From Thermoplasmata archaeon (GTDB taxonomy: Archaea > Thermoplasmatota > Thermoplasmata > Thermoplasmatales > GCA-001856825): 64,000 nucleotides of DNA. Location: positions 812-64,811 of the forward strand of contig JAJZYT010000003.1 of assembly GCA_021797915.1 (NCBI GenBank). The letters are read 5' to 3'. Positions 1 to 64,000 of the stretch are shown piece by piece. Numbering within the stretch: the stretch's first letter is position 1; every line of letters begins with the position of its first letter. Made by a program: the position numbers and the translations under genes. Under the pieces are notes generated by a model. That model was not told the DNA's origin. It did not search any database and was given only the letters and a program-made list of their open reading frames with translations.

Positions 1-30
1 ACATCCTGAAGTAAGAATAGTGGTGTTTCC

Positions 31-1479
31 TTGGAAACTGAACAGAAAAAATATATGCTGACTGCAAAGAAGGAAGAAGATATCACCGAATGGTATACTC
101 AGGTAATTATAAATTCGGAGTTCGTTGATTACAGTGCTGTTTCTGGAATGATGGTCTTTCGCCCTGACTCATATTTTGCGTGGGACACATTAAAAGAAGC
201 AACGGATGCGATGTTCAAGGGAGTAGGGGTAGAGGACGTCTATTTTCCGTTGTTTATCCCAGAGCGTTTTCTCTTGAAAGAAAGCCAGCACGTAGAAGGG
301 TTTTCACCCGAAGTAGCATGGATAACCCACGCTGGAAAGTCCGAGCTCTCTGAACGCCTAGCAGTTCGACCGACCTCCGAGACCATAATGTATGACAGTT
401 TTTCGAGATGGATCCGATCTTGGAGGGATCTCCCCATCAAGTACAACATATGGGCAAGCGTTGTGCGCTGGGAATTCAAGCATCCCACTCCCTTGCTCAG
501 GAGCAGGGAATTTCTATGGAATGAAGGGCATAGCGCCTTTGCCACGTTTGAAGAGGCAGAAGCAGAAAGGGAAGTGATACTGGACATCTACGAGAAGGTT
601 CTTCGCGACTATCTCGCCCTTCCAGGTATAAGGGGTAAAAAAACAGACAACGAGAAGTTTGCGGGAGCAGTTGCATCTTACAGCATAGAGCAGCTTATGC
701 CTGATGGATGGGCTCTTCAGGGACCGGATCATCATAGTGACGGTCAGAACTTTGCCAAGGCGTTTGACATAGGTTTCGTGGACAAAGACGGAAGCAGAAA
801 ATACGTCTACCAAAACACTTACGCCATCACCACCAGAGAGCTGGGAGCAATGGTGCTTTGCCACGGAGACAACAAGGGCTTGGTCATACCGCCAAAATTA
901 GCTCGCATTCAGATAGTCTTGGTACCGATATTCAACAACATCGGAGAGGAGGAAGTTTTGACATACTCCAGGTCAGTTTTTGAATTGCTGAAGAAGAGTT
1001 TCCGTACCCATTTAGATGATCGTGATGAATACACCCCAGGTTGGAAGTACAATGAATGGGAAATAAAGGGGATTCCAATTCGGATCGAGATTGGCAAGAG
1101 AGAAATTGAATCAAAATCAGTAACCGCAGTGCGCAGGGATACAGGGAAGAAGGAGAACATAAAAGTAGATCAGTTGACGGAATCAATAAAATCGCTACTG
1201 GAAGAAATCCATTCAAATCTGTACACACAAGCACTGAAATTCTTGGAGTCACACACATTTGTCGTAAAGGACTACGAAGAACTCAAGAAGCACGTGGGAA
1301 AGGGCATGATCCAAGCCGCATGGTGCGGCTCGGCGGAGTGTGAGACAAATGTCAAAGAAGAAACAGGTGCGAAGATAACGAATCTACCATCCAACGCACA
1401 AGACAGAGCAAAGGGAGAGAAGTGCATCTACTGCGGCAAGGAAGCGAAGCACATCGCCAATTTTGCCAAATCGTACTAG
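31..1479 (+). CDS. proS: prolyl-tRNA synthetase (archaeal/eukaryotic-type, class II)
   Basis: 482-aa ORF with a class II core (FRPDSYFAWDTL, RPTSETIMY, RWEFKHPTPLLRSREFLWNEGHSAF) and a C-terminal Cys-rich domain (CGSAECE...CIYCG). TTG at 31; the in-frame ATG at 55 is an alternative start. Confidence 0.93.
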   Translation: METEQKKYMLTAKKEEDITEWYTQVIINSEFVDYSAVSGMMVFRPDSYFAWDTLKEATDAMFKGVGVEDVYFPLFIPERFLLKESQHVEGFSPEVAWITHAGKSELSERLAVRPTSETIMYDSFSRWIRSWRDLPIKYNIWASVVRWEFKHPTPLLRSREFLWNEGHSAFATFEEAEAEREVILDIYEKVLRDYLALPGIRGKKTDNEKFAGAVASYSIEQLMPDGWALQGPDHHSDGQNFAKAFDIGFVDKDGSRKYVYQNTYAITTRELGAMVLCHGDNKGLVIPPKLARIQIVLVPIFNNIGEEEVLTYSRSVFELLKKSFRTHLDDRDEYTPGWKYNEWEIKGIPIRIEIGKREIESKSVTAVRRDTGKKENIKVDQLTESIKSLLEEIHSNLYTQALKFLESHTFVVKDYEELKKHVGKGMIQAAWCGSAECETNVKEETGAKITNLPSNAQDRAKGEKCIYCGKEAKHIANFAKSY

Positions 1480-2029
1480 ATGGACCTCAAATTTGCAAAC
1501 TTCCTTTCAAGATTGATAAAGAGAATATAGAAAGATATTTACCCGCCTCGCCCAGGAAGTCTCAACCTTTACTACGCTGGACTCAAATAACTCCGTTCCT
1601 GTTCTCTGATTAGGTCAATCATTCTTCCTTTGACAATCGGGTCGAGAGCATTCTTAAGCTCGTCGAACATTAGTTCTTCGGTCTGAGTAAAAGTACCTTA
1701 GCTATGCAAAGTCTTAGTTGTTAACCTCCTGAATGGGAAACTGCTACACGTTTGAGGTTACCTCCGAATTCCTCGTAGAAGTCTGCCTCCCTTAACGCTT
1801 GGTTGATCTGTTGTCCTTCTCTTCCTTCATCAGTTTCTTGCTTTGAATTCCGAGTCAGAAGTCTACGTTGTCGCAGACTGACATTTGGAATGGATTCATT
1901 CTCTGTAAATAAGCGATCTCACTCCGCAGTTCTACTGGATCATAATCCCCGATATTCCTCCTCTCAAAAATAACGCATTCTGAGAAAAAAAAGGTAAACA
2001 TTTTATCGACTCTCCACTATTGGGGTTCC

Positions 2030-3484
2030 ATGGAACTCACCAACGGAGAGAAGAAACTAATAAAATACCTGAGAGGAAAAGGGTACGTAGCTTCTGATGA
2101 ACTCTTCAAGGTGTTCGACAAGAATGAAGTCGCGAGTTCCATATCGTGGTTGCGTGAAAAGAAGATCGTGAGCGTGATCGAAAAACCAGTAACTTCATAT
2201 TCGATCGGCCCGGAGGGGGAAAAGGTTCTGTCATCCGGTTTGCCGGAAGAGAATCTCCTGAAGATTTATAATTCAGGTCATAAGAAGACCGTAGAGCTGG
2301 AAAAGATCATGGGAGATGACCTCAGATATGGCCTTGCCCAAGTCTTTAAGAACGGCGGACGAGTCGTGAACGGAGAACTAGTCATAGAAGGTGACCAAAA
2401 GATACGGGAACAGATTTCCGGCACCAGATCTGCACTGGAGATGGCAAAGAGCGGAAAACTGGGAGAACAGGATGCGCAACTCCTAAAGCAGAGGAAAGGA
2501 TTCGTTAATGAAAGGGTTCGAATGGAGAGGTCGGTAAAGCTTTCTGCTGTTGGAGAACAGATTCCTCTGGAGCAGCTGGAAGAGAGCGAAGAGATCAATC
2601 AGATTACACCTGAGATTATAGAGAAGTTCGATGAAAATATGAGCCTCAGGCCATACGATCCAACACTGTACGCCCCCAGATATCTGCCGGGAAAGATACA
2701 CCCACTGTCCGAATTCATAGCGGAAGTCAGGGGAGTCATGCTCGAGATGGGTTTCAAAGAACTCAAGGGAAAGATCGTAGAAACTGCATTCTGGAACATG
2801 GATATGTTATTCATTCCGCAAAATCATCCTGCTCGAGATCTGCAGGATACATTCTATGTTAATGGGAAAGAAGACATACACCCATCACTCGCTAAGAAGA
2901 TAAAGAAGGTGCATGAAAGGGGAATTGGTGGCTCGAAGGGGTGGCAATACAAGTGGTCAAAAGAGGAAGCCTCCAAGCTTCTCTTAAGGACTCACACCAC
3001 AGTGAACACAATACGCTATCTGGTTGAACACCCGCAAGAAGAATGCAAGATATTCTCCGTGGAGAAGATATTCAGGAATGAGAACGTTGACGCCACTCAC
3101 CTTGCGGAACTGACCCAGGTCGAGGGTGTAATTTCTGGAAAGGGAGTCACCTTCGGTGTGCTTATCGATACGCTTGAGACGTTCTACCACAGGCTGGGAG
3201 TAAAAGATATCAGGGTAAAACCCAGTTATTATCCCTACACGGAACCATCCCTCGACGTAATAGGTACTTTCAAAGGCAAGTCCATGGAACTGGGGGGCGC
3301 CGGTATGTTCAGACCAGAAGTGCTTAAGCCATGGGGAATAAAGTACAATGTTGCAGCGTGGGGCCTTGGTCTTGAAAGACTTCTGATGACGGTCCTGAAT
3401 CTGGACGATATCAGAAATATCTACAGGAACGACCTATCATTCTTGAAGGAGAGAAGGATCCTGAAGAACGTGTTTGAAAGCTAG
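2030..3484 (+). CDS. pheS: phenylalanyl-tRNA synthetase alpha subunit (archaeal type)
   Basis: 484-aa ORF with a long N-terminal winged-helix-like extension and class II motifs (FRNENVDATHLAELTQVEG, GAGMFRPEVL, AWGLGLERL). Confidence 0.93.
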   Translation: MELTNGEKKLIKYLRGKGYVASDELFKVFDKNEVASSISWLREKKIVSVIEKPVTSYSIGPEGEKVLSSGLPEENLLKIYNSGHKKTVELEKIMGDDLRYGLAQVFKNGGRVVNGELVIEGDQKIREQISGTRSALEMAKSGKLGEQDAQLLKQRKGFVNERVRMERSVKLSAVGEQIPLEQLEESEEINQITPEIIEKFDENMSLRPYDPTLYAPRYLPGKIHPLSEFIAEVRGVMLEMGFKELKGKIVETAFWNMDMLFIPQNHPARDLQDTFYVNGKEDIHPSLAKKIKKVHERGIGGSKGWQYKWSKEEASKLLLRTHTTVNTIRYLVEHPQEECKIFSVEKIFRNENVDATHLAELTQVEGVISGKGVTFGVLIDTLETFYHRLGVKDIRVKPSYYPYTEPSLDVIGTFKGKSMELGGAGMFRPEVLKPWGIKYNVAAWGLGLERLLMTVLNLDDIRNIYRNDLSFLKERRILKNVFES

Positions 3485-4074
3485 ACACCGTCTAATTCTT
3501 TCTGTATTCCCTTCTTTTCCCTCTTCACTTCGTATTTGTCTGAGATTATGTTTCCCAGGATTTTCATTGCAAGAGCTGGATACGATGCAGAAGGAAGTGG
3601 AAGATATGCATCATTGTCCGAGGAAATCTTCATCCCCTTCACTTCCACCTTTCCAATCAGCTTCTTTCTCTCTCTCTTGTCGAGTCTCTTTCCCTTTACA
3701 TTTCCCGTGATACCTGCTCTCTCGAGTTCAATATCAAAAATAGGTCTGTCCAGGAGAATGTACAGTGTGTAGAGGGTCTCCTCACATCTCTTATCTGGAG
3801 GTTCCCCTGCCATCTGTTCACCGATGAGCTCATAGATCGATGTTTCATCCTTCTTGAGGAGGAAATAGAGCTTGGATGGTTTCACAAATTTTTCCTTCAG
3901 AACGTTGAAGTCAGCCATTGCCCAGAGATAACCAGTGAGAGCGAGACGGTGGATCTTCGTCTCATCCTCCATGTTGATTTCCTTGTAGATTTCAGAAATC
4001 GATTTTCCGTCTCCCCTGAGGAGTTCTACGATTCTATCCTTTAGAAGCATTCCTCTAAGGCTACCATTTGGCAT
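3481..4074 (-). CDS. hypothetical protein, possible winged-helix N-terminus
   Basis: 197-aa ORF. Its ATG overlaps the fbp stop (TAATG at 4072-4076), implying co-transcription and translational coupling. No family recognised. Confidence 0.55.
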   Translation of the reverse strand: MPNGSLRGMLLKDRIVELLRGDGKSISEIYKEINMEDETKIHRLALTGYLWAMADFNVLKEKFVKPSKLYFLLKKDETSIYELIGEQMAGEPPDKRCEETLYTLYILLDRPIFDIELERAGITGNVKGKRLDKRERKKLIGKVEVKGMKISSDNDAYLPLPSASYPALAMKILGNIISDKYEVKREKKGIQKELDGV

Positions 4075-5180
4075 TATAAGTCGACCATTCTCGAGTGCAA
4101 CTTCTTCTGTATGTCAGGCAGTGTCGTGTATTCCATTTCATGTTCCGGCAGCCTGTGAGGTTCGAACGGTCCGTTCCTTCTCATATAGTCTGCAATCATT
4201 GTCGCAGTCTGTCTAGCGCCATCGAATGCCTTGTCAGCAAGAAGGTCAGCGGGTCCAACAAGCTTCCCCTCTGCGATCTGGAACCCAAGTCCAATTACCC
4301 TCGGTGGACCATCGAATCTCGAGGGCGTTGCGTCTGCAACAGCTACGGGCATGATTGGTCCATTGTGGCTACCCCTCATCCACCCTGAAACGAGGTGAGG
4401 AAAAGTGAAAGCCTCCAGGATCTCTCCCATTGCCGGAAGGCCCGCCTGTGCCCTAACCATCGCTACGGGATCATCCTTGCCCACATATTTTCCAGCGATT
4501 TCATGCAGAATGTCAGTGCTGACAACAGCAACTGCTTCCTTCGACATCCCTGTACTTTCTGCGGGGAAAACCCTCTTGATTACGTACCTCCCCTTTGATC
4601 CGATGAGTGCCAGGATGTCGTATGTTTCCTCAGGAGTTCTGAGGAAGACTTTTTTGTGTTGTATCGTGTCCCAAATTTCGAAAGTGAATCCATCGTGCAT
4701 GTTTGGATCTATTACGAGACCGGGCGTGTTGAAAGGGTCTGCGAAAATCTTGTACATTGGAAGGTTGAATGCTCCCGGCTCTGTCTTGTCCATCATGAAT
4801 GCGGCGATTGGCTCGCTCTTCCTCTCTTCAAACTCCAGCTCTGCGACCCCAGGTCCCATTCCTTTAAGATTTCCCGAGAATGAGTCCTTTAACAAATCCT
4901 GGCCCGCACCATAGAGTTTGAGCTTTTTTGCCGTCTCTGTCGCCTTTATGAAGGCATCCCACGCAAGAGAGTGAACATATTCTGAGTCAGCTCCGTTCTT
5001 GTGTGTCATGATCAACTCTAGGTCGTCTCCTACTGAAGTAACGTGATAATCGATGATCTTGGATTGGTTCTTTGCTTGCTCCAATATTAGTCTAGCTTCA
5101 TCCTTCAATTGGGGATGAACTCGGGAATGCCCTGCAAGTCCTCCTACGTCCGCCTTAATCAAACTAACAGTTATCTTCAT
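4074..5180 (-). CDS. fbp: fructose-1,6-bisphosphate aldolase/phosphatase (class V FBPase)
   Basis: The N-terminus MKITVSLIKADVGGLAGHSRVHPQ and overall length fit the archaeal bifunctional FBPA/P. The ORF-track start at 5255 was trimmed to the ATG at 5178-5180. Confidence 0.9.
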   Translation of the reverse strand: MKITVSLIKADVGGLAGHSRVHPQLKDEARLILEQAKNQSKIIDYHVTSVGDDLELIMTHKNGADSEYVHSLAWDAFIKATETAKKLKLYGAGQDLLKDSFSGNLKGMGPGVAELEFEERKSEPIAAFMMDKTEPGAFNLPMYKIFADPFNTPGLVIDPNMHDGFTFEIWDTIQHKKVFLRTPEETYDILALIGSKGRYVIKRVFPAESTGMSKEAVAVVSTDILHEIAGKYVGKDDPVAMVRAQAGLPAMGEILEAFTFPHLVSGWMRGSHNGPIMPVAVADATPSRFDGPPRVIGLGFQIAEGKLVGPADLLADKAFDGARQTATMIADYMRRNGPFEPHRLPEHEMEYTTLPDIQKKLHSRMVDL

Positions 5181-5329
5181 TTGTACATCACACTTGCCAC
5201 AGTATATCACTATACACTTACAAATAGTTTCTGAAAATTTTGCTCTGAAAATCAATGCTGATGGAACACTTTGATGAAAATTATTTCGGATAATTCGATC
5301 AATGTTTTCTTATTTTTACGTCGTTGCAT

Positions 5330-6286
5330 TTAGAATCTTATGGAGGATGGTTCTTTCACCTTTCTTGCGACTGCTATTGCATACAAAGCGATCAAAGCTG
5401 CCACGATGATACCACCCACTACAGTCAACACGATGAAAGAAGACTCCAAGAGACCGGTATTTGTTATGGAATCCACTCTGAGAACCCCTCCAAAAGCAGT
5501 GGGATACACCATGAAATTCAGGGAGAATATATCCACGGAGAGCAAAGATATGAACACGATCTTATTGCTAACTATAGCTGCAACGTTCTTGACGTTGTAG
5601 AGGATTGGGATAAGTATCGCAATAACATCCGATACCAGCACATAGGGCGAGAGAGTCCAGTTTCTGAACATAGCGAATGAAAGCGTTGACACAATTATCC
5701 CAAATGCCACAAATAAGAGGGATAGCTTGGATAGACTTGGGACCCTGTAGAAAACGGGTGCAAATCCCACCATCAGCAACAAGGCACCAACAATGAAAAG
5801 GTATCCAGAAGGCTGGTATAGCCAGTTCAGACTGCTGAATCTAAAAGCAGAAAGATTGACGCCATTCCCGCCAATTATTCCGCTCAGTATAACCAGGAGT
5901 ACTAGTCCAAGAAAAATTGAAGAGAGTGCGTACCCAACATACAGCTTCCTATCGTCCAACCAACCCCTCTTCCTGATGAACTCTGCAAATGAAATAGTCG
6001 AGTTCCTTGCTACGAAGAGGATGAGAAATACCATGATAGCGAAAGAGAATATGCTCGCAACGGGTATGAGGATTGGAGGGTAAGCGAAGTCCGCAGTTAC
6101 TACCCAAAATGCCCCGAATGTTCCGGTGATCTCCCAGACAGGAACCACGTACTCAAGTACCGGTTCCCTGTATTTTTTCCAGTTCAGAAGGAGGAGAATG
6201 CTTCCCATGAGTTCAGTTATGATCATTGCAGCAAAGATGGAGAAGATTGCAAAATTGGCATAGAAGAGGAAGTTAATGTTCAACAC
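5330..6286 (-). CDS. cydB: cytochrome bd oxidase subunit II
   Basis: Polytopic membrane ORF immediately downstream of cydA. The probable start is GTG at 6284-6286, preceded by GAGAGG and 8 nt from the cydA stop. The ORF-track start at 6382 lies inside cydA. Confidence 0.75.
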   Translation of the reverse strand: MLNINFLFYANFAIFSIFAAMIITELMGSILLLLNWKKYREPVLEYVVPVWEITGTFGAFWVVTADFAYPPILIPVASIFSFAIMVFLILFVARNSTISFAEFIRKRGWLDDRKLYVGYALSSIFLGLVLLVILSGIIGGNGVNLSAFRFSSLNWLYQPSGYLFIVGALLLMVGFAPVFYRVPSLSKLSLLFVAFGIIVSTLSFAMFRNWTLSPYVLVSDVIAILIPILYNVKNVAAIVSNKIVFISLLSVDIFSLNFMVYPTAFGGVLRVDSITNTGLLESSFIVLTVVGGIIVAALIALYAIAVARKVKEPSSIRF

Positions 6287-7625
6287 CTCTCTTCCTATTG
6301 TGAAGTGATGATTCTGGAATAGTATGGAATATTCTATCGTAGAAGTAGAACGTTGCAGGAATGAGAACCAGGTAAAACGCAATAATAAAATAACCTGGAG
6401 CTAGCTGTCCCGACGAGTAATTGGCTGCCTTGCTCACTGTCATAACATTGTAAACTATCCAGGGTTGCCTCCCGACTTCATCCGTTACCCATCCTATTTC
6501 GTAAACGACTAGCGCAGACAGCCCAGCTGCCACTTGGGTCCACAACAACCACCTATATTTCAGCAAATCCCTCTTCGTCAGGAATAAGATAAATAATATG
6601 AACAAGAAAAGACCCAGCAAAAGACCACCAGTCACCATAATGTCGAAAGTAGTATGAACCCACAGAGGGGGCCAATCGGTCGATGGGAACTGCGAAAGTC
6701 CCGGGAGAAGTTTAATCCCGGTTTCGACGGTAGCGAGGAGTGATTGAAGTCCGGGAATTTGTATGCCGCCTACAAAGTGGCCATTTACGATCGACCCAAA
6801 CAATCTCTCGGGGGCATTCGTGCCCGGGAAATAGTTTGCATCAAGTGCAGCGTATTTCAGTGGCTGATTTGATAGCAGCGTTGTCATCTCGCCTGAACCT
6901 GTCACACCCGCAAGAATTATGGTAACTATCGAAGAGATGCTTGCCATCTTCACCATCACACCATAGAGAATCTTGTTTGCCGAATCGCTTTCTCTCAAGT
7001 ATTTGTAAGCGAAGTAAGCACACCAGATCATGACCCCTGCAAAGACCGTTGTAGTAGTTACGTGGACCGCCTCACTAAATCCAGAAGAAGTAAGGAACGG
7101 AGCCCATGGGCTGACTCCCGTGACTTTTCCTGTGGCCTCATAGACTGAAATGTTGAATCCATTTGGCGTGTTCATCCACGCATTCACCAGAGTTATGAAA
7201 ACCGCAGAGAGAAGAGTTCCAAGTAGTATGAGGGAAGAGAAGACCAAATTGGAATACTTCCACTTATAAGCCCCTTCGAAGTAAACATAAACGACCAACA
7301 CAATCGTTTCCAGGAAGAATGCGAATACTTCTGCATAAAAGAGATTGATGGCTCCCGTCTCGGACAACAGCGTCATGAAACCAGGAAAGAGATTGACAAG
7401 TTCAACTGCCATTACAATACCGCTGGCTGTTCCCACTCCGAAGGAAATCACGAATACACGCTTCAACCTGTATATTAGCTCAGAATAACGGTTTTTTCTT
7501 CTGAAGAGGAACAGTCCTTCAAGTATGGTTATGAATAGAACAATGGAGATGCTAATTGAAACTATGATTATGTGGGAACCAATTGTGAACGCAAAGAGTG
7601 CTCGATCAAACGTTACCACTGACAT
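6273..7625 (-). CDS. cydA: cytochrome bd oxidase subunit I
   Basis: 450-aa polytopic ORF with the CydA signature GWVTDEVGRQPWIVYNVM. Confidence 0.9.
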   Translation of the reverse strand: MSVVTFDRALFAFTIGSHIIIVSISISIVLFITILEGLFLFRRKNRYSELIYRLKRVFVISFGVGTASGIVMAVELVNLFPGFMTLLSETGAINLFYAEVFAFFLETIVLVVYVYFEGAYKWKYSNLVFSSLILLGTLLSAVFITLVNAWMNTPNGFNISVYEATGKVTGVSPWAPFLTSSGFSEAVHVTTTTVFAGVMIWCAYFAYKYLRESDSANKILYGVMVKMASISSIVTIILAGVTGSGEMTTLLSNQPLKYAALDANYFPGTNAPERLFGSIVNGHFVGGIQIPGLQSLLATVETGIKLLPGLSQFPSTDWPPLWVHTTFDIMVTGGLLLGLFLFILFILFLTKRDLLKYRWLLWTQVAAGLSALVVYEIGWVTDEVGRQPWIVYNVMTVSKAANYSSGQLAPGYFIIAFYLVLIPATFYFYDRIFHTIPESSLHNRKRGVEH

Positions 7626-8283
7626 TTTCGCTCACAACCCCTTTCGTCTTGAACAACGAACCGAAGTCCACGAACCCAATCCATAGCAACAGTATCCCTA
7701 TAAATTCTGCAATGTACAGGAAGGACGGAAAAGAGGCGATGTAGAGTGTCCCTGCCACACTTACCACCAAAACTCCAGCCACAATGCTGAGGAGTTTAGG
7801 CTGCCTAGATTTCCTGAATGAAATCAATGAGATCAAAATCAATATAACAGCGGCAGGAAACGTAACGAAGGAAGAGGACAGTACCACTAAAAGTGGGAGC
7901 GTGCCGTACACTATTCCGCTCAACACTATGTTACTTATATGTGTCACCAACAAAGATACGAGTAAGAAGATAGTTGAAGCCGTAATATAGAGTGTATACG
8001 CATAGAACGTCATCTTTCCCTTTAGCAGGGTAGTGGAGCCGAGCGCCAACAAGCTCACAAGTACAGCTACGAGGAATGTGTAAAACCTTATAAGGCCCTC
8101 ACTGAAAATCCCAACAGAAAATATGATCTCAAGACCAACGCTTATTGAAAAGAGCCACATTCCTGAGGACCAGAGCAATGTGCTGTTCGTTTTTTTCTTG
8201 ACGTAACTCGCCGAGAGCAGTATGGCCAATATCGCACTGAGCAAGAAAATGACGATGGTAGAAACAAGTGCCTGAAGGTACAT
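7606..8283 (-). CDS. hypothetical polytopic membrane protein (about 7 TM) upstream of cydAB
   Basis: 225-aa hydrophobic ORF. Its 3' end overlaps the cydA start by 20 nt, so it is probably in the same operon. No family recognised. Confidence 0.6.
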   Translation of the reverse strand: MYLQALVSTIVIFLLSAILAILLSASYVKKKTNSTLLWSSGMWLFSISVGLEIIFSVGIFSEGLIRFYTFLVAVLVSLLALGSTTLLKGKMTFYAYTLYITASTIFLLVSLLVTHISNIVLSGIVYGTLPLLVVLSSSFVTFPAAVILILISLISFRKSRQPKLLSIVAGVLVVSVAGTLYIASFPSFLYIAEFIGILLLWIGFVDFGSLFKTKGVVSENVSGNV

Positions 8284-8414
8284 TTAATCAAACTTCCTTT
8301 TTATGTTGAAGGTTGCTTTATTTACTGAGTCATACTTTATCATATAACCTGTACTTTCAAGCGCTTCTCTGCACATCGTTACTATTATCTGTTCGTAGTG
8401 TAAAATTTTAACGC

Positions 8415-8700
8415 ATGTGAGCGGGAATTCCCCTTTTGCAAGATAGAGGATGAAAGCGAATGAAAAGTTTATTGGTTCTCCCAACATATTGTACTGTCCG
8501 CTGGCAGACAGAAGTGAAACAGGTCGCGGATAGCATATTGCTTCATGCATGCCTGCATCCGTAAAGTCAGATGGCTTAGCATGAAGGACAGAGTACCTTC
8601 GGGCCGAGGGGAATTCAAGCCCATGGAGATTCCCGCCAGCAACCTTTGAAGTGGGAAGCTCCCTGCGAAAGCTGGGAGAGGAGGTCACCTACTTCACGAC
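8415..8700 (+). ncRNA. candidate structured ncRNA (RNase P RNA-like; identity and ends tentative)
   Basis: GC-rich island between AT-rich flanks.
- Long-range 8-bp pairing: 8421-8428 with 8629-8636.
- Hairpins at 8583-8600 and 8647-8696. The second contains a GAAA tetraloop at 8667-8670 and a G-U pair that is only valid on the + strand.
- The strings AGUGAAACAGGUCGCGGAUAGC and CCGUAAAGUC...AGCAUGAAGGACAGAGUA resemble RNase P S-domain conserved regions.
- No convincing P4 helix was found. Confidence 0.4.
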
Positions 8701-8811
8701 TAATCCTAGAAACAAGAAAAATATTCCAATTCCAGAGATTCCCAAGTCAAAGTAGGTGTGTCCCCGATCAAGATACAGATACAAACCCAGAACGAAAAGT
8801 ATAACGCCCAT
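8689..8811 (-). CDS. possible small 2-TM membrane peptide (40 aa)
   Basis: ATG 8809-8811 to TAG 8689-8691, encoding MGVILFVLGLYLYLDRGHTYFDLGISGIGIFFLFLGLVVK. It is below the ORF-track size cut-off. Its 3' end overlaps the ncRNA candidate, so it may be spurious. Confidence 0.25.
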   Translation of the reverse strand: MGVILFVLGLYLYLDRGHTYFDLGISGIGIFFLFLGLVVK

Positions 8812-8899
8812 CACTAAGAATCTCAACTTTATTGCTCGGATTCAATCGCCTCCCATTCTCAATTACAGGATTTACTTCTTCTAAATATGTTGTTGCATT

Positions 8900-9799
8900 T
8901 CATTTGAGTATTTTCTTTAGCACTTCCAGGACTGCCTCTTCCCTGGTGAGGTCGTCGCTTACTACTTTTTTCGCAAACATCTCAATGATATCGTCCTTGG
9001 ATTTCAATACCTCAAGGATCTCTCTTCGAATTCTTTCTTTCTCCCTCAAAATCACGGACTCGTCTTTCGCCTTGGAGCTCCTCCCAGCATCAATCAATTT
9101 CACCAGTTCTTTTATTCCTTCTCCCGTTAGTGCAGAGACCTTCACAAGGCTGTGTTTCTTGGAAAGGTCGGGAATGCTCAGCGTCTCCATGAGCTCCTTT
9201 TCTGCTATTATTGCATCTGGCTTGTCGGCCTTGTTCAGCACCACATAGTCTCCTATCTCCATCTGTCCCGCTTTGAGCGCCTGCACCTGGTCACCCATTC
9301 CCGGTGAAAGGACCATGATTATTCTGTCTGCAAAGTGCAGTATATCCGTTTCATCCTGACCGGTACCAACCGATTCAACCAAGGTCATCGTAAAACCCAG
9401 GTACGACATCAGGTCCAGTGAATCCCCAAGTGCCAGATTGAGCCCGCCGGTGGACCCTCTCGTCGCCATGCTTCTCACATAAATGTTGTCTGTGTTTTCT
9501 AACCTTAACCTGTTGCCAAGCAGAGATCCACCGCTAAACGGAGAAGTCGCATCGATCATCACAATCGCGAGTCTCTCTCTCTTTGAAAACTCGGCGGCAA
9601 GTCTTGATATGAGTGAACTCTTCCCGACACCAGGTGGCCCTGTTATGCCAACTACAAAGGTGTTTTTCTTCTTGCGACTGATCCTCTTTATCAGGCTGGA
9701 ATAACCATCGCTGCGGTTCTCCATTATAGTAACTAATTTTCCGATGTCCCTCCTGTTGCCGCTTTCCGCAGACGAAATGAGCTCTGACAACTTTGGCAT
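8900..9799 (-). CDS. meaB: MeaB/ArgK-family G3E GTPase
   Basis: P-loop GITGPPGVGKSS, VESVGTGQDE and the NKADK G4 motif; 299 aa. Confidence 0.85.
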   Translation of the reverse strand: MPKLSELISSAESGNRRDIGKLVTIMENRSDGYSSLIKRISRKKKNTFVVGITGPPGVGKSSLISRLAAEFSKRERLAIVMIDATSPFSGGSLLGNRLRLENTDNIYVRSMATRGSTGGLNLALGDSLDLMSYLGFTMTLVESVGTGQDETDILHFADRIIMVLSPGMGDQVQALKAGQMEIGDYVVLNKADKPDAIIAEKELMETLSIPDLSKKHSLVKVSALTGEGIKELVKLIDAGRSSKAKDESVILREKERIRREILEVLKSKDDIIEMFAKKVVSDDLTREEAVLEVLKKILK

Positions 9800-9825
9800 C
9801 CCATTCCTATTTCTTCAACGGTAAA

Positions 9826-10185
9826 TTACTTTTCTTTGGTTCCACGTCTGAACGCTCTTAGTGGAAGCATTACGCAGTTTATCCTACCTGGAGATATCTT
9901 GATGGGGAAGTTCTCTACAAAGGCAAGGTCGTCTTGTTCTTTCAACGAATTGATCTCTTTCCCGATTGCATTCTCGCAAAACATATCAGTCGATACTACG
10001 GAGAGGATGCACCCCTCACCCTGCCACTTCATATCACTTATTCTCCCATTCCCATCTGTCTTGATGTAGAGCACGATTCTGTCACCGCAGGTACTGGATG
10101 CCTCATCTATCTTTATTTCGAAATCTTCCATCTTCCCATTCTTTGCGGGGTTCTGGTATCTGTCCATCACCTCATCATTGTACAT
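9826..10185 (-). CDS. sufU: SufU/IscU-like Fe-S cluster scaffold (NifU N-terminal domain)
   Basis: 119 aa with three conserved Cys contexts (STCGD, GEGCILS, INCVMLP). It abuts the sufS stop. Confidence 0.8.
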   Translation of the reverse strand: MYNDEVMDRYQNPAKNGKMEDFEIKIDEASSTCGDRIVLYIKTDGNGRISDMKWQGEGCILSVVSTDMFCENAIGKEINSLKEQDDLAFVENFPIKISPGRINCVMLPLRAFRRGTKEK

Positions 10186-11442
10186 CTACAATTCACCGAG
10201 CGAACTCACGAACGCTTCGACATCCTCTTCTCCATTGTACACATAGAATGATGCTCTTGCAGTGCCGGGCAGGTGGAGTGATCTCATTAGCGGCTCAGCG
10301 CAGTGATGTCCCGATCGAACGTACACATTTCTTTCATCAAGGAAAGTCGCAATGTCGTGCGAATGATACAGCCTGTCAACCTTCACATTCTTGCTTTCGA
10401 GGTCATTCCCCAAGTTAGAAGAATCCTTGACATTGAAAGCGATTACCCCTCCTCTTTCTTCGGCGTTTCTGGGGCCATAATACTTGACATTTTTCAAGTC
10501 TTCCAATTTCCTGAGCGTCATTGAAGTCAGATGTTTTTCGTGACTTCTGACTTCTTCCATACCTATCTTTTTCAGGTAATAAACCGCCGCTGCGAGTCCT
10601 ACCGCACCCTCCACGTTTGGAGTGCCAGCTTCGAATTTGATCGGCGGATCTTCGAATATTGCAGAGTGGAAGTCAACGTCTTTAATCATTTCTCCACCTC
10701 TGTTGAAAGGAGGCATTTCTTCCAGGAGATGATATTTCCCGAATAGGACGCCTATGCCCATGGGTCCAAGCATCTTGTGACCAGAAAATGCAACAAAATC
10801 GTACTGTTCCTTCATCTTGAACGGCATATGAGGAACAGACTGAGCTGCATCAATTATGAAAGTTGAGCCATTCTCCTTTGCCACCTTTCCGATCTCCTCT
10901 ATGGGATTTATTGTTCCCAAGACATTGGACTGGTGAGTTACCGAGACTATCTTCGTTTCCCGTTTAAGTTTAGACTTCAGGTCTTCGATATCTAGATGTC
11001 CTTCTTTATCGAATCCAACGTAATCGAGGTAAATTCCTCTCTCCTCGAGTCGCATCCACGGCAGTATATTGCTGTGGTGCTCCATCGATGTAATCAATAT
11101 CCGATCTCCCTTTCTCAGGGATTCGCCTATGGTGAACGAGAGCAGATTCAGACTCTCCGTCGTGTTCCTGGTGAAGACGATCTCGTTGCTTCTTGCTCCT
11201 ATGAATTCGGCAACGTTCGACCTTGAATTTTCGTAGAGTTCGGTGGCGTCATCAGCAAGTTTGTAGACCGAACGGTGAACGTTCGCGTTTGAACCCTCAT
11301 AATAATTGACTATGGCATCTAGAACTTGTTTTGGTTTTTGAGTTGTGGCAGTCGAGTCAAGGTAAACCATGCTCTTGCCATTGAACTTCTTTTTGAAAAT
11401 CGGGAAATCTTCCTTCTTACAGAAGTCGCTAATCATTACCAA
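10186..11442 (-). CDS. sufS: cysteine desulfurase SufS (class V aminotransferase)
   Basis: PLP-lysine motif SGHKMLGP and catalytic Cys loop RSGHHCAEPL; 418 aa; sits in the suf operon. Confidence 0.92.
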   Translation of the reverse strand: MVMISDFCKKEDFPIFKKKFNGKSMVYLDSTATTQKPKQVLDAIVNYYEGSNANVHRSVYKLADDATELYENSRSNVAEFIGARSNEIVFTRNTTESLNLLSFTIGESLRKGDRILITSMEHHSNILPWMRLEERGIYLDYVGFDKEGHLDIEDLKSKLKRETKIVSVTHQSNVLGTINPIEEIGKVAKENGSTFIIDAAQSVPHMPFKMKEQYDFVAFSGHKMLGPMGIGVLFGKYHLLEEMPPFNRGGEMIKDVDFHSAIFEDPPIKFEAGTPNVEGAVGLAAAVYYLKKIGMEEVRSHEKHLTSMTLRKLEDLKNVKYYGPRNAEERGGVIAFNVKDSSNLGNDLESKNVKVDRLYHSHDIATFLDERNVYVRSGHHCAEPLMRSLHLPGTARASFYVYNGEEDVEAFVSSLGEL

Positions 11443-12586
11443 TCACTTCTTCCACAATTTGAAGATACTTCCTGGAAATATCTTCTGGAAGAGGATAGAT
11501 AATAGGACTAATAAAGCCTTCTATTACGGCCTTTTTGGCCGTTCTGAGGTCAAGGCCCCTGCTCATCAGATAAGTCAATTCTTCCTCAGAAATATTGGAC
11601 ACAGATTCACCATGTTTCGCCTTCACCTCACCGTTGAAAATCTCGAGCACGGGAAGCGCATTGCCTGCAGCTTCCTTGGTTAACAATAGCAGGTTCGCAA
11701 GAAGAAGGGACTCAACCTTGAACGCTTTTTCTCCAATCTTGATGAATCCCCTGAAAATAAGTGAAGAACTCCCTCCAAGGATACCTTTGAATGCGGTATT
11801 GTTCTTTCCGTGGATTGCCCTATGGTCCGTATATACTTCGAGGTCAAGGTGTTCCTTCTTTTTCCCAAGCGCGGCTCCGTAATACCAAGACTCAGCGTGT
11901 TCTCCAACCTGGATGGTCCTGAATCTCGAAATGCTCTTCTTTCCCGGGAGAGAAAGATGGTGAATCCTTAGCGTGGAATATCTTCCCATTACGATGGTCC
12001 TTTCAAGATAACTGAGTTCGGTGTTCTCTTCGTCCTCGAGTAAGAAGTAATCCAGCGACGAATTCTCGCCTACCTTTATCACCGTTCCGTGTGAAACTGA
12101 ACTGTTACCAGTTACCACAAAATTTTCAAGGATCTTTGCAGAAGAATTGTTGCCGATCGAATAGAGATTCCGAACATTGAAGTCCCTGTCTCCAGTATGA
12201 AGGACGTTGATCATCTTGTCCGACTGATAGTTTTCAGGCACTCCCAGGTAGAATCCGTCGTTGAAGTAACCCTGATTGATGGCGCTCAGCTTGTCATAGT
12301 TTTCACTGAAAATGTCTTCTGGTCTCATTAGTCCCTGTGAGATGGCATCGCTCAAAGGGAGAAATCTTACGGATCCTCCGCCAAACAGTCTGCACGGAGA
12401 CCCGTTATTCGTTGTAATGTTCCGCTGCATTCCTGCGCAGCCAGACTTCACAGATCTCAGCAGCGGCAGAAGATCGTTATCCTTAAGGGCAGTATAACTC
12501 CTTACCGACGGAGAGTCGTGTTCTGCGAAGATAGGAAGGCTATCTGCCACCTTCTTCTTTTCTGCAGTTATGTTCTCGATGCTCAC
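11429..12586 (-). CDS. sufD: Fe-S cluster assembly protein SufD
   Basis: 385-aa SufB/D-family ORF between sufB and sufS. Its start overlaps the sufB stop (ATGA). Confidence 0.85.
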   Translation of the reverse strand: MSIENITAEKKKVADSLPIFAEHDSPSVRSYTALKDNDLLPLLRSVKSGCAGMQRNITTNNGSPCRLFGGGSVRFLPLSDAISQGLMRPEDIFSENYDKLSAINQGYFNDGFYLGVPENYQSDKMINVLHTGDRDFNVRNLYSIGNNSSAKILENFVVTGNSSVSHGTVIKVGENSSLDYFLLEDEENTELSYLERTIVMGRYSTLRIHHLSLPGKKSISRFRTIQVGEHAESWYYGAALGKKKEHLDLEVYTDHRAIHGKNNTAFKGILGGSSSLIFRGFIKIGEKAFKVESLLLANLLLLTKEAAGNALPVLEIFNGEVKAKHGESVSNISEEELTYLMSRGLDLRTAKKAVIEGFISPIIYPLPEDISRKYLQIVEEVIGND

Positions 12587-15126
12587 CCTACAGCACCATA
12601 CTTGTTCATTTCCAGTTTTACTAGCTTATTGAATTCTATAGAGTATTCGAGAGGAATCTCCTTGAGGACGTCATCAAGGAAGCCAAGCACTATGAGTGAC
12701 CTCGCATCCTCTTCCCTGATTCCCCTGCTCATCAGGTAGTCTACCTGATCCTCGGATATCCTCCCCACCGAAGCTTCGTGCGAGAACGAAGCACTCTCTT
12801 CCAGTATTTCGTTGTGGGGATACGTGTTGCTCTTTGATATGTTATCGAGTATAAGTGCATCGCACTGTACCGATGCCTTCGAATTGTATGCCCCTGGGTT
12901 TATTCTCAGTTGGCCCCTGTAGACCGACATACCTCCTCTTCCGGATATGCTCTTCGCTACCACTTTTGAACTTGTGTTTGGCGCTGCGTGAACGACCTTC
13001 GCCCCGCTGTCCTTCCAGACGGGTCCGATTCCGAGTGCCACGTTCAGGTTTGATGTGCTTGCATACGGTCCTCTCAGTATGGATGAAGGATAGGTCATCG
13101 TGATCTTTGAGCCGAGGGAACCCTGTACCCATTCCATTTTTCCGTTCTCTTCGACCCACGATCTCTTTGTGGGCCCGTTGATGATGTTGTCGGACCAATT
13201 CTGGATTGATGTGTACCTCATCTTTCCGCCCTTCTTGACGTAGACCTCCACAATGGCAGCGTGAAGAGAATACTGGCTGTACGTGGGTGCGGTACAGTTG
13301 TGGACGGCGAATCCCTTTACTAGGTAGGAGTTCTGATCCTTCACTTCAAGATTGTACACCTTGTCCTTGAACTTCTCTCTGACAATCTTCCTTATCGGGA
13401 CGTAGAAATTGTTGCCAACCTTCCTGACCTGCGAGAACCTTTTGTTTTCTGAGTATTCTACGATATACTGGTCTCTTCTCTCCTTCATCCTTCCAAGAAT
13501 ACTATCCTCTCCCCCCTTTCTTATCGATAAATTTGCAAAGATTCCATTTCTCGCTATGATCTCCTGTAGCTGGAACGCAAGAATTTTACTAGTAGTCGAT
13601 GCCCGGACCATCACAGACTTGAATGGTTTGTTCACGTAGACGTTGCCGTCCCCTTTGAGATAATTGTCAAGAAGGATCTTCTGTTTCTCGGGCGGCAGTT
13701 CCATCAAGACTTTGGAAAGTTTCTTCTGAACAGCTCCTTTCCCGACGTGTGTCTCGCAGAGTTCAATTAACTTCTTTGAATGTGAGGCGACTGTGTAGTA
13801 TCCGCCGCGGACTTTCGTGATATTGACCTGCTCTCCAAGAGATTTGATCGTTTCGTAAAGATCCGTAGCCAGCTCCTTTTCCTTTTTCGACTTTCCAAAG
13901 CTGAAGACTAGAAGATTCATTTTTAATGCATTATTGAAGGAAACGGATCCCTCGGCCGTGTAGAGACCCAGCACTTTGAGCACTTCTGGGGTCATCTCTT
14001 TACTATCTTTGGAAACCGTGGGCGCAACATAAACTATGAAGTCGCCTTCTGCAAGCTCCTCTGCCCTTATGTATTCAGGTTTAGCAGAAATGAGTTTCTT
14101 GGTAGATACTTCCGATCTCCACCCATTGCGCAACTTTCTCGAAGCTGCGACAGATTTTCTCTTGATCGCAAGCACTGGATGTTCCACAGTGAGCTTGAAT
14201 GCATTCCCACTTGAGAGGGGAGTAAATGTCACCATGGTCCCGTCATATGGTCTTTCGAATGTTCTGATCACCTTGGAATTCTCTCCAGAATGAGTCATCA
14301 CATCTTCCGACATATTCACCGAGCTTATGGGAACAAATGAGTCACCCCTGCTTACGAGCTCCTCTGCAGGAAGACAGCCTTCTATGTAGTGCACGGAAGC
14401 ATCGGGTTCTGTGATTATGAGTGTCCTTTCGAACTGACCCTCGAGCGCTCCATTCATCCTGAAGTACGCCTGAACTGGGAGATCCAGATGAATCCCACTT
14501 GGGACGTAAAGGAAAGAGCCTCCCGACCAGACCGCTGTGTTCAAAGCGGCGAATTTGTTATCTGAAGGTGGGACGATCTTACCGAAGTGTTCCCTGACTA
14601 TGTCTGGGTGCGTCTTGACGGCGCTGTCCATATCCATGAAAATTACTCCTTTATCCTCCCACTGCTTCCTCAACCTCGAATAAACCCCTTCAGACTGCAA
14701 CTGCGCAACGGACCCCGCGAGGTATTTCTTCTCCATCTCCGGTACTCCGAGCTTGTCGAAAGTATCCTTTATCTCCTTGGGCACATCCTCCCAGCTGTTC
14801 GACTTCCTGTCCTCAGGTCTTATGAAGTATGTGAGCTCATCGAAATTCAGTTCTGACAGATCTGGACCCCACGTTGGAACAGGTTTCGAAAGAAATATGT
14901 CGAGCGCCTTGAGCCTGATGTTCCTCATCCAGTCAGGTTCATTCTTCGCCTTTGAGATCTCTTCCACTACTGACCTGCTGATACCCTTCTCCGTCTGATA
15001 AACTGGTTTTGTATTTGTTGTGAAATCGTACTTTATCTCGTTTAACTTCTTCAAATCAACTTCTTCATCAGTTAATTTTTGCATCCACCTCATCTCCTTT
15101 ATAGTATTCGTAGCCTCTCTCTTCAA
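12583..15126 (-). CDS. sufB: Fe-S cluster assembly protein SufB, intein-containing precursor
   Basis: 847 aa, against about 470-490 aa for intein-free SufB. The exteins ...ASVHYIEG and CTAPTYSQYSLHAAIVEVYV...YTSIQNWS... rejoin into conserved SufB sequence. Alternative starts at 15093 or 15084 would reduce the overlap with sufC. Confidence 0.92.
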   Translation of the reverse strand: MKREATNTIKEMRWMQKLTDEEVDLKKLNEIKYDFTTNTKPVYQTEKGISRSVVEEISKAKNEPDWMRNIRLKALDIFLSKPVPTWGPDLSELNFDELTYFIRPEDRKSNSWEDVPKEIKDTFDKLGVPEMEKKYLAGSVAQLQSEGVYSRLRKQWEDKGVIFMDMDSAVKTHPDIVREHFGKIVPPSDNKFAALNTAVWSGGSFLYVPSGIHLDLPVQAYFRMNGALEGQFERTLIITEPDASVHYIEGCLPAEELVSRGDSFVPISSVNMSEDVMTHSGENSKVIRTFERPYDGTMVTFTPLSSGNAFKLTVEHPVLAIKRKSVAASRKLRNGWRSEVSTKKLISAKPEYIRAEELAEGDFIVYVAPTVSKDSKEMTPEVLKVLGLYTAEGSVSFNNALKMNLLVFSFGKSKKEKELATDLYETIKSLGEQVNITKVRGGYYTVASHSKKLIELCETHVGKGAVQKKLSKVLMELPPEKQKILLDNYLKGDGNVYVNKPFKSVMVRASTTSKILAFQLQEIIARNGIFANLSIRKGGEDSILGRMKERRDQYIVEYSENKRFSQVRKVGNNFYVPIRKIVREKFKDKVYNLEVKDQNSYLVKGFAVHNCTAPTYSQYSLHAAIVEVYVKKGGKMRYTSIQNWSDNIINGPTKRSWVEENGKMEWVQGSLGSKITMTYPSSILRGPYASTSNLNVALGIGPVWKDSGAKVVHAAPNTSSKVVAKSISGRGGMSVYRGQLRINPGAYNSKASVQCDALILDNISKSNTYPHNEILEESASFSHEASVGRISEDQVDYLMSRGIREEDARSLIVLGFLDDVLKEIPLEYSIEFNKLVKLEMNKYGAVG
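13297..14376 (-). mobile_element. intein (360 aa) with LAGLIDADG homing-endonuclease domain, inside sufB
   Basis: Begins with Cys (TGT, rc of 14374-14376) right after ...YIEG. Ends with His-Asn (rc of 13297-13302) followed by the +1 Cys of CTAP. Two LAGLIDADG-like blocks are present: VLGLYTAEGSV and LLDNYLKGDGNVY. Confidence 0.88.
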
Positions 15127-15835
15127 TCAACTTGGCAAGATCCCCCTTACCACTCTCGGCGATCCGACCATTAATCAGGACGTGGACGAAATCTGGTTTT
15201 ATGTAATCCAGAATTCTCTGATAGTGGGTGATGATGATTATTCCAGCCCCGTTCTCCTTTGCTCTGGAAATGGCTTTTGAAACGACCTTTAGGGCATCTA
15301 CATCCAGCCCAGAATCTATCTCGTCCAGAATTATGAATTTTGGTTTCAATATCAGCATCTGGAGTGCTTCCATCCTCTTCTTTTCTCCGCCCGAAAGGCC
15401 CTCATTCAATCCCCTGTCGACGAACGAACTGTCGAGACCAAAGTACTTGAGAAGTTCTTTAACCTCTTCCACGAATTTCTTGTACTCCAGTTTCTCGTCT
15501 GGGTGAAGTGAGGCGTAGGCAGTTCTCAGGTAGTTTATGAACCTAAGTCCCTGTACAGAAACCGGCTCCTGGAAAGCAACGAATAGACCCTCTCTTGCTC
15601 TTTCATAGACCTGCATATCGTTCAGTTTTTTACCGTTAATCTGGAGTTCACCACTATTGACCTTGTACCTAACACTTCCAACGACCGTATGAGCTAGGGT
15701 GCTCTTCCCCGTCCCGTTTGGTCCCATTAGTGCATGAACCTCTCCCGACTTTACTGTGATCGTCACGTCTTTGAGTATCTCCTTGTCTCCAATAGAGACA
15801 TTCAGGTTCTTTATAGAGAGAATGTTAGAGTCCAT
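15068..15835 (-). CDS. sufC: Fe-S cluster assembly ATPase SufC
   Basis: Walker A GPNGTGKST, ABC signature LSGGEKKR and Walker B ILDEIDSGLD; first gene of sufCBDSU. Confidence 0.93.
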   Translation of the reverse strand: MDSNILSIKNLNVSIGDKEILKDVTITVKSGEVHALMGPNGTGKSTLAHTVVGSVRYKVNSGELQINGKKLNDMQVYERAREGLFVAFQEPVSVQGLRFINYLRTAYASLHPDEKLEYKKFVEEVKELLKYFGLDSSFVDRGLNEGLSGGEKKRMEALQMLILKPKFIILDEIDSGLDVDALKVVSKAISRAKENGAGIIIITHYQRILDYIKPDFVHVLINGRIAESGKGDLAKLIEERGYEYYKGDEVDAKIN

Positions 15836-15893
15836 TGTGATTTTGTATGAAATAATGATATTTAAACATTTTTTCCTGATTAAAGCAATAAAA

Positions 15894-15912
15894 GTTAAAT
15901 AGAGTATTTAAC
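15894..15912. promoter_or_regulatory. perfect palindrome GTTAAATA-gag-TATTTAAC in the divergent suf/regulator intergenic region (candidate operator)
   Basis: 8-bp inverted repeat with a 3-nt spacer, read directly. It lies 14 nt upstream of the regulator ATG (15926) and about 60 nt from the sufC start. It could instead simply be TATA-like sequence. Confidence 0.35.
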
Positions 15913-15925
15913 TCAAGCAAATAGT

Positions 15926-16543
15926 ATGGAAGAAATAGCCACTTTAGGTGAAAGCAAGCAGAAAATTCTGGAAGCACTTCTGGAGAAACCTAGAGTCGTC
16001 TATGAATTATCCGATTCGCTAAACATCAGGAGCAATGCCATAAGGGAACACCTGATCATGCTCGAAGGCATGGGTTATGTAGAATCCAAGTTTGAGAAGA
16101 CAAAAGTTGGAAGACCGAAGAAAATTTACAGCATATCTGCGGACGGAATGAAACTGTTCCCAAAGAAATATGATCTTTTGTTAAAGATACTGCTGGACGA
16201 ACTCACTTCAGAAAACGGCACACTTTGGGTAAAAGACTTCCTCAAGAGAGCGGGAGAGAGGATAGTCAAGGAAGATGGTTCAAAGACAAAAGACATTAGC
16301 GACCTATTGACATTTTACAACAATCTGGGGTGCATGGCCACAGCCGTTGAAAAGGACGGGAACATAGTGATCAAGAGGAATAACTGCATATACTATTCAC
16401 TGGCTCTTGACACAAACAACGCTTTCTGCGGAACGTTTGAAGACGCGCTCATAGAAACGATGCTACCTTCTTATAAGGTAATCAAAAAAGATCCAATTTC
16501 CAAGGACAAGTACGACTGCGAAATAACGCTCTCAAAAGCATAG
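15926..16543 (+). CDS. ArsR-type wHTH transcription regulator with Cys-containing C-terminal domain (SufR-like by context)
   Basis: N-terminal wHTH (KQKILEALLEKPRVVYELSDSLNIRSNAIREHLIMLEGMGYVE...GRPKKIYSI). C-terminal domain with NNCIYY...AFCGTF...YDCEI. Divergent from the suf operon. Confidence 0.7.
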   Translation: MEEIATLGESKQKILEALLEKPRVVYELSDSLNIRSNAIREHLIMLEGMGYVESKFEKTKVGRPKKIYSISADGMKLFPKKYDLLLKILLDELTSENGTLWVKDFLKRAGERIVKEDGSKTKDISDLLTFYNNLGCMATAVEKDGNIVIKRNNCIYYSLALDTNNAFCGTFEDALIETMLPSYKVIKKDPISKDKYDCEITLSKA

Positions 16544-16583
16544 TGGCAAAGTTTTATTGCCTTCTCGTACTTAACCGTAAGAA

Positions 16584-17216
16584 ATGCTGACGGTGATCGA
16601 AACCTTTTATTCTATAGAGGGGGAGGGACCCCTCATCGGAGTTCCCACATTCTTCATACGACTCTCTGGCTGCAACCTGAGATGCGAATGGTGTGACTCC
16701 AAGTACACATACTCTGGAGGGGAAAAAAGGACCATCGAAAGTTTGGTCGACGAAGCATCTGAATACAAGACGAAGTTTGTTTGCATCACCGGAGGTGAGC
16801 CTCTCATTCAGAAGGAAGTTTATCCACTAATGTACAAACTTCTGGATAAGGAATATAAGATAATACTTGAAACGAGCGGCTCGATCTCTGTAGAGGACGT
16901 TCCAACAGACGATAACGTGATTATTTCAATGGACATAAAGACACCATCTTCCAATATGGTGCAGCACAACATATACGAGAACATTGAGCTGCTAGCGGAG
17001 AAGGATTACCTTAAGTTCGTCATTGCGGACGAAAAGGATTATTCATTCTCAAAATCAATAGTTGAGAAGTATCCCTTTGATGGTGAAGTGATTTTTCAAC
17101 CTGAGGGCGGAAAAAATTTGAAGGAACTTACCGAAAAAGTATTAAAAGAAAGATTGAATATCAGAGTACTGCCACAATTGCACAAGTTAATTTGGGGAGA
17201 CAGGCGAGGAGTATGA
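16584..17216 (+). CDS. queE: 7-carboxy-7-deazaguanine synthase (radical SAM)
   Basis: IEGEGPLIGVPTFFIRLSGCNLRCEWCDS cluster motif; 210 aa. Confidence 0.88.
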   Translation: MLTVIETFYSIEGEGPLIGVPTFFIRLSGCNLRCEWCDSKYTYSGGEKRTIESLVDEASEYKTKFVCITGGEPLIQKEVYPLMYKLLDKEYKIILETSGSISVEDVPTDDNVIISMDIKTPSSNMVQHNIYENIELLAEKDYLKFVIADEKDYSFSKSIVEKYPFDGEVIFQPEGGKNLKELTEKVLKERLNIRVLPQLHKLIWGDRRGV

Positions 17217-17830
17217 TGGGGCAGGAATACACTGATGAAGAAGGGGAAAACGCGACCAAGATGGCCAGGAGGGCCATTGAGGAATACATTGACATCAAGT
17301 TAATTGTAAAGAACAGTTACGGAGGGAAGTTTGTCGAGAAGAGGGGAGTATTCACTACCCTGACAAATTCTTCAGGAAAACTGAGGGGTTGCATAGGATT
17401 TCCGGAACCAGTATTCCCGCTAGGAGAGGCAGTCATAAAGAGTGCGATATCAGCTGCTTCGAGCGATCCGAGGTTTCCTCCCGTCACTAAGGAGGACATG
17501 GACGATATCACTGTCGAAGTTTCAATGCTGAGCAAGCCGGTTGCGCTTGCCGTCAAGAACAGGAAGGACCTGCCGTCCATGATTGCAGTCGGGAGGGACG
17601 GACTCATTGCGGAAAGGGACTCATTTTCAGGTCTCCTGCTTCCGCAGGTGGCGGTTGAGGAAAAGATGGATCAGAAGGCATTCCTTAAAGCCGTTTGCTG
17701 GAAGGCCGGAATGGAACCGGACTGCTGGAAGGACGGCGACACCTCAATCTCAACATTCAATGCAGAGGTCTTCTACGAAGTGGAACCAAGAGGACCAGTA
17801 TTCAGGAAGGTTCTGTCAGCGGAGAAATAG
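17213..17830 (+). CDS. AMMECR1-domain protein
   Basis: LRGCIGF motif. The ATG at 17213 overlaps the queE TGA (ATGA). The ORF-track TTG at 17192 was rejected. Confidence 0.8.
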   Translation: MMGQEYTDEEGENATKMARRAIEEYIDIKLIVKNSYGGKFVEKRGVFTTLTNSSGKLRGCIGFPEPVFPLGEAVIKSAISAASSDPRFPPVTKEDMDDITVEVSMLSKPVALAVKNRKDLPSMIAVGRDGLIAERDSFSGLLLPQVAVEEKMDQKAFLKAVCWKAGMEPDCWKDGDTSISTFNAEVFYEVEPRGPVFRKVLSAEK

Positions 17831-17832
17831 TA

Positions 17833-19050
17833 ATGGAAGCCTTTCACGGTCTATTCTTCATTAGCGGAGAGTTTAGAGAGAAGTATGTCGTTGTGGACCG
17901 AGGGGTAATCAAGGAAGTGAAGAGCGAGCTATCCGGAATGAATGTCACAAGAATCAAGGGCCACGTCCTCCCTGGCGGTGTGGATATGCACGTCCACTTC
18001 AGGGACCCTGGAGAGACAGAAAAAGAGGACTTCCATTCTGGTTCTCTATCAGCGATGTTTGGTGGGACCACTACTGTTTGTGACATGCCAAACAACAGGA
18101 CTCCGATAACTGACTCAACCACATTCAATTCCAAGCTTCACTCTGTCGCCAAGAGAAGTTACGTAGACTTTGGTCTATATCAGGCTGCATCCTCTGAGAC
18201 CGTTCCCGAAGCAATCGGGCAAAAGATATTTCTCGGTAAGTCGACAGGAGGACTGCTAACGGATCTCAATACCAGCAAATGGGAGGACAAGGTCAAAGTT
18301 GTACACGCAGAATTTCAGGAGTGCATAGACAACAATAAAAGGGAAAACAGTGACCTGCTATCCCACGACATGAACAGGCCTCTGGAGTGCGAGATGCAAG
18401 CCATCGAACACATTTTCAAGTACAATCTTTCTCGAACTCACATAGCACATCTCACCTCAGTGAGATCTCTCGAGTTTGCGAAGTCCCTTGGCTTCACGAC
18501 CGAAGTCACACCGCATCACTTATTGTTGAACAACGCTCTACCATTAGGCTCGCTGGGAAAGGTGAATCCTCCTCTCAGGAAGAAGGTTGTACAAGAGGAG
18601 TTGCTAAAGAGCCTCAATTCAAAATCAATTGACGTTATTGCTTCCGATCACGCGCCTCACACACTTCTCGAAAAGGAGATATTCGGAGATGCCCCCTCTG
18701 GCATTCCCGGCGTCGAAACACGAGTACCTTTGATACTTGCAGCACATAGGAAAGGAGTGATAAGCTTGGAAAAAACAGTTTCTGCATTGATGGAAAAACC
18801 TGCGCAGATATGTGAGATCAATAAGGGATTCATAGCCGAAGGCTACGATGCGGATTTCATTTCTGTGGACCTCAAGAATATGTCGGAAATCAAGGGTGAA
18901 GAGCTGCACTCGAAGTGTGGATGGACCCCATTCGAGAAATTCGGAGGAATCTTCCCTGATTATGTCTATCTGAGGGGAGAAATGATACTTCAAGAAGGGG
19001 ACGTTGTATCCTCTTCATCTGGAGAGTTTCTGAATGGCAAAAAACAGTGA
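17833..19050 (+). CDS. pyrC: dihydroorotase-family cyclic amidohydrolase
   Basis: GGVDMHVHFRDPG and ASDHAPH metal-ligand motifs. Start trimmed to the ATG at 17833, directly after the AMMECR1 stop. The upstream 46 codons of the track ORF overlap the preceding gene. Confidence 0.8.
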   Translation: MEAFHGLFFISGEFREKYVVVDRGVIKEVKSELSGMNVTRIKGHVLPGGVDMHVHFRDPGETEKEDFHSGSLSAMFGGTTTVCDMPNNRTPITDSTTFNSKLHSVAKRSYVDFGLYQAASSETVPEAIGQKIFLGKSTGGLLTDLNTSKWEDKVKVVHAEFQECIDNNKRENSDLLSHDMNRPLECEMQAIEHIFKYNLSRTHIAHLTSVRSLEFAKSLGFTTEVTPHHLLLNNALPLGSLGKVNPPLRKKVVQEELLKSLNSKSIDVIASDHAPHTLLEKEIFGDAPSGIPGVETRVPLILAAHRKGVISLEKTVSALMEKPAQICEINKGFIAEGYDADFISVDLKNMSEIKGEELHSKCGWTPFEKFGGIFPDYVYLRGEMILQEGDVVSSSSGEFLNGKKQ

Positions 19051-19336
19051 GAAGAGGGTAGCGGAGGAGAGGATGAAGGAACTCTTCAAGCTCGCCATCA
19101 ACGATAAAAAACCTGAACAAGCTGACAGGAAATACGAGCTCATCTACCTCTACTCGACGAAGTACAAGACGAAAGTTCCGGAAGAGTCCAAGACGTGGGT
19201 CTGCAAGAAATGCAAGAAGGGAATATATTCCGGAGGGGGGAGAGTCAGAATAAACAGGTCAACTATTACTATCAGCTGCAACAACTGTGGTTATGTGAGA
19301 AGGATCCCTATCTCTCGTCAATCGTCTCTGCAGTGA
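19034..19336 (+). CDS. rnp4: RNase P protein component 4 (Rpp21/Rpr2 family)
   Basis: 100 aa with an N-terminal helical KRVAEERMKELFKLA and a C-terminal zinc ribbon (CKKCKK...CNNCG). Confidence 0.8.
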   Translation: MAKNSEKRVAEERMKELFKLAINDKKPEQADRKYELIYLYSTKYKTKVPEESKTWVCKKCKKGIYSGGGRVRINRSTITISCNNCGYVRRIPISRQSSLQ

Positions 19337-19544
19337 ACAGAACGTTGTATCCGCCTAGGGTCGCATGCACCTTGTCTATCAAAGAGATAGCATCTGAAAC
19401 CGTTGCATGATCTCCCCATTCGTAAACCAGGTCCCTTGTTCCCGTGATTGGATTGAAGCCAAGAGATTGCAGCCTTGTTATTATTTCAGAGGGCCTTTCT
19501 CCCTCTGTGTTGAAGATTATCGATAGGTAAGTTCTCTTGACCAT
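19308..19544 (-). CDS. hypothetical small protein (78 aa)
   Basis: Clean ORF filling an otherwise empty gap. It is convergent with rnp4 and overlaps it by 29 nt. No family recognised. Confidence 0.5.
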   Translation of the reverse strand: MVKRTYLSIIFNTEGERPSEIITRLQSLGFNPITGTRDLVYEWGDHATVSDAISLIDKVHATLGGYNVLFTAETIDER

Positions 19545-19602
19545 TGCCCTTAAATCACCATATCATATTTATTCTTTCTTTAATAGCACTTAAGTGTGCA
19601 CG

Positions 19603-20349
19603 TCAAGAAATCGTCGGCGCCGCTGCGACGATTATCCTCTGTTTAGTCATTGTGTGAGTGCTGCGGTCATACAACATTGATTTCAGTTCATCATCAGAGA
19701 GACTATTTATGAGCTTCTTGCACTCTATTCCGTTCAAGGAATTGGTTTCGACCGGAGACAGCCATTTCTCGAAACTTATCTGTTCTTTGTCGATGACAGA
19801 TTTTATGATTCTGAATCCCGCAGATTTGAGAGAGAACATGAATTCCCCTTCGTTCAGCGCAGCAACGTGAGTATTATCTCTCTTCCTTTCAAGTTTGTTC
19901 AGCAAATCGCCCTTGTCCGTATCTGGAACCAGCATATCGCTGATCGCAAGAATTCCATCCTCATTCAGCAACTCTCTAGACTTCTTGAAGAACAACTCCT
20001 TGTTATCAAAATGGTGCAGAGCCCTCCTGTTCGTTATTGCGTCGAATTTCAGGAAGGTGCTATAAGAGTAATAATCCGACTTTTCAAACTCGACATTTGT
20101 GATCTTGTTAGAAGTAATCAGTTTCTTTGCTTCATTCAACATCGCTTCGGTCAAATCCAGGGCCACAACGTGCTCACTTCTCTTTGAGAGTTCAAATGCA
20201 ACAAAACCGGTTCCAGTAGCTACATCCAAGGCTCTAACAATCCGTTCGGGCAGGAGGCTCATCAAAATTCTAAGATCGTTGCCAGACCTATGGGAATCGC
20301 TCTTAGAGTAATGCTTGGCAAAATTATCGAAGAAAGGATTGTCGCTCAT
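19603..20349 (-). CDS. class I SAM-dependent methyltransferase
   Basis: Motif I LDVATGTGFVAFEL and post-I ALDL; 248 aa. Confidence 0.8.
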   Translation of the reverse strand: MSDNPFFDNFAKHYSKSDSHRSGNDLRILMSLLPERIVRALDVATGTGFVAFELSKRSEHVVALDLTEAMLNEAKKLITSNKITNVEFEKSDYYSYSTFLKFDAITNRRALHHFDNKELFFKKSRELLNEDGILAISDMLVPDTDKGDLLNKLERKRDNTHVAALNEGEFMFSLKSAGFRIIKSVIDKEQISFEKWLSPVETNSLNGIECKKLINSLSDDELKSMLYDRSTHTMTKQRIIVAAAPTIS

Positions 20350-20404
20350 TGAAAACTATATGTCAAATTATATTATAAATTTGCTAAGGCCAGGACGTTT
20401 CAAT

Positions 20405-21328
20405 TCATTCATATTTCACGATGTATCTTGTCAATGAAGTGTGAACTCTGATTTTGCCGACTAACTCCGCCTGACCATACTCTTTTGCGACCGACACTAG
20501 TTCTTCGGTAGGGGTGCAAAAGACTTTCTTCCCCTTAGTTGAAGAGATTAGTGAAAAGAACCTAGAATAGAGAGATTCCCTTGACTGGGAAAAAATCTTT
20601 GCACCTCTGCCATAAGGAGGGTCAGTCACTATTGCTGACATTCCGTCTACAGAAACAAGTTCAGAAAAGTCTCCATGCTTGATATTTTCAGGGAAACCAA
20701 AGTGCCTGAGATTCAAATTTCCACCTTCAACTATCCTCCAGTTTCTGTCAATTCCATATGCATTGATTCCCATCCTGAATCCTTCAATAAGATATGTACC
20801 AGTACCAGCGAATGGATCAATGAAGCTCTCTCCTTCCTTCACTCCAACAATGTTTATCATTCCCCTTGCCAGAACGGGAGTTATGCTAGAAGGATGATTC
20901 ATCGGTCTTGTCTTATACCTTGGATCAAGCAGCTCGCTCATGCTACGTTCATAGATGGTTTCCGTGATGATCGGCACCTTCGAATTGTATATGTAGAAGG
21001 TCACTTCCGGGTTGTCTAGATCTACCCTTCCTGTTACACTCTTCGCGGTAGAGTCAATCAGGGAAGCTCTCCCTGACTCTCTTTTTTCCCTTATTGCATA
21101 TGTCTTTCTCGGTGAAATATCGTAATCCTCAGGGTCTTCCAGGACTCTACCTATCCGCTTCGAGAAAGCGACCCGAGAAGTCAGCTTCTCCGGTTGGTTG
21201 GTAGAAAAGAACAGTAATTTGTCAGTTTCATGTTCTATTTTACCTCCATAGCTTGCAAGAAGTCCTGATATTTCGGCTCTGGAAATGTCTCGAAGATCGC
21301 CAAGGAATTCAGACACTAGTTTCAACAA
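20405..21328 (-). CDS. THUMP-domain tRNA (guanine-N2)-methyltransferase (Trm-G10/Trm14 family)
   Basis: SAM motif DPFAGTGTYLIEG and catalytic VTDPPYG, with an N-terminal THUMP-sized domain. Confidence 0.78.
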   Translation of the reverse strand: MLKLVSEFLGDLRDISRAEISGLLASYGGKIEHETDKLLFFSTNQPEKLTSRVAFSKRIGRVLEDPEDYDISPRKTYAIREKRESGRASLIDSTAKSVTGRVDLDNPEVTFYIYNSKVPIITETIYERSMSELLDPRYKTRPMNHPSSITPVLARGMINIVGVKEGESFIDPFAGTGTYLIEGFRMGINAYGIDRNWRIVEGGNLNLRHFGFPENIKHGDFSELVSVDGMSAIVTDPPYGRGAKIFSQSRESLYSRFFSLISSTKGKKVFCTPTEELVSVAKEYGQAELVGKIRVHTSLTRYIVKYE

Positions 21329-21394
21329 TGGAGAATTGCATAGCAGTAAATGAAAACAGCGATGTTATAACCAAGTTTGACATTTCTGCTTAGC

Positions 21395-22399
21395 ATGCCG
21401 ATATACAAAGAGAGTGGAGTCGATTTTGACTCTGTTGGAAAATTCAGGAATGCTATAATTAGTCAACTTTCATACGAAGGAGGAAAATACAGGAGGGCAG
21501 CTAAGATCGGGCATTACTCTGGTCTGGTTTCGTTCCTTGGGAATTTCCTCGCAATACACACTGACAACGTTGGCACCAAGACCATGACTGCTCTGAAGTA
21601 CAATCACTTCAATGAAATCGGCTACGACTTAGTCGGGATGAATGTGAATGATATCATCTGTATGGGGGCAGAACCCATTGCAATGGTAAATTACATAGCT
21701 GGATCGATGCTCGACGACAGCGCGGGGACCACGATAGGGACGAGCATAAACAATGCTTGTGTGGAAGCAGGAATAACAATGGTGGGCGGAGAGACCGCCT
21801 CAGTCCCAGATCTGGTGAACGGGATTGACATCTCAGGAACTGTGATTGGGCACCTTCAGAAGGGGAAAGAGATAACAGGAATCCGCATCAAAGAGAAAGA
21901 TAAGGTTACAGGTCTTGCCTCTAACGGAATTCACTCGAACGGTTTTTCCCTAATCAGGAAGATTTATGAAAATAAACCGGAGATGCTGGAGGAAGATTTC
22001 CAAGGAAAGCCATTCTGGGAGAGTTTGCTAAAGGGGACCAGAATTTATTCAAAGAAGCTGTTTGAACTTATCCAAGAATTTGACCTCCACGGAATTTCTC
22101 ACATCACGGGCGGCGGAGTTAGAAATCTGCTGAGACTCAAGGAGGCAAGATACAAACTCACCTACCCGGAAATACCTCCCCTGTTTCAGAAAATAAACCG
22201 AGACGGAAAGATACCCAACCAGGAAGCGTTCGAAGTTTTCAACATGGGAATAGGAATGATGATTATATCGTCCAAAAAGGATCAGGATTCAATAATCCAA
22301 GAATTAGGCAAATTCAATCCAACGGATCTCGGAGTTGTAGCAGCTGGCCATGGGATTTCGGTGGACAACTATGGCGTCAGGTACCGTAGCTACTACTAG
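21395..22399 (+). CDS. purM: phosphoribosylformylglycinamidine cyclo-ligase (AIR synthetase)
   Basis: DNVGTKT and VGGETAS motifs. The ATG at 21395 is preferred over the track TTG at 21377. Confidence 0.88.
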   Translation: MPIYKESGVDFDSVGKFRNAIISQLSYEGGKYRRAAKIGHYSGLVSFLGNFLAIHTDNVGTKTMTALKYNHFNEIGYDLVGMNVNDIICMGAEPIAMVNYIAGSMLDDSAGTTIGTSINNACVEAGITMVGGETASVPDLVNGIDISGTVIGHLQKGKEITGIRIKEKDKVTGLASNGIHSNGFSLIRKIYENKPEMLEEDFQGKPFWESLLKGTRIYSKKLFELIQEFDLHGISHITGGGVRNLLRLKEARYKLTYPEIPPLFQKINRDGKIPNQEAFEVFNMGIGMMIISSKKDQDSIIQELGKFNPTDLGVVAAGHGISVDNYGVRYRSYY

Positions 22400-22520
22400 G
22401 AAGTACTCTGACCAGTAATCGAGGAAATAATGCGCTCCTGTCGATATATTTTTAAACTTCGCGACCATTAAGATTTATATTAGAGGATTAACTACTCTAA
22501 ATGAATTGAAGGGTTATGAA

Positions 22521-23039
22521 ATGATAGGTAAGAAAGCACCAGATTTTGACGCGAAAGCATTCGTGGACGGAAAGTTTGAAGACTTTAGACTATCCAAGTT
22601 GAGAGGAAAGTGGGTCGTGCTCTTTTTCTACCCTGCCGACTTCACTTTTGTGTGCCCCACAGAGTTAGAGGGATTTGCAGACAGACTAGCAGACTTCAAG
22701 AAACTTGGAGCCGAAGTGGTTTCAGTCAGCAGAGACACCGTTTTTGTCCACAAGGCGTGGGTTGAAAACGATGATAGAGTTGCAAAGGTGAAGTACGCAA
22801 TGGTGGAGGACAGGAAAGGAGAAATATCAAGGGACTACGGCGTACTCGATGAAGTATCCGGGAATTCACACAGAGGGCTGTTCATTATCAATCCAGAAGG
22901 GATCACGAAATACGTGGTCATCACTGATGACAACGTAGGTAGGAGCACCGAAGAAACATTCAGAGTTCTTGCAGCTCTCCAGAGTGGGGGTCTTTGCCCG
23001 GTCAACTGGGAACCAGGAGAGGCAACACTGAAAGTCTAA
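22521..23039 (+). CDS. typical 2-Cys peroxiredoxin (AhpC/Prx1 family)
   Basis: Peroxidatic FTFVCPTE and C-terminal GGLCPVNW. The ATG at 22521 gives the canonical MIGKKAPDF N-terminus. Confidence 0.9.
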   Translation: MIGKKAPDFDAKAFVDGKFEDFRLSKLRGKWVVLFFYPADFTFVCPTELEGFADRLADFKKLGAEVVSVSRDTVFVHKAWVENDDRVAKVKYAMVEDRKGEISRDYGVLDEVSGNSHRGLFIINPEGITKYVVITDDNVGRSTEETFRVLAALQSGGLCPVNWEPGEATLKV

Positions 23040-23046
23040 TCTTTTC

Positions 23047-23313
23047 TCATTTTATTATTTTAAAATTATCCATGTCATCTTCTTGGACATATCTCTTTTT
23101 CATGTCTGTCACTAGGGCATTTGGAATCTCAGACGTACAGTACTGAATGAGTCTGTCGACCGTGTCTGGGTCTCCCTGGATCATAGCTTCCACGGAACCG
23201 TCCCTCAAATTCTTGACCCATCCCTTCAGGTTTAACCCCTTTGCCATCCTGCGTGTTCGATCCCTGAAACCAACCCCCTGGACGATCCCGTAAAACCTGA
23301 CATTAACCTGCAT
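23047..23313 (-). CDS. acyP: acylphosphatase
   Basis: 88 aa with VQGVGFR and GWVKNLRDGSVE motifs. Confidence 0.88.
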   Translation of the reverse strand: MQVNVRFYGIVQGVGFRDRTRRMAKGLNLKGWVKNLRDGSVEAMIQGDPDTVDRLIQYCTSEIPNALVTDMKKRYVQEDDMDNFKIIK

Positions 23314-23632
23314 TGGTACCCAATAAACAGGACATTCAAATATTTAGTGCAAATTTTTCCGAGTAATTCAGCCACCAATCCTCTGATCCAAGCAATTTCT
23401 AGATGCCTTTCCATTAGAATAAATCATTAATTAGTAAAATAAATTAAAACTGTCATGACTCAAATTGAACAGACCAGAAACGTAACGACCAACTAGCCTT
23501 CATGGAATCCCCGAATGAATAAAAATTGGAAGACTAGAATAGGTCAAGTTCGTCTATTTACAATGAGATTCTTCATAATGTTCGCGAGACTTTTAATCCT
23601 TTAACTTTTCTTCTATTGAGATTTATCTATTA

Positions 23633-23668
23633 ATCAAATAAACTTTAAATAAATCAAATTTATTTGAT
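23633..23668. promoter_or_regulatory. 10-bp perfect inverted repeat ATCAAATAAA-N16-TTTATTTGAT upstream of the ABC importer operon (candidate operator)
   Basis: Read directly (23633-23642 and 23659-23668). It ends 14 nt before the ATG at 23682. The AT-rich context makes chance occurrence possible. Confidence 0.3.
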
Positions 23669-23681
23669 GTAGGGAAGTTAC

Positions 23682-24677
23682 ATGAATAGTCGCTTGAAAA
23701 TAGTAATTGCAGTGGTTGTTGCTTTGGCAGTTGTATTAGGTAGTGTCATCATTTACCATGAAGATGTAGCTGGTAAGGTAAAGGGTGAAATCATCACAAT
23801 AAATACAGGCGATAACCTTCCACTTAAGCTTACAAGAATCGTCTCACTGGACCCAGCAGCAACAGCTACTCTTTATGCACTTGGAGCTTACAAATATCTT
23901 GTTGGAGGTAACTCCTATGATTCCTATCCACCAAATGAAAATATACCTAACGTAACCGATTACCCAAGCATGGATCTTGAACAGATTTATAATCTATCTG
24001 CAGACGCAGTAATATCATTCGACAACTATTCTGGGGCTCAGATATCACAGCTTCTAAACAACGGAATAGATTACGTATTCCTGAGTTCTGACGCTGGAGT
24101 AAATTTTAGCGTTATAGAAAGGCAGAACACTCTACTAGGGGAACTCACTGGAACTGTTGCAAATGCTACAGTGATGAACCAATGGATGAACGTTTCTCTA
24201 TCCGCCCTACACTTGGACGCATTAAGTTATGACCAATCAGAATACAATGGCACGCCCCTTAGGGGATTCTACTATCTGTCATCATTCGGAGGTTACTGGA
24301 CTGCGGGAAACGATACATTCGTAAACTCCTATTTCCAGTATGCTGACTTGATCAACATCGCTGCTCCGTACGATAATGGTTTCTATTCCATCAATCCAGA
24401 AAATATAGTTAACGACAGTCCGCAGGTATTGATACTTGACAGCTATATCAACGTGAGCTCCCTTAATTCATCGGGATCACCTTTTGCGTCTTCACCAGCT
24501 TTGATGAACGGAAAAATATATACGACAACGGCCGATGAAAACATGTTCTCGGAACCAAATTTCAGGGACATTTTTGCAATACAGTGGATCATATATATGG
24601 TATATGGGCAAAATCCTGCGCTGCCCAATTTTCCGATCAACTTGACCTACAATCCCAATCCAAACGGGGTAAGTTAG
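23682..24677 (+). CDS. ABC transporter substrate-binding protein (Fe3+-siderophore/cobalamin type, PBP type 2)
   Basis: N-terminal TM/signal anchor and the motif RIVSLDPAATATLYALGA. Many N-x-S/T sequons. First gene of a three-gene importer operon. Confidence 0.8.
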   Translation: MNSRLKIVIAVVVALAVVLGSVIIYHEDVAGKVKGEIITINTGDNLPLKLTRIVSLDPAATATLYALGAYKYLVGGNSYDSYPPNENIPNVTDYPSMDLEQIYNLSADAVISFDNYSGAQISQLLNNGIDYVFLSSDAGVNFSVIERQNTLLGELTGTVANATVMNQWMNVSLSALHLDALSYDQSEYNGTPLRGFYYLSSFGGYWTAGNDTFVNSYFQYADLINIAAPYDNGFYSINPENIVNDSPQVLILDSYINVSSLNSSGSPFASSPALMNGKIYTTTADENMFSEPNFRDIFAIQWIIYMVYGQNPALPNFPINLTYNPNPNGVS

Positions 24678-24682
24678 AAGTC

Positions 24683-25762
24683 ATGAATGTATTAGAGAAC
24701 GAGAGGGTGACGGCTTTCGTTCAAAGAAGCCGGGAAATGAAGTACGTTTGGATAGGCTTCCTCTTTTTTCTTCTGATCATAACAATTCTCCTATCGGATT
24801 TTATAGGATCGGTGAGAATACCAATCCAGAGTTTATTAGAGATTTATGGAAGTCAGATTCCTTTTCTCTCTCATTTCGTACCTCACGGTTATACCCTAGC
24901 CCAGGAGCAGATCATAGTTCAGCTCAGAGAGCCAGAGATACTAGGAGGCGTTGTGATAGGTGCTTCACTCGGGATTGGAGGAGCTGCGATCCAGAGCATA
25001 TTCAGGAACCCTATATCCGAGCCATACATAATCGGCCTTTCAAGTGGTGCATCCCTTGGAGCCGTGGCGTCTATCGTTCTAGGATTCACGATATTCGGAA
25101 TATATACTCAACAGATAACAGCTTTTGTCTTTGGTCTTTCCGTTGTCTTCATCGTATATTTCTTTGCTCTAAAAGGTGGGAAGATCCATCCCACTTATCT
25201 CCTCTTGACAGGAGTGGCAGTATCGTTCTTTGTTTCAGCAATAGTCGCTCTTCTGTTGTTTACAAATATAAACTTGCAGGGAGAAGTTTTCTTCTGGCTA
25301 TTGGGGTCCCTTGAGAATATAAACTGGACCGTTCTGTATCCAGTTGCGATTGTGGTCTTGATCACATCATATGCAATCTATCTTCAACACAGGGAACTAG
25401 ATGCCATACAGATGGGCGACATGCATGCAAGATCAGTGGGAGTAAATGTAGAAAGGACAAAGAGAATAACTATCTTCATGGTAGCGTTAGGAGTTTCTGC
25501 TTCGGTATCAATTAGTGGTCTTATAGGGTTCGTTGGCCTCGTAATGCCTCACCTTTCCAGAATGCTTCTCGGAGGGTCAAACAGGCATGTCATACCTGCC
25601 TCTGGGATACTAGGTGCTATATTCCTAATCTGCGCTGATGATATAGCCAGGGGGATAGTTCCAGGAGTTGTGATACCAATTGGCATAGTTACAGGCATAA
25701 TAGGTGTGCCATTCTTGATGTACTTTATGAGAAAACTCACGGGAGGAAGGTATGAAGGTTGA
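24683..25762 (+). CDS. ABC transporter permease, FecCD/BtuC family
   Basis: About 9-10 TM helices and a FecCD-like sequence (GASLGIGGAAIQSIFRNPISEPYIIGLSSGASLGA). The ATG at 24683 is preferred over the track start at 24584, which overlaps the upstream gene. Confidence 0.85.
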   Translation: MNVLENERVTAFVQRSREMKYVWIGFLFFLLIITILLSDFIGSVRIPIQSLLEIYGSQIPFLSHFVPHGYTLAQEQIIVQLREPEILGGVVIGASLGIGGAAIQSIFRNPISEPYIIGLSSGASLGAVASIVLGFTIFGIYTQQITAFVFGLSVVFIVYFFALKGGKIHPTYLLLTGVAVSFFVSAIVALLLFTNINLQGEVFFWLLGSLENINWTVLYPVAIVVLITSYAIYLQHRELDAIQMGDMHARSVGVNVERTKRITIFMVALGVSASVSISGLIGFVGLVMPHLSRMLLGGSNRHVIPASGILGAIFLICADDIARGIVPGVVIPIGIVTGIIGVPFLMYFMRKLTGGRYEG

Positions 25763-26495
25763 AATTGAGAACGTGACGTTCCAGGTGCCTTCATTCCAGC
25801 TTGGTCCTTTAGGTTTTTCAGTTGAAGAAGGTACTATAACAGCAATAATTGGCAAAAACGGTTCAGGAAAGTCCACTACATTAAAGCTTATTCACGGAGA
25901 CCTTAAGCCAAACACGGGAACTGTACGGATTGATAGAACAAAGGTATCATCGCTAAGCAGTTTAAAGCTTGCAGAGAAGACATCATTTGTTTGGCAGGAA
26001 ATATTCAGCCCGATGAGCTTTTCAGTCAGGGACGTGATGAACGTTTCCGGTTATAAGAGGGGTACCGACGAAAACAGGATGGAAGGCGCACTGGACAAGG
26101 TTGGGCTTGCACCTTTCATAGACAGAGATTTCTCTGTTCTAAGTGGAGGAGAGAGAAGATTGGTGACCCTTGCTGCAGCAATTTATCAGGACTCTGAAAT
26201 AATGATAATGGATGAACCAACTAACTTCCTAGATATCGACAATCAGATACTCATTTACAATCTTATGAAGGGATTGAGGGAAGAAGGGAAGACCATTATC
26301 ATGACTATGCATGATCTAGACGCCGTTCATAATCTTGCAGATTCAGTGCTCATTCTCAGAGATGGGAAGAAAATAGCTTGGGGCGATACAGACTCCACGT
26401 TGACCCTTGAAAACCTCAATAAAGCATTCAACGTCTCATTCCACACCTACAATACTGTCAATGGAAGTTCTTTTGTTGGCTCCTATAATGGTTGA
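25752..26495 (+). CDS. ABC transporter ATP-binding protein (FepC/BtuD-like)
   Basis: Walker A GKNGSGKST, signature LSGGERR and Walker B IMIMDEPT. Confidence 0.88.
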   Translation: MKVEIENVTFQVPSFQLGPLGFSVEEGTITAIIGKNGSGKSTTLKLIHGDLKPNTGTVRIDRTKVSSLSSLKLAEKTSFVWQEIFSPMSFSVRDVMNVSGYKRGTDENRMEGALDKVGLAPFIDRDFSVLSGGERRLVTLAAAIYQDSEIMIMDEPTNFLDIDNQILIYNLMKGLREEGKTIIMTMHDLDAVHNLADSVLILRDGKKIAWGDTDSTLTLENLNKAFNVSFHTYNTVNGSSFVGSYNG

Positions 26496-26663
26496 AATAA
26501 CCTCACAAATTCCATTCGTAGTATGTCTCTGTCCCTGATTGCAGAACATAATCCTTCTTTGATGTTATTCACAATCGTATAGACCAGGAACCAAAACTAG
26601 CAGATGAGTTGGAAAACAGACTTGAAGAGTCTTCAAAAAGACAGACTAATTTATCAGTTTTTA

Positions 26664-27530
26664 TCAACACAGAGTAAGACCGGTCGAAGATATCTTTGTC
26701 TTAATGGGGTCTCCATATTTTCTGAGAACGTCAAGAGAATCCTGATCGTAGAGTGCGATAATGCTATCTCCAATTAGTGAAACGGAAGCGTATTTTCCAG
26801 TAAGATCGTTCAAGATCTTCTCTGCCTTCTGAGATACAAGTTCAGAATCAAACGCGAATTTACGCCCTATGAGAAATGCATTCTTCAGTGTTGGTTTCTT
26901 CATGAAAGACTTGAAGGCTTTTTTTCCATTTGTAATGATATCTTCCAGACTGGAAGGTGACTTTATTATTTCTCCTGTTGGGGTCTTCTTCTTGAATGGC
27001 AAAATGATCAGTTCTGAAGGTCCTTCAAGTATTCTTTCGGTTACAGAATATGGAAAACTCCCTCCCTTCAACCGTACATGAAATCCACCCATCATCTGTG
27101 ACTGAACATCCCCAAGGCCGGTTCCCCGTTGAAGTTCAATTCGATGAGCCATTTCATATATTTTTCCACTTACAGCATCATCTCCAATGATCGCAGCTGC
27201 TGTTGTCAGGGCTGCTCCTGCGCTCAATCCGAACCCACTGGATGGAGGGAGGTCGGAATAAGAAAATATCTTTCCATTGAACTTTAGCAGTTTTGCTACT
27301 TCCTCCTGTACTGAATTGTCAATAGGTATTCCATTGAACCTTATGTCCATTGAATCTGATCGTTCAACTCTCGTCGTGATTCCCGTCTCAATGCATATCT
27401 CAACACCCTTTGATCCTTTCCTAAGGACGTTCCGTTCTTTGTTAGGTACGAAGAATAGGGTTGCGCTTCCTGGGGAAAACGCCTTATGGGAGTAACTTGA
27501 GGATTCTCCCTGCAACTTCAAGCTTGTCAC
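26664..27530 (-). CDS. GHMP-family kinase, pantoate kinase-like (COG1829-type)
   Basis: GHMP motif PPSSGFGLSAGAALTTAAA and RGTGLGDV. It lies immediately downstream of coaBC and overlaps it. The start is uncertain. Confidence 0.65.
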   Translation of the reverse strand: MTSLKLQGESSSYSHKAFSPGSATLFFVPNKERNVLRKGSKGVEICIETGITTRVERSDSMDIRFNGIPIDNSVQEEVAKLLKFNGKIFSYSDLPPSSGFGLSAGAALTTAAAIIGDDAVSGKIYEMAHRIELQRGTGLGDVQSQMMGGFHVRLKGGSFPYSVTERILEGPSELIILPFKKKTPTGEIIKSPSSLEDIITNGKKAFKSFMKKPTLKNAFLIGRKFAFDSELVSQKAEKILNDLTGKYASVSLIGDSIIALYDQDSLDVLRKYGDPIKTKISSTGLTLC

Positions 27531-28653
27531 CTTCCATTTCAGTTTCTTTTCTGCCCCTGATTACTATTACCTTTGTATGCCCTGCCTTTACGTCCTTCAG
27601 GTCGTTGGCCACTATCATATCTAGAGAATATTCAGACATTCTCTTCTTGGCTCGGGAGACAAGATCCTTCTTAGATACGCCGTATTCAGCCTTGAAACCA
27701 ACTATCACACCTTTGTACTTCTCCCTCAATCGCTTCAGGAACTTTGGCGTCGGCTTTAGTGTCATTGAAAATGGTTTGTCTGTGGGTATCTTCCCCCCAA
27801 TCTTGTTAGTTGTAAAATCCGACAGTGCAGCGGGGACGATTACTGCGTCACTTTTCTTTATCAAATCTATCATACCTACAAGGGATTCGAGATTTGTGAA
27901 TTTCTCATACTTCAGGAAGGGCGGAACCTCTACAGTTACATTTCCGAGTATCAGATTCACATCAGCTCCCATGTAGTAGGCCATTGTCGCAATGTCAATG
28001 GATGTTTCACCAGTTGAATTGTTCGATATCACCCTCACATCATCGATGTTTTCGTAACTGGAACCACCAATGACGAAGATTTTTTTACCTTTAAGCTCTG
28101 TATTTAGCACCCTTATGACCTTCGCAGCGATTAACCGATAATCGGCTATTTTCGCCTTCTCCTCCTCAATCTGTGGGTCAAGGAGGATGACACCGTATGA
28201 CTTTAAAACCTCAATATTCTTTCTAATTATTGGGTTTGTATACATATTGATATGCATAGCTGGAACGACTACTACTGGAATTTTCCCTAGTGCATTAGAA
28301 AAAACTGAAGTAACAGTTGAATCATCTATTCCAAGAGAAATCTTAGAAATTGTATTCGCAGTGGAGGGTGCGATCAAAAAAAGATCGGAATCTTCAACGA
28401 GTCTAACGTGCTCAATCGCCCCTGTGAGTTCTTCTACAACTCTTTTCCCAGAAGCATATTCCAGGCTGTATGGGTGAATTATCCTCTTTGCTGATTCAGT
28501 TATGATAGGGAATACCTCGGCTCCATGACGTCTAAGTTCGTGAATTAGACGCACGGATTCAACTGCTGAGATGGAGCCAGTGACTCCCAGAATAATCTTC
28601 TTATCCTTCAGCAGCGAAGTTTTTAGATTGAACTCCACTCCATTTTTTGGCAC
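27484..28653 (-). CDS. coaBC: bifunctional phosphopantothenoylcysteine decarboxylase/synthetase
   Basis: N-terminal flavoprotein domain (KKIILGVTGSISAVESV) and C-terminal synthetase domain (VIGGSSYENIDDVRVISNNSTG). Confidence 0.88.
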   Translation of the reverse strand: MPKNGVEFNLKTSLLKDKKIILGVTGSISAVESVRLIHELRRHGAEVFPIITESAKRIIHPYSLEYASGKRVVEELTGAIEHVRLVEDSDLFLIAPSTANTISKISLGIDDSTVTSVFSNALGKIPVVVVPAMHINMYTNPIIRKNIEVLKSYGVILLDPQIEEEKAKIADYRLIAAKVIRVLNTELKGKKIFVIGGSSYENIDDVRVISNNSTGETSIDIATMAYYMGADVNLILGNVTVEVPPFLKYEKFTNLESLVGMIDLIKKSDAVIVPAALSDFTTNKIGGKIPTDKPFSMTLKPTPKFLKRLREKYKGVIVGFKAEYGVSKKDLVSRAKKRMSEYSLDMIVANDLKDVKAGHTKVIVIRGRKETEMEGDKLEVAGRILKLLP

Positions 28654-28707
28654 TTGACTACATATTATTTACGATAAAAAATTTAATGTTGGTCGCCCTC
28701 TCTACCT

Positions 28708-30057
28708 ATGGAAGTAAAGGATACCCTCTCCGCCACTATGAAAACTGTGGAAACAAGGGAAGGAAAGAGGATGAACATGTTTGTGTGCGGACCAACAGTT
28801 CAAGACATACCGCACATGGGACATGCAAGGACCTATGTTTTCTATGATGTTCTTGCAAGATATCTAAGGTACAAAGGGGTTAGGCTCTTTTATCTCATGA
28901 ATATAACAGACATCGAGGATCACATAATAACGAAGATGCAGGAGACCGGCCAGAGCTGGGAACAGATAACGGCAACGAATTCTGCCGAGTTCTTCAATAT
29001 CATGGGACGGCTAAAGAACAATTCCGTCAACTACTATGCATTTGCAACGGACTACATAGAGGAGATAATTTCTCAGATTTCAAGACTTATAAAGAGAGGA
29101 TACGCTTATGAGATTTCTGACGGAGTATACTATCGTGCAAGGAAATTCAAGGACTACGGAAAGCTTTCAAAACAGAATTTGGATCAGCTAATGACGGGGG
29201 CAAGGGTGGAGATCAACGAAGAAAAAGAAGATCCACTAGATTTTGCATTGTGGAAAAAGAAGAAGGTGGGGGAGCCTTTCTGGTCCAGTCCCTGGGGGGA
29301 AGGAAGACCGGGATGGCACATAGAGGATACAGCAATAACAGAATCCATTTTCGGTCCCAGGTATGACATTCATGGCGGTGCAAAGGACCTCATTTTCCCG
29401 CACCACGAGTCAGAGATAGCTCAGATGGAAGTCATATCCCGCAAGAAACCAATTGTGAAGTACTGGATTCATACGGGTCACCTGAACGTTGACGACATCA
29501 AGATGAGCAAGAGTCTCAAGAATTTCATCACTATTGAGGAATCTCTAAAGACATACTGGCCGGAAGCGATAAGGATAATGATGCTCTCGATACGCTATAA
29601 TTCTGCAGTGAACTTCGATGAAAAATCAATAATTGACGCGCAAGGGATTGCGGAGAAGATTTCCATACTTCAGCACAGGGTCAACGGCTCAGATGCAAGA
29701 AAGTCACAACATTCAAGTGAGATCGTTGGAAGACTGTTTGAGCCGATGGAGGACGACATGAACGTCCCTGAATCGATGGTGAGGATAGTCAGCTTTGTAA
29801 AAGATTCTCTTGCAAAGCCACACCTAGACGAAGAGGAAAAGGGTGAAATAAAATTTATTCTTGGGGAGATTGAGAAGGTTATAGGAATCGTCCATCTTCC
29901 GCCACTTCCCGAGAAATCGATGCAAGTTCTGTTGGATCTGAGGAACGAGATGAGGAAGGGGGGAGATTACGGATCTGCCGACAGGATAAGGGACTCGCTT
30001 AAATCTCTCGGAATTCATATAGAGGATACAGCAGAAGGGAGTTATCTATGGTGGTAG
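28708..30057 (+). CDS. cysS: cysteinyl-tRNA synthetase
   Basis: HIGH-type HMGHARTY and KMSKSLKN motifs; 449 aa. Confidence 0.92.
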   Translation: MEVKDTLSATMKTVETREGKRMNMFVCGPTVQDIPHMGHARTYVFYDVLARYLRYKGVRLFYLMNITDIEDHIITKMQETGQSWEQITATNSAEFFNIMGRLKNNSVNYYAFATDYIEEIISQISRLIKRGYAYEISDGVYYRARKFKDYGKLSKQNLDQLMTGARVEINEEKEDPLDFALWKKKKVGEPFWSSPWGEGRPGWHIEDTAITESIFGPRYDIHGGAKDLIFPHHESEIAQMEVISRKKPIVKYWIHTGHLNVDDIKMSKSLKNFITIEESLKTYWPEAIRIMMLSIRYNSAVNFDEKSIIDAQGIAEKISILQHRVNGSDARKSQHSSEIVGRLFEPMEDDMNVPESMVRIVSFVKDSLAKPHLDEEEKGEIKFILGEIEKVIGIVHLPPLPEKSMQVLLDLRNEMRKGGDYGSADRIRDSLKSLGIHIEDTAEGSYLWW

Positions 30058-30575
30058 AATTTGACGTCATTGTTTCAATAGACCTGATCAATGATTTTGT
30101 CACTGGAAAACTTGGGCGTCCTAAATTCAAGAAAGTGGTGAAGGCAACTAGGGAGTTGATAGAGGGGAGCAGAAAGTTCACTGTTCTTGTGCAGGACTCA
30201 CATTCAAAGGGTGATCCGGAAATCAGGGTCTGGGGAAATCATGCTATGGAGGGAAAGAAGGGTTCTGAGACTGTCCCAGAACTGAAGGGGATAGCGCAGG
30301 TGATAAAGAAGCATACCTACGATGCTTTCTTCAATACGAATCTAGAGGACGTCCTAGTTAAACATGGTGTGAAGAGGGCAATATTCTGTGGGGTGGTTAC
30401 CGATATATGCATCGTTCACTCAGTAGCTTCAGCTTTCTTCAGAGGATTCCGTCCCATAATTGTTGAGGAATGTACGGATGCATACTCTCCAACCGAAAAG
30501 AAAAGGGTTCTTGAATACATGAGGAAGAATTACGGAGCAAAAATAATATCACTCACGGATATTCTTCCAAAATGA
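30048..30575 (+). CDS. pncA: nicotinamidase/pyrazinamidase (isochorismatase family)
   Basis: SIDLINDF and GVVTDICIVHS catalytic Cys context. It overlaps cysS and the NAPRTase gene on either side. Confidence 0.8.
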   Translation: MVVEFDVIVSIDLINDFVTGKLGRPKFKKVVKATRELIEGSRKFTVLVQDSHSKGDPEIRVWGNHAMEGKKGSETVPELKGIAQVIKKHTYDAFFNTNLEDVLVKHGVKRAIFCGVVTDICIVHSVASAFFRGFRPIIVEECTDAYSPTEKKRVLEYMRKNYGAKIISLTDILPK

Positions 30576-31735
30576 AAAATATAGCTTCCGTTGAGGAAAT
30601 CACAAGTCTGAAGACTACGGATATTTATTTCATCAGGGCCAGGGAAGTCTTGAAGAAGATCGGTTTCAATCCTCGGGTTGTGATGGAAATCACGTGTTCC
30701 TCAAGGGAGCTGCCATGGATAGCTCTGTCAGGCCTCGATGACCTGACCTCATTACTCAAGGGAAAGAAGGTCGATGTTTATGCCCTTCCAGAGGGAACTG
30801 TCTTTCCTTCGAGGGACGTTAACGGCATACCCATACCCGCGGTGAAGATCGTTGGAAAATACCTTGATTTTGGGATGCTCGAGACTCCAATGTTAGGTGC
30901 TCTTTCGCAGGCATCAGGTATCGCGACCAAGGCATCATATTTCAAGAAGAGAATAGGCAACATCCCTCTCCTATCTTTTGGAGTGAGAAGGATGCATCCT
31001 GCCCTCGCACCTCTGATAGACAGGAACTCGTATCTTGGGGGATGCGACAAGGTATCAAGCATAATTGGTGCAGAGAGGATTGGACTAAAGGCAGAGGGGA
31101 CAATGCCTCATTCCCTGCTTCTCCTCGTAGGAGAGGAAAGGGGGTGGAAGCTCTATGACGAAGTTATAGAGATTGGGGCAGTCAGAGTAGCTTTGGTAGA
31201 CACATACGGTGATGAGAAAGAGTCTTCTCTACGAGCCGCTGAAGCCATAAAGGGGCTAAATGCAGTAAGGTTGGATACTCCATCTTCTAGAAGGGGAAAT
31301 TTCGCAGATATAATCAGAGAAGTGAGGTGGGAGCTTGACAGACACGGAAAGAGGAACGTCGGTATCATAGTGTCAGGTGGAATTAAGGAAGATGATATCG
31401 AGGAACTTAAGAAAGCTGGGGCTTCAGGATTCGGAATCGGAACGGCAATCTCAAGCGCAGCTGCGATAGATTTTGCAATGGACATAGTCAAAATAGAGAG
31501 AAAAGATAAGACAAAGAAGGGTAAGTATTCCGGAAGCAAAAACGTATTCAGATGCAAGAAATGCCATTCTTTCCTAGTATCCGTTAATGCCGAAGAAAAA
31601 TGCCAAAAAGACGGGTCTAACATGGAGAGCGTCTTTGAGAAAATTGTTGATAAAGGAAAAGTGGTCTACAAGGAAAAACTGAGGGAGAGCAGAGAGTACG
31701 TCTTAAAGCAGCTAGGGTGGTTTGAATTATCCTAG
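30572..31735 (+). CDS. pncB: nicotinate phosphoribosyltransferase (archaeal type)
   Basis: 387 aa with NAPRTase-like core segments (GTMPHSLLL, VRLDTPSSRRG). Coupled to pncA by ATGA. Confidence 0.78.
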   Translation: MKNIASVEEITSLKTTDIYFIRAREVLKKIGFNPRVVMEITCSSRELPWIALSGLDDLTSLLKGKKVDVYALPEGTVFPSRDVNGIPIPAVKIVGKYLDFGMLETPMLGALSQASGIATKASYFKKRIGNIPLLSFGVRRMHPALAPLIDRNSYLGGCDKVSSIIGAERIGLKAEGTMPHSLLLLVGEERGWKLYDEVIEIGAVRVALVDTYGDEKESSLRAAEAIKGLNAVRLDTPSSRRGNFADIIREVRWELDRHGKRNVGIIVSGGIKEDDIEELKKAGASGFGIGTAISSAAAIDFAMDIVKIERKDKTKKGKYSGSKNVFRCKKCHSFLVSVNAEEKCQKDGSNMESVFEKIVDKGKVVYKEKLRESREYVLKQLGWFELS

Positions 31736-32301
31736 TTTCTGGATTTAAGCCTTATTCGAAATTCAAGAGAAATCCCTCAGGAGAGATAGCAGAACTTCTG
31801 GACGGTTCTTATTTCAAAGGAAGGGAAGTAGTTGGTTTGAATCTGGAAGTAAAGCACTCTGACTTAGATAAAGAATATCTTGAGGAAATCAAGAAGGATT
31901 ACGACGCAATAATCAACACTGGAATATCACCAGGCAGGAATGCGATCAGTGTTGAGAAAATTGCCTTAAACTGGCAGGATGATATGAAGGATGAGGACGG
32001 TCTCTCTGCAAGAGTGGGACGAATTGTGAAGGATGCGCCGGATGGTCTCTTTTCCAGGCTCCAGACGGAGGAAATTTTGCACTCTCTGAGGTCGGCAAAG
32101 ATTCCATCCGAGCTATCATTCTTAGCGGGGACGTTCGTCTGCAACAAGATTTTCTATTATTCTCTATATTACACAAAGGCGAAGGCGGGGTTCATACATT
32201 TTCCGCTAGATTCGGAGAGTTCGTTCGATGGAAGATACCCTACCATGAGCATAGACAATATGATAAAATCTATTGAAATGGTTATTCAGAAGACGATATA
32301 G
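31726..32301 (+). CDS. pcp: pyrrolidone-carboxylate peptidase (pyroglutamyl peptidase I), apparent non-canonical start
   Basis: The track ORF (31837, TTG) lacks the conserved N-terminus. The same frame upstream reads IILVSGFKPYSKFKRNPSGEIAELLDG, which matches the Pcp consensus (M)KVLVTGFEPFGG..NPS. The frame opens at ATT 31726, right after an in-frame TGA. Catalytic contexts EKIALN, GTFVCN and GFIHFP are present. Confidence 0.8.
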   Translation: MILVSGFKPYSKFKRNPSGEIAELLDGSYFKGREVVGLNLEVKHSDLDKEYLEEIKKDYDAIINTGISPGRNAISVEKIALNWQDDMKDEDGLSARVGRIVKDAPDGLFSRLQTEEILHSLRSAKIPSELSFLAGTFVCNKIFYYSLYYTKAKAGFIHFPLDSESSFDGRYPTMSIDNMIKSIEMVIQKTI

Positions 32302-32302
32302 C

Positions 32303-32452
32303 CTACTGGCCGCCTCTCTTTTCCTTAGCCTTCATTCTAAGTTCGTGACTGCCGCACTTCCTGCAGGTGGTGGATCTAACCGGGTTGGACGCATAACAGT
32401 TCATGCATATTTTCTTGTTGAATAGTCTGTCGGTCGCTTCCTTGAAAGGCAT
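32303..32452 (-). CDS. rpl40e: 50S ribosomal protein L40e
   Basis: 49-aa ORF absent from the track: [49 protein letters not shown]. It has the L40e zinc-ribbon pattern C..C...C..C. Confidence 0.85.
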
Positions 32453-32632
32453 TCGTTCGTAATCAGCACTCTATATAAATTCTCTTCCATTTTGACAACG
32501 AAGAGTCGTTCTTCAAGATCACCGGACAATTATCAAGAAAATTAGGAGTCCGTAAGTTAGTAGACTGAACTCAATTCTCCAGTAAGCTCGCATCTGGGAA
32601 AATTTTTAATAAATATTTCAATTCAAATAGGA

Positions 32633-33184
32633 ATGTCAAGGGGTACATTGAAACTGGTAATTTTCGCAACATTTTCTTCGGTATTCACTGTACTTACAGT
32701 TCTCTTGGCAATTCATTCAACTTCAAGTATTTCGGTTCACAATTCGAGGTCAACAACAGTTGTTAATGGAGCGAGCCAGGTCGAGTTCATGTCTTCATTT
32801 TTCCCAACGAGTTTGGGCATATCGGTTATCGGATGGCTACTGACTGGATATGAACTGTTTACAGAAAGAAGAAAGGAAATTTCACGAATAATCAGGATCA
32901 CGTTTTCAGGAAGGAGAGACCACTGGAACCTTTATAATATCTTTAAAGGGAAGGGAGGGATCAGGAGATTGACGATTCTCGAAACACTTAGCGTACCAAG
33001 ACAGAGGAACGAGGTTGCAAGGATTACAAACACGGACTGGAAGGAAGTCGACAGAAACATCAGAATCCTGGAGTCAGCGAATCTGATTAAGACAGCAGTT
33101 TCCAAGACTCCATTTCCTTTGTATGTTCTTACTGAAGAAGGGAAGGATCTTCTAGAAACGATTTCGAAAGTTGTAGGTAGTTAA
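32633..33184 (+). CDS. membrane-anchored ArsR-like wHTH protein
   Basis: Two N-terminal TM helices, followed by RRLTILETLSVPRQRNEVARITNTDWKEVDRNIRILESANLIK...YVLTEEGKDLLE. Confidence 0.65.
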   Translation: MSRGTLKLVIFATFSSVFTVLTVLLAIHSTSSISVHNSRSTTVVNGASQVEFMSSFFPTSLGISVIGWLLTGYELFTERRKEISRIIRITFSGRRDHWNLYNIFKGKGGIRRLTILETLSVPRQRNEVARITNTDWKEVDRNIRILESANLIKTAVSKTPFPLYVLTEEGKDLLETISKVVGS

Positions 33185-33243
33185 CTGCATCTGATTGATT
33201 CCTTCAAGGAAAACAATAATACTACGCGCGACTTCTAGCCTAA

Positions 33244-34608
33244 GTGGAGCACAACGTCGGCTTTTCTGGCTCTTTCATGCAGTCCTTTACATCCATTGGC
33301 CCAATGTTAGATATTGCAGCATTGTTCTCCGCGATAGCAGTTTATTCTGGACCCTATCTTGGAATCGTCATGTTGATTTCATTCCTCGCAGCCTTGACAA
33401 CGATCTATGTTGTTTGGAACTTATCGAAACGTTTCCAGTCTAATGGGGGTTATTATCTGTTTGCAGGGAAAACGTTGGGTAAAGGAGTGGGAATTACGAC
33501 CTCATTTGTGTATGCTGCGTACGCACTTCTGGTCATACCAAACATTGCCCTTTTCGTTTCTTTCTTCATCCTTCACTTATTCAGTGTTACCGCTCCGGCT
33601 GCTACAATCTTGAGTTTTGGTATCCCGTTACTCTTCCTTCTTGTACTCTTCGGTATAATCTCGTTAGGGTTGGGGAGATCAATAAAATACACAATAGGTG
33701 CTGGCATAGTAGAGATGGTATTCATCGTGTTGCTGGATACATTGTTCCTTAAGAATGCCGCCTCATTTTCATTCCAGATATTTCCAACAACAATGAGCGG
33801 GGCATATTCGGTCTTTAGCGGCGTCGTCTTCGGAATACTCGCTTTCGCCGGAATGGAATCACCTCTGTACCTCTCTGAAGACACGAGGAAGAGATCCTCC
33901 ACAGTTCCCCGGGCGCTGATATTTTCTTACGCAATCACGGGTATCCTGTTAATCGTCTCTGCATTCTCTATTATGGCCTACCTTGGAAAGGCAGGACTTG
34001 CAGCGTACACCTCGAATCCTTTCTATGTGAACAGTTCCATTAGGTCTTCATTCGGAATGGCTGCATACACGATGTTTGCCATATTGGCTATACTGAGTTC
34101 AATGAATCTATGTGTAGCTTACTCGAACGCGGTGCTGAATGAGATCAGAAGAATGGTCAAGGATGGAATCCTTTGGAAGATAAGTACGAGCAACCACAGT
34201 ATAATCCTATTGTTCTTTCTATTGGAAGGCGCTATAATTGTTGTCACTAATTTATTCCTTGGAAATTTTGTAGGATTCATAATGATTGCAGCGGTGGTGT
34301 CGTTCTCATATATGCTGATTCAGATCATCGGAGGATTCTCATTGATCAAACTTTCAATGGGGATCAGGAGTGCAAGAACCTTTTCGGTTGCAGTAATTTC
34401 CACTTTGATCTTGGGCGTTACTTTCGTATTTTCATTTATTGCAGATGTGGGACCTAGGAGCCCGACCAGACTGTCCATTCTCGCAGTCATTGTTCTAGTT
34501 CTTGCATCCGTACTCGTTTCTCTTTTTGGAAGCACCAAAGCCCGCAAGTGGTACAACAGCGTGGAAATGTTGAACAAACTAGAAATCAAAGACGCGGACA
34601 ATCAGTGA
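33244..34608 (+). CDS. APC-superfamily amino acid/polyamine permease
   Basis: 454 aa with about 12 TM helices and an APC-like N-terminal segment (FMQSFTSIGPMLDIAALF). GTG start; the exact start is uncertain. Confidence 0.75.
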   Translation: MEHNVGFSGSFMQSFTSIGPMLDIAALFSAIAVYSGPYLGIVMLISFLAALTTIYVVWNLSKRFQSNGGYYLFAGKTLGKGVGITTSFVYAAYALLVIPNIALFVSFFILHLFSVTAPAATILSFGIPLLFLLVLFGIISLGLGRSIKYTIGAGIVEMVFIVLLDTLFLKNAASFSFQIFPTTMSGAYSVFSGVVFGILAFAGMESPLYLSEDTRKRSSTVPRALIFSYAITGILLIVSAFSIMAYLGKAGLAAYTSNPFYVNSSIRSSFGMAAYTMFAILAILSSMNLCVAYSNAVLNEIRRMVKDGILWKISTSNHSIILLFFLLEGAIIVVTNLFLGNFVGFIMIAAVVSFSYMLIQIIGGFSLIKLSMGIRSARTFSVAVISTLILGVTFVFSFIADVGPRSPTRLSILAVIVLVLASVLVSLFGSTKARKWYNSVEMLNKLEIKDADNQ

Positions 34609-34611
34609 CGA

Positions 34612-34684
34612 AGCCACCGGAGGGAATCGATCCCCCGACCTGCTGATTACAAATCAGCTGCTCTACCGACTGAGCTACGGTGGC
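34612..34684 (-). tRNA. tRNA-Thr (anticodon UGU)
   Basis: Hand-folded cloverleaf:
- Acceptor GCCACCG/CGGUGGC.
- D arm GCUC-AGUCGGUA-GAGC.
- Anticodon arm GCUGA-UUUGUAA-UCAGC.
- T arm GGGGG-AUCGAUU-CCCUC.
- 73 nt, no encoded CCA. Confidence 0.9.
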
Positions 34685-34836
34685 AATTAGGAAGCTTCTG
34701 AACATCCTACGATTATTTTATCCTTTTCGTTCCGTGATTAGTATTTCGCTGTTTGCAGTTATCGAATAGTCCATTGTTAATAAACATAAGACGGGTGAAA
34801 TGAGTCAAAACTTTTCTCGGTATGTTTGTATCACCA

Positions 34837-34921
34837 CGCCGAGGGGGAGATTTGAACTCCCGAGCTCTCGCGAGCAATAGATCTCGAATCTATCGCCTTG
34901 GCCGGGCTAGGCTACCTCGGC
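34837..34921 (-). tRNA. tRNA-Ser (anticodon CGA)
   Basis: Hand-folded cloverleaf:
- Acceptor GCCGAGG/CCUCGGC.
- Anticodon arm AUAGA-UUCGAGA-UCUAU.
- 15-nt long variable arm.
- T arm GGGAG-UUCAAAU-CUCCC.
- 85 nt. Confidence 0.9.
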
Positions 34922-35136
34922 ATAAATTGCTGATTGGAAAAGACTATGAGAATTTAACCGTTTGTGAATTCCTTTTAATTAGCAATGGAATGCTTCACCG
35001 AATTCTTGATGAGAATGAAAGCCGGATTCAACAATATCAGGAGAATATCGTTCAACGGAGGAGAAGAATTTGGGAAACGAGAACTCTCTTATCTCCAATA
35101 AGGGGCAAAGGAGGAAAGTCATAACACAATATTGGC

Positions 35137-35415
35137 GTGGGTGGAGAAGGGGGTAAAGTCACAGGAAAACACAGATATAATGACGGTGCTAAATCGCATT
35201 CAATGATGAGATCCCAAGTGACTACGATTCACCGATCATTCCGTGAGGGATGGCCTTCTAGTATTATGGACGATGAAGGTGCAATGCGAAACGCCAATGC
35301 GTTTTTTAATGCTGAAAAGGTTGCAGGAACTATCTCGCAAGAGCAATTCTGTCCAGACTCAGAGGTGAAGAGCAACATATTAGCGATAGTATCGAATCAA
35401 CGAGATGATCAATAA
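35137..35415 (+). CDS. hypothetical ORF (92 aa from GTG; 70 aa from ATG 35203), doubtful
   Basis: Its stop TAA directly abuts the ATG of the next gene (TAAATG at 35413-35418). No recognisable domain. It lies in a poorly coding patch next to tRNA genes. Confidence 0.3.
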   Translation: MGGEGGKVTGKHRYNDGAKSHSMMRSQVTTIHRSFREGWPSSIMDDEGAMRNANAFFNAEKVAGTISQEQFCPDSEVKSNILAIVSNQRDDQ

Positions 35416-35970
35416 ATGGTCAAGTTGGAGGAAAATTCAGCTCTAGTTGTAATAGATGTGCAAAAAGTCTGGTCAGAGCCAATCTTCGGAAAAAGGAACA
35501 ATCCTGATGCAGAAAAGGTGATAGCTGGATTGATGGGAAAATTCAGGGAGAGCGGAAGAACGATCATTCATGTAAGACACGACTCCTTAAACCCTGATTC
35601 ACTCTTCAAGCAAGGGAAACCAACGTTCGATTTCAAGGATGAGGTAAAACCATTGCATAATGAGAAAGTTATAACGAAGCACGTGAATAGCGCATTTATC
35701 GGAACAGATCTTGAAAGTCATCTCCGGAAAATTGGCAACCCTCAGGTATATTATGTTGGGTTGGTGACGGATCACTGTGTGAGCACCACTGTAAGGATGT
35801 CAGGAAATTTGGGATTCAGGAGTTATGTCATTGAAGATGCGTGTGCTACATACGACAGGACAGATTCAAAGGGTAATGTCATCCCAGCAGAAGAGGTGCA
35901 CAGGACAAATCTCGCTTCAATAGATGGCGAGTTTGCGGAAGTCATAGAATCCAGCGAACTGAATTTATGA
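35416..35970 (+). CDS. isochorismatase-family cysteine hydrolase
   Basis: ALVVIDVQKVW and GLVTDHCVSTT motifs; 184 aa. Paralogous fold to pncA at 30048. Confidence 0.82.
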   Translation: MVKLEENSALVVIDVQKVWSEPIFGKRNNPDAEKVIAGLMGKFRESGRTIIHVRHDSLNPDSLFKQGKPTFDFKDEVKPLHNEKVITKHVNSAFIGTDLESHLRKIGNPQVYYVGLVTDHCVSTTVRMSGNLGFRSYVIEDACATYDRTDSKGNVIPAEEVHRTNLASIDGEFAEVIESSELNL

Positions 35971-36217
35971 CCAATAATCTTTGAAGAGCAGATATGGTTT
36001 GAATTGGTCAACGTTTAACAGGAATTATGAAGTGATCCAGGCACACTTCGTGTCGTAGCACAGGGATTGCAATTCTTTGACACCGAGTCGTTGCGCTTCT
36101 CCTTGTATTACTTCTGAATCCCAAGAAATGTTAATTCAAAATCGCTTATTTGATTCTATCCCTTCTTCCATGGAAAGAGTCTTAAAAAATATTGTTTTAA
36201 GGCAATTACGAGAACCT

Positions 36218-36613
36218 TCACGCATTCGGTACAGAGTCTTTCGAAGCTCGCATAAAGGATCCCTTAAACTTTAACCCATAGAAAGCGAGAGTTATAACAG
36301 AGGCAATAATGAGAGCAGTCCATAGCACAATCATAAAGTGGTCTACTCCCATCAGTTGACCAACTACAGCCGCCCGCATATTCTGTGTAACAATACTATT
36401 CGTAGGGTGATAAACATCGGACCAATATAAAGGATAAAAAGTCTTGACAATATAACCTACTCCTGGAACGTAGTTGAATGGGAAGCCTGGATTAGCTATT
36501 CCTCTTGTCGAAACAAAATACCAAAGTTCAAGGATATAATAAAGAAATAGAGATTCGAGGACTATGAAGATTGATGTGCCTCTTATCAATCTGCCCTTAT
36601 TAGTATCCATCAA
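36218..36613 (-). CDS. hypothetical 2-4 TM membrane protein (single copy of a module duplicated in 50374..51147)
   Basis: 131 aa. The segment IFIVLESLFLYYILE...PGFPFNY...AFYGLKFK resembles both halves of the 257-aa protein at 50374. Confidence 0.55.
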   Translation of the reverse strand: MMDTNKGRLIRGTSIFIVLESLFLYYILELWYFVSTRGIANPGFPFNYVPGVGYIVKTFYPLYWSDVYHPTNSIVTQNMRAAVVGQLMGVDHFMIVLWTALIIASVITLAFYGLKFKGSFMRASKDSVPNA

Positions 36614-36813
36614 TAATAAAACAAAATGTAATACTTATATGTACTGTTTCAGTCAGTTCTGCAATTTGGAGCGTCTTCTGCCTGGAACTTGCACTGGGTA
36701 CTGCGCCGCTGGTCTTTTATCTACTGTTTATTCAGGAGAAAAGACAGACGGATCTTCAATTCTATGCACTGTTCCAAGGTGAAAGATTTGGAGTATTTAC
36801 TTACAAATCTAAG

Positions 36814-36885
36814 TGGACTGGCGGGGATTTGAACCCCGGACCTCCTGCTTGCAAAGCAGGCGATCTTCCGCTGATCTACCAGCCC
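36814..36885 (-). tRNA. tRNA-Ala (anticodon UGC)
   Basis: Hand-folded cloverleaf:
- Acceptor GGGCUGG/CCAGUCC with the G3-U70 alanine identity pair.
- Anticodon arm CCUGC-UUUGCAA-GCAGG.
- T arm CGGGG-UUCAAAU-CCCCG.
- 72 nt. Confidence 0.92.
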
Positions 36886-37616
36886 TCTTGCCTCACTCTC
36901 ATCTTCCGTTCTTTGGAAAATTTTATCTCTTTCAATGTTTCTTCATCGATCTTTCCGTCGTATTCTTCTGGTTCATTCATGCTTTCTGGAGTCACGAACT
37001 TGCAGATGAATACTTCCTGACCAGCGTGATATATATGCTCTCCGCTTCCCAGAATCGCTTCACTCCTTATAGGTATGACTAGGGGGACGTCAAAGTGGTA
37101 GAGACCCGCGATGTATGCCTTTTCTTTCGAGCTTGAAAGATGTATCCATCTCCTGTCGGAAGGAAGTATTCCATTTTCCCTGAGAATCTCAAATTCTTCC
37201 TTGTTTGTAGGATAGTACAGAATTTCGGAGATGCCGTCCGTAGGCAAGTCGGTAAGATCAACGTCTATAGAGTGTCCGTATGTGGCTCTCAGGTATCGCT
37301 TGTTGTCGCTCAACTGGTACCTTCCCTTTTGGTCCGTCAGTACTATTGCGAATATGTGCGAGGGGCCAACGAAGTGGAACCGTCTGTAATAGAACCTGAT
37401 CTCCTGCACCATTTCGTCTATGTTGACGTATCCTCTGTCTGATATCTCCAGGTGGTACTTTTCTGGTTTGTGCCTCAGAATTCCAGTGATAACCCTGCCG
37501 AGCAAGTCCACTTCTTCTTCGGAAAGGATAAACTTTCCTTCCTCTCCACAGGACGGGCAGTCGTGTCCCCTGTAGTAGCCGTGTACCATGCACTTGCGGA
37601 TCTCGATACTGGGCAC
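36876..37616 (-). CDS. kptA: RNA 2'-phosphotransferase (Tpt1/KptA) with N-terminal zinc-ribbon-like extension
   Basis: ILRHKPEKYHLEISDRGYV and RYLRATYGHSI motifs, with N-terminal CMVHGYYRGHDCPSCG. The last 10 nt overlap the 5' end of tRNA-Ala on the same strand. Confidence 0.82.
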   Translation of the reverse strand: MPSIEIRKCMVHGYYRGHDCPSCGEEGKFILSEEEVDLLGRVITGILRHKPEKYHLEISDRGYVNIDEMVQEIRFYYRRFHFVGPSHIFAIVLTDQKGRYQLSDNKRYLRATYGHSIDVDLTDLPTDGISEILYYPTNKEEFEILRENGILPSDRRWIHLSSSKEKAYIAGLYHFDVPLVIPIRSEAILGSGEHIYHAGQEVFICKFVTPESMNEPEEYDGKIDEETLKEIKFSKERKMRVRQEGW

Positions 37617-38034
37617 CAGCAGAAATTGTGAATGGTGTTATAACATTTTTGCAAATTTCTCAACCAATGCAAGTCATGTAAGTTTCCTCAACCTAAGGAC
37701 TCTAATAATACGGTCGAAGGACACTTATACCTTTTCTTTGGAGCATCTCTAATGACCAGAATCACTGTCATAGGCCTTCAGGAATCCTATTCCACCCATA
37801 GAAAAATTTGTGTAAGAGTATCACGGATCCTGCTATTATTACACATATTACTGCTTCAGTAATGCTGTAGTTATCCTGCAGTGCAACCATCGAAAGCAGG
37901 AACCCGACATATCTTTCTTCGTGAACAAGGAGAAAATCGACCAAAGAGTCTCATTATGGAGAATGCGAGTATCCAGGAACGAGATCTATTTTGATTAAAA
38001 TTTCTTATATAATATCAGAATCCGCAAGTTACAT

Positions 38035-38766
38035 ATGAATGAGTACAACCTAATTCTCCTAGTGGTGATTCCGGTCCTATTCGTACTTGGGCTGAGAATC
38101 AAGGCCTTCAGCAGGGAGGGAGCCATAGCCTCTGCGATTGTGGGCTCGCTTATCATTATAGGAGGAGGTTGGCTATATTTTGTAATGCTTTTCTTATTCC
38201 TGGGCTTATCCTACATTTCGACCCTTTCTGGATTTGAAAAGAAGAAGAGCTGGAGCCTGCAAGAGGGTCTAAAAGGAGAAAGAGGGGCAAAGAATGTCGT
38301 GGCAGCGGGAGCGCTTCCAGCAGCGATCTCCCTTATGAATTTCTGGAACTTCAGTCCGATGCTTATTTTCTTCCTTTATGTGGTCGCATTGGGAACAATT
38401 CTCTCCGACACGGCTGCATCCGAGATCGGTTCTCTCGATGAGAACACTTACATGATACTAACCCTGAAGCCTGCTGAAACGGGGATGAATGGTGGTGTTT
38501 CTGCTCTGGGGACCATAGTATCTTTCGTCTTTCCCATATTCTTTTCACTCTTTGGATACATCATTTATGGTGGGCTGATATCTATCCCCCTCGGAGTACT
38601 ACTCAAATTCGCTGTTCTCTCAGGTTCGTTGGCATTTTCGGGCTCTCTCTTTGACTCAGTTCTTGGAGAGACTTTAGAAAACAGAGGTTACCTGACAAAG
38701 TACTCAGTCAACTTTTCGGCCGCCCTGTTTGCCACTATTGTGGCTTTTCTGCTATTTGTGAGGTAA
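38035..38766 (+). CDS. DUF92/TMEM19-family integral membrane protein
   Basis: 243 aa, polytopic, with ERGAKNV and SDTAASEIGSL motifs typical of this family. Confidence 0.7.
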   Translation: MNEYNLILLVVIPVLFVLGLRIKAFSREGAIASAIVGSLIIIGGGWLYFVMLFLFLGLSYISTLSGFEKKKSWSLQEGLKGERGAKNVVAAGALPAAISLMNFWNFSPMLIFFLYVVALGTILSDTAASEIGSLDENTYMILTLKPAETGMNGGVSALGTIVSFVFPIFFSLFGYIIYGGLISIPLGVLLKFAVLSGSLAFSGSLFDSVLGETLENRGYLTKYSVNFSAALFATIVAFLLFVR

Positions 38767-38795
38767 CTTTATTTTTCTCAAAGGAATCTCAATTG

Positions 38796-40010
38796 ATGAA
38801 GATTCTCCTCATTATTGCAGATGGACTCGGAGATAGACCTCTCGATTCCCTAGGCGGCAAGACTTCGTTGGAAGCCGCTGATAAACCGAATCTGAATACT
38901 TTGGCAAGGGAAGGGATGATCGGCCTGATGGACCCTATCCGACCTGGCATAATACCAGGGTCAGATACTTCTCACCTGAATTATCTGGGATATGACCCGT
39001 TCAAGTACTACACAGGGAGAGGACCTTTTGAGGCGATGGGGACGGGCCTCACGCTGAGAGGCGGAGATGTAGCTTTCAGGGCCAATTTTGCAACAGTTAA
39101 TGATCAGGGGACTATAATCGACAGAAGAGCGGGCAGAATCAGGGAAGGAACCTCCGAGTTGGCCAAACAGCTCAATCTGAAGATTGACGGTGTTGAAATA
39201 TTGTTCAAGGAGGGTACTGAACACCGAGCTGCTCTCGTTTTGAGGGGTGAAGGGATCTCCACTGAAGTAACGGATAACGACCCCCACGCAGATAACCTGA
39301 AACCCAAGGACATCGTACCGACTTCAGAGAAGGGTAAAAAAACTGCGCATATATTGAATGAATTCTACAAACAATCGCTTAGAATCCTCAAGGATGCGCC
39401 TCTAAATGTCAAAAGAAGATCCAATGGAATAAAGGAGGCCAATGCAATCCTCTTCAGGGGAGGCGGTGAGATACCATCCTTACCAAGCTTCAACGAAAAG
39501 TATTCGCTTGACGGAGGTTTTATTGCAGGTGTTGCCCTGGTCTCTGGGATTTGCAGACTTGTAGGTCTGAAGGATTTCACTCCCGAAGGTGTCACCGGGT
39601 CGATCGACACCGACGTGAAGAAGAAATTTGCGGCCGCAGTGGAAGCACTTAAGGAGGTCGATTTTGTACTTGTCAATGTAAAGGGTACAGATATCGCAGG
39701 CCACGACGGAAATGGGGTCGCCAAGAAAGAATTCATCGAAAAGATCGATGCCGCTCTAAAGGATACCGTGATGAAAGTGAGGAACGAGATTGTAGTGTGT
39801 TTCACGGGAGACCACTCAACACCGGCCAGTGTAAAGGAGCACACCTCAGACCCAGTTCCTATTCTACTTCGTTATCCGGGATGCAGGAAGGACGGAGTTG
39901 GAGAATTTGATGAAATAAAGGCCAAAGATGGTTACCTGAGGCTTCAAGGAAGCGACCTTATGAACGTTCTCCTGAGTTCTGCAAACAAGGCCGAGAAATA
40001 CGGAGCCTAA
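38796..40010 (+). CDS. apgM: 2,3-bisphosphoglycerate-independent phosphoglycerate mutase, archaeal type
   Basis: IIADGLGDRP, DIAGHDG and TGDHSTP motifs. The ATG at 38796 is preferred over the TTG at 38793. Confidence 0.88.
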   Translation: MKILLIIADGLGDRPLDSLGGKTSLEAADKPNLNTLAREGMIGLMDPIRPGIIPGSDTSHLNYLGYDPFKYYTGRGPFEAMGTGLTLRGGDVAFRANFATVNDQGTIIDRRAGRIREGTSELAKQLNLKIDGVEILFKEGTEHRAALVLRGEGISTEVTDNDPHADNLKPKDIVPTSEKGKKTAHILNEFYKQSLRILKDAPLNVKRRSNGIKEANAILFRGGGEIPSLPSFNEKYSLDGGFIAGVALVSGICRLVGLKDFTPEGVTGSIDTDVKKKFAAAVEALKEVDFVLVNVKGTDIAGHDGNGVAKKEFIEKIDAALKDTVMKVRNEIVVCFTGDHSTPASVKEHTSDPVPILLRYPGCRKDGVGEFDEIKAKDGYLRLQGSDLMNVLLSSANKAEKYGA

Positions 40011-40669
40011 GATATACTTTCTTCCAACAGTTTCTTGATCTCTTCGTCCCGGTTCTCTATCTTCAGAAGAAGTTCCTTAGCCTTCTCTTTCTCACCAGAA
40101 TTGAGATATATGCGGGATAATAGGACGAGAGCGTTTCTGTCCCTCTGGTCTATCTTGAGCGAGACCTCACAAGATTCTTTTGCGTCGTTCACTCTTGAAA
40201 TTTTCATCAGGACCTCGGCCCTCTGGTTCCAGTATGAAGTGTTCCTGCTTTCCATTTTTATTGCAGTGTCGACTGAAGCCAGGGCCTCCAGATATCTTCC
40301 CATTGAATAAAGCAGCCTTGACTTATCGAAGTAATAGACGGCCTTCTTGAGCAGGTTGATCGATCTGTTTATGTAGGACAGCGCTTCCTCCTTGTTGGTG
40401 TTAAAATTTGAAAGGAAAAGTCTCCGATATGTATCTGGGTTAATCGGATAATCTTCTAGGAGCATCTTCTGGAAGGTCGTTGAGTCCTTCCCTTGTTTCT
40501 CAAGAATGTCAATGAGGAGGATCAATGCTTCAATGTTCTTCTTTATCTCTATGGATTTCCGTGCGTGTTTCTCGGCTTCCTCAAAATATCCATCTTCAGA
40601 GAGTTCGAATGCAGCCATGTATTCATCTGTGCTCTTAGCGAGTGAAGGAAGAACTCTGTCTTGGCTCAT
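40007..40669 (-). CDS. TPR-repeat protein
   Basis: 220 aa with repeated 34-aa A/Y/L-patterned helical repeats (e.g. YFDKSRLLYSMGRYLEALASVDTAIKMESRN). Confidence 0.65.
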   Translation of the reverse strand: MSQDRVLPSLAKSTDEYMAAFELSEDGYFEEAEKHARKSIEIKKNIEALILLIDILEKQGKDSTTFQKMLLEDYPINPDTYRRLFLSNFNTNKEEALSYINRSINLLKKAVYYFDKSRLLYSMGRYLEALASVDTAIKMESRNTSYWNQRAEVLMKISRVNDAKESCEVSLKIDQRDRNALVLLSRIYLNSGEKEKAKELLLKIENRDEEIKKLLEESIS

Positions 40670-40750
40670 ACTGGACTATTAAATTACGACAATTTAGCTT
40701 TTATCATGATAAGTGAATAAACTAGTAATACCACTCGACATTTTAATAAT

Positions 40751-41719
40751 ATGAGAATCCAGTTGATTGGTTTGGGTTCAATTGGAAAAAATTTGTTGAA
40801 ACTCATAAATCAGAAAGGAACGAGCATAAGTGAAAAATTGGGAGAAAAAATTGAGGTAGTTTCTGTGAGCGACACCACTGGAACTGTGATCACCGATGGA
40901 ATGCCTCTTACGAGGATCATCCAGGCAAAGGAAGGAGGTGGTCTCAAAACGCTGGACTCATTTGAAAAGATCAATGCAACCAGTGCAATTTCTGATCTCG
41001 AGGCAGACATTGTTGTTGAGATTACACAAAGCACAAAGGACGGGAAGCCAGGGATAAGCCATATCGTTTCTGCATTCGAAAATGAAAAGAATGTTGTGAC
41101 CGCCAACAAGGGCGCACTGGTCTCAGACACTGACCTCTTCAAAACAGCTAAGGAAATGAAAAGGACTTTGAGGTACGAAGCAACGGTATGCGGAGGGCTT
41201 CCTGTATTCAACATGATGGACTACTGCATGATCCCAGCGAAGATTTCCTCTGTGGATGGAATATTCAATGCTACGAGCACTTTCGTGATTTCTCAATTGG
41301 AGGCTGGAAAAAGTCTGGCGTCGGCTAAGAGCGAGGCGATCAAGATAGGAATTGCAGAGAGAGATCAGCGTGATGATATGGAAGGAATTGATTCCGCGAG
41401 GAAAGGAACCATACTCCATAGGCGAATTTTCGGTTCCAATCTCAGGTTGAGGGACGCAGATATATCCGCGAAGCAGAGCGAAATTGCATCGGGAACGAGA
41501 CAGTTCACCGAGGTGACTGCAAAGGGAGTTAAGGTTGAGTACAAGAAGGTCACAGAAAAGAATGTATTTTCAAATGCCGTTGGTCCATCAATGGTCATAA
41601 GATTCAACACCGACGTGCTAGACCACCTTACCTTGTTCACAGATCACGATGGCCCATTGGAGTCAGCAGCAACAGTATTAAATGATATCCTATTGTCGAG
41701 GTCAGAAAAGGGAGCATAA
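40751..41719 (+). CDS. hom: homoserine dehydrogenase
   Basis: N-terminal Rossmann motif IQLIGLGSIGKN, then VVTANKGAL and YEATVCGGLPVF. Confidence 0.82.
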   Translation: MRIQLIGLGSIGKNLLKLINQKGTSISEKLGEKIEVVSVSDTTGTVITDGMPLTRIIQAKEGGGLKTLDSFEKINATSAISDLEADIVVEITQSTKDGKPGISHIVSAFENEKNVVTANKGALVSDTDLFKTAKEMKRTLRYEATVCGGLPVFNMMDYCMIPAKISSVDGIFNATSTFVISQLEAGKSLASAKSEAIKIGIAERDQRDDMEGIDSARKGTILHRRIFGSNLRLRDADISAKQSEIASGTRQFTEVTAKGVKVEYKKVTEKNVFSNAVGPSMVIRFNTDVLDHLTLFTDHDGPLESAATVLNDILLSRSEKGA

Positions 41720-42837
41720 TGAACAAGGGGTATACCGCATTTATAGGTGTATTGGCAGTATTGTGGGTGGTAACTTTAGTAATTGACGTGATTATGACAC
41801 TGGCGCTTTATCCTTCTAGATTCGGTGCAATTGCAAGTATTACCGGGAGTGTCACATCGAACAGCAGGGTTCCAATATACATCATAATCGGGTTACCCGA
41901 GGCCGTCGGATTGTTCTATCCTCCGTATCTGTTCTGGGCCTTATGGATAGGGGTAGTTGCTGCTGCCGTTTCAGTATTCATAATCATATCTCTTTATAAG
42001 TCGCTTCCACGATTCGAAAATTCCAGTCTCTACCGAATTTCGGAATTTTTTGCGTTGAACCTGTTTCTGTCGTATGCGTACATATCATTTGTTTCCGTGA
42101 TTGGCTATCCAATCAAATCCCCGATACCACCTGGGGCTACCAATTTCATATTCAATTTCTTCGAACTCACAAATGCTGGACTGTATGAAGAACTGATTAC
42201 CAGGGTCATCTATATCGGAATTCCGCTATTCATTTACTATGCATGGAGTAGGCACGGAATGAGGTCGCCTTCCAAACCAAAGAGCCTCCCGTGGTGGAGG
42301 GTCATTTGGGGTGGAGGATACAAATTCGGAAAACCGGAGATCACAGTTCTGGTAATCTCATCCCTGATTTTTGGTATAGCTCACGCAGGCTCCTGGGATG
42401 CATCAAAGATACCTCAGGCTGCTCTAGGAGGGGTATTCCTGGGTGTTTTGTACATGAGATTCGGTCTATATGCGGACGTTCTCTTCCATTTCTCAATTGA
42501 TTCTCCAAGTATTCTTTTCACAAAGGGTTACGGAAATCCATTCGCTTCGGTCGGAACCACAGATCTCTACTCGTTGTTTTTACTGATATTCCTTGTGGCC
42601 GGTGTCGCCGTTTCTATGGCATACATCCTAGAAGTTAGTAAACTATTGCAGAACAGAAATAAAAAAGTGGCTGTTCCAGCTGGTTCATCTTCCTATACAC
42701 CGAACCAAGATTCCAGTCAAACTCGAACTAATGCTGGAGCTTACTGCAAGAACTGCGGGTCCAGAAACGTGACTTTCTTCTATGACGACGTTTACCGTTG
42801 CGATGACTGCGGGAATGTGTTCAAGAAAGATCAGTAG
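41719..42837 (+). CDS. CPBP-family intramembrane glutamic protease with C-terminal zinc ribbon
   Basis: Motifs EELITRV, FGIAHAGSW and HFSID in TM context. C-terminal CKNCGS...RCDDCGN. Its start overlaps the hom stop (TAATG). Confidence 0.72.
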   Translation: MNKGYTAFIGVLAVLWVVTLVIDVIMTLALYPSRFGAIASITGSVTSNSRVPIYIIIGLPEAVGLFYPPYLFWALWIGVVAAAVSVFIIISLYKSLPRFENSSLYRISEFFALNLFLSYAYISFVSVIGYPIKSPIPPGATNFIFNFFELTNAGLYEELITRVIYIGIPLFIYYAWSRHGMRSPSKPKSLPWWRVIWGGGYKFGKPEITVLVISSLIFGIAHAGSWDASKIPQAALGGVFLGVLYMRFGLYADVLFHFSIDSPSILFTKGYGNPFASVGTTDLYSLFLLIFLVAGVAVSMAYILEVSKLLQNRNKKVAVPAGSSSYTPNQDSSQTRTNAGAYCKNCGSRNVTFFYDDVYRCDDCGNVFKKDQ

Positions 42838-44033
42838 TTTGCCATCTCGTCGACTCTCATAATTTCCCTGAGGACAGAAGTTGCATACCCACCGGGAGGG
42901 AGGGCAAATCTAACGGTAGAGTCGTCGTAATCAAAATCCTTGAACCTCAAGAATAAGTCCCTTCTCTCACCCCTCGAACTTAAACCGAATGGAAGCTTAA
43001 AATCCGAAGTCTTGATGCCTTCTTGCTCAACGACCTTATTCTCCAAGTCCCCAACCGCTCCAGTAGCAAGATCTGTGTCGTATCCGATGATTAATCCCGT
43101 AGGAGATCCATCTCCTCTCTTGAAAGCTAGGGTCATCTTGTCTAGGTTCAGATTGTTGATTCGAATGAACTCATCATTGAAATGAAACACATCACCTGGA
43201 AGTGGGAATTTTTTCATTTCCAACCTCCTGCTAAGTATTTTATTGAAGATGTATCCCTGATATGCGTGGACAAACATCGAAACCAAGTTGTCAGGGAGCT
43301 TCTTGATTGCACCCGAGTAATCTTCTTGGTTGTTTACAAGGTGTTCCATGACCATTCTTTCTAGGTCCAACGATTCAGGGAAAATAGAAAGTCCCATCAC
43401 CGGGTCCGGGTTTTCATAATACTGCTTTCTGACTTCTGCAAACCTGTCTTCACCAGGGTAGCCTACAAAGATCCTAACTGCTTCTTTGTAATTTCCCTTC
43501 AGCATCTCTTTTCCCACCAGATGCGTGACCGGACGAAGTGACCCAAATCTCTGAGGTCCGTAGAAATTAGGGACCATTCCTGCCTTTTTCACACTACCAC
43601 AATTCGTTTGGAAAATTGCAGAATCTGAATCGGATATCTTGATTTCAAAGAAATTTCTAGAGTGTGACCCCACTGTAAGTGGGGAGTCTAGGTAGAAGTG
43701 TTCCAGGACTTCAACATCGTCCAGGTGAAAGTCTCTGTATCTCGCTCCAGGTATGCTGAAGTACTGAACTTTTACGCTCCTCCTGTCCTTTGTTCCAGCG
43801 AAGAGGATCCTCTTTGGCGAAATGTGGTTGCTTCTTGCAAGAAATCTTATGAGTCTGTTGTGCTCCCAGTTCTTAGATTTCAATTTGAGGACAAGTACCT
43901 TTCCGTCCTCTTTCTTTTCTAGACTGTCGAACTGTTCTTCGACGTAGAAATCTTCAGAGTTCTTTCTGAGTTTTCCACCGGAACGTTCTAAGTCTAGATA
44001 ATAGTCCGAGACCCCTATTTCAGCGAAATCCAC
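42831..44033 (-). CDS. truD: tRNA pseudouridine synthase TruD/Pus7 family
   Basis: Catalytic motif AGTKDRRSV; 400 aa. Confidence 0.85.
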   Translation of the reverse strand: MDFAEIGVSDYYLDLERSGGKLRKNSEDFYVEEQFDSLEKKEDGKVLVLKLKSKNWEHNRLIRFLARSNHISPKRILFAGTKDRRSVKVQYFSIPGARYRDFHLDDVEVLEHFYLDSPLTVGSHSRNFFEIKISDSDSAIFQTNCGSVKKAGMVPNFYGPQRFGSLRPVTHLVGKEMLKGNYKEAVRIFVGYPGEDRFAEVRKQYYENPDPVMGLSIFPESLDLERMVMEHLVNNQEDYSGAIKKLPDNLVSMFVHAYQGYIFNKILSRRLEMKKFPLPGDVFHFNDEFIRINNLNLDKMTLAFKRGDGSPTGLIIGYDTDLATGAVGDLENKVVEQEGIKTSDFKLPFGLSSRGERRDLFLRFKDFDYDDSTVRFALPPGGYATSVLREIMRVDEMANY

Positions 44034-44086
44034 GACCTGCTAATATCATCAACAATATTAATAACTGTTTTCACCTTCCTGCTTAG

Positions 44087-44911
44087 ATGTGGGAAGGTCT
44101 CACTGGGAAGAGAAGGAAGAATGGACTCTACGGATTACTGATAGGAATATCTGTTTCCTCCATTCTGCTCTACCTGTCGTTTTATGTTTCATTTATTTAT
44201 TTGCTGATACCTGTTTTGCTTCTTGTTATATTCCACTACACAAAGGCATGGAGGTTTTCCGATAGGGCATTCTACGGATTTATAGCAATAGTTATTGCAT
44301 TCTTTATAGCAATGGCCGGGATTTCAACTTCTATCACGGGGTCACCAGACCATTCGACAGCGGAATTAAAGATGTCGTCCGTCACCTACGATGTTAATTT
44401 CGGTTATTACAACAACAACGGGAGTTACACATTTAACTTCACTGTCCCAGCGAAGAATGTTACAGACACTGCCAAGTTGCAGCTCATCGACTTGTTCACA
44501 AATACCACTCTGACGACCACGAATGTGACCTTCAACACTATCGGTGCAAACTACTCATACTCGTGGAATGCTGGACAGCTATCATCTCACGCGTACGTAA
44601 TATACATAACCCTTCACTTTATTAAGAACAACACGACGGTAAATCAGGGGGTCGAATTCTTAGGACCCGTATTGATCCCTGCAGTCAGTGTAGTGTTTCT
44701 CCTTGCGGAAAACCTGATCGTCAGCTATCTTCTCATAACGGTCCTGTTTTTCCTCGCGTTTGCATTCTTTGCAAGGGCATTATCCACCTCGAGGCAAAGA
44801 AAGAGTAAGGGCGGGGACCAGAATCCTCCTAACCCCCCGACACCTATAGACCAGCCTATAATCGACGGTGGCCAACAAAAGACCGGTTGGTTTAAGAGAA
44901 GAAATTACTGA
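44087..44911 (+). CDS. hypothetical membrane protein with sequon-rich extracellular domain
   Basis: 274 aa. N- and C-terminal TM helices flank a domain dense in N-x-S/T (NGSYTFNFT, NVTDT, NTTLTTTNVTFN), followed by a Pro-rich tail. Confidence 0.6.
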   Translation: MWEGLTGKRRKNGLYGLLIGISVSSILLYLSFYVSFIYLLIPVLLLVIFHYTKAWRFSDRAFYGFIAIVIAFFIAMAGISTSITGSPDHSTAELKMSSVTYDVNFGYYNNNGSYTFNFTVPAKNVTDTAKLQLIDLFTNTTLTTTNVTFNTIGANYSYSWNAGQLSSHAYVIYITLHFIKNNTTVNQGVEFLGPVLIPAVSVVFLLAENLIVSYLLITVLFFLAFAFFARALSTSRQRKSKGGDQNPPNPPTPIDQPIIDGGQQKTGWFKRRNY

Positions 44912-45363
44912 GAGGCAAGACCCAGTTCTTTGATCTTACCCATGACCTCGTTTGCGTGCTCTTTCGGGTTCACTTTCGGGTATATGTGAGCTATCTTTCC
45001 CTCCTTGTCGATGATGAAAGTGACTCTCTTTGCAGTTCCAATTCCGAGCACATTGTATTTCTTTGAAATTTCCTTAGATGTATCTGCAGCGAGAACAAAT
45101 GGAAGGTCATATTTTTCCACAAATTTCTTATGGGAACTTTCCGAGTCCACACTCACGCCTATCACCTCTATTCCCTTCGACTTGTAGTCGTCAAAGTTGT
45201 CTCTGAAGTTGCACGCTTCCGCTGTACAACCAGGAGTATCATCCTTTGGATAGAAGTAAACGACCACTACTTTTCCTCTGTACTCCGATAGTCTACCTTT
45301 GCCTCTTCCAAAAGGCAGTTCAAAATCCGGTGCCACATCTCCAATTTTAAGCTCGTTTTCCAT
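44905..45363 (-). CDS. bcp: thiol peroxidase Bcp/PrxQ
   Basis: FYPKDDTPGCTAEAC motif; 152 aa. Confidence 0.88.
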   Translation of the reverse strand: MENELKIGDVAPDFELPFGRGKGRLSEYRGKVVVVYFYPKDDTPGCTAEACNFRDNFDDYKSKGIEVIGVSVDSESSHKKFVEKYDLPFVLAADTSKEISKKYNVLGIGTAKRVTFIIDKEGKIAHIYPKVNPKEHANEVMGKIKELGLASQ

Positions 45364-45423
45364 GAGGTTTCAAAGAAAATGAATTTAAATAATTTTTCTG
45401 ATAAATAGAACTTATTATATCCT

Positions 45424-47385
45424 CTATTTAATGCCACCATCTATTGGAATCATGGTGCCGGTTGTAGCCCCAAATACGTTGTCCCTGATCAATTGAATAA
45501 CGATGTTGGCCACGTGTTCTGGGAGTACTTCCACGTGAAGCAGATTACCCTTCTTGTATTCATCCGGGGAAATCCCCTTTGCCTTCGCTCTGTTCTCTAG
45601 CACTCCTCCTTCCCATATCTTGGATTCCCTGAAAATCTTGTCTGGGTTGATTACGTTGCTTCTTATTCCGTACTTTCCTCCTTCGAGTGCAACGTACCTT
45701 GAAAGTTGTGCCGCAAATGCCTTCGAAGTCCCATAAGACATCATACCCTCTCCGGGATTTGTCACATTTTTGGTAATATTGAAGATAAAAGATCCTCCAA
45801 TTCCCTGTTTTTTCATGATCAGAAAGGCTTCTTTCGTCACCAGGAAAGTTCCTATGGAGTTTATGTTCACGTGTTTCCTCAGGTCATCAAGGGATGTATC
45901 CTCAAGCGGGGAAGGTTTCAGAAAACCAGCATTGTTAAAAACGACATCGATTCCTCCAAACTGTTTCACTATCTCTCTATAAGCCTGCCTGACTGAGTCT
46001 TCGCTGGATATATCAAATTTCACGCCAAATGCAGACGGTCCCAGTTCTCTGGAAACTTCAGATATTTTCTGGTCTATGTCTCCTCCTACTCCTACCATTC
46101 CCTCTTCCACAAATCTTGAAAAAGTAATTTTGCCTATTCCACTGGCAGCTCCCGTAACGAGTCCTATATATCCCTCCAGAGTCCCCTTCTTTTTCCTCGT
46201 GAGTTTGGCCTCCTGAAAGGGCCAGTACTCCATATCAAAACACTCTGCATCTGTGATGAACTTGTTCTCCGAAATAGCAGCGGCCGCTGACGCAACCCGG
46301 AAGGAATGTATAGCTTCATCCCGCACTATATCGGCTTCCCTCTTGGAGGATGCCGCAGTTACTAAACCGTAACCCTTGATAACAATAACGGACGGGAATG
46401 GGTCGTGCATAGTTCTCCCTGCAGCAACGTACTTCTCGAAGTCCGATTTGTACTCTTCTGCAAAACTGTTGATCTCGTCTTGCAGCTTGGAAAGATCTTC
46501 TGAATAGAGATAGTTCTTTTTCATTCTAACCAACATGTCTGGAGTTGCAGGACCGAGATTAGCGAACCGTTTGGCTTCTGTACTGAGTGAAAAGCCAACT
46601 GCTTCATCCGAATTGTCCCAAGTCAGAATTTTCTTATTTTGCTTGCTTAACATGCCCCTCAGTCTCGGCAGAAATTCGAGGAAAATGTTTTCCTTTTCTT
46701 TTTCAAATTTCGTTGTCGGTATTCCCGCCCATTTAGACTTGACGAACTTCTTAGCTTGGTTGACTAGTTTAATGTGCATCTCATAACTCTCTCTGGCAGT
46801 GTTCCCCCAGGTGACCAGGCCGTGGTTTCGTAAAATAATTCCTGCAAAATTAGAGATGTCCTTCTTGGAAATAGTTTCCAGGAAAGTTCTAGCGAGTCGA
46901 AAACCTGGCTGAACGTATGGTATAACTAGAACCTTTTCTTCGAACACGTTCGAGATTGATGCTTCATCCAGTTCTGTATTGGTTAGGGCAACTATGAAAT
47001 CTGCATGCGAATGGTCCACAAATTTGGAGTTGACGAAGGCATGTATGAAGATCTCGACAGACGGGAACGACTGACTGGTATCGAGCATACACCCCTTGAT
47101 GAAAGATGACATATCTTCATCTGACATGTTTGCGAGCACTCTTGCCTCGTTTAGGTTGTCCAAGTTCACGGCAGTGAAATCTTCGATGTTTACCGTTGCA
47201 AGATCAGATCCAGATCCTTTTACAAATAGAGCAGAAACATCCTTACTCGTCAGACTTCTGACCTTAAGTTTGACGCTCGTATTTCCCCCTCCGTGGAGTA
47301 CCAAACTATTGTCAGATCCAAGGGATCTGGAGGTAGCGGCCCTTTCTTCAAGTAGTTTCTTTTCCTGTTCTGGAATGGTGAACAT
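45424..47385 (-). CDS. bifunctional class II aldolase / short-chain dehydrogenase (rhamnulose-1-phosphate aldolase/alcohol dehydrogenase-like)
   Basis: N-terminal aldolase domain (LVLHGGGNTSVK). C-terminal SDR domain (VTGAASGIGK, NNAG, YGTSKAF). The ATG at 47385 is preferred over the track start at 47433. Confidence 0.8.
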   Translation of the reverse strand: MFTIPEQEKKLLEERAATSRSLGSDNSLVLHGGGNTSVKLKVRSLTSKDVSALFVKGSGSDLATVNIEDFTAVNLDNLNEARVLANMSDEDMSSFIKGCMLDTSQSFPSVEIFIHAFVNSKFVDHSHADFIVALTNTELDEASISNVFEEKVLVIPYVQPGFRLARTFLETISKKDISNFAGIILRNHGLVTWGNTARESYEMHIKLVNQAKKFVKSKWAGIPTTKFEKEKENIFLEFLPRLRGMLSKQNKKILTWDNSDEAVGFSLSTEAKRFANLGPATPDMLVRMKKNYLYSEDLSKLQDEINSFAEEYKSDFEKYVAAGRTMHDPFPSVIVIKGYGLVTAASSKREADIVRDEAIHSFRVASAAAAISENKFITDAECFDMEYWPFQEAKLTRKKKGTLEGYIGLVTGAASGIGKITFSRFVEEGMVGVGGDIDQKISEVSRELGPSAFGVKFDISSEDSVRQAYREIVKQFGGIDVVFNNAGFLKPSPLEDTSLDDLRKHVNINSIGTFLVTKEAFLIMKKQGIGGSFIFNITKNVTNPGEGMMSYGTSKAFAAQLSRYVALEGGKYGIRSNVINPDKIFRESKIWEGGVLENRAKAKGISPDEYKKGNLLHVEVLPEHVANIVIQLIRDNVFGATTGTMIPIDGGIK

Positions 47386-47504
47386 GATGAATTGGGAATA
47401 ACTTCCTGATAAAATATGTTTATATATTTTCAAGGTACAATTCCAAGTCTATTAACAGGTTTCTTAAGAGACAAAAGATAAATTGGAATTGAAATTACAG
47501 TCGC

Positions 47505-49070
47505 ATGGACTCATTCTCCAATAGGGACAAGGACGTTTTTCTGATTTCCTGCGAGAAGATGGTCGATCGAGGAGCTCTCATGTCGCGGTACAGCAGGACG
47601 AGGGAGCTGGATATAAGAACCCTATGGGACAAGGAGTTCGCCAACGTTTCTGACAGAGGAGAAAAGTTCTACGAGAGGGTATTTTTGGAGTATGGAGATG
47701 AGTCTGTGGCCGAACTTGCTACTGCTCAGGTCGGGATTCAAAATGTGAGTAATGTCCTATCCAAGATCATAGAAGAGAGCAGAATTGGATTATCATATCT
47801 GGAGAAAAGTTCGAGATACGTATCGTACAGGGAAAAGAGAGATGGCAGATACTTGTACCTGGGCCCGCAAGAGGCTGGCATCCCAGAAAGATTCAATCAA
47901 AGATACGACGAGTTCAACGATTCACTATTCGAGTTGTACGAGAAGATCTTCGTGGGAGTTTCGAGTTATATCAAGGTGAACAATTCATTTGAGAACACAA
48001 AATTCAACCTTCCGAATGGCAAAGAAGTCAAACCCGGAGATGAAGATTCATCTGAGGAGGTCCTGAGGAAGGCATATGAAAGCGCGGTAAGGAGCAGGGC
48101 CCTCGATGAAACCAGGTTCATACTACCTGCATCGACTTTGACGAACATTGGCGTTAGCGGGAACGCTCGTGCTTTTTCTCATTTGCTCGAAAGGTTAAGG
48201 GTTAGCGGACTGAAAGAGGCGGAAAAACTCTACTCGAATCTATTGGATGAGTTGAAGCTAGTCTTTCCAAAGTTAATTGATAATGTTGAAAATCCTCACG
48301 GTATAGATAACATAGAATTTCTAAAATCTGTGAAGAATTTTGTTCCAGAAAAAATCATCGCGGATAAGATGCCGTTGAATAATTCCGTCAAGTTGGTGCA
48401 GTCAGAAAATGATGACGTTGTTCTCAGCAAGGTGCTTTCAAGCTATTACTTTGAAAAAACGGACGGGAGTTACGAATCTCTCTATTCTACATTTTCGTTA
48501 CTGAGCGTTCCAAAGAAGAAAGAGATTCTTGACAAGATTGCATCTTTGAGGAAGAACAGGAGGAACAAACTGGACAGGAGCTTTGAGCACGTCCATTACA
48601 CATTCGAAATTGGGACCAATTTTGGCGCTTTCAGAGACCTACAAAGACACCGTTCCTTGACCCTACAGAGAAAGAGTTTAAGTGCAGAGCACGGGTTTGA
48701 TGTACCACCAATAATATCAAAACTTGAGGATCTATCGAGAGAATACAAAAGAATGATCGATGAGTCAAAGAAACTCTATGAAGACATATATTCGGTTGAC
48801 AAAAATGCAGCTCAGTATGTTGTGATTTTTGCCCACAAACATCCAATATTAGTGACGATAAATCTTCGTGAGCTTGTGTATCTGACAGAACTGAGATCTA
48901 CTCCGCAAGCTCATTTTGATTTGAGAAACATTAGCAGGGAAATGGTCCGTCAGGTAAGAGAAGCGAACCCGTCCCTCGAGTCACTGTTCAAGTTCCTGAA
49001 CACAAACGAAGAGGAACTTGGAAGACTCCGCGCCGAGCTGAGGAAAGAAATAAAACTTAAGAAAGCCTGA
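47505..49070 (+). CDS. thyX: tandem-domain ThyX-family protein (FAD-dependent thymidylate synthase-like)
   Basis: The C-terminal half carries the ThyX signature RHRSLTLQRKS (RHR-x7-S). The N-terminal half is ThyX-like but degenerate (GDESVAEL for GHxSxxEH; ESRIGLSYLEKSSRY for RHRxxSxxQxSxRY). 521 aa, against about 220-250 aa for typical ThyX. Confidence 0.75.
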   Translation: MDSFSNRDKDVFLISCEKMVDRGALMSRYSRTRELDIRTLWDKEFANVSDRGEKFYERVFLEYGDESVAELATAQVGIQNVSNVLSKIIEESRIGLSYLEKSSRYVSYREKRDGRYLYLGPQEAGIPERFNQRYDEFNDSLFELYEKIFVGVSSYIKVNNSFENTKFNLPNGKEVKPGDEDSSEEVLRKAYESAVRSRALDETRFILPASTLTNIGVSGNARAFSHLLERLRVSGLKEAEKLYSNLLDELKLVFPKLIDNVENPHGIDNIEFLKSVKNFVPEKIIADKMPLNNSVKLVQSENDDVVLSKVLSSYYFEKTDGSYESLYSTFSLLSVPKKKEILDKIASLRKNRRNKLDRSFEHVHYTFEIGTNFGAFRDLQRHRSLTLQRKSLSAEHGFDVPPIISKLEDLSREYKRMIDESKKLYEDIYSVDKNAAQYVVIFAHKHPILVTINLRELVYLTELRSTPQAHFDLRNISREMVRQVREANPSLESLFKFLNTNEEELGRLRAELRKEIKLKKA

Positions 49071-49196
49071 GTCTGCTTACCCTTAAGCGTACGTGTAAGT
49101 ATCCACGAGGGAAAGTTTTATTAAGGTACTATAAGTTGGAAACTCACGTCAAGAATTATTCGTCTAGGTTATGTATTATTCGTTGCGGTTGCCCTG

Positions 49197-50372
49197 ATGG
49201 TACCGTCAGTGACTCTAGCACAAACAACAGATTCTAGTGCAAACAACCGCCCCCATGATTCGATACAATCTATTCTGTCTGAGCAATCGATCGATATCGA
49301 AGTGAATGCCATCCAGAAGTCACTTCTAATTCACAATTTTCCATTCAACTATAAGAATTCGGTGGGAATTCTGGAGAACTTATCATACTCCGCATTGGTA
49401 AATATAACAAGAGCCCCTAATTTTCTGAGTTATTTAGACAGCTATTCTAATAGTTCTCAAGTCTACTTGACTCAAGGAATGACATATAATTATTCCAGCC
49501 AACAATACGGGGTTTATGCGAATATCAACGTACTCGGAAATGCGAGCCAAATTACTCTAACATTTGCCTATGCGTCCAATAACAAGACCATTTATGGCCC
49601 TCAGATCATCAATGAGTCTCAAACGTTAGCATCATCCGAAAATTACAGCTGGGCAGGATATGAGTTCTACGACCCGGGAAATGGGATAAGTTACAATAAT
49701 GCCCAGTTTAACGTGAGTAACATCAGTCTACCGAGCTTTATCGTTAGCCCGACTGCGATGGCGGCTTGGATAGGTATGACGGACATACCAGGGGGAACGG
49801 ACGGTAACATGGTGCAAACTGGATACAGCAGGTGGCATTATGGTGACTATCCCGGTATCTGGGAACCCTACGAAAACTGGTACCAAACTTGGATAAAAGG
49901 AACTGGAGTTTACTACCAACTATATAACAATATTTCCTATTCTTACCCAGGCTGGGTTCTTGATTTTTCTATTAACTACGTGAGCAGCGCAAATAAAGTA
50001 GATTATTCATTAATAGCGGAAAATGTTTCAGAAGTTTCAACAGCGTTGACCCCTTACTATGTAACCTCGATGTACGCTCAATACATGGTGGAAGCACCTT
50101 ACAATAAAGACTTTGGTCAATCACAAATAGCAGTCTTCCACCCAAATGAAATCTTCATGTATCCAAGCGTAGTAAATACCGCTGGTATCAGTATGAATTT
50201 GAACACTCTTCATGGCAATGGTGATTTCGTTTTAGATATCATGAATCAGTTTCCCAGTTACCCTAATAATGAGAACATCTATGATCTGAGTACCTGGCAG
50301 CAATCCAACGGACAGTGGTTTTGGGAACCAGATATGCAATATAATAACTCTCTTACGTCCATAAGCGGTTGA
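49197..50372 (+). CDS. secreted glutamic peptidase, family G1 (eqolisin-like); true start probably upstream
   Basis: G1 signature contexts NYSWAGY, AAWIGMTD...MVQTGY (catalytic Gln), YENWYQTW and AQYMVEAP (catalytic Glu). A signal-peptide-like in-frame sequence lies upstream of the first ATG (see findings). Confidence 0.72.
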   Translation: MVPSVTLAQTTDSSANNRPHDSIQSILSEQSIDIEVNAIQKSLLIHNFPFNYKNSVGILENLSYSALVNITRAPNFLSYLDSYSNSSQVYLTQGMTYNYSSQQYGVYANINVLGNASQITLTFAYASNNKTIYGPQIINESQTLASSENYSWAGYEFYDPGNGISYNNAQFNVSNISLPSFIVSPTAMAAWIGMTDIPGGTDGNMVQTGYSRWHYGDYPGIWEPYENWYQTWIKGTGVYYQLYNNISYSYPGWVLDFSINYVSSANKVDYSLIAENVSEVSTALTPYYVTSMYAQYMVEAPYNKDFGQSQIAVFHPNEIFMYPSVVNTAGISMNLNTLHGNGDFVLDIMNQFPSYPNNENIYDLSTWQQSNGQWFWEPDMQYNNSLTSISG

Positions 50373-50373
50373 A

Positions 50374-51147
50374 ATGACCAAAAACGAAAGTATCGGATCA
50401 CTCGAGAAGACAAAAAAAGGCATAATGAAAGCGACTATCGTCTTCATCTTAGCTGAGTCCCTATTCCTTTTTTGTTTAATCCAGATTTTCTTAGGGAACA
50501 TTACCAACCTTCCAGTTCTCCATTTGTACTTCTACCACTATTTTAGATTTATGTTTTATGAACCTAACGGCTCGATAGGACCCAGTAGCAACTGGGTTCC
50601 TTTCGAATTTGATGCTTTCTTGGCTTCACTGGCGGGATGGCAAACTGTAATGTTTCAGAGGGTAGTGTGGTTAATTACGACTATTTTTATGATTCTCTCT
50701 ATTACAACTCCGGCAATATACTTAGTCAAATTTCATAAGTTAAATAGGAGAATTTGTGAAATTAGGCCCACTTTTGGTGAAAACATCCTTCCACCTATAA
50801 AGTTGAAGAGTCTGATTCCTCTTCTTGCAAGTGGAACAGTTGTTGCATACTATTGGGTAAAGATACTCTTAGGCAACATCATTTTTCTTCCTGGGTTCCA
50901 CTATATATTTGGTACCTATTTCAGAGGATATCTCGAAGTTGTTAACCCCTTTTCAAACGATGGATATCCAATTCATCCAATAGCCGTTGCTCAGAATTAT
51001 CATTTTGCAGTCTACTTCATCTGGGCAGTATTTAATGTCTTTTCAGCAGGCTTGGCTTTGATTGGAGTCGTGACTTACTCTCTAATGGAAAAGAAAACAA
51101 GTAAATCTACTGAAACCATTTCTTCGTCTAGACCAGAAATTCAGTAA
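50374..51147 (+). CDS. hypothetical membrane protein with internal duplication
   Basis: 257 aa made of two modules of about 120 aa (…AESLFLFCLIQIFLGNITNLP… and …YYWVKILLGNIIFLPGFHY…). Each resembles the 131-aa protein at 36218. It starts 1 nt after the G1 peptidase stop. Confidence 0.6.
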   Translation: MTKNESIGSLEKTKKGIMKATIVFILAESLFLFCLIQIFLGNITNLPVLHLYFYHYFRFMFYEPNGSIGPSSNWVPFEFDAFLASLAGWQTVMFQRVVWLITTIFMILSITTPAIYLVKFHKLNRRICEIRPTFGENILPPIKLKSLIPLLASGTVVAYYWVKILLGNIIFLPGFHYIFGTYFRGYLEVVNPFSNDGYPIHPIAVAQNYHFAVYFIWAVFNVFSAGLALIGVVTYSLMEKKTSKSTETISSSRPEIQ

Positions 51148-51390
51148 ATTCAAATAGTGAGCATCCTCTTCGGTGGGGCGCCGAAAGCTGAGAGAATTTC
51201 TGAAAACTTGGCTCACCCCAGGATGAACGGAGCAGTATATTCAAACGGTTCTGACGCTCACGTGGATTACACAAAGATGGAGAGGGAGCTCATTGAGAAA
51301 CTGAAGATAGACTTGTAGTGATATCTATAAGAGATTTGCGGGGAAGTCAAGAGGGGGAGTTAGTAGTCTTTCATAGGTATCCGCCTTAAT

Positions 51391-52609
51391 TCAGATTCCA
51401 GTGGAAGCTATCCTCCCCCTCTCCGTCGGTCTTCTTTCCCTGTATGGTTTCTTGTTTTTCATGATTGAATATGTGTGGTAGAGGAGCCTCTTCCCCACAG
51501 CGATGTAAGCAGCATTGTTGTTCTTCCCTTTCTCTTTCTCTCTCAGGAACAGTTCATAGAATTCTCCGGACATGTGCTTCACAAGTGAAACTGCGCTCTC
51601 ATGGACAGCGTTGGAGAGATAGGCGTTTCTTATCTTTGTCACTCCCCTTGGAAATGCTTTGCCCCCAGATCCTTCCATGTCAGGGCACTTTCCCACCATA
51701 GCTCTGGAGCTTCAGTGCTGAATCGAACTGCTCAATTCTGCCGATCTCTGAGACTATTGATGCAGAATTTACCTTCCCCATTCCCCTTATGTCAGAGAGG
51801 TATGCTACCGTCTGATTGTTCTCAGATCTCTTAATGATCTCTTTGTCAAGCTCGGAAAGAGTGTCAATCTCCTGCCTCAGTCTCTTCACATTGATGCGTA
51901 TCCTCGTTGCATATGCGTCTTCAATATCGGGTATTCCGATGCTCTCGAGTGCAAGTGCATGAACCTTCTCCGCTGAGCCGTCCTTTGTGTGGTTCCTGCT
52001 CTCCATGTTCATATCTGCCTGAATATCCTTGACAGAAGCTGCTGAGATATTCTCGGGAGTGGTATATTTCTCCAGTATCATGAGGGCTGTCACGCTATCC
52101 AGTGAAAACATTGTGCCGAACTCTGGAAAGATTGCAGAAATGTCTGCCCATATGAAGTTCTTTATCCTGGTGATGTTGTTGCTTACAATCTTCCTCAATC
52201 TGGTTATTTCAGACAAAGGGTCCCTCTCGTGTCCCTTTCTCTCCAAGTACTTCTTGCTTTTCCATGGTGTAGAAGCAAGAATATGGGCATCTTCTGGATC
52301 TGATTTTTCCTTTCCTAAGTTCTCCACGCCCCTCATGTTCTTCGCGACCCTTGTATCCACGCAGTAAACGGTGAAACCGTTCTTCTCAAGGAAGTGTTTC
52401 ACAGGCAGGTGATAGTTGGCTGTCGGGTTCACAAATATTCCAATCACTTTGTCACCGTTGCTCTCCTCCAGCACATGTATCTTTTCCACAAGGCTTTCAA
52501 GACCTGATCTGTTGTTCATTATTCTTCCGGACCATAGCACAATTTCGTTGTTGTTCTGCACTTCCGCCTGATGCGCATTTTCGTGTGTGTCTATTCCTAG
52601 AGTAAGCAT
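51391..52609 (-). pseudogene. IS110-family DEDD transposase, split by a +1 frameshift near 51680-51699
   Basis: Frame A (51680..52609) has LGIDTHENAH, DPEDAHILA and IRGMGKVNSASIVSEIGRIEQF, and ends ...SYGGKVP*. Frame B (51391..51699) continues DMEGSGGKAFPRGVTKIRNAYLSNAV..., the conserved Transposase_20-type C-terminus. Confidence 0.8.
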
Positions 52610-52868
52610 CTATATCATCCTCTGCCTATCTCCTTACGCGGGGAGTACTGATCAGACCACACACATCTATGACTTCCCGGGCGGGAAGAATGTGCCGATT
52701 AGTTAATTTGATCAGGGTGGATTCAAAGCTGAGTGCGCCATTGCACACAATCACTACATACCACCCCTCCCCACATCCGGATTCGGCTTACCCGAATCAC
52801 ACAAGGATATAGGTTGTATCCCTTATAGCACTCAAAATAGGGCGAAGTCAGGGTGTAAGGCAGTTAGT
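52610..52868 (-). ncRNA. candidate IS110 bridge-RNA-like structured leader
   Basis: The non-coding left end upstream of the transposase contains several strong hairpins: 52780-52798 (GAUUCGG-GUAAG-CCGAAUC), 52733-52748 (GUGUGC-AAUG-GCGCAC on the minus strand) and 52672-52687 (CUUCC-CGCCCG-GGAAG). The extent and function are inferred from the family only. Confidence 0.35.
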
Positions 52869-53690
52869 CTAGGCTCTGTCGACAGAGGGCTTCTCCCCGA
52901 CCGTTGACTTGTTTTCCGCGAATATGTTTTGGGCTTCCTTGACGGTTGCCTTTTCATGAACGATCGCCCTGATTGCCTTTATCATTGCAACAGGTTTTTC
53001 ATTTTGCCAAATGTTTCTTCCCATATCCACCCCGACGGCTCCCTCTTGGAGGGCGTTATAGACGAGGTTGAAAACGTCCGTCTCGGTGTTTAACTTTGGC
53101 CCACCGGCAACAACCAGTGGTACTGGCGTTCCATCGGCTACCTTCCTGAAATTCTCGCAATAGTAAGTCTTCACAACGTGCGCACCTAATTCAGCCGCAA
53201 GTCTGCAAGCCAGAGCGAGATACTTTGCATCCCTCTTCTCAAGTTCCTTACCTACTGCGGTTATTGCCATGACCGGCATACCAAAGTCTTCCCCCTGGTT
53301 GACCAGTTCTCCGAGATTGATAAGTGACTGTTTCTCATGTGGTGTCCCAACAAAGATAGACAACGCGACTGCTGAAACGTTGAGTCTCACAGCATCTTCC
53401 ATGGATGTAGTAATCTCTTCATCGCTCAAGTCCTCTTTGAGAACGCTCGCTCCTCCAGAGACCCTCAGCAGGATCGGAGTATCCCACTTGGGATCGATGG
53501 AAGATCTCAGGATGCCCCTGGTGACTGCGACGGTGTCTGCGTATGGTAACAGCGGTTCGAGCATCTTTCTTGGATTTTCTAGTTTGTGCGTTGGTCCCAT
53601 GAAGTATCCATGGTCGGCTGCGAGCATCACGGATCGTCCAGTGGAAGGCTTTATCATTCTTGAAATTCGGTTACTCATTCCCCAGTCCAT
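52869..53690 (-). CDS. class I aldolase, DhnA/FbaB (DeoC/LacD) family
   Basis: 273 aa with MLAADHGYFMGP and the Schiff-base Lys context AHVVKTYY. The function could be FBP aldolase class IA or ADH synthase. Confidence 0.78.
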   Translation of the reverse strand: MDWGMSNRISRMIKPSTGRSVMLAADHGYFMGPTHKLENPRKMLEPLLPYADTVAVTRGILRSSIDPKWDTPILLRVSGGASVLKEDLSDEEITTSMEDAVRLNVSAVALSIFVGTPHEKQSLINLGELVNQGEDFGMPVMAITAVGKELEKRDAKYLALACRLAAELGAHVVKTYYCENFRKVADGTPVPLVVAGGPKLNTETDVFNLVYNALQEGAVGVDMGRNIWQNEKPVAMIKAIRAIVHEKATVKEAQNIFAENKSTVGEKPSVDRA

Positions 53691-53766
53691 TTTTTCTTCC
53701 CCTTTTTAGCGGCCGCAAATGCCATCTTAGGCTAATAATATTTCTGTAGCAGGGACTGGCCAATCA

Positions 53767-55206
53767 CTAATAGTAGCTCTCTCCATAGGGTCCCCTTTCA
53801 AAGTTGATCAACTTGGCCGGAACACTATCTATTTTTCCTATGTCCTTGAAGTAAAAGAGCATCCCCATACTTGCTCTTCCCGAGTCAGCTACTCCGCTTA
53901 TTATGTCCTTCCTAGAGTTCGTTATGTCCCCACCTGCAAATATACCCGGGAAACTCGTCATGTTGTACTGGTTTACTATCAGATCACCTGAAGGAGTCAC
54001 GTTGATCTTCTTCATCATTTCACGTGGAATGAATGAGAAATCTCCCTTCTGACCGGTCGCTTCAATCACGGTGTCAACCTCAACCAAGTATTCTTTGTCC
54101 TTGATCGGAACTGGTTCCCTTCGCCCCGTCCCCTTGTCAACCATCTCATTTTTCCAATACTTGATTCCCTTGACTTTTCCATTTTCTCCCACGTACTCGG
54201 TGGGCGTCACTTCCCAGATGAATTGGACCCTCTCCTCTTCTGCCTCATCGAGTTCTTCATTCGCGTTGCTCGATGGATAACCCGGTCTGTCAGTAACAGC
54301 CCTCCTGTACATAACTATGACTTTTTTCGCACCAAGTCTGAAAGAAATTCTCGCTGAATCGAAAGCGGTGAATCCGCCTCCTATTATAGCAACAGTTTCT
54401 CCGACTTCTATCTTCTTTCCATAATTGACTTGTCCAAGGAAATCCAGGGCATGATATACTCCTTTGAGATCGATTCCCGGCGTGCGGGTCTTCGAGGGCT
54501 TCCAGTTTCCAACTGCGACGTAGACTGCATCGTACTCTTGCACAAGTTCGTCAAACTGGACATCCCTTCCTATCTTCGTGTTATAATGTATTTTGGCCCC
54601 GTAAGAAAGAACATGATCCGCTTCCTTCTCGACAGTATCTCTCGATAGTCTGAAATCGGGGATTCCATGCACCATCATCCCTCCGGGTTTTTCGGTCTGT
54701 TCGAAAACATCAACTTGTATTCCATTGATTGAAAGATAAAATGCAGCGGAAAGACCGGAGGGTCCAGCTCCGATAATTGCAACCCTAGGATGACCTCCGA
54801 GGTCATTTTGAACAACGTCCAGAATCTCCCTGTAATCGGGAGAATTTTCCGAGATGAATCTCTTAATGTGTCTAGTGGCAACCGGTCCATTGTTATCATC
54901 GAGAAGGCAATTGTCTTCGCAGGGATGCGGACAGACGCTTCCACATACTCCCACAAAGGGAAGTTTCTCGAAATTGATCTTCAGTCCTTCCGCCAGGTTT
55001 CCGTTCTTTACCGCTATCTGAAATCCCGGTACGTCAATCCTTGCAGGGCATCCTTCAATACAAAGACCGCATCCAATGCATCTGGATGCTTCTGCAGTAA
55101 CTTCCTCTATCGTATAAGGTACCAGTGTTTGAACGTCCAGACTCTTAACTCTGTTATCTGGATCAAAATGTTTTATAGGTACTCTCGAGTAGTTCACACT
55201 GTTCAA
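53767..55206 (-). CDS. GltD/NfnB-like FAD/NAD(P)-dependent oxidoreductase with N-terminal Fe-S clusters
   Basis: Cys clusters CIGCGLCIEGCP and CGSVCPHPCEDNC. Dinucleotide folds VAIIGAGPSGLSAAFYL and VAIIGGGFTAFDSA. TTG start. No partner subunit is adjacent. Confidence 0.8.
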   Translation of the reverse strand: MNSVNYSRVPIKHFDPDNRVKSLDVQTLVPYTIEEVTAEASRCIGCGLCIEGCPARIDVPGFQIAVKNGNLAEGLKINFEKLPFVGVCGSVCPHPCEDNCLLDDNNGPVATRHIKRFISENSPDYREILDVVQNDLGGHPRVAIIGAGPSGLSAAFYLSINGIQVDVFEQTEKPGGMMVHGIPDFRLSRDTVEKEADHVLSYGAKIHYNTKIGRDVQFDELVQEYDAVYVAVGNWKPSKTRTPGIDLKGVYHALDFLGQVNYGKKIEVGETVAIIGGGFTAFDSARISFRLGAKKVIVMYRRAVTDRPGYPSSNANEELDEAEEERVQFIWEVTPTEYVGENGKVKGIKYWKNEMVDKGTGRREPVPIKDKEYLVEVDTVIEATGQKGDFSFIPREMMKKINVTPSGDLIVNQYNMTSFPGIFAGGDITNSRKDIISGVADSGRASMGMLFYFKDIGKIDSVPAKLINFERGPYGESYY

Positions 55207-55423
55207 ATAGATCCACCGATTACGATAGTCCTTCCGATAATAAAATGATTATGAGATAGGGTGTCTCTGGACCGATTTACTTTACTCTAGCCTTTCCTGT
55301 GGAGTCCGACGAATCTCAAAATATGTTGTCACAAGGTTGCGAGTCAAGCGAGATCAGGAAAGCAAATGATAGTAGTCTTCCAACTTCCCGCGATTGCCGA
55401 TAAAATACGATATTTGATCTCCT

Positions 55424-55960
55424 TTATCTTAGATGCATATTATCAAGACTGTGAGCTGCCCGATAGAAGGTCGGATCTATATCCAGGCTCTTCTTGTACA
55501 TTCTTTCAGCAAGCTTTTCTTTGCCGAGGCTCTCGAATATCTGGCCCTTCACGAAGTAGACGTCTGCCTTTTGTGGAATCAGTCTGGAGATTACTCTAAG
55601 ATCGTCCAGTGCCATCTTCGGGAAACCCATCATTGCGAGAGTTATTGCTCTATTAAAGTATGAATCTACAGCCTTCTTGTTGCCTGCCTTTCTGAGCATT
55701 GCGATCGATTTTGAATAAAGGTCTATGGCCTCTGAGTACAGTGAGTCTTCCACCATACCGTTGGCAATTTCGTAATACCTCCGTGAGATATTCCTGATCG
55801 CTTCTGCTCTGACCTTCTTACTTTCTGGAGAAGAAAACTGAGTTCTCAGCATGTCTATCTGCTTTTCGACCTCAATCTCTAGTCTGTCCCTATCCAGAAC
55901 ACGCTCCATTTTTTCAGCGTTTACCGCCATAGCTAAAGTCGAGTTCTCGCCATCTTTCAT
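55424..55960 (-). CDS. TPR-repeat protein
   Basis: 178 aa with TPR-like repeats (YFVKGQIFESLGKEKLAERMYKKSLDIDP). Confidence 0.65.
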   Translation of the reverse strand: MKDGENSTLAMAVNAEKMERVLDRDRLEIEVEKQIDMLRTQFSSPESKKVRAEAIRNISRRYYEIANGMVEDSLYSEAIDLYSKSIAMLRKAGNKKAVDSYFNRAITLAMMGFPKMALDDLRVISRLIPQKADVYFVKGQIFESLGKEKLAERMYKKSLDIDPTFYRAAHSLDNMHLR

Positions 55961-56208
55961 TGAAGAATTATTATAAATTTGATATTAAATACTTTCGTAT
56001 CTTCAAAACATTTTTAGTCGTGTTGGATTTCTAAGTTACACTTTAATTTCACTGACCGAAAAGTTTGCCTGAAAGATGTAGTAAAAGTTAGTGGGTCGAC
56101 TATTTCTTTCGTTGGAAATACTGTGAGTTGGACAACGTTACTCATCCCGGATGCGCCCGGTGAAGGGTTGACTAAATTTCTTTGGACAGACTGAGTTTCC
56201 TAGAGGAC

Positions 56209-56535
56209 CTATATGCTATCGCGCCTGAACTCAATTCTTCCTTCCTCAAAAGTGAGAGAATATATGTCGTTCACTTCAAACTTTATGCCGAGTGACTCGT
56301 ATTCCTCGTCAGATAGCCTCAGAATAAGTTTTTGGTTCGGACGAGATTGGATTCCGACGGTTTGGGAGATTCCCTTCATCAGGTCATTCACGAAATCTGG
56401 ACCAAAAGTGAAACTCTGGACTGGATGGTCCTTTTCAGTGATATATTCATCTAGGTCAATCTCCCGTCCCCTTGTTCTTGTATCTTGATCGTAATACGAT
56501 GAAATATTTATGACCATAACCTTCTTGCTGAGCAT
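56209..56535 (-). CDS. hypothetical protein (108 aa)
   Basis: Clean ORF with balanced composition. The antisense ORF 56213..56488 is less protein-like. No family recognised. Confidence 0.5.
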   Translation of the reverse strand: MLSKKVMVINISSYYDQDTRTRGREIDLDEYITEKDHPVQSFTFGPDFVNDLMKGISQTVGIQSRPNQKLILRLSDEEYESLGIKFEVNDIYSLTFEEGRIEFRRDSI

Positions 56536-56597
56536 ATTTCGTCAACGTAAATTGATATATTATACTGTAGGTGCCAAAATTCAGTAATCGAACCCGT

Positions 56598-57584
56598 TTA
56601 ACGCTTCTCCAGGAGCAGGGCAGCCTGTTCCTTCCTCAAGTCTGAAAACTGCTTGGAAGATTCCTTCACGATTTCATCCCTGCCCGTGTTGTGCAATGCT
56701 ATCAGCGCATTTCTTGCGAAACCTTCAAACGTGGCCCGCTTGATTGCGCTGCCTTTGTAATTGAGGTCGAATGACTCTTTGTCCAAGAATGCAATATCCT
56801 CTAGCTTCATCTTATTGGAAAAGACATCATCTTGAACTTGTGGTATGGAAGATTCCTTTGTCTGCCTGTTCCAGGGGCAGACGTCATTGCAAATATCACA
56901 CCCAAATAACATGTCGCCCATCCTATCAGAAACCAGTTTAGGGATAGCGCCCCGATTCTCGATGGTGTGATATGAGATGCATAAGTTTGAATCTATTGTT
57001 CTATCTTTGTTTATCGCGCTCGTAGGGCAGCTGTCAATGCATCTTGTACACGTACCACAAAGATCAGGGGAAGGAACAAAATTTGAGTCTAAAGATAAAT
57101 CGCTGATGGATACACCAATGAAGGTATACGATCCCAACTGCTGATTGATGAGCATAGAATTCTTGCCTACCCATCCAAGAGACGAGATTCTTGCCTGGCT
57201 TCTTTCCAAGATGGGTCCGGTATCTACGTAGGATTTATAGCTATTCAAGAACAGTTCGTTTTTAATCATGAACTCGTCTATAATATCTGGGAAAAATTTG
57301 TGATAGTCTTTGAACGATGCATAAGAAGCGATTTTCCCGTACCCTTCTCTCGAAATAGTATGCCTCTTGTAATTCAAAAGAAATACTATTATGGACTTTG
57401 AGCTCTCAGCGAGCAGGGAGGTGTCGTTGATCTTTATGATTCTTTCCTCTTTTGAAAGGTAGGACATAGAACCCTGATAACGATTGCTCAACCACCTGGT
57501 ATAGTTCTCGGTACTCTGTATTCCCGCTCTTAATGAAGAGAATTTCAGGTCAGGTGGTACGCTGAGGTCTTGGTCCAGTATCAC
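56598..57584 (-). CDS. QueG-like Fe-S protein (epoxyqueuosine reductase / reductive-dehalogenase-related family)
   Basis: DUF1730-sized N-terminus, two ferredoxin-type motifs (CGTCTRCIDSCPTSAI, FGCDICNDVCPWNR) and a C-terminal helical tail. Confidence 0.7.
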   Translation of the reverse strand: MILDQDLSVPPDLKFSSLRAGIQSTENYTRWLSNRYQGSMSYLSKEERIIKINDTSLLAESSKSIIVFLLNYKRHTISREGYGKIASYASFKDYHKFFPDIIDEFMIKNELFLNSYKSYVDTGPILERSQARISSLGWVGKNSMLINQQLGSYTFIGVSISDLSLDSNFVPSPDLCGTCTRCIDSCPTSAINKDRTIDSNLCISYHTIENRGAIPKLVSDRMGDMLFGCDICNDVCPWNRQTKESSIPQVQDDVFSNKMKLEDIAFLDKESFDLNYKGSAIKRATFEGFARNALIALHNTGRDEIVKESSKQFSDLRKEQAALLLEKR

Positions 57585-57652
57585 GAAATGTGATTATAAA
57601 GAAATTCTAAAGGTTAACCATACCTTTAATTCTTCGTCTGCATCTGCGAGTA

Positions 57653-58567
57653 GTGGAAACTGGAAAAGCGAGTCTGGATGAGATCAAGAGGATCCTTGAG
57701 AACAACAGGGGAGTGATGCTGAAGAGCAACATCATCGGATCAGACTTTTCTTTTCTGAAGGCCTACTCATCGAACATCATATTCAAGGTAGAACCGATGG
57801 TTTTCTACAACTCGCTCTCGATAGAGGAAAATGCTCTCCTATCAGTTTTGTTTCCACTAAATGATTTTGTCACATCTGGAACGTGGCCCTCGATCGCAAT
57901 GTTAAATTTTGAAAAGCCTGCGAAGGCAGGCAAGGATTACTTCGAATATATTGACAGGGTACTGAAGATCCTAGGGAGGAGAAAGATAAAAGTGGCTTCA
58001 GGACACACTGGAAGTTACGGGAACCTCGATTATGGAGTAGCTGGTTCGATCGCATTCATAGGATTTGAAGATCCAATTTTCGACTTCAGAAGGATACGCG
58101 AAGACGATCTATATTACAGCATTGGAGCACTCGGAAATGAGCTTTCTTATTTCAAAGACAGTGGAAAGGGAACCCACGCTCCGTCCGAACTTTCCATTGA
58201 GATCTACATAAGAGAATTCTTGCGTATAAGAAAGAGCGTTCATTATGTTCACGACCTTTCTGAGGGAGGTTTAAGCAGGGGTCTCATGGAAGTTGCAAAC
58301 GTAACTCATCACGGATTTGACGTGAGTACAGCGGCCCTTAAAACGGTTGCTTCAAAAGGACTAAAAGACTATGGACGGAAGTTATTTTCTGTTAGTTCAT
58401 CTGGCGCACTCATCGTCTCTATCTCACAGACTGATGAGGAGAAATTTGAACGGATGTTGAATAAGAAGTCGTGGCCGTCCTTAAGGATAGAAAAAAAGAA
58501 TGATGGAGTGACGCTAGATGGAAAGAGCTACGATCCAAAAGACAGCATAATAGATTTTCTAAAGTAA
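57653..58567 (+). CDS. AIR-synthase-related (PurM-like fold) protein
   Basis: 304 aa with PurM/HypE/ThiL-superfamily-like segments (VASGHTGSYG, HDLSEGGLSRGLME). GTG start. Confidence 0.6.
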   Translation: METGKASLDEIKRILENNRGVMLKSNIIGSDFSFLKAYSSNIIFKVEPMVFYNSLSIEENALLSVLFPLNDFVTSGTWPSIAMLNFEKPAKAGKDYFEYIDRVLKILGRRKIKVASGHTGSYGNLDYGVAGSIAFIGFEDPIFDFRRIREDDLYYSIGALGNELSYFKDSGKGTHAPSELSIEIYIREFLRIRKSVHYVHDLSEGGLSRGLMEVANVTHHGFDVSTAALKTVASKGLKDYGRKLFSVSSSGALIVSISQTDEEKFERMLNKKSWPSLRIEKKNDGVTLDGKSYDPKDSIIDFLK

Positions 58568-58642
58568 TCTGCCTCTAAGAATTTGCAAAAAACTATCGTC
58601 CAAAGGAATATCGATTTATATTAACATTCAATTAACAGAATC

Positions 58643-59470
58643 GTGAAAATCGACGGTTTTGATCTACTCTTGGCGAGTGATGGCACATTCAAGCTAGACG
58701 GGGGAGCAATGTTCGGCATAGTTCCCAAACCTGTGTGGGAGAAATACTTCAGGGCTGACGAGAGGAATAAGATCACACTGGGTACGAATGTTTTGGTTAT
58801 AAAGAGCGGGAAAAACACTGCTCTCGTGGACTTGGGTATGGGCGATAAGTTCGACAAGAAGTTGGAGGGCATATACGAGATAGACAGAACGAAAACTCTT
58901 CTGCAGGATTTGAGTGAAAAAGACATCGAAAGGGAAGCAGTGACGCATATCTTCATAACACACGGACACCTGGACCACACTGGCTGGGCAACGACTTACA
59001 GCCACGACAAAATAGTCCCCACCTTCCCGAACGCAAAATATTACATGCAAGAGGACACGCTCAAAGAGATAAGGGAGCCAAACCAGAAGACAAAACCGAA
59101 CTACAATTATCTGAATTTCGAAAATCTTGATGACCACATCGAGCTTCTAAACGGAGACGAGGAGGTATTCCCGGGCGTGGAACTCATCAAGTCTGGAGGG
59201 CACACAAAGGGACATCAGGTAGTTACCCTAAGAGTGGGGAACAAGACATTCATCTATTTCGGTGACCTGATACCAACCTCGGCACACATCAAGCCTGCCT
59301 ACGTGATGGCTTATGATCTCTACCCTATGGACACATTCTCAAAGAAGAAAGAGATCCTCGAGAAAGCGTTTGAGGGAGAGTGGACTCTGTTCTTTGAACA
59401 CGATCCAGCCACGCCTTCTGCTCAGTTGGTTGACATCGAAAGCTATACTCTCAAGAAGGTAACTGTCTAA
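58643..59470 (+). CDS. MBL-fold metallo-hydrolase
   Basis: HxHxDH motif ITHGHLDHTG and a downstream GGHTKGH. Confidence 0.82.
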   Translation: MKIDGFDLLLASDGTFKLDGGAMFGIVPKPVWEKYFRADERNKITLGTNVLVIKSGKNTALVDLGMGDKFDKKLEGIYEIDRTKTLLQDLSEKDIEREAVTHIFITHGHLDHTGWATTYSHDKIVPTFPNAKYYMQEDTLKEIREPNQKTKPNYNYLNFENLDDHIELLNGDEEVFPGVELIKSGGHTKGHQVVTLRVGNKTFIYFGDLIPTSAHIKPAYVMAYDLYPMDTFSKKKEILEKAFEGEWTLFFEHDPATPSAQLVDIESYTLKKVTV

Positions 59471-60600
59471 AAGTTGGTTCGTCCCATTTTCAGAATTTCG
59501 CGCGCTATGATAATCCTTTGTATCTCGTTCGTTCCCTCGTAGATCTGAGTAACCTTAGCTTCTCTGAATCTCCTCTCGGTGGGGAGTTCATCTGTCATGG
59601 CCCTGTAACCGAGCAGGTGGATCGCCTCTTCAGTGATTTTCACGGCTGAATCGCCCGCTTGAAGCTTTGACATCGAACTGAGCAGGGTAGAATCCTTCCC
59701 TGCTTCAACCAGTTCAATTGACTCGTTGTACTTGGTGACCGAAGAATGTAGCATGTTTACCATATCGGCCAGCTTGAACAGAAAATTCTCCGAACCGGAA
59801 CTCTTCTGCTCATCGTTGGAAGAAATCACATCCCTTATCGCACCCTCCGAAATTCCAATCGCCTGAGAGGCAATTCCTATTCTGCCAACGTTGAGGGTAT
59901 CCATTTCGATCCTGAAACCATCGTTGACCTTTCCCACTACCTGTTCCTCTTCAACTTCTACATGGTCCATGAGGACCTCTGTGGTGCTGGTCCCCCTTAT
60001 TCCCATCTTGTGGAACTCCTTGCCGATCGACAATCCGCTCATCTCCTTGTCAACTGCGAATAGTGTCATTCCATGATGCTTCTTTTCGGGGGAAGTCATT
60101 GCTGACACGAGGAAGAACTGCGCTTCCCCTCCGTTCGTGATGAATATCTTTCCGCCGTTCAGTATGAATCTGTCTCCTTTCTTTTCTGCAGTGGTCGTTA
60201 TGGCAACAGCATCCGAGCCTGTTCCAGGTTCTGTTATTGCGAGAGCGCCTATTGTCCCCTTTGAAACTCGAGACAGATATTTCTGCTTGAGAGATTCCGT
60301 CCCGTATTTGAGTACTGGCTCGCCGAAGAGGGAGACAGTAACATCTGGAATAAGGGACGTCGAAGCACACTCCCTTGAAATAATCCTGATACTTTCCATT
60401 AACGTTGAGAGTGAGAATCCGAGTCCTCCATATTCACGGGGAATATAAGTTGCAAATATTCCCATCTTTGCCATTTCACCAATCAGATCCTCTGGGTACC
60501 TAGAACTCTCATCAATTTCCGTCGCTCTGTCCCTTACTCTTGAAATCGCAAAGTCTTCAACTTCCTTCAATTTATTCCGCTCAGGAACACTTAGATTCAT
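59467..60600 (-). CDS. acyl-CoA dehydrogenase
   Basis: 377 aa with GALAITEPGTGSD and the C-terminal catalytic Glu context IYEGTNEIQR. Confidence 0.88.
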   Translation of the reverse strand: MNLSVPERNKLKEVEDFAISRVRDRATEIDESSRYPEDLIGEMAKMGIFATYIPREYGGLGFSLSTLMESIRIISRECASTSLIPDVTVSLFGEPVLKYGTESLKQKYLSRVSKGTIGALAITEPGTGSDAVAITTTAEKKGDRFILNGGKIFITNGGEAQFFLVSAMTSPEKKHHGMTLFAVDKEMSGLSIGKEFHKMGIRGTSTTEVLMDHVEVEEEQVVGKVNDGFRIEMDTLNVGRIGIASQAIGISEGAIRDVISSNDEQKSSGSENFLFKLADMVNMLHSSVTKYNESIELVEAGKDSTLLSSMSKLQAGDSAVKITEEAIHLLGYRAMTDELPTERRFREAKVTQIYEGTNEIQRIIIAREILKMGRTNF

Positions 60601-60691
60601 TTATTTCCAGTATGAGAAGGTGAAAATTAATCTTCCTGACTTTGGGAAATCTGACAAAAGTCTTATATTTGTCTTATGTATATATTCGCAA

Positions 60692-61555
60692 ATGACTGAA
60701 ATGATCTCTGAACAACTTAACGCTAACGTGACAGACAACTTTAGAAATAGGTTGTTCGCAAATGGAAAGAGCCGGAATACAGTCAAGATGTATGGGTATA
60801 TAGTCGATCAATACCTTGACTTTGTTAAATTCCAGAAGGAGGCAATAACTGCTGAAAACATAGAAGCATTCAAGGAATTCCTCTCAATTGAGAAGGGCTA
60901 TTCCAAATCGACGATCTATCTCTACATCAGAGCTTTGCAATCGTTCCTTTCATACATCGGTATGGAGAACCTAGGCCATCTAAAGGCCCCAAAGAGGCCA
61001 CAGAAGGTCCCCAATTATCTCATGAATGAGGAGGTCTCATCGATCATAGCCAATTGCAGGAACCTGAAAGAGAGGCTGATAATCAAACTGCTGGTCTATA
61101 CTGGAATAAGAGTCTCAGAGCTCTGTTCCATCAGGATCCAGGACATAGACGTAAATAGCAAGACACTCAAGATCAGGAACGGGAAAGGAGATAAGGACAG
61201 ATTGGTAGTTTTCAGTGACAAGGTCGTCTCTGACCTAAAGCTGTATCTCATGGAGATGAAGGATGGTAAAGTGAGAGGCGATTTTCTGTTCCCGACTTCA
61301 AGGAGCAAGAGGGTATCGCCGGTCACGGTCGAACGGGTGGTCCGGAACATCGTGAAAAGGTCGGGCTTGCAGAAGAAGGTCACACCACACACTTTCAGAC
61401 ACACTTTTGCCACGTCCCTATTGAGGAACGGTGCTGACTTGAGAATAATTCAGCTCCTCCTAGGTCATTCCAGCATCAGCACGACGCAAATCTATACCCA
61501 TATGGACGACAGGGCTCTGAAGATGGGATACGAAAAGTTCATCCCTAGCTACTGA
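60692..61555 (+). CDS. xerA: tyrosine recombinase XerA-like
   Basis: Catalytic contexts TGIRVSEL, HTFRHTFAT and LLGHSSISTTQIYTH. The ATG at 60692 gives 287 aa. The track GTG at 60620 was rejected. Confidence 0.85.
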   Translation: MTEMISEQLNANVTDNFRNRLFANGKSRNTVKMYGYIVDQYLDFVKFQKEAITAENIEAFKEFLSIEKGYSKSTIYLYIRALQSFLSYIGMENLGHLKAPKRPQKVPNYLMNEEVSSIIANCRNLKERLIIKLLVYTGIRVSELCSIRIQDIDVNSKTLKIRNGKGDKDRLVVFSDKVVSDLKLYLMEMKDGKVRGDFLFPTSRSKRVSPVTVERVVRNIVKRSGLQKKVTPHTFRHTFATSLLRNGADLRIIQLLLGHSSISTTQIYTHMDDRALKMGYEKFIPSY

Positions 61556-62032
61556 AGTCCAGAGATTTTTTTGCATCTTTGTTCAACGCACGGTAACCTT
61601 GCAAGAAGTACCGCTGGGAGCAACTAGACACAAACCTCGGGATAACATACAAGATCTCTAGCCCTAGTTGTTTTCAAATCATTTATGCAGTCACATTAAA
61701 CAACTCGGTCTGAAATTATATTTAAAAAAATCGGACATTTGTTTTCGGGGTCACAGAAAACTAAAGAATGGCAATCCTGGTGACATTTTGATAATTTCAA
61801 ACGGTTCGGATAATGAAGAAAAGATTTTTAGAAAAGGAGATGGAAGTGAAATCGATCCTGTCCTTTTACTTGGAATAGAATATTGAATCGCTTGAAATAT
61901 CATCATATATAGGCGTGTTCGCCTCTTATTCTGTTTTGTCGTGAGAGATGGCAATGCTGGATTGTACAAGCAATGTCGAAGATAGGAACTTAGTAATACC
62001 TTTAGAACATTCAAAAGTGAAAGGGTATCAGA

Positions 62033-62683
62033 ATGGATAAGAAGGAACAGGTCGCAAGGGAAGCACTCAACTACATTCTAAAGGGAGATGTTGTCGGACT
62101 AGGATCTGGGACAACAGCATCACAGTTCATCAAACTTCTCGGGCAGAGTGACATCAAGGACAGTATTGTCGGAGTGGCAACCTCAACTGCATCTGAAAAA
62201 CTCGCTAGAGAAGTGGGAATTAAAACCGTAGACATCGACGCAGTTGACTGGATTAGCCTCACAGTGGATGGAGCAGATGAAGTAGACAAAAACTTGAACA
62301 TTCTGAAGGGGGGAGGAGGCCAGCTCACTAGGGAGAAGAAAGTGAGAAACAAGTCGAAAAACTATCTTGTCATCGTATCTGACGATAAGTTGGTGGAAAG
62401 AATAGGGAACAGGTTTCCGATACCTGTCGAGGTGCTCCCTTTTGGGCACGAAACCACAAAGAAGGAGCTCGAAGGACTAGGGTTGACGTGTCAGTTCAGG
62501 GGAGATTTTGTGACCGACAATGGTAATTTGATCTGTGACTGTAAACCACTTACAAGGCTCGATCTGAATAAGACAGATCAACAACTCAAGATCATTACGG
62601 GAGTCGTTGAAACGGGACTCTTCCTTGGAGGCAAGAAAACGGTTCTTGTATCTGACGGAAATGAGGTTAAAGTACTGAAATAG
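62033..62683 (+). CDS. rpiA: ribose-5-phosphate isomerase A
   Basis: VGLGSGTT, DGADEVD and KGGGG motifs. Confidence 0.9.
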   Translation: MDKKEQVAREALNYILKGDVVGLGSGTTASQFIKLLGQSDIKDSIVGVATSTASEKLAREVGIKTVDIDAVDWISLTVDGADEVDKNLNILKGGGGQLTREKKVRNKSKNYLVIVSDDKLVERIGNRFPIPVEVLPFGHETTKKELEGLGLTCQFRGDFVTDNGNLICDCKPLTRLDLNKTDQQLKIITGVVETGLFLGGKKTVLVSDGNEVKVLK

Positions 62684-62695
62684 CGTAAAGCCTGG

Positions 62696-63058
62696 TTACA
62701 GCACCAAGTTCTGTATCTGTCCAAGCACGTTCTGCATATCGGAAATTTTTCTTCTCTGTTCTTCTTCCAGCTCTTTGACAATTTCGTTGAAAGGTTTCGC
62801 AAGTCTATAGCCATGGACTGGTCTTCCCTTCCCTTCTTTCTTTATATCCCTCTTCATTATCCAACTGTGCTCTTTCAGGATTCGCATAGCAATTGAAACT
62901 TCTGGTTGTCGAAGGTTCGCGTTTTTCTCGATCTCTACTGAGGTAGTCTCCGGCCTTCCTTTCATATAAACAAGTGCCTTGGAGACGTTTCTTGGTACGC
63001 CCATCTGAATCAGTAATCCAGATAGCTTCTCGTCCTCAGCGGTAAATCCGTCTATCAT
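62696..63058 (-). CDS. wHTH transcription regulator (ArsR/TrmB-like)
   Basis: SVEIEKNANLRQPEVSIAMRILKEHSWIMKRDIKKEGKGRPVHGYRL followed by a coiled-coil tail. The ATG at 63058 is preferred. Divergent from the RNR gene. Confidence 0.7.
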   Translation of the reverse strand: MIDGFTAEDEKLSGLLIQMGVPRNVSKALVYMKGRPETTSVEIEKNANLRQPEVSIAMRILKEHSWIMKRDIKKEGKGRPVHGYRLAKPFNEIVKELEEEQRRKISDMQNVLGQIQNLVL

Positions 63059-63260
63059 ACAATTGTTAATAAAAATTCTATATTTATATTTTATCAAATT
63101 TATTTAGCTTGTATTTTATCCTTGATTAAGAGGCCAGAGAATAAATTGATTTTCAGGAATGGTGAGATTGGTAGGTGCAGCTTTAGCTTATTCTAAATTA
63201 CATAGGTCATTTACCTATTAATGTACCAACATAAGCCGGTAACTTGGTTGGACATTTTGA

Positions 63261-63298
63261 ATCAGACGTGTTCACAAAAACCTTTTAGTACGTCTGAT
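63261..63298 (+). promoter_or_regulatory. 9-bp perfect inverted repeat ATCAGACGT-N20-ACGTCTGAT in the RNR leader/promoter
   Basis: Read directly. It ends 27 nt upstream of the RNR ATG at 63325. It could be a leader hairpin or a dimeric regulator site. Confidence 0.3.
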
Positions 63299-63324
63299 GT
63301 TAGCTACGAAATACAGTGATTTGA

Positions 63325-64000
63325 ATGACCGTTGAGGGTGACGAAATTTTAAAAGAAGCTCCTTCTGAAGTTCCGGCAGAGACGCTGGTTCGATTCAACC
63401 ATGACGAGCTTAGGTCTAGAGTATTTATAGACAAATATGCAATGAAAGACAACGATGGCATCCTTCTTGAGAAAGTACCTGAAGAGATGTGGAGACGAGT
63501 GGCCAGGGAGATATCGTCCGTCGAAAGTGAGCAACTAATGGCAGAGTGGGAAAGCAAATTCTACTGGCTGTTGGAAAATTTCAGGATGATCCCTGGTGGT
63601 CGAATCTTGTTTGGGGCGGGCCAGGAGAAATTCAAGAGGAGAGCTACCCTCAACAATTGTTATGTGATCCCAATAAGGGATGACTCTCTTGAGTCGATTT
63701 TCGACTGGACAAAAGAGGCTGCAAGGACTTACTCTCTAGGAGGAGGGGTAGGGACGGACATAAGCATCCTAAGACCGAGAGGTGCTCCAGTCAATAATGC
63801 TGCGCTGAAATCTACCGGGAGTGTATCTTTCATGAACATCATGTCCGAAACTACTGGTACAATCGGACAGGCAGGACGACGCGGAGCGTTGATGATCACT
63901 TTAAGAGTGGACCATCCAGACATAATGGACTTCATAAAAGTGAAAAGAGATTTGAACCACGTGAGGCACGCCAACATATCTGTAAAAATAACAGATGAGT
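63325..64000 (+). CDS. nrdJ: ribonucleotide reductase, class II (adenosylcobalamin-dependent) N-terminal part, continues beyond window
   Basis: Not in the ORF track because there is no stop within the window. The ATG at 63325 follows an in-frame TGA. The translation is RNR-like: MTVEGDEILK...RVFIDKYAMKDNDG...MWRRVAREIS...MIPGGRILFGAG...LNNCYV...SLGGGVGTDISILRPRGAPV...GSVSFMNIMSETTGTIGQAGRRGALMITLRVDHPDIMDFI. Confidence 0.85.
   Translation, partial: MTVEGDEILKEAPSEVPAETLVRFNHDELRSRVFIDKYAMKDNDGILLEKVPEEMWRRVAREISSVESEQLMAEWESKFYWLLENFRMIPGGRILFGAGQEKFKRRATLNNCYVIPIRDDSLESIFDWTKEAARTYSLGGGVGTDISILRPRGAPVNNAALKSTGSVSFMNIMSETTGTIGQAGRRGALMITLRVDHPDIMDFIKVKRDLNHVRHANISVKITDE

What the first reader, a model, noticed from the sequence alone, without database searches (positions are those of the whole stretch)
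8415..8700. GC-rich, strongly structured island of about 285 nt: candidate RNase P-like ncRNA on the + strand
The stretch stands out from AT-rich flanks and folds convincingly by eye.

Structure on the + strand:
- Long-range 8-bp pairing gcgggaat (8421-8428) with attcccgc (8629-8636).
- Hairpin GAAGG-ACAGAGUA-CCUUC (8583-8600).
- A helix AUGGCUU / AAGCCCAU (8571-8577 with 8617-8624) encloses that hairpin.
- An extended hairpin at 8647-8696. The outer stem is UGAAGUGGG/CCUACUUCA. The inner stem-loop is CUCCCUGC-GAAA-GCUGGGAG, with a GNRA tetraloop at 8667-8670.

Strand evidence: the G8653-U8690 wobble and the GNRA loop only make sense on the + strand.

Resemblance to RNase P: two strings resemble, from memory, the RNase P RNA specificity-domain conserved regions.
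- AGUGAAACAGGUCGCGGAUAGC (8513-8534), compared with E. coli GGGUGAAAGGGUGCGGUAAGAGC.
- CCGUAAAGUC...UAGCAUGAAGGACAGAGUA (8559-8595), compared with E. coli CGGUAAACUCC...GAGCAAGGCCAAAUAGG.

Caveat: I could not locate a convincing P4 helix (GAGGAAAGUCC paired with ACAGAA..GGCUUA). The identity is therefore tentative. It could be an unusual or divergent RNase P RNA, or a different structured RNA.
Basis: partly seen in the sequence, partly recalled or inferred. Interest (0 to 1): 0.62.

Follow-up and report, generated by a model that had tools for sequence, protein, structure and literature searches.

The report
Small gene-less transposon, not RNase P
The "structured GC-rich island" is a 277-base mobile DNA element with no genes, of the IS200/IS605 (PATE) type. 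It jumped into a TTTAA site in this archaeon and may encode a guide-RNA-like transcript. It is not RNase P.

Summary
No RNase P model matches.

The segment 8412-8688 (277 nt) is absent, with a clean junction, from two genomes that are 96-99% identical in the flanks. Related copies (68-97% identical) occur in at least 15 other genomic contexts in Thermoplasmatota.

- **Ends:** every 5'-complete copy sits right after TTTAA (once TTTAT). There is no target duplication. All but one 3'-truncated copy end in a hairpin plus AGGAGG(U/C)CAC, followed by unrelated sequence.
- **Match to a known family:** this is the layout of archaeal IS200/IS605 elements, whose published TAM is TTTAA.
- **Right end:** it resembles the right ends of Halobacterium ISH35 (tnpA+tnpB) and of a published PATE-type RNA. 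It matches Rfam HgcC only weakly (20.6 bits; threshold 50).
- **Coding:** database "proteins" over the element mix reading frames. No TnpB-sized parent was found.

Best reading: a non-autonomous, PATE-like IS200/IS605-type transposon. A conserved core behind a TATA-like motif suggests a TnpB-type guide-RNA transcript, but that is inferred, not shown. This is a new member of a known kind and of modest interest.

The parts
8407..8411 (+). TTTAA target motif (TAM) abutting the left end. It belongs to the host, not to the element.
   Evidence: Present in the empty sites of L001/L002. TTTAA precedes the element in every other 5'-complete copy with a readable left flank, and TTTAT in L014. It is the same as the published LE-abutting TAM of S. 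islandicus IS200/IS605.
8412..8688 (+). The 277-nt mobile element (PATE-like, gene-less). There is a 1-nt ambiguity because C flanks both junctions.
   Evidence: Absent with a clean junction AAAATTTTAA|CTACTTCAC in L001/L002. The same unit with the same boundaries occurs in at least 15 other contexts.
8429..8450 (+). Left-end subterminal hairpin UCCCCU-loop-AGrGGA, starting 17 nt from the boundary.
   Evidence: Predicted by RNAalifold. By-eye reading of L038 gives UCCCAC/GUGGGA, a perfect stem with changed pairs. The column counts are mixed.
8463..8473 (+). AAAAG-TTTATT: BRE/TATA-like motif, an inferred internal archaeal promoter.
   Evidence: The TT is invariant in a region that is otherwise variable. 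The TTTAT-like 5-mer lies exactly 27 nt before the start of the conserved core in 7 copies. Its function is inferred, not shown.
8495..8688 (+). Conserved core: the putative transcribed scaffold of about 190 nt.
   Evidence: Column conservation is 0.90-0.92 here, against 0.79 for the left end and 0.65 for the linker. Helices are kept across copies.
8648..8688 (+). Right-end module: GAAGUGGGAAG, then an 8-bp stem with tetraloop (8659-8678), then the 10-nt tail AGGAGGUCAC up to the boundary.
   Evidence: Compensatory stem changes in L038. Weak HgcC match at 8606-8701. Model R1, built from this module, puts its two best pNRC200 hits on the right end of ISH35 (32 nt after the tnpB stop) and on the RE motif of VNG_R6334.
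8689..8706 (+). 3' flank: the would-be guide segment if the RNA works like a TnpB omega-RNA. Bases 8689-8691 are also the stop codon (TAG on the minus strand) of the 45-aa ORF.
   Evidence: The flank differs in every copy. By analogy, the published Halobacterium RNA ends about 17 nt beyond its RE boundary. Inference only.
8284..8688 (-). 134-codon minus-strand ORF: an artefact that is part element and part flank.
   Evidence: No Pfam family. 'Homologs' match only the element part, switch between all three frames, and have unrelated ends.

Best explanation
Window 8412-8688 is a non-autonomous, gene-less transposon of the IS200/IS605 type, that is, a PATE-like element with a left end and a right end fused around a short core. 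It inserted into this Thermoplasmatales genome immediately 3' of a TTTAA motif, in the intergenic space between a 45-codon ORF and a membrane-protein gene.

Shown:
- it is an insertion polymorphism;
- it is multi-copy;
- it has a fixed 5' target motif, no target duplication and no terminal inverted repeats;
- it has a subterminal hairpin near each end;
- its right-end module resembles the right ends of known haloarchaeal IS200/IS605 units.

Inferred:
- it moves as single-stranded DNA by 'peel-and-paste', catalysed in trans by a Y1 (HUH) TnpA encoded elsewhere;
- its + strand is transcribed from an internal BRE/TATA-like promoter (start near 8496) through the right end into the flank;
- that would give a scaffold of about 190 nt plus about 16-20 nt of flank-derived sequence (CUACUUCACGACUAAUCC), which could serve a TnpB nuclease supplied in trans as a guide against the TTTAA-flanked empty site, as TnpB omega-RNAs (sotRNA/HgcC) do.
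For: **Insertion.** The flanks are 96-99% identical to L001/L002 and abut there.

**Repeat family.** There are 36 minus-strand and 33 plus-strand short 'proteins' over copies, and 82 clusters in the 50%-identity library. 13 distinct full or nearly full copies plus truncated ones were retrieved, from at least 15 other contexts.

**Ends.** TTTAA (TTTAT in L014) lies on the 5' side, GAGGAGG(U/C)CAC on the 3' side, and the 3' flanks are unrelated. The published archaeal IS200/IS605 TAM is 5'-TTTAA at the LE, with the guide RNA made from the RE. PATEs and the LE-TAM / RE-guide layout are described.

**Right end.** The hairpin lies 10 nt from the boundary and shows compensatory changes. There is a weak HgcC hit (20.6 bits, E = 0.02 locally). 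HgcC RNAs arise inside 'transposase' genes in the sense direction. The Halobacterium RNA VNG_R6334 hits sot0042 at 76 bits and HgcC at 35 bits, and has the same GUGGGAA / 8-bp stem with tetraloop / GAGAGGAKGUCA layout. The two best hits of model R1 in 200 kb of strand fall on ISH35's RE and on that motif, both full-length with all 7 pairs intact.

**Not protein.** Frames are mixed and no domains are found.

**Core constraint and promoter-like motif.**
Against: - No TnpA or TnpB gene was found next to any copy or anywhere in the roughly 400 kb fetched.
- No TnpB-sized protein shares the element's + frame tail, even with full HMMER against 1.84 billion proteins.
- HgcC is far below its gathering score, and the hit disappears in larger searches. 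sot0042 and the IS605-orfB families do not hit.
- R1's scores on pNRC200 (13.3 and 12.0 bits) are no higher than the best background hit in the window (13.1 bits). That test therefore rests on where the hits fall, not on score.
- A left-end model does not find ISH35's left end.
- The whole-element profile finds nothing else in pNRC200.
- Covariation is thin because the copies are young, and the fold is not unique.
- There are no expression data.
Confidence: 0.72

Rival explanations
1. It is a mobile, non-autonomous element, but of another or unknown mechanism, for example a MITE-like derivative of a different transposase family or a rolling-circle/HUH Y2 element. On this reading the IS200/IS605 resemblance is superficial.
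For: No transposase or nuclease partner was identified. The left-end model fails on ISH35. Right-end similarity scores are at noise level.
Against: An asymmetric 5' target motif, no target duplication, no terminal inverted repeats and a subterminal hairpin at each end together define IS200/IS605. TTTAA is a published archaeal IS200/IS605 TAM. Both of R1's top hits fall on known right ends.
Confidence: 0.15
2. It is a PATE that is purely selfish DNA. The internal conservation reflects recent spread, the hairpins act only as ssDNA sites for TnpA, and any transcript is without function.
For: Most copies are 85-97% identical, and the covariation term is about zero. No TnpB was found.
Against: The core stays 0.90-0.92 conserved even in the copies that are 68-80% identical overall, while the linker and left end drift. 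A TATA-like motif sits at a fixed 27-nt spacing. Comparable PATE and sotRNA transcripts are expressed in Halobacterium and T. kodakarensis.
Confidence: 0.3
3. It is a solo copy of the IscB guide RNA (HEARO-type omega-RNA), because one copy lies directly upstream of an iscB gene.
For: In L018/L033 the element ends 22 nt before an RRXRR+HNH (IscB) ORF, on the same strand.
Against: Intact IscB loci L034/L035 carry a true HEARO RNA (108.5 and 90.6 bits). In L018 the element is inserted inside that HEARO at ...GAGUUUAA|AAACCCC.... HEARO does not match the element. The conserved motif is on the wrong side for the IscB layout.
Confidence: 0.02
4. It is an RNase P-like or other housekeeping structured RNA.
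For: A structured + strand segment; two short strings recalled as resembling RNase P conserved regions.
Against: No RNase P, SRP or other housekeeping family hit. It is absent from near-identical genomes, and it is multi-copy and mobile.
Confidence: 0.01
5. It encodes a protein: the 134-aa minus-strand ORF, or the + strand frame that is open in most copies.
For: Long open frames exist on both strands, and gene callers called them more than 100 times.
Against: 'Homologs' mix all three frames and run into unrelated flanks. No Pfam domain. The window copy breaks the + frame with its own indels. No similarity to TnpB C-termini.
Confidence: 0.02

Closest known systems
PATEs (palindrome-associated transposable elements): gene-less IS200/IS605 derivatives with fused LE and RE. 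Examples are Haloquadratum and Halobacterium VNG_R0052, and the ISGst PATEs of Geobacillus.
   Same: Gene-less, with LE and RE hairpins fused around a short core. Multi-copy. Insertion next to an AT-rich motif without duplication. Comparable size: the RE-motif RNA VNG_R6334 is 275 nt.
   Different: A different host lineage (Thermoplasmatota) and a different sequence. No protein-coding relative with the same ends was found here, whereas the published PATEs were recognised by their similarity to full elements.
TnpB guide RNAs: omega-RNA / reRNA / sotRNA (Rfam sot0042, RF02656) and HgcC (RF00062)
   Same: The same right-end architecture: GUGGGAA lead-in, 8-bp stem with tetraloop, then GAGGAGGUCA up to the element boundary, followed by variable flank. 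An internal promoter is suggested, as for the HgcC internal start sites.
   Different: It does not overlap a tnpB gene. It scores 20.6 bits against HgcC's threshold of 50 and does not hit sot0042. Upstream of the last 41 nt there is no detectable similarity.
Sulfolobus islandicus IS200/IS605 elements (SisTnpB1)
   Same: An identical LE-abutting TAM, 5'-TTTAA-3', in an archaeal thermoacidophile, with the guide taken from the flank 3' of the RE.
   Different: Those elements encode tnpA and/or tnpB. Sequence similarity of the ends could not be tested, because no Sulfolobus sequence was available in the collections used.
HEARO / IscB omega-RNA (RF02033)
   Same: Similar length, structured, associated with IS200/IS605, and found in the same organisms.
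   Different: Unrelated in sequence and model, with the opposite end geometry. In L018 the present element actually interrupts a HEARO RNA.
RNase P RNA
   Same: Only that it is a structured segment of about 280 nt on the + strand.
   Different: No model match, not universal, multi-copy, mobile.

Membership tests
RNase P RNA (archaeal or bacterial) | Match to the RNase P covariance models (the conserved P4 core and CR regions are scored together) | tested here: not met
   No hit at gathering threshold in 64 kb or at E<=10 in 8200-8950.
RNase P RNA (archaeal or bacterial) | A single-copy essential gene, present at the orthologous site in close relatives | tested here: not met
   Absent from L001/L002. 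Multi-copy in other contexts.
IS200/IS605 family (as a non-autonomous PATE) | No target-site duplication and no terminal inverted repeats; precise presence/absence junction | tested here: met
   Empty site AAAATTTTAA|CTACTTCAC compared with the filled site. The ends are asymmetric.
IS200/IS605 family (as a non-autonomous PATE) | Insertion 3' of a conserved 4-5 nt motif (TAM) that abuts the left end only | tested here: met
   TTTAA, or TTTAT in L014, at every 5'-complete copy; the right flanks are unrelated. Junction codons V-K (GTT AAA) in further ORF hits are consistent with this.
IS200/IS605 family (as a non-autonomous PATE) | Subterminal imperfect palindromes (hairpins) at both ends on one strand | tested here: met
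   LE hairpin 8429-8450. RE hairpin 8659-8678, 10 nt from the end. Compensatory changes in L038.
IS200/IS605 family (as a non-autonomous PATE) | Ends homologous to those of a TnpA/TnpB-encoding element | tested here: inconclusive
   RE: R1's top two hits in pNRC200 fall on the ISH35 RE and the VNG_R6334 RE, but their scores equal the background. LE: model R2 finds nothing. No Thermoplasmatota parent was found.
IS200/IS605 family (as a non-autonomous PATE) | Mobilisation by a Y1 HUH transposase (TnpA) through ssDNA | not testable with these tools
   No tnpA in the fetched loci.
IS200/IS605 family (as a non-autonomous PATE) | PATE: no protein-coding capacity of its own | tested here: met
   Mixed-frame 'homologs' and no domains.
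HgcC (RF00062) / sotRNA (RF02656) / TnpB omega-RNA | Score at or above the Rfam gathering threshold | tested here: not met
   HgcC scores 20.6 and 17.5 bits against a threshold of 50 and is not seen at E<=1 in a 14-kb search. sot0042 is not hit.
HgcC (RF00062) / sotRNA (RF02656) / TnpB omega-RNA | Encoded at or overlapping the 3' end of a tnpB gene | tested here: not met
   No tnpB is adjacent to any copy. No TnpB-sized homolog of the + frame exists.
HgcC (RF00062) / sotRNA (RF02656) / TnpB omega-RNA | RE hairpin and terminal motif, followed by a variable 3' flank (the guide position) | tested here: met
HgcC (RF00062) / sotRNA (RF02656) / TnpB omega-RNA | Transcribed, and bound by TnpB | not testable with these tools
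   No transcriptome or protein data were available.
HEARO / IscB omega-RNA (RF02033) | HEARO model match, and native position upstream of iscB | tested here: not met
   No HEARO hit on the element. True HEARO is present in the intact loci. The element is inserted within HEARO in L018.

The most novel reading that the evidence does not exclude
These elements could be self-promoted, protein-less 'guide-RNA genes' that spread as PATEs through Thermoplasmatota. Each new copy would acquire a new guide from its 3' flank and feed a nuclease encoded in trans (a TnpB or an unrecognised partner). That would make them a dispersed, mobile guide library with no linked effector gene. One copy sits inside the guide RNA of an IscB element, which would be direct interference between two RNA-guided transposon systems.
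Probability: 0.2. Interest if true: 0.6.

Novelty: new member of a known kind. Interest (0 to 1): 0.35.

Why it matters
**For annotation.**
- It removes a false RNase P candidate and a false 134-aa gene.
- It exposes well over a hundred spurious short 'proteins' in public databases that are really translations of this repeat.
- The roughly 48-residue 'N-terminal extension' of IscB proteins annotated at 472-476 aa appears to be their HEARO guide RNA read as protein.

**For biology.**
- It adds an abundant gene-less IS200/IS605-type family in acidophilic Thermoplasmatota, with a TTTAA target shared with Sulfolobus elements.
- Dispersed copies appear to drive recombination: the L018 and L033 loci share one flank but not the other.
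- If the conserved core is a trans-acting guide RNA, the family would be a natural example of guides uncoupled from their nuclease.

Tried and rejected
1. **RNase P, SRP and every other Rfam family.** Nothing but a weak HgcC hit.
2. **Other copies in the window, plasmids or phages.** None.
3. **Viral-contig pattern scan.** One chance hit inside a phage gene (L012).
4. **Metagenome pattern scan.** 7 real copies; 4 chance hits in low-complexity eukaryote-like DNA (L026, L029, L031, L032).
5. **IscB omega-RNA hypothesis.** Attractive, but rejected. The homologs' 48-aa N-terminal extension is split by the element in L018, and intact loci carry a real HEARO RNA.
6. **LE/RE sequence similarity within the element.** Not above shuffles.
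7. **'TnpB C-terminal remnant' in the + frame**, including my recollection of a TPVE...EAGSP tail.
   - The word-indexed search gave only short solo-copy ORFs.
   - The full HMMER profile search gave the same. P0206 is a spurious tandem-repeat hit.
   - No similarity to the two Halobacterium TnpB C-termini.
   - Not supported.
8. **Left-end model against ISH35.** No hit.
9. **Whole-element profile against pNRC200.** Nothing.
10. **De novo covariation scan.** Too noisy with 13 sequences to fix a fold.
Indecisive, 15 vs 10.
12. **Outgroups L003-L011 to polarise the indel.** Not syntenic.
13. **TnpB motif regex over all fetched DNA.** No hits.
14. **Bacterial-type promoter and terminator scan.** Uninformative for an archaeon.

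Full report
**1. The observation.**

The GC rise is modest: 0.54 against about 0.37-0.42 in the immediate flanks. The single sequence folds only marginally better than shuffles on either strand (z = -1.96 and -1.74). On its own this would be weak.

**2. Direct test of the interpretation.**

Rfam 15 at gathering threshold finds only three tRNAs in the 64-kb window. At E<=10 on 8200-8950 there is no RNase P, SRP or HEARO match. The only hint is HgcC (RF00062) at 8606-8701 on the + strand, 20.6 bits against a threshold of 50.

**3. It is an insertion.**

The neighbouring MeaB gene identified the organism as a Thermoplasmatales archaeon and brought in syntenic loci. In the two closest (L001 and L002; flanks 94-99% identical), window 8284-8411 and 8689-8900 match and abut. 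The empty site reads AAAATTTTAA|CTACTTCAC, and the window carries an extra 277 nt, 8412-8688, with no target duplication. More distant relatives are not syntenic here. Polarity therefore rests on the next point.

**4. It is a repeat found in many contexts, and it is not a protein.**

- Searching the 134-codon minus-strand ORF returned 36 called 'proteins'. They match only the element part, switch among all three reading frames, and continue into unrelated residues.
- The + strand frame returned 33 more short ORFs.
- A full HMMER profile search returned 82 clusters. All real hits are short, and none is TnpB-sized.
- DNA for 13 distinct full or nearly full copies (68-97% identical), plus truncated ones, was retrieved.
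- Their boundaries coincide with the indel boundaries in the window.

**5. Ends and target.**

- Every 5'-complete copy follows TTTAA (TTTAT in L014).
- All copies retrieved with an intact 3' end finish with a hairpin plus AGGAGG(U/C)CAC, followed by unrelated sequence; L036 is truncated 7 nt short of that end.
- A left-end hairpin starts 17 nt from the boundary. The right-end hairpin ends 10 nt from it.
- In L038 the right-end stem is rebuilt with compensatory pairs. L039 has C-to-U changes that keep G.U pairs on the + strand.

This combination defines IS200/IS605 elements: an asymmetric 5' motif, no duplication, no inverted repeats, and a subterminal hairpin at each end. Archaeal IS200/IS605 elements in S. 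islandicus use exactly 5'-TTTAA-3' as the motif abutting the left end, with the TnpB guide RNA made from the right end and the 3' flank.

**6. The IscB detour.**

One copy (L018, L033) ends 22 nt upstream of an RRXRR+HNH gene, that is, an IscB. That suggested an IscB guide RNA. It is not one.
- Close IscB homologs are 472-476 aa, with a 48-residue N-terminal extension. In L018 that reading frame is split by the element at a TTTAA.
- Intact loci L034 and L035 carry a bona fide HEARO RNA there (108.5 and 90.6 bits, threshold 83). The element lies inside it in L018.
- The published IscB layout also puts the conserved motif at the far end, not next to the RNA's 5' end.

**7. Link to TnpB-type right ends.**

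- HgcC RNAs in T. kodakarensis start inside 'transposase' genes in the sense direction.
- Gomes-Filho et al. tie HgcC, sotRNAs and PATE-derived RNAs together through an RE hairpin with an 8-bp stem and a tetraloop. They report expressed PATE RNAs and a 275-nt RE-motif RNA on pNRC200.
- That RNA hits sot0042 (76 bits) and HgcC (35 bits) and ends ...GUGGGAAUC-UUCGCCC-UUCA-GGGCGGAG-AGGAUGUCAAC. My element ends ...GUGGGAAGC-UCCCUGC-GAAA-GCUGGGAG-AGGAGGUCAC.
- A covariance model built only from the last 41 nt of eight Thermoplasmatales copies was run over 100 kb of pNRC200. Its two best hits, both full-length with all seven pairs, fell (i) 32 nt after the stop of the annotated tnpB of ISH35 (a tnpA+tnpB unit) and (ii) on that RE motif.
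- My rough estimate is that both top hits landing on one of three known right-end sites by chance has a probability of the order of 1e-6.
- The bit scores (13.3 and 12.0) are no better than the best background hit in the window (13.1). The argument is therefore positional.
- A left-end model, the whole-element profile and the + frame peptide all fail to connect to the Halobacterium elements.

**8. Is there an RNA?**

Three things suggest one.
- The core (alignment columns 86-170 and 205-283) is more conserved (0.90-0.92) than the left end (0.79) or the linker (0.65), even in the copies that are 68-80% identical overall.
- An AAAAG-TTTAT(T/A) motif lies exactly 27 nt before the core in at least seven copies, the spacing of an archaeal TATA box.

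Against it:
- RNAalifold's covariation term is about zero.
- Alternative helices compete.
- No expression data or partner nuclease were found.

I therefore treat a TnpB-type guide RNA (start near 8496, scaffold to 8688, guide from 8689 onward) as a reasoned inference, at about 40%. Its identity as a PATE-like IS200/IS605-type insertion is the well-supported conclusion, at about 70-75%.

**9. Verdict.**

This is a real feature, correctly located and on the correct strand, but wrongly identified. It is a new family within a known kind: gene-less IS200/IS605 derivatives with a guide-RNA-like right end. Interest is modest.

Noticed in passing
L018 3001-3274 (-), L033 143-417 (+), compared with intact L034 2412-2654 and L035 2464-2666: A copy of the element is inserted inside the HEARO guide RNA of an IscB locus, at ...GAGUUUAA|AAACCCC.... 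The iscB ORF stays intact (423 aa from its likely true start) in L018 and L033, but is truncated after about residue 164 in L025.
   Followed up: yes
P0037-P0078 etc.; L034 2501-2650: Public IscB proteins of Thermoplasmataceae and Ferroplasma are annotated at 472-476 aa. Their first ~48 residues (MKEKQKLDRRNTYTP...) overlap the HEARO RNA match, so they look like the guide RNA read as protein, that is, an over-extended start codon.
   Followed up: partly
L018 versus L033: The two loci share 99.8-100% identical IscB, ZPR1-like and Ta1207-family genes and the last ~85 nt of the element. The element's 5' two-thirds and the left flank differ. This looks like recombination between dispersed copies that rearranged the genome.
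   Followed up: partly
L028 758-2532: One copy is interrupted near its 5' end by about 1.5 kb carrying an IS110-family transposase (DEDD_Tnp_IS110 + Transposase_20, 409 aa) on the opposite strand. A duplicated fragment of the element's left end lies at 2499-2532.
   Followed up: partly
window 8689-8826 (-): A 45-codon ORF predicting a small hydrophobic protein is 93-100% conserved in L001/L002. The element's right end abuts its stop codon (TAG, 8691-8689), so the insertion replaces whatever followed that gene and lies 129 nt upstream of the next gene (7606-8283).
   Followed up: no
window 8647-8655 with 8688-8696: Eight bases of pre-existing host flank (CUACUUCA) are complementary to UGAAGUGG just 5' of the right-end hairpin. 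Three other copies have partly similar flanks (CCCUCUUCC, CCCCUUCUA, UCCACAUC) and most do not. My rough estimate puts chance at about 1%. It is unexplained.
   Followed up: partly
window 8525-8528 and 8633: The window copy has a private 2-nt insertion (CG) and shares a 1-nt insertion with L013 only.
   Followed up: yes
L022 3155-3389, L030 1547-1782, L036 9884-10151, L039 31-280: Decayed copies exist. L022 and L030 share one 5'-truncated version. L039 lacks the first ~24 nt. L036 lacks the last 7 nt (...GGGAGAGG|TTACAG).
   Followed up: no
P0006 and P0015: Two minus-strand ORF 'proteins' share the same residues on the right-flank side (MVKTKITVSVEKPVVDNAKLAL) but differ on the left-flank side. 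This is another possible case of exchange between copies.
   Followed up: no
window 6273-11442 (-): The context is a run of same-strand genes: SufS-like cysteine desulfurase, NifU-like protein, MeaB-family GTPase, the 45-aa ORF, a 225-aa membrane protein and cytochrome bd subunit I. The element lies antisense to all of them. The window has three tRNA genes (34612-36885) and no RNase P or SRP RNA.
   Followed up: partly
L041 34296-34336 (-), L042 18246-18286 (+): Halobacterium pNRC200: the right end of ISH35 and the RE motif of VNG_R6334 share the tail GAGGAGGUCA / GAGGAUGUCA with the HgcC consensus and with the Thermoplasmatales element. This points to a terminal motif conserved very widely across archaeal IS200/IS605 right ends.
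   Followed up: partly

Follow-up and report, generated by a model that had tools for sequence, protein, structure and literature searches.

A probable left-end bridge RNA in an ISFac9-like IS110-family element from a Thermoplasmata archaeon

The element, its limits and its transposase gene

The window, i.e. the whole 64,000-nt stretch of contig JAJZYT010000003.1 from a Thermoplasmata archaeon analysed here, carries on its minus strand a DeoC-family aldolase gene, a non-coding stretch and an IS110-family transposase gene, in this order (Table 1). A previous reading of the DNA letters, hereafter the sequence-only reading, had considered positions 52868–52610 as non-coding, and they indeed contain no coding sequence, with the DeoC stop codon (52869) on one side and the ATG of the transposase gene (52609) on the other. 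The same reading had assigned all of these roughly 260 nt, up to 52868, to the left end of the element. Conservation with relatives begins only at T52830/G52829, where ...TTTTGAGT meets GCTATAAGGG, so that the left end comprises 220 nt (about 52828–52610) and the remainder is host flank.

The limits of the element were set at the points where conservation with 15–20 relatives begins and ends, and independent copies of related elements diverge exactly at these points. The relatives used were 15 elements from Thermoplasmata genomes (48–59% protein identity) and 9 from metagenomes, and the 220-nt left end could be aligned to 19 other left ends from relatives with 48–63% protein identity. Two elements found at more than one location agree with these limits, namely the P0015 element, present at at least three sites with three left flanks and three right flanks, and the P0083 element, present at two sites. 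At the right end, the terminus ...CTCTTATAGA (51324) is followed by TA and then by host sequence TCACTACAAG. A left end of only 100 nt, starting at 52709 where copies L001 and L015 diverge, was discarded, as the relatives conserve 120 nt more upstream. In these two copies (L001 1–987, L015 1–1333) unrelated sequence replaces everything upstream of 52709; the 5' hairpin and the entire target-binding loop are gone, and the donor loop and the gene are intact. They could be the product of truncation, of rearrangement or of a chimeric assembly.

Table 1. Features of the IS110-family element and its surroundings (positions are those of the window, given in the 5' to 3' direction of the minus strand).
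Feature	Position	Strand	Remarks
DeoC-family aldolase gene	stop codon ends at 52869	minus	5' of the element
Host flank	52868..52831	minus	about 39 nt; adjoins DeoC; holds the left target
Left target flank (host DNA)	52841..52831	minus	CCTATTTTGAG, then core T52830
Whole IS110-family element	about 52830..51322	minus	includes the core dinucleotide at both junctions
Junction dinucleotides	left T52830 G52829; right T51323 A51322	minus	putative core
Left subterminal inverted repeat	52828..52815	minus	CTATAAGGGATACA
Probable bridge RNA, 198 nt	52817..52620	minus	as matched by the covariance model
P1 closing stem	52813-52807 with 52631-52625	minus	CCUAUAU with AGAUAGG; 97.9% of cells paired
5' hairpin	52798-52780	minus	GAUUCGG-GUAAG-CCGAAUC; both-side changes in 7 of 8 pairs
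Px enclosing helix	52774-52767 with 52645-52638	minus	GUGGGGAG with CUCCCCGC; 90% of cells paired
Predicted target-binding stem-loop (P3, P4)	52766..52715	minus	stems 99–100% paired, compensatory changes
Target stem-loop, outer stem	52766-52761 with 52720-52715	minus	
Target stem-loop, inner hairpin	52748-52733	minus	
Loop 1, 5' strand	52760-52749	minus	UAUGUAGUGAUU, complementary to right flank
Loop 1, 3' strand	52732-52721	minus	UCAGCUUUGAAU, left-flank sense
Predicted donor-binding stem-loop (P5, P6)	52713..52650	minus	
Donor stem-loop, outer stem	52713-52709 with 52654-52650	minus	GAUCA with UGAUC
Donor stem-loop, inner hairpin	52688-52673	minus	
Loop 2, 5' strand	52708-52689	minus	AU-C-GGCA at 52699-52693, complementary to TGCT-AT of the left-end start
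Loop 2, 3' strand	52672-52655	minus	AUAGAUG at 52670-52664, equal to ATAGA of the right-end terminus with TG
Transposase (recombinase) gene, N-terminal 309 codons	52609..51680	minus	premature stop at end
Transposase gene, C-terminal 102 codons	51699..51391	minus	+1 frame
Right non-coding end, 67 nt	51390..51324	minus	conserved block CTCCCCCTCTTGACTTCCCC and right inverted repeat
Right inverted repeat	51338..51325	minus	CAAATCTCTTATAG
Right target flank (host DNA)	51321..51314	minus	TCACTACA

The subterminal inverted repeats are imperfect and span about 12–14 bp; 10 of the 14 positions of CTATAAGGGATACA agree with reverse-complemented CAAATCTCTTATAG, compared with a mean of 10.6 across 21 elements of the family. 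At the junction of a circular form the repeats would abut a 3-nt spacer, TATAG-(G/A)TG-CTATA, which in the letters of the window would read ...CTCTTATAGA-TG-CTATAAGGG.... The TATA-like motifs CTTATAG and CTATAAG at both termini belong to these repeats. The right-end block CCCCCTTGAyTCCCC (51341–51360 in the window, and also present in relatives) lies about 20 nt before the terminal TAATCTnnTATAGG, and the TTGAC inside it resembles a bacterial -35 box, which is odd for an archaeal host.

We infer that the core is T(G/A). Its exact extent and the position of the crossover are deduced from the junctions, since no empty site was found: in an exact look-up of the DeoC protein, all 10 places among the matches listed carry the insertion sequence (24 contigs). 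An empty site would be expected to read ...CCTATTTTGAG-T(A/G)-TCACTACAAGTC..., and the window contains no second copy of the element. Intact alleles of the element (L010, L075) show an additional TA at the start of the left end (52828/52827 in the window; GCTATATAAGG versus GCTATAAGG).

The transposase contains the PF01548 domain (E = 5.9e-22) and the start of PF02371. Its gene is interrupted by a frameshift caused by one additional G (GGTGG[G]AAAG at 51692–51694 on the minus strand), a base that intact alleles do not have. The N-terminal part is 99% identical to the intact 405-aa protein P0001. The intact 405-aa allele (P0001/P0121, 99% identical) occupies the same chromosomal position in other assemblies, and the frameshifted allele is likewise widespread among assemblies. 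The presence of intact and frameshifted alleles at one locus in different assemblies thus indicates a population polymorphism of a fixed insertion. Programmed frameshifting was ruled out, as the additional G is missing from the intact alleles and the site shows no recognised slippery or stall signal. Because its own gene is frameshifted, the copy in the window needs the recombinase of an intact copy, and only with such a recombinase could it be mobile.

Regarding the catalytic residues, the invariant S314 lines up with the serine motif ESGSS of IS621. At the second position of DEDD, an Asn (codon 61, about 52429–52427; ..VNPTANYH..) stands opposite E60 of IS621 and does not vary among 40 clade members. 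ISFac9 also has Asn at this position, and the 30%-identity cluster representative listed with ISFac9 in the table of Durrant et al. has Glu. Because of this Asn, the catalytic equivalence of the clade to IS621 is an assumption; the elements clearly have moved despite it, since multiple sites are occupied.

Fold and covariation of the left-end RNA

To describe the left-end RNA, a covariance model, termed R1, with 198 positions and 50 pairs was built from 18 relatives from Thermoplasmata genomes. R1 gave a single match in the window, at 52817–52620 on the minus strand (146 bits, E = 9e-35), and scored 135–193 bits in the relatives, including L039, which was outside the seed; on the opposite strand it yielded partial matches of at most 22 bits. 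A scan of positions 50800–53200 against Rfam 15 (E ≤ 10) returned nothing relevant, a result that carries no weight, as Rfam 15 does not recognise the genuine IS621 bridge RNA either. In L039 (1149–3333), the full-scoring RNA (1149–1345, 178.6 bits) is separated from the IS110 transposase gene, which starts at about 3000, by a nested DDE-type insertion sequence whose two ORFs (395 and 187 aa) run on the opposite strand.

The consensus fold consists of a closing stem (P1), a 5' hairpin, and a helix (Px) around two stem-loops, each with a large internal loop. In the model-based alignment of 21 sequences, 93.2% of the cells were paired and 30 of the 50 pairs showed changes on both sides, compared with 39–52% and 4–8 pairs, respectively, in slid controls; none of 500 shuffles reached the observed pairing values. 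MAFFT alone had misaligned the 5' hairpin and the 3' part of Px, and these segments were realigned with the covariance model. RNAalifold applied to 20 left ends predicted 31 pairs, 17 of them with compensatory changes, and revealed the unexpected long-range closing stem. Three pairs of P1 changed on both sides (AU↔GC, CG↔UA), and so did two pairs of Px, the helix that encloses both binding stem-loops.

Three of the four hairpins predicted in the sequence-only reading showed compensatory changes in the relatives. The GAUUCGG/CCGAAUC hairpin (52798–52780) and the GGGUGG/CCACCC stem (52766–52761 with 52720–52715) around GUGUGC-AAUG-GCGCAC (52748–52733) are conserved as proposed, and the CUUCCC/GGGAAG hairpin was also recovered, at 52688–52673, one base away from its proposed location. 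The fourth, a CUCC...GGAG hairpin immediately 5' of the ATG, lacks conservation: family members instead use CUCCCC for Px, with GGGGAG upstream as its partner, and AUAGG for P1, with CCUAU close to the 5' end as its partner.

The stable folding anticipated for this region was also observed. The 198-nt RNA has a minimum free energy of -78.8 kcal/mol (z = -4.82, none of 200 shuffles as good), and its minimum free energy fold recovers every consensus helix; the z-score was -2.58 for the whole 259-nt stretch and -2.94 for the antisense strand. Furthermore, two G.U pairs are invariant on the transposase strand. These invariant pairs, the strand-asymmetric model scores and the weaker antisense z-score identify the transposase strand as the RNA strand. 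Neither an archaeal promoter nor a terminator could be recognised. No T-run follows the RNA, which, if unprocessed, may thus be no more than the 5' portion of the transposase mRNA.

Loop sequences, insertion-site flanks and element ends

The sequence-only reading had postulated that the internal loops should be complementary to the flanking target and to the element's ends, and both matches were found. The 3' strand of loop 1 has the sequence of the left flank through the T that precedes G52829, and the reverse-complemented 5' strand (UAUGUAGUGAU) has that of the right flank. In the window, nine contiguous pairs join UGUAGUGAU to ATCACTACA at 51322–51314 and comprise the right flank and core A51322, and the left flank CCTATTTTGAG plus the core T agrees with UCAGCUUUGAAU at only 7 of 12 positions, with TTTGA.T beside the core. 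The second copy in L017 has TTACTATA at the position of the right target flank.

Permutation tests with non-redundant elements confirmed that loop 1 follows the insertion site. Over 12 nt and 18 elements, the 3' strand matched the left flank at 161 positions (107.8 ± 6.2 in permuted pairings), and over 11 nt and 16 elements the reverse complement of the 5' strand matched the right flank at 108 positions (57.7 ± 6.3), values not reached in any of 20,000 permutations in either case. The seven core-distal positions of the left flank alone gave 75 matches versus 36.5 ± 5.1 (0 of 20,000). Strand-swapped controls showed no comparable excess (63 versus 53.4 ± 4.5 and 53 versus 50.5 ± 4.8). Moreover, position 2 of the core covaries with the RNA, being A in the window and in L023 and G in most others, and the multi-site elements sit where both strands of loop 1 match; for example, two unrelated loci occupied by the P0083 element have CATGTT-TG-ATCTCA in common. 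The predicted target of the RNA encoded in the window is about CAGCTTTGAA-T(A/G)-TCACTACATA, and target-like sites are no commoner in the window than expected by chance.

Several observations concern the host DNA at these sites. The right flanks of the window (51321–51260) and L017 (1305–1360) are alike past the guide match, at 27 of 35 positions and then patchily up to about 60 nt, so that the target seems to lie within a short repeated sequence. A window ORF (51157–51318) stops within this region of similarity (..KLKIDL, then the stop codon). A Pfam search for a repeated target gene among the flanking ORFs (the 53-aa ORF, the 191-aa ORF of L017 and the 169-aa ORF of L015) returned no match. 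The P0022 element (L050–L059) is always located directly downstream of a DUF772/DDE_Tnp_1 transposase gene, and its right flanks vary by locus (FtsZ or ribose-5-phosphate isomerase); this element may use the end of another insertion sequence as target.

Loop 2 matches the ends of the element. Across the family, its 3' strand carries AUAGGUG, equal to the right terminus ATAGG-TG; on its 5' strand, AU-(bulge)-NGCA is the complement of the T-G-C-N-A-T that opens the left end. The AUAGAUG/ATAGA version is confined to the element of the window and its closest relative, L060, and AUAGGUG/ATAGG is found elsewhere. The N of the RNA tracks position 3 of the left end: where this is T, N is A or G; where it is C (L030), N is G; and where it is A (L060), N is U. 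The last base of the 5' guide is G where L021 has C before G. In total, four covarying substitutions were informative, a small number because the donor loop and the ends are highly conserved. A 2-nt AC insertion is present in L011 in the 5' strand of the donor loop, at about 52704.

The loop matches and the covariation-supported fold support the bridge RNA reading, and we consider it very likely that positions 52817–52620 (minus strand) encode the bridge RNA of an ISFac9-like IS110-family element in a Thermoplasmata archaeon. By analogy with IS621 and the IS1111-type seekRNAs, the RNA would be transcribed and bound by the recombinase. Loop 2 would act on the junction of the excised circle as loop 1 does on the target, and the recombinase would catalyse the exchange of strands at the T(G/A) core.

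Three other explanations were weighed against this one. The RNA could be a mere 5' leader of the transposase mRNA that controls translation or stability without any guide role, as its location directly 5' of the ATG with no terminator in between would suggest. The 3' strand of P1 ends about 15 nt before the ATG, beside the purine-rich GGCAGAGGAUGA, and regulatory roles for the non-coding ends of IS110 elements were proposed in older literature (cited in PMC11208160). However, a leader would not need sense copies of the left flank and antisense copies of the right flank in one loop, varying with the insertion site, nor a second loop that matches both ends of the element, and we regard this explanation as unlikely, even though an additional regulatory role may accompany the guide function.

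Recognition of the target and the ends by the protein alone, through the 12–14 bp inverted repeats, would reduce the loop matches to a by-product, e.g. captured copies of the target. The core is indeed flanked by imperfect inverted repeats, and the targets of related elements share motifs such as CATGATT that could reflect a preference of the protein. Such a preference does not account for the core-distal flank positions, which are variable between elements and still track the loop (75 versus 36.5 ± 5.1), and the matching segments, of opposite polarity, fall exactly within internal loops of stems that covariation supports, a pattern published as characteristic of bridge RNAs and seekRNAs; hence, we hold a protein-only mechanism to be very improbable. 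As for a functional RNA transcribed from the opposite (plus) strand and acting as an antisense regulator of the transposase, that strand folds somewhat better than its shuffles (z = -2.94), but the z-score of the sense strand is stronger (-4.82), R1 scores 135–193 bits on the sense strand against partial antisense matches of at most 22 bits, and the two invariant G.U pairs, together with many other G.U cells, exist only on the transposase strand. In addition, the 3' ends of both guides lie at the core on the sense strand, as in IS621, and not on the antisense strand, which makes an antisense regulator extremely improbable.

Comparison with IS621, IS1111-type seekRNAs and ISFac9

The bridge RNA of IS621 and the IS110 group was described by Durrant et al. 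2024 (PMC11208160) and Hiraizumi et al. 2024. IS110 elements have a long left end and short inverted repeats, and IS1111 elements a long right end and long inverted repeats; the IS621 RNA, located in the long left end, is built of a 5' stem-loop, a variable target loop and a conserved donor loop, and its donor guide is also discontiguous (PMC11208160). The element described here follows the same general plan and resembles IS621 in its long left end upstream of a recombinase with RuvC-like and Tnp domains and in its short right end. The first loop is likewise variable and target-matching, the second conserved and donor-matching; each loop pairs with opposite strands on either side of a short core, and one donor guide pairs across a bulge. 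R1 run on the IS621 RNA with filters off gave no match (best 6.4 bits, elsewhere in the locus), so the likeness is one of architecture and not of sequence.

The order of the guides differs between the two systems. In both loops of the element studied here, the right half is represented in antisense on the 5' strand and the left half in sense on the 3' strand, whereas in IS621 the 5' strand is the left-half sense and the 3' strand the right-half antisense, as given in PMC11208160 and checked on a genuine copy (L079). This reversed order was observed in all elements examined. With either order the 3' ends of the guides lie at the core and the RNA-DNA geometry is the same, but the polarity of the element relative to this geometry differs. 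Further differences from IS621 are target guides that are both long (up to 10–11 nt, versus 9 and 4 nt), inverted repeats of about 12–14 bp instead of 2–3 bp, a three-way junction formed with the closing stem and the enclosing helix, a T(G/A) core in place of CT, and the Asn as second DEDD residue. A junction promoter of the sigma-70 type is inapplicable in an archaeal host.

The IS1111-type seekRNAs of ISEc11, ISPa11 and ISKpn4 carry the complement of the top strand first, and their RNA lies downstream of the transposase gene (Siddiquee et al. 2024, PMC11187229). As in these seekRNAs, the top-strand complement is located here 5' of the bottom-strand match, and the subterminal inverted repeats, although imperfect, are in the 7–17 bp range of IS1111 elements. 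Unlike in IS1111, the RNA is upstream of the gene, in the long left end, and the 67-nt right end contains no match to the model. The IS110 and IS1111 groups lie at about the same distance from the protein; IS1111, IS1383 and IS5708 give the C-terminal domain of P0001 a slightly better score than IS621 does, which is weak evidence. The clade therefore combines the RNA location of IS110 with the guide order and repeat length of IS1111, and its circular form departs from that of IS1111 only in where the core lies with respect to the RNA gene.

The closest named element was ISFac9 from Ferroplasma acidarmanus (ISfinder), with which P0001 shares 47.5% identity over 343 residues (phmmer E = 2.6e-90) and this clade shares the NPTGNYH motif; for ISFac9, we used the sequence given in the trimmed alignment of the supplement to Durrant et al. 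2024. ISFac9 is a separate element, and the one described here has its own guides and targets. Supplementary Table 5 of Durrant et al. 2024 (PMC11208160) gives 'Detected Bridge RNA End: LE' for ISFac9, a member of the clade, so an archaeal left-end bridge RNA in this clade is of a kind already known. No description of the RNA structure, guide order or targets of ISFac9 was found in the text of the literature searched.

We tentatively propose, as a possibility about as readily doubted as believed, that the ISFac9-like elements of Thermoplasmata represent a third, undescribed bridge-RNA arrangement, with a left-end RNA, guide order and repeats of the IS1111 type and an Asn-containing recombinase. 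Durrant et al. proposed that the RNA moved relative to the crossover site during the IS110/IS1111 split (PMC11208160); if our proposal is true, the clade could be the intermediate expected from such a move. Guide order and RNA position are separable, and the two published arrangements are thus not the only ones, which bears on the divergence of IS110 and IS1111 and on whether IS110 recombinases are linked, as has been proposed, to archaeal Nop5/box C/D RNPs. The analysis also provides a testable model of an archaeal bridge RNA, with its limits, fold, four guide segments, core and predicted target. R1 can be used to annotate RNAs that Rfam currently misses, and the clade comprises compact recombinases from acidophilic and moderately thermophilic archaea whose long target guides, both of 10–11 nt, could serve as scaffolds for genome editing.

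In the E. coli IS621 locus used for comparison (L079), the start of the left end is tandemly duplicated, as a 72-nt repeat, at 1601–1849. The repeat begins with TGTATT..., right after the DNA of the left target guide (ATCGGGCCT), and it looks as if guide-encoding DNA had itself been used as a target.
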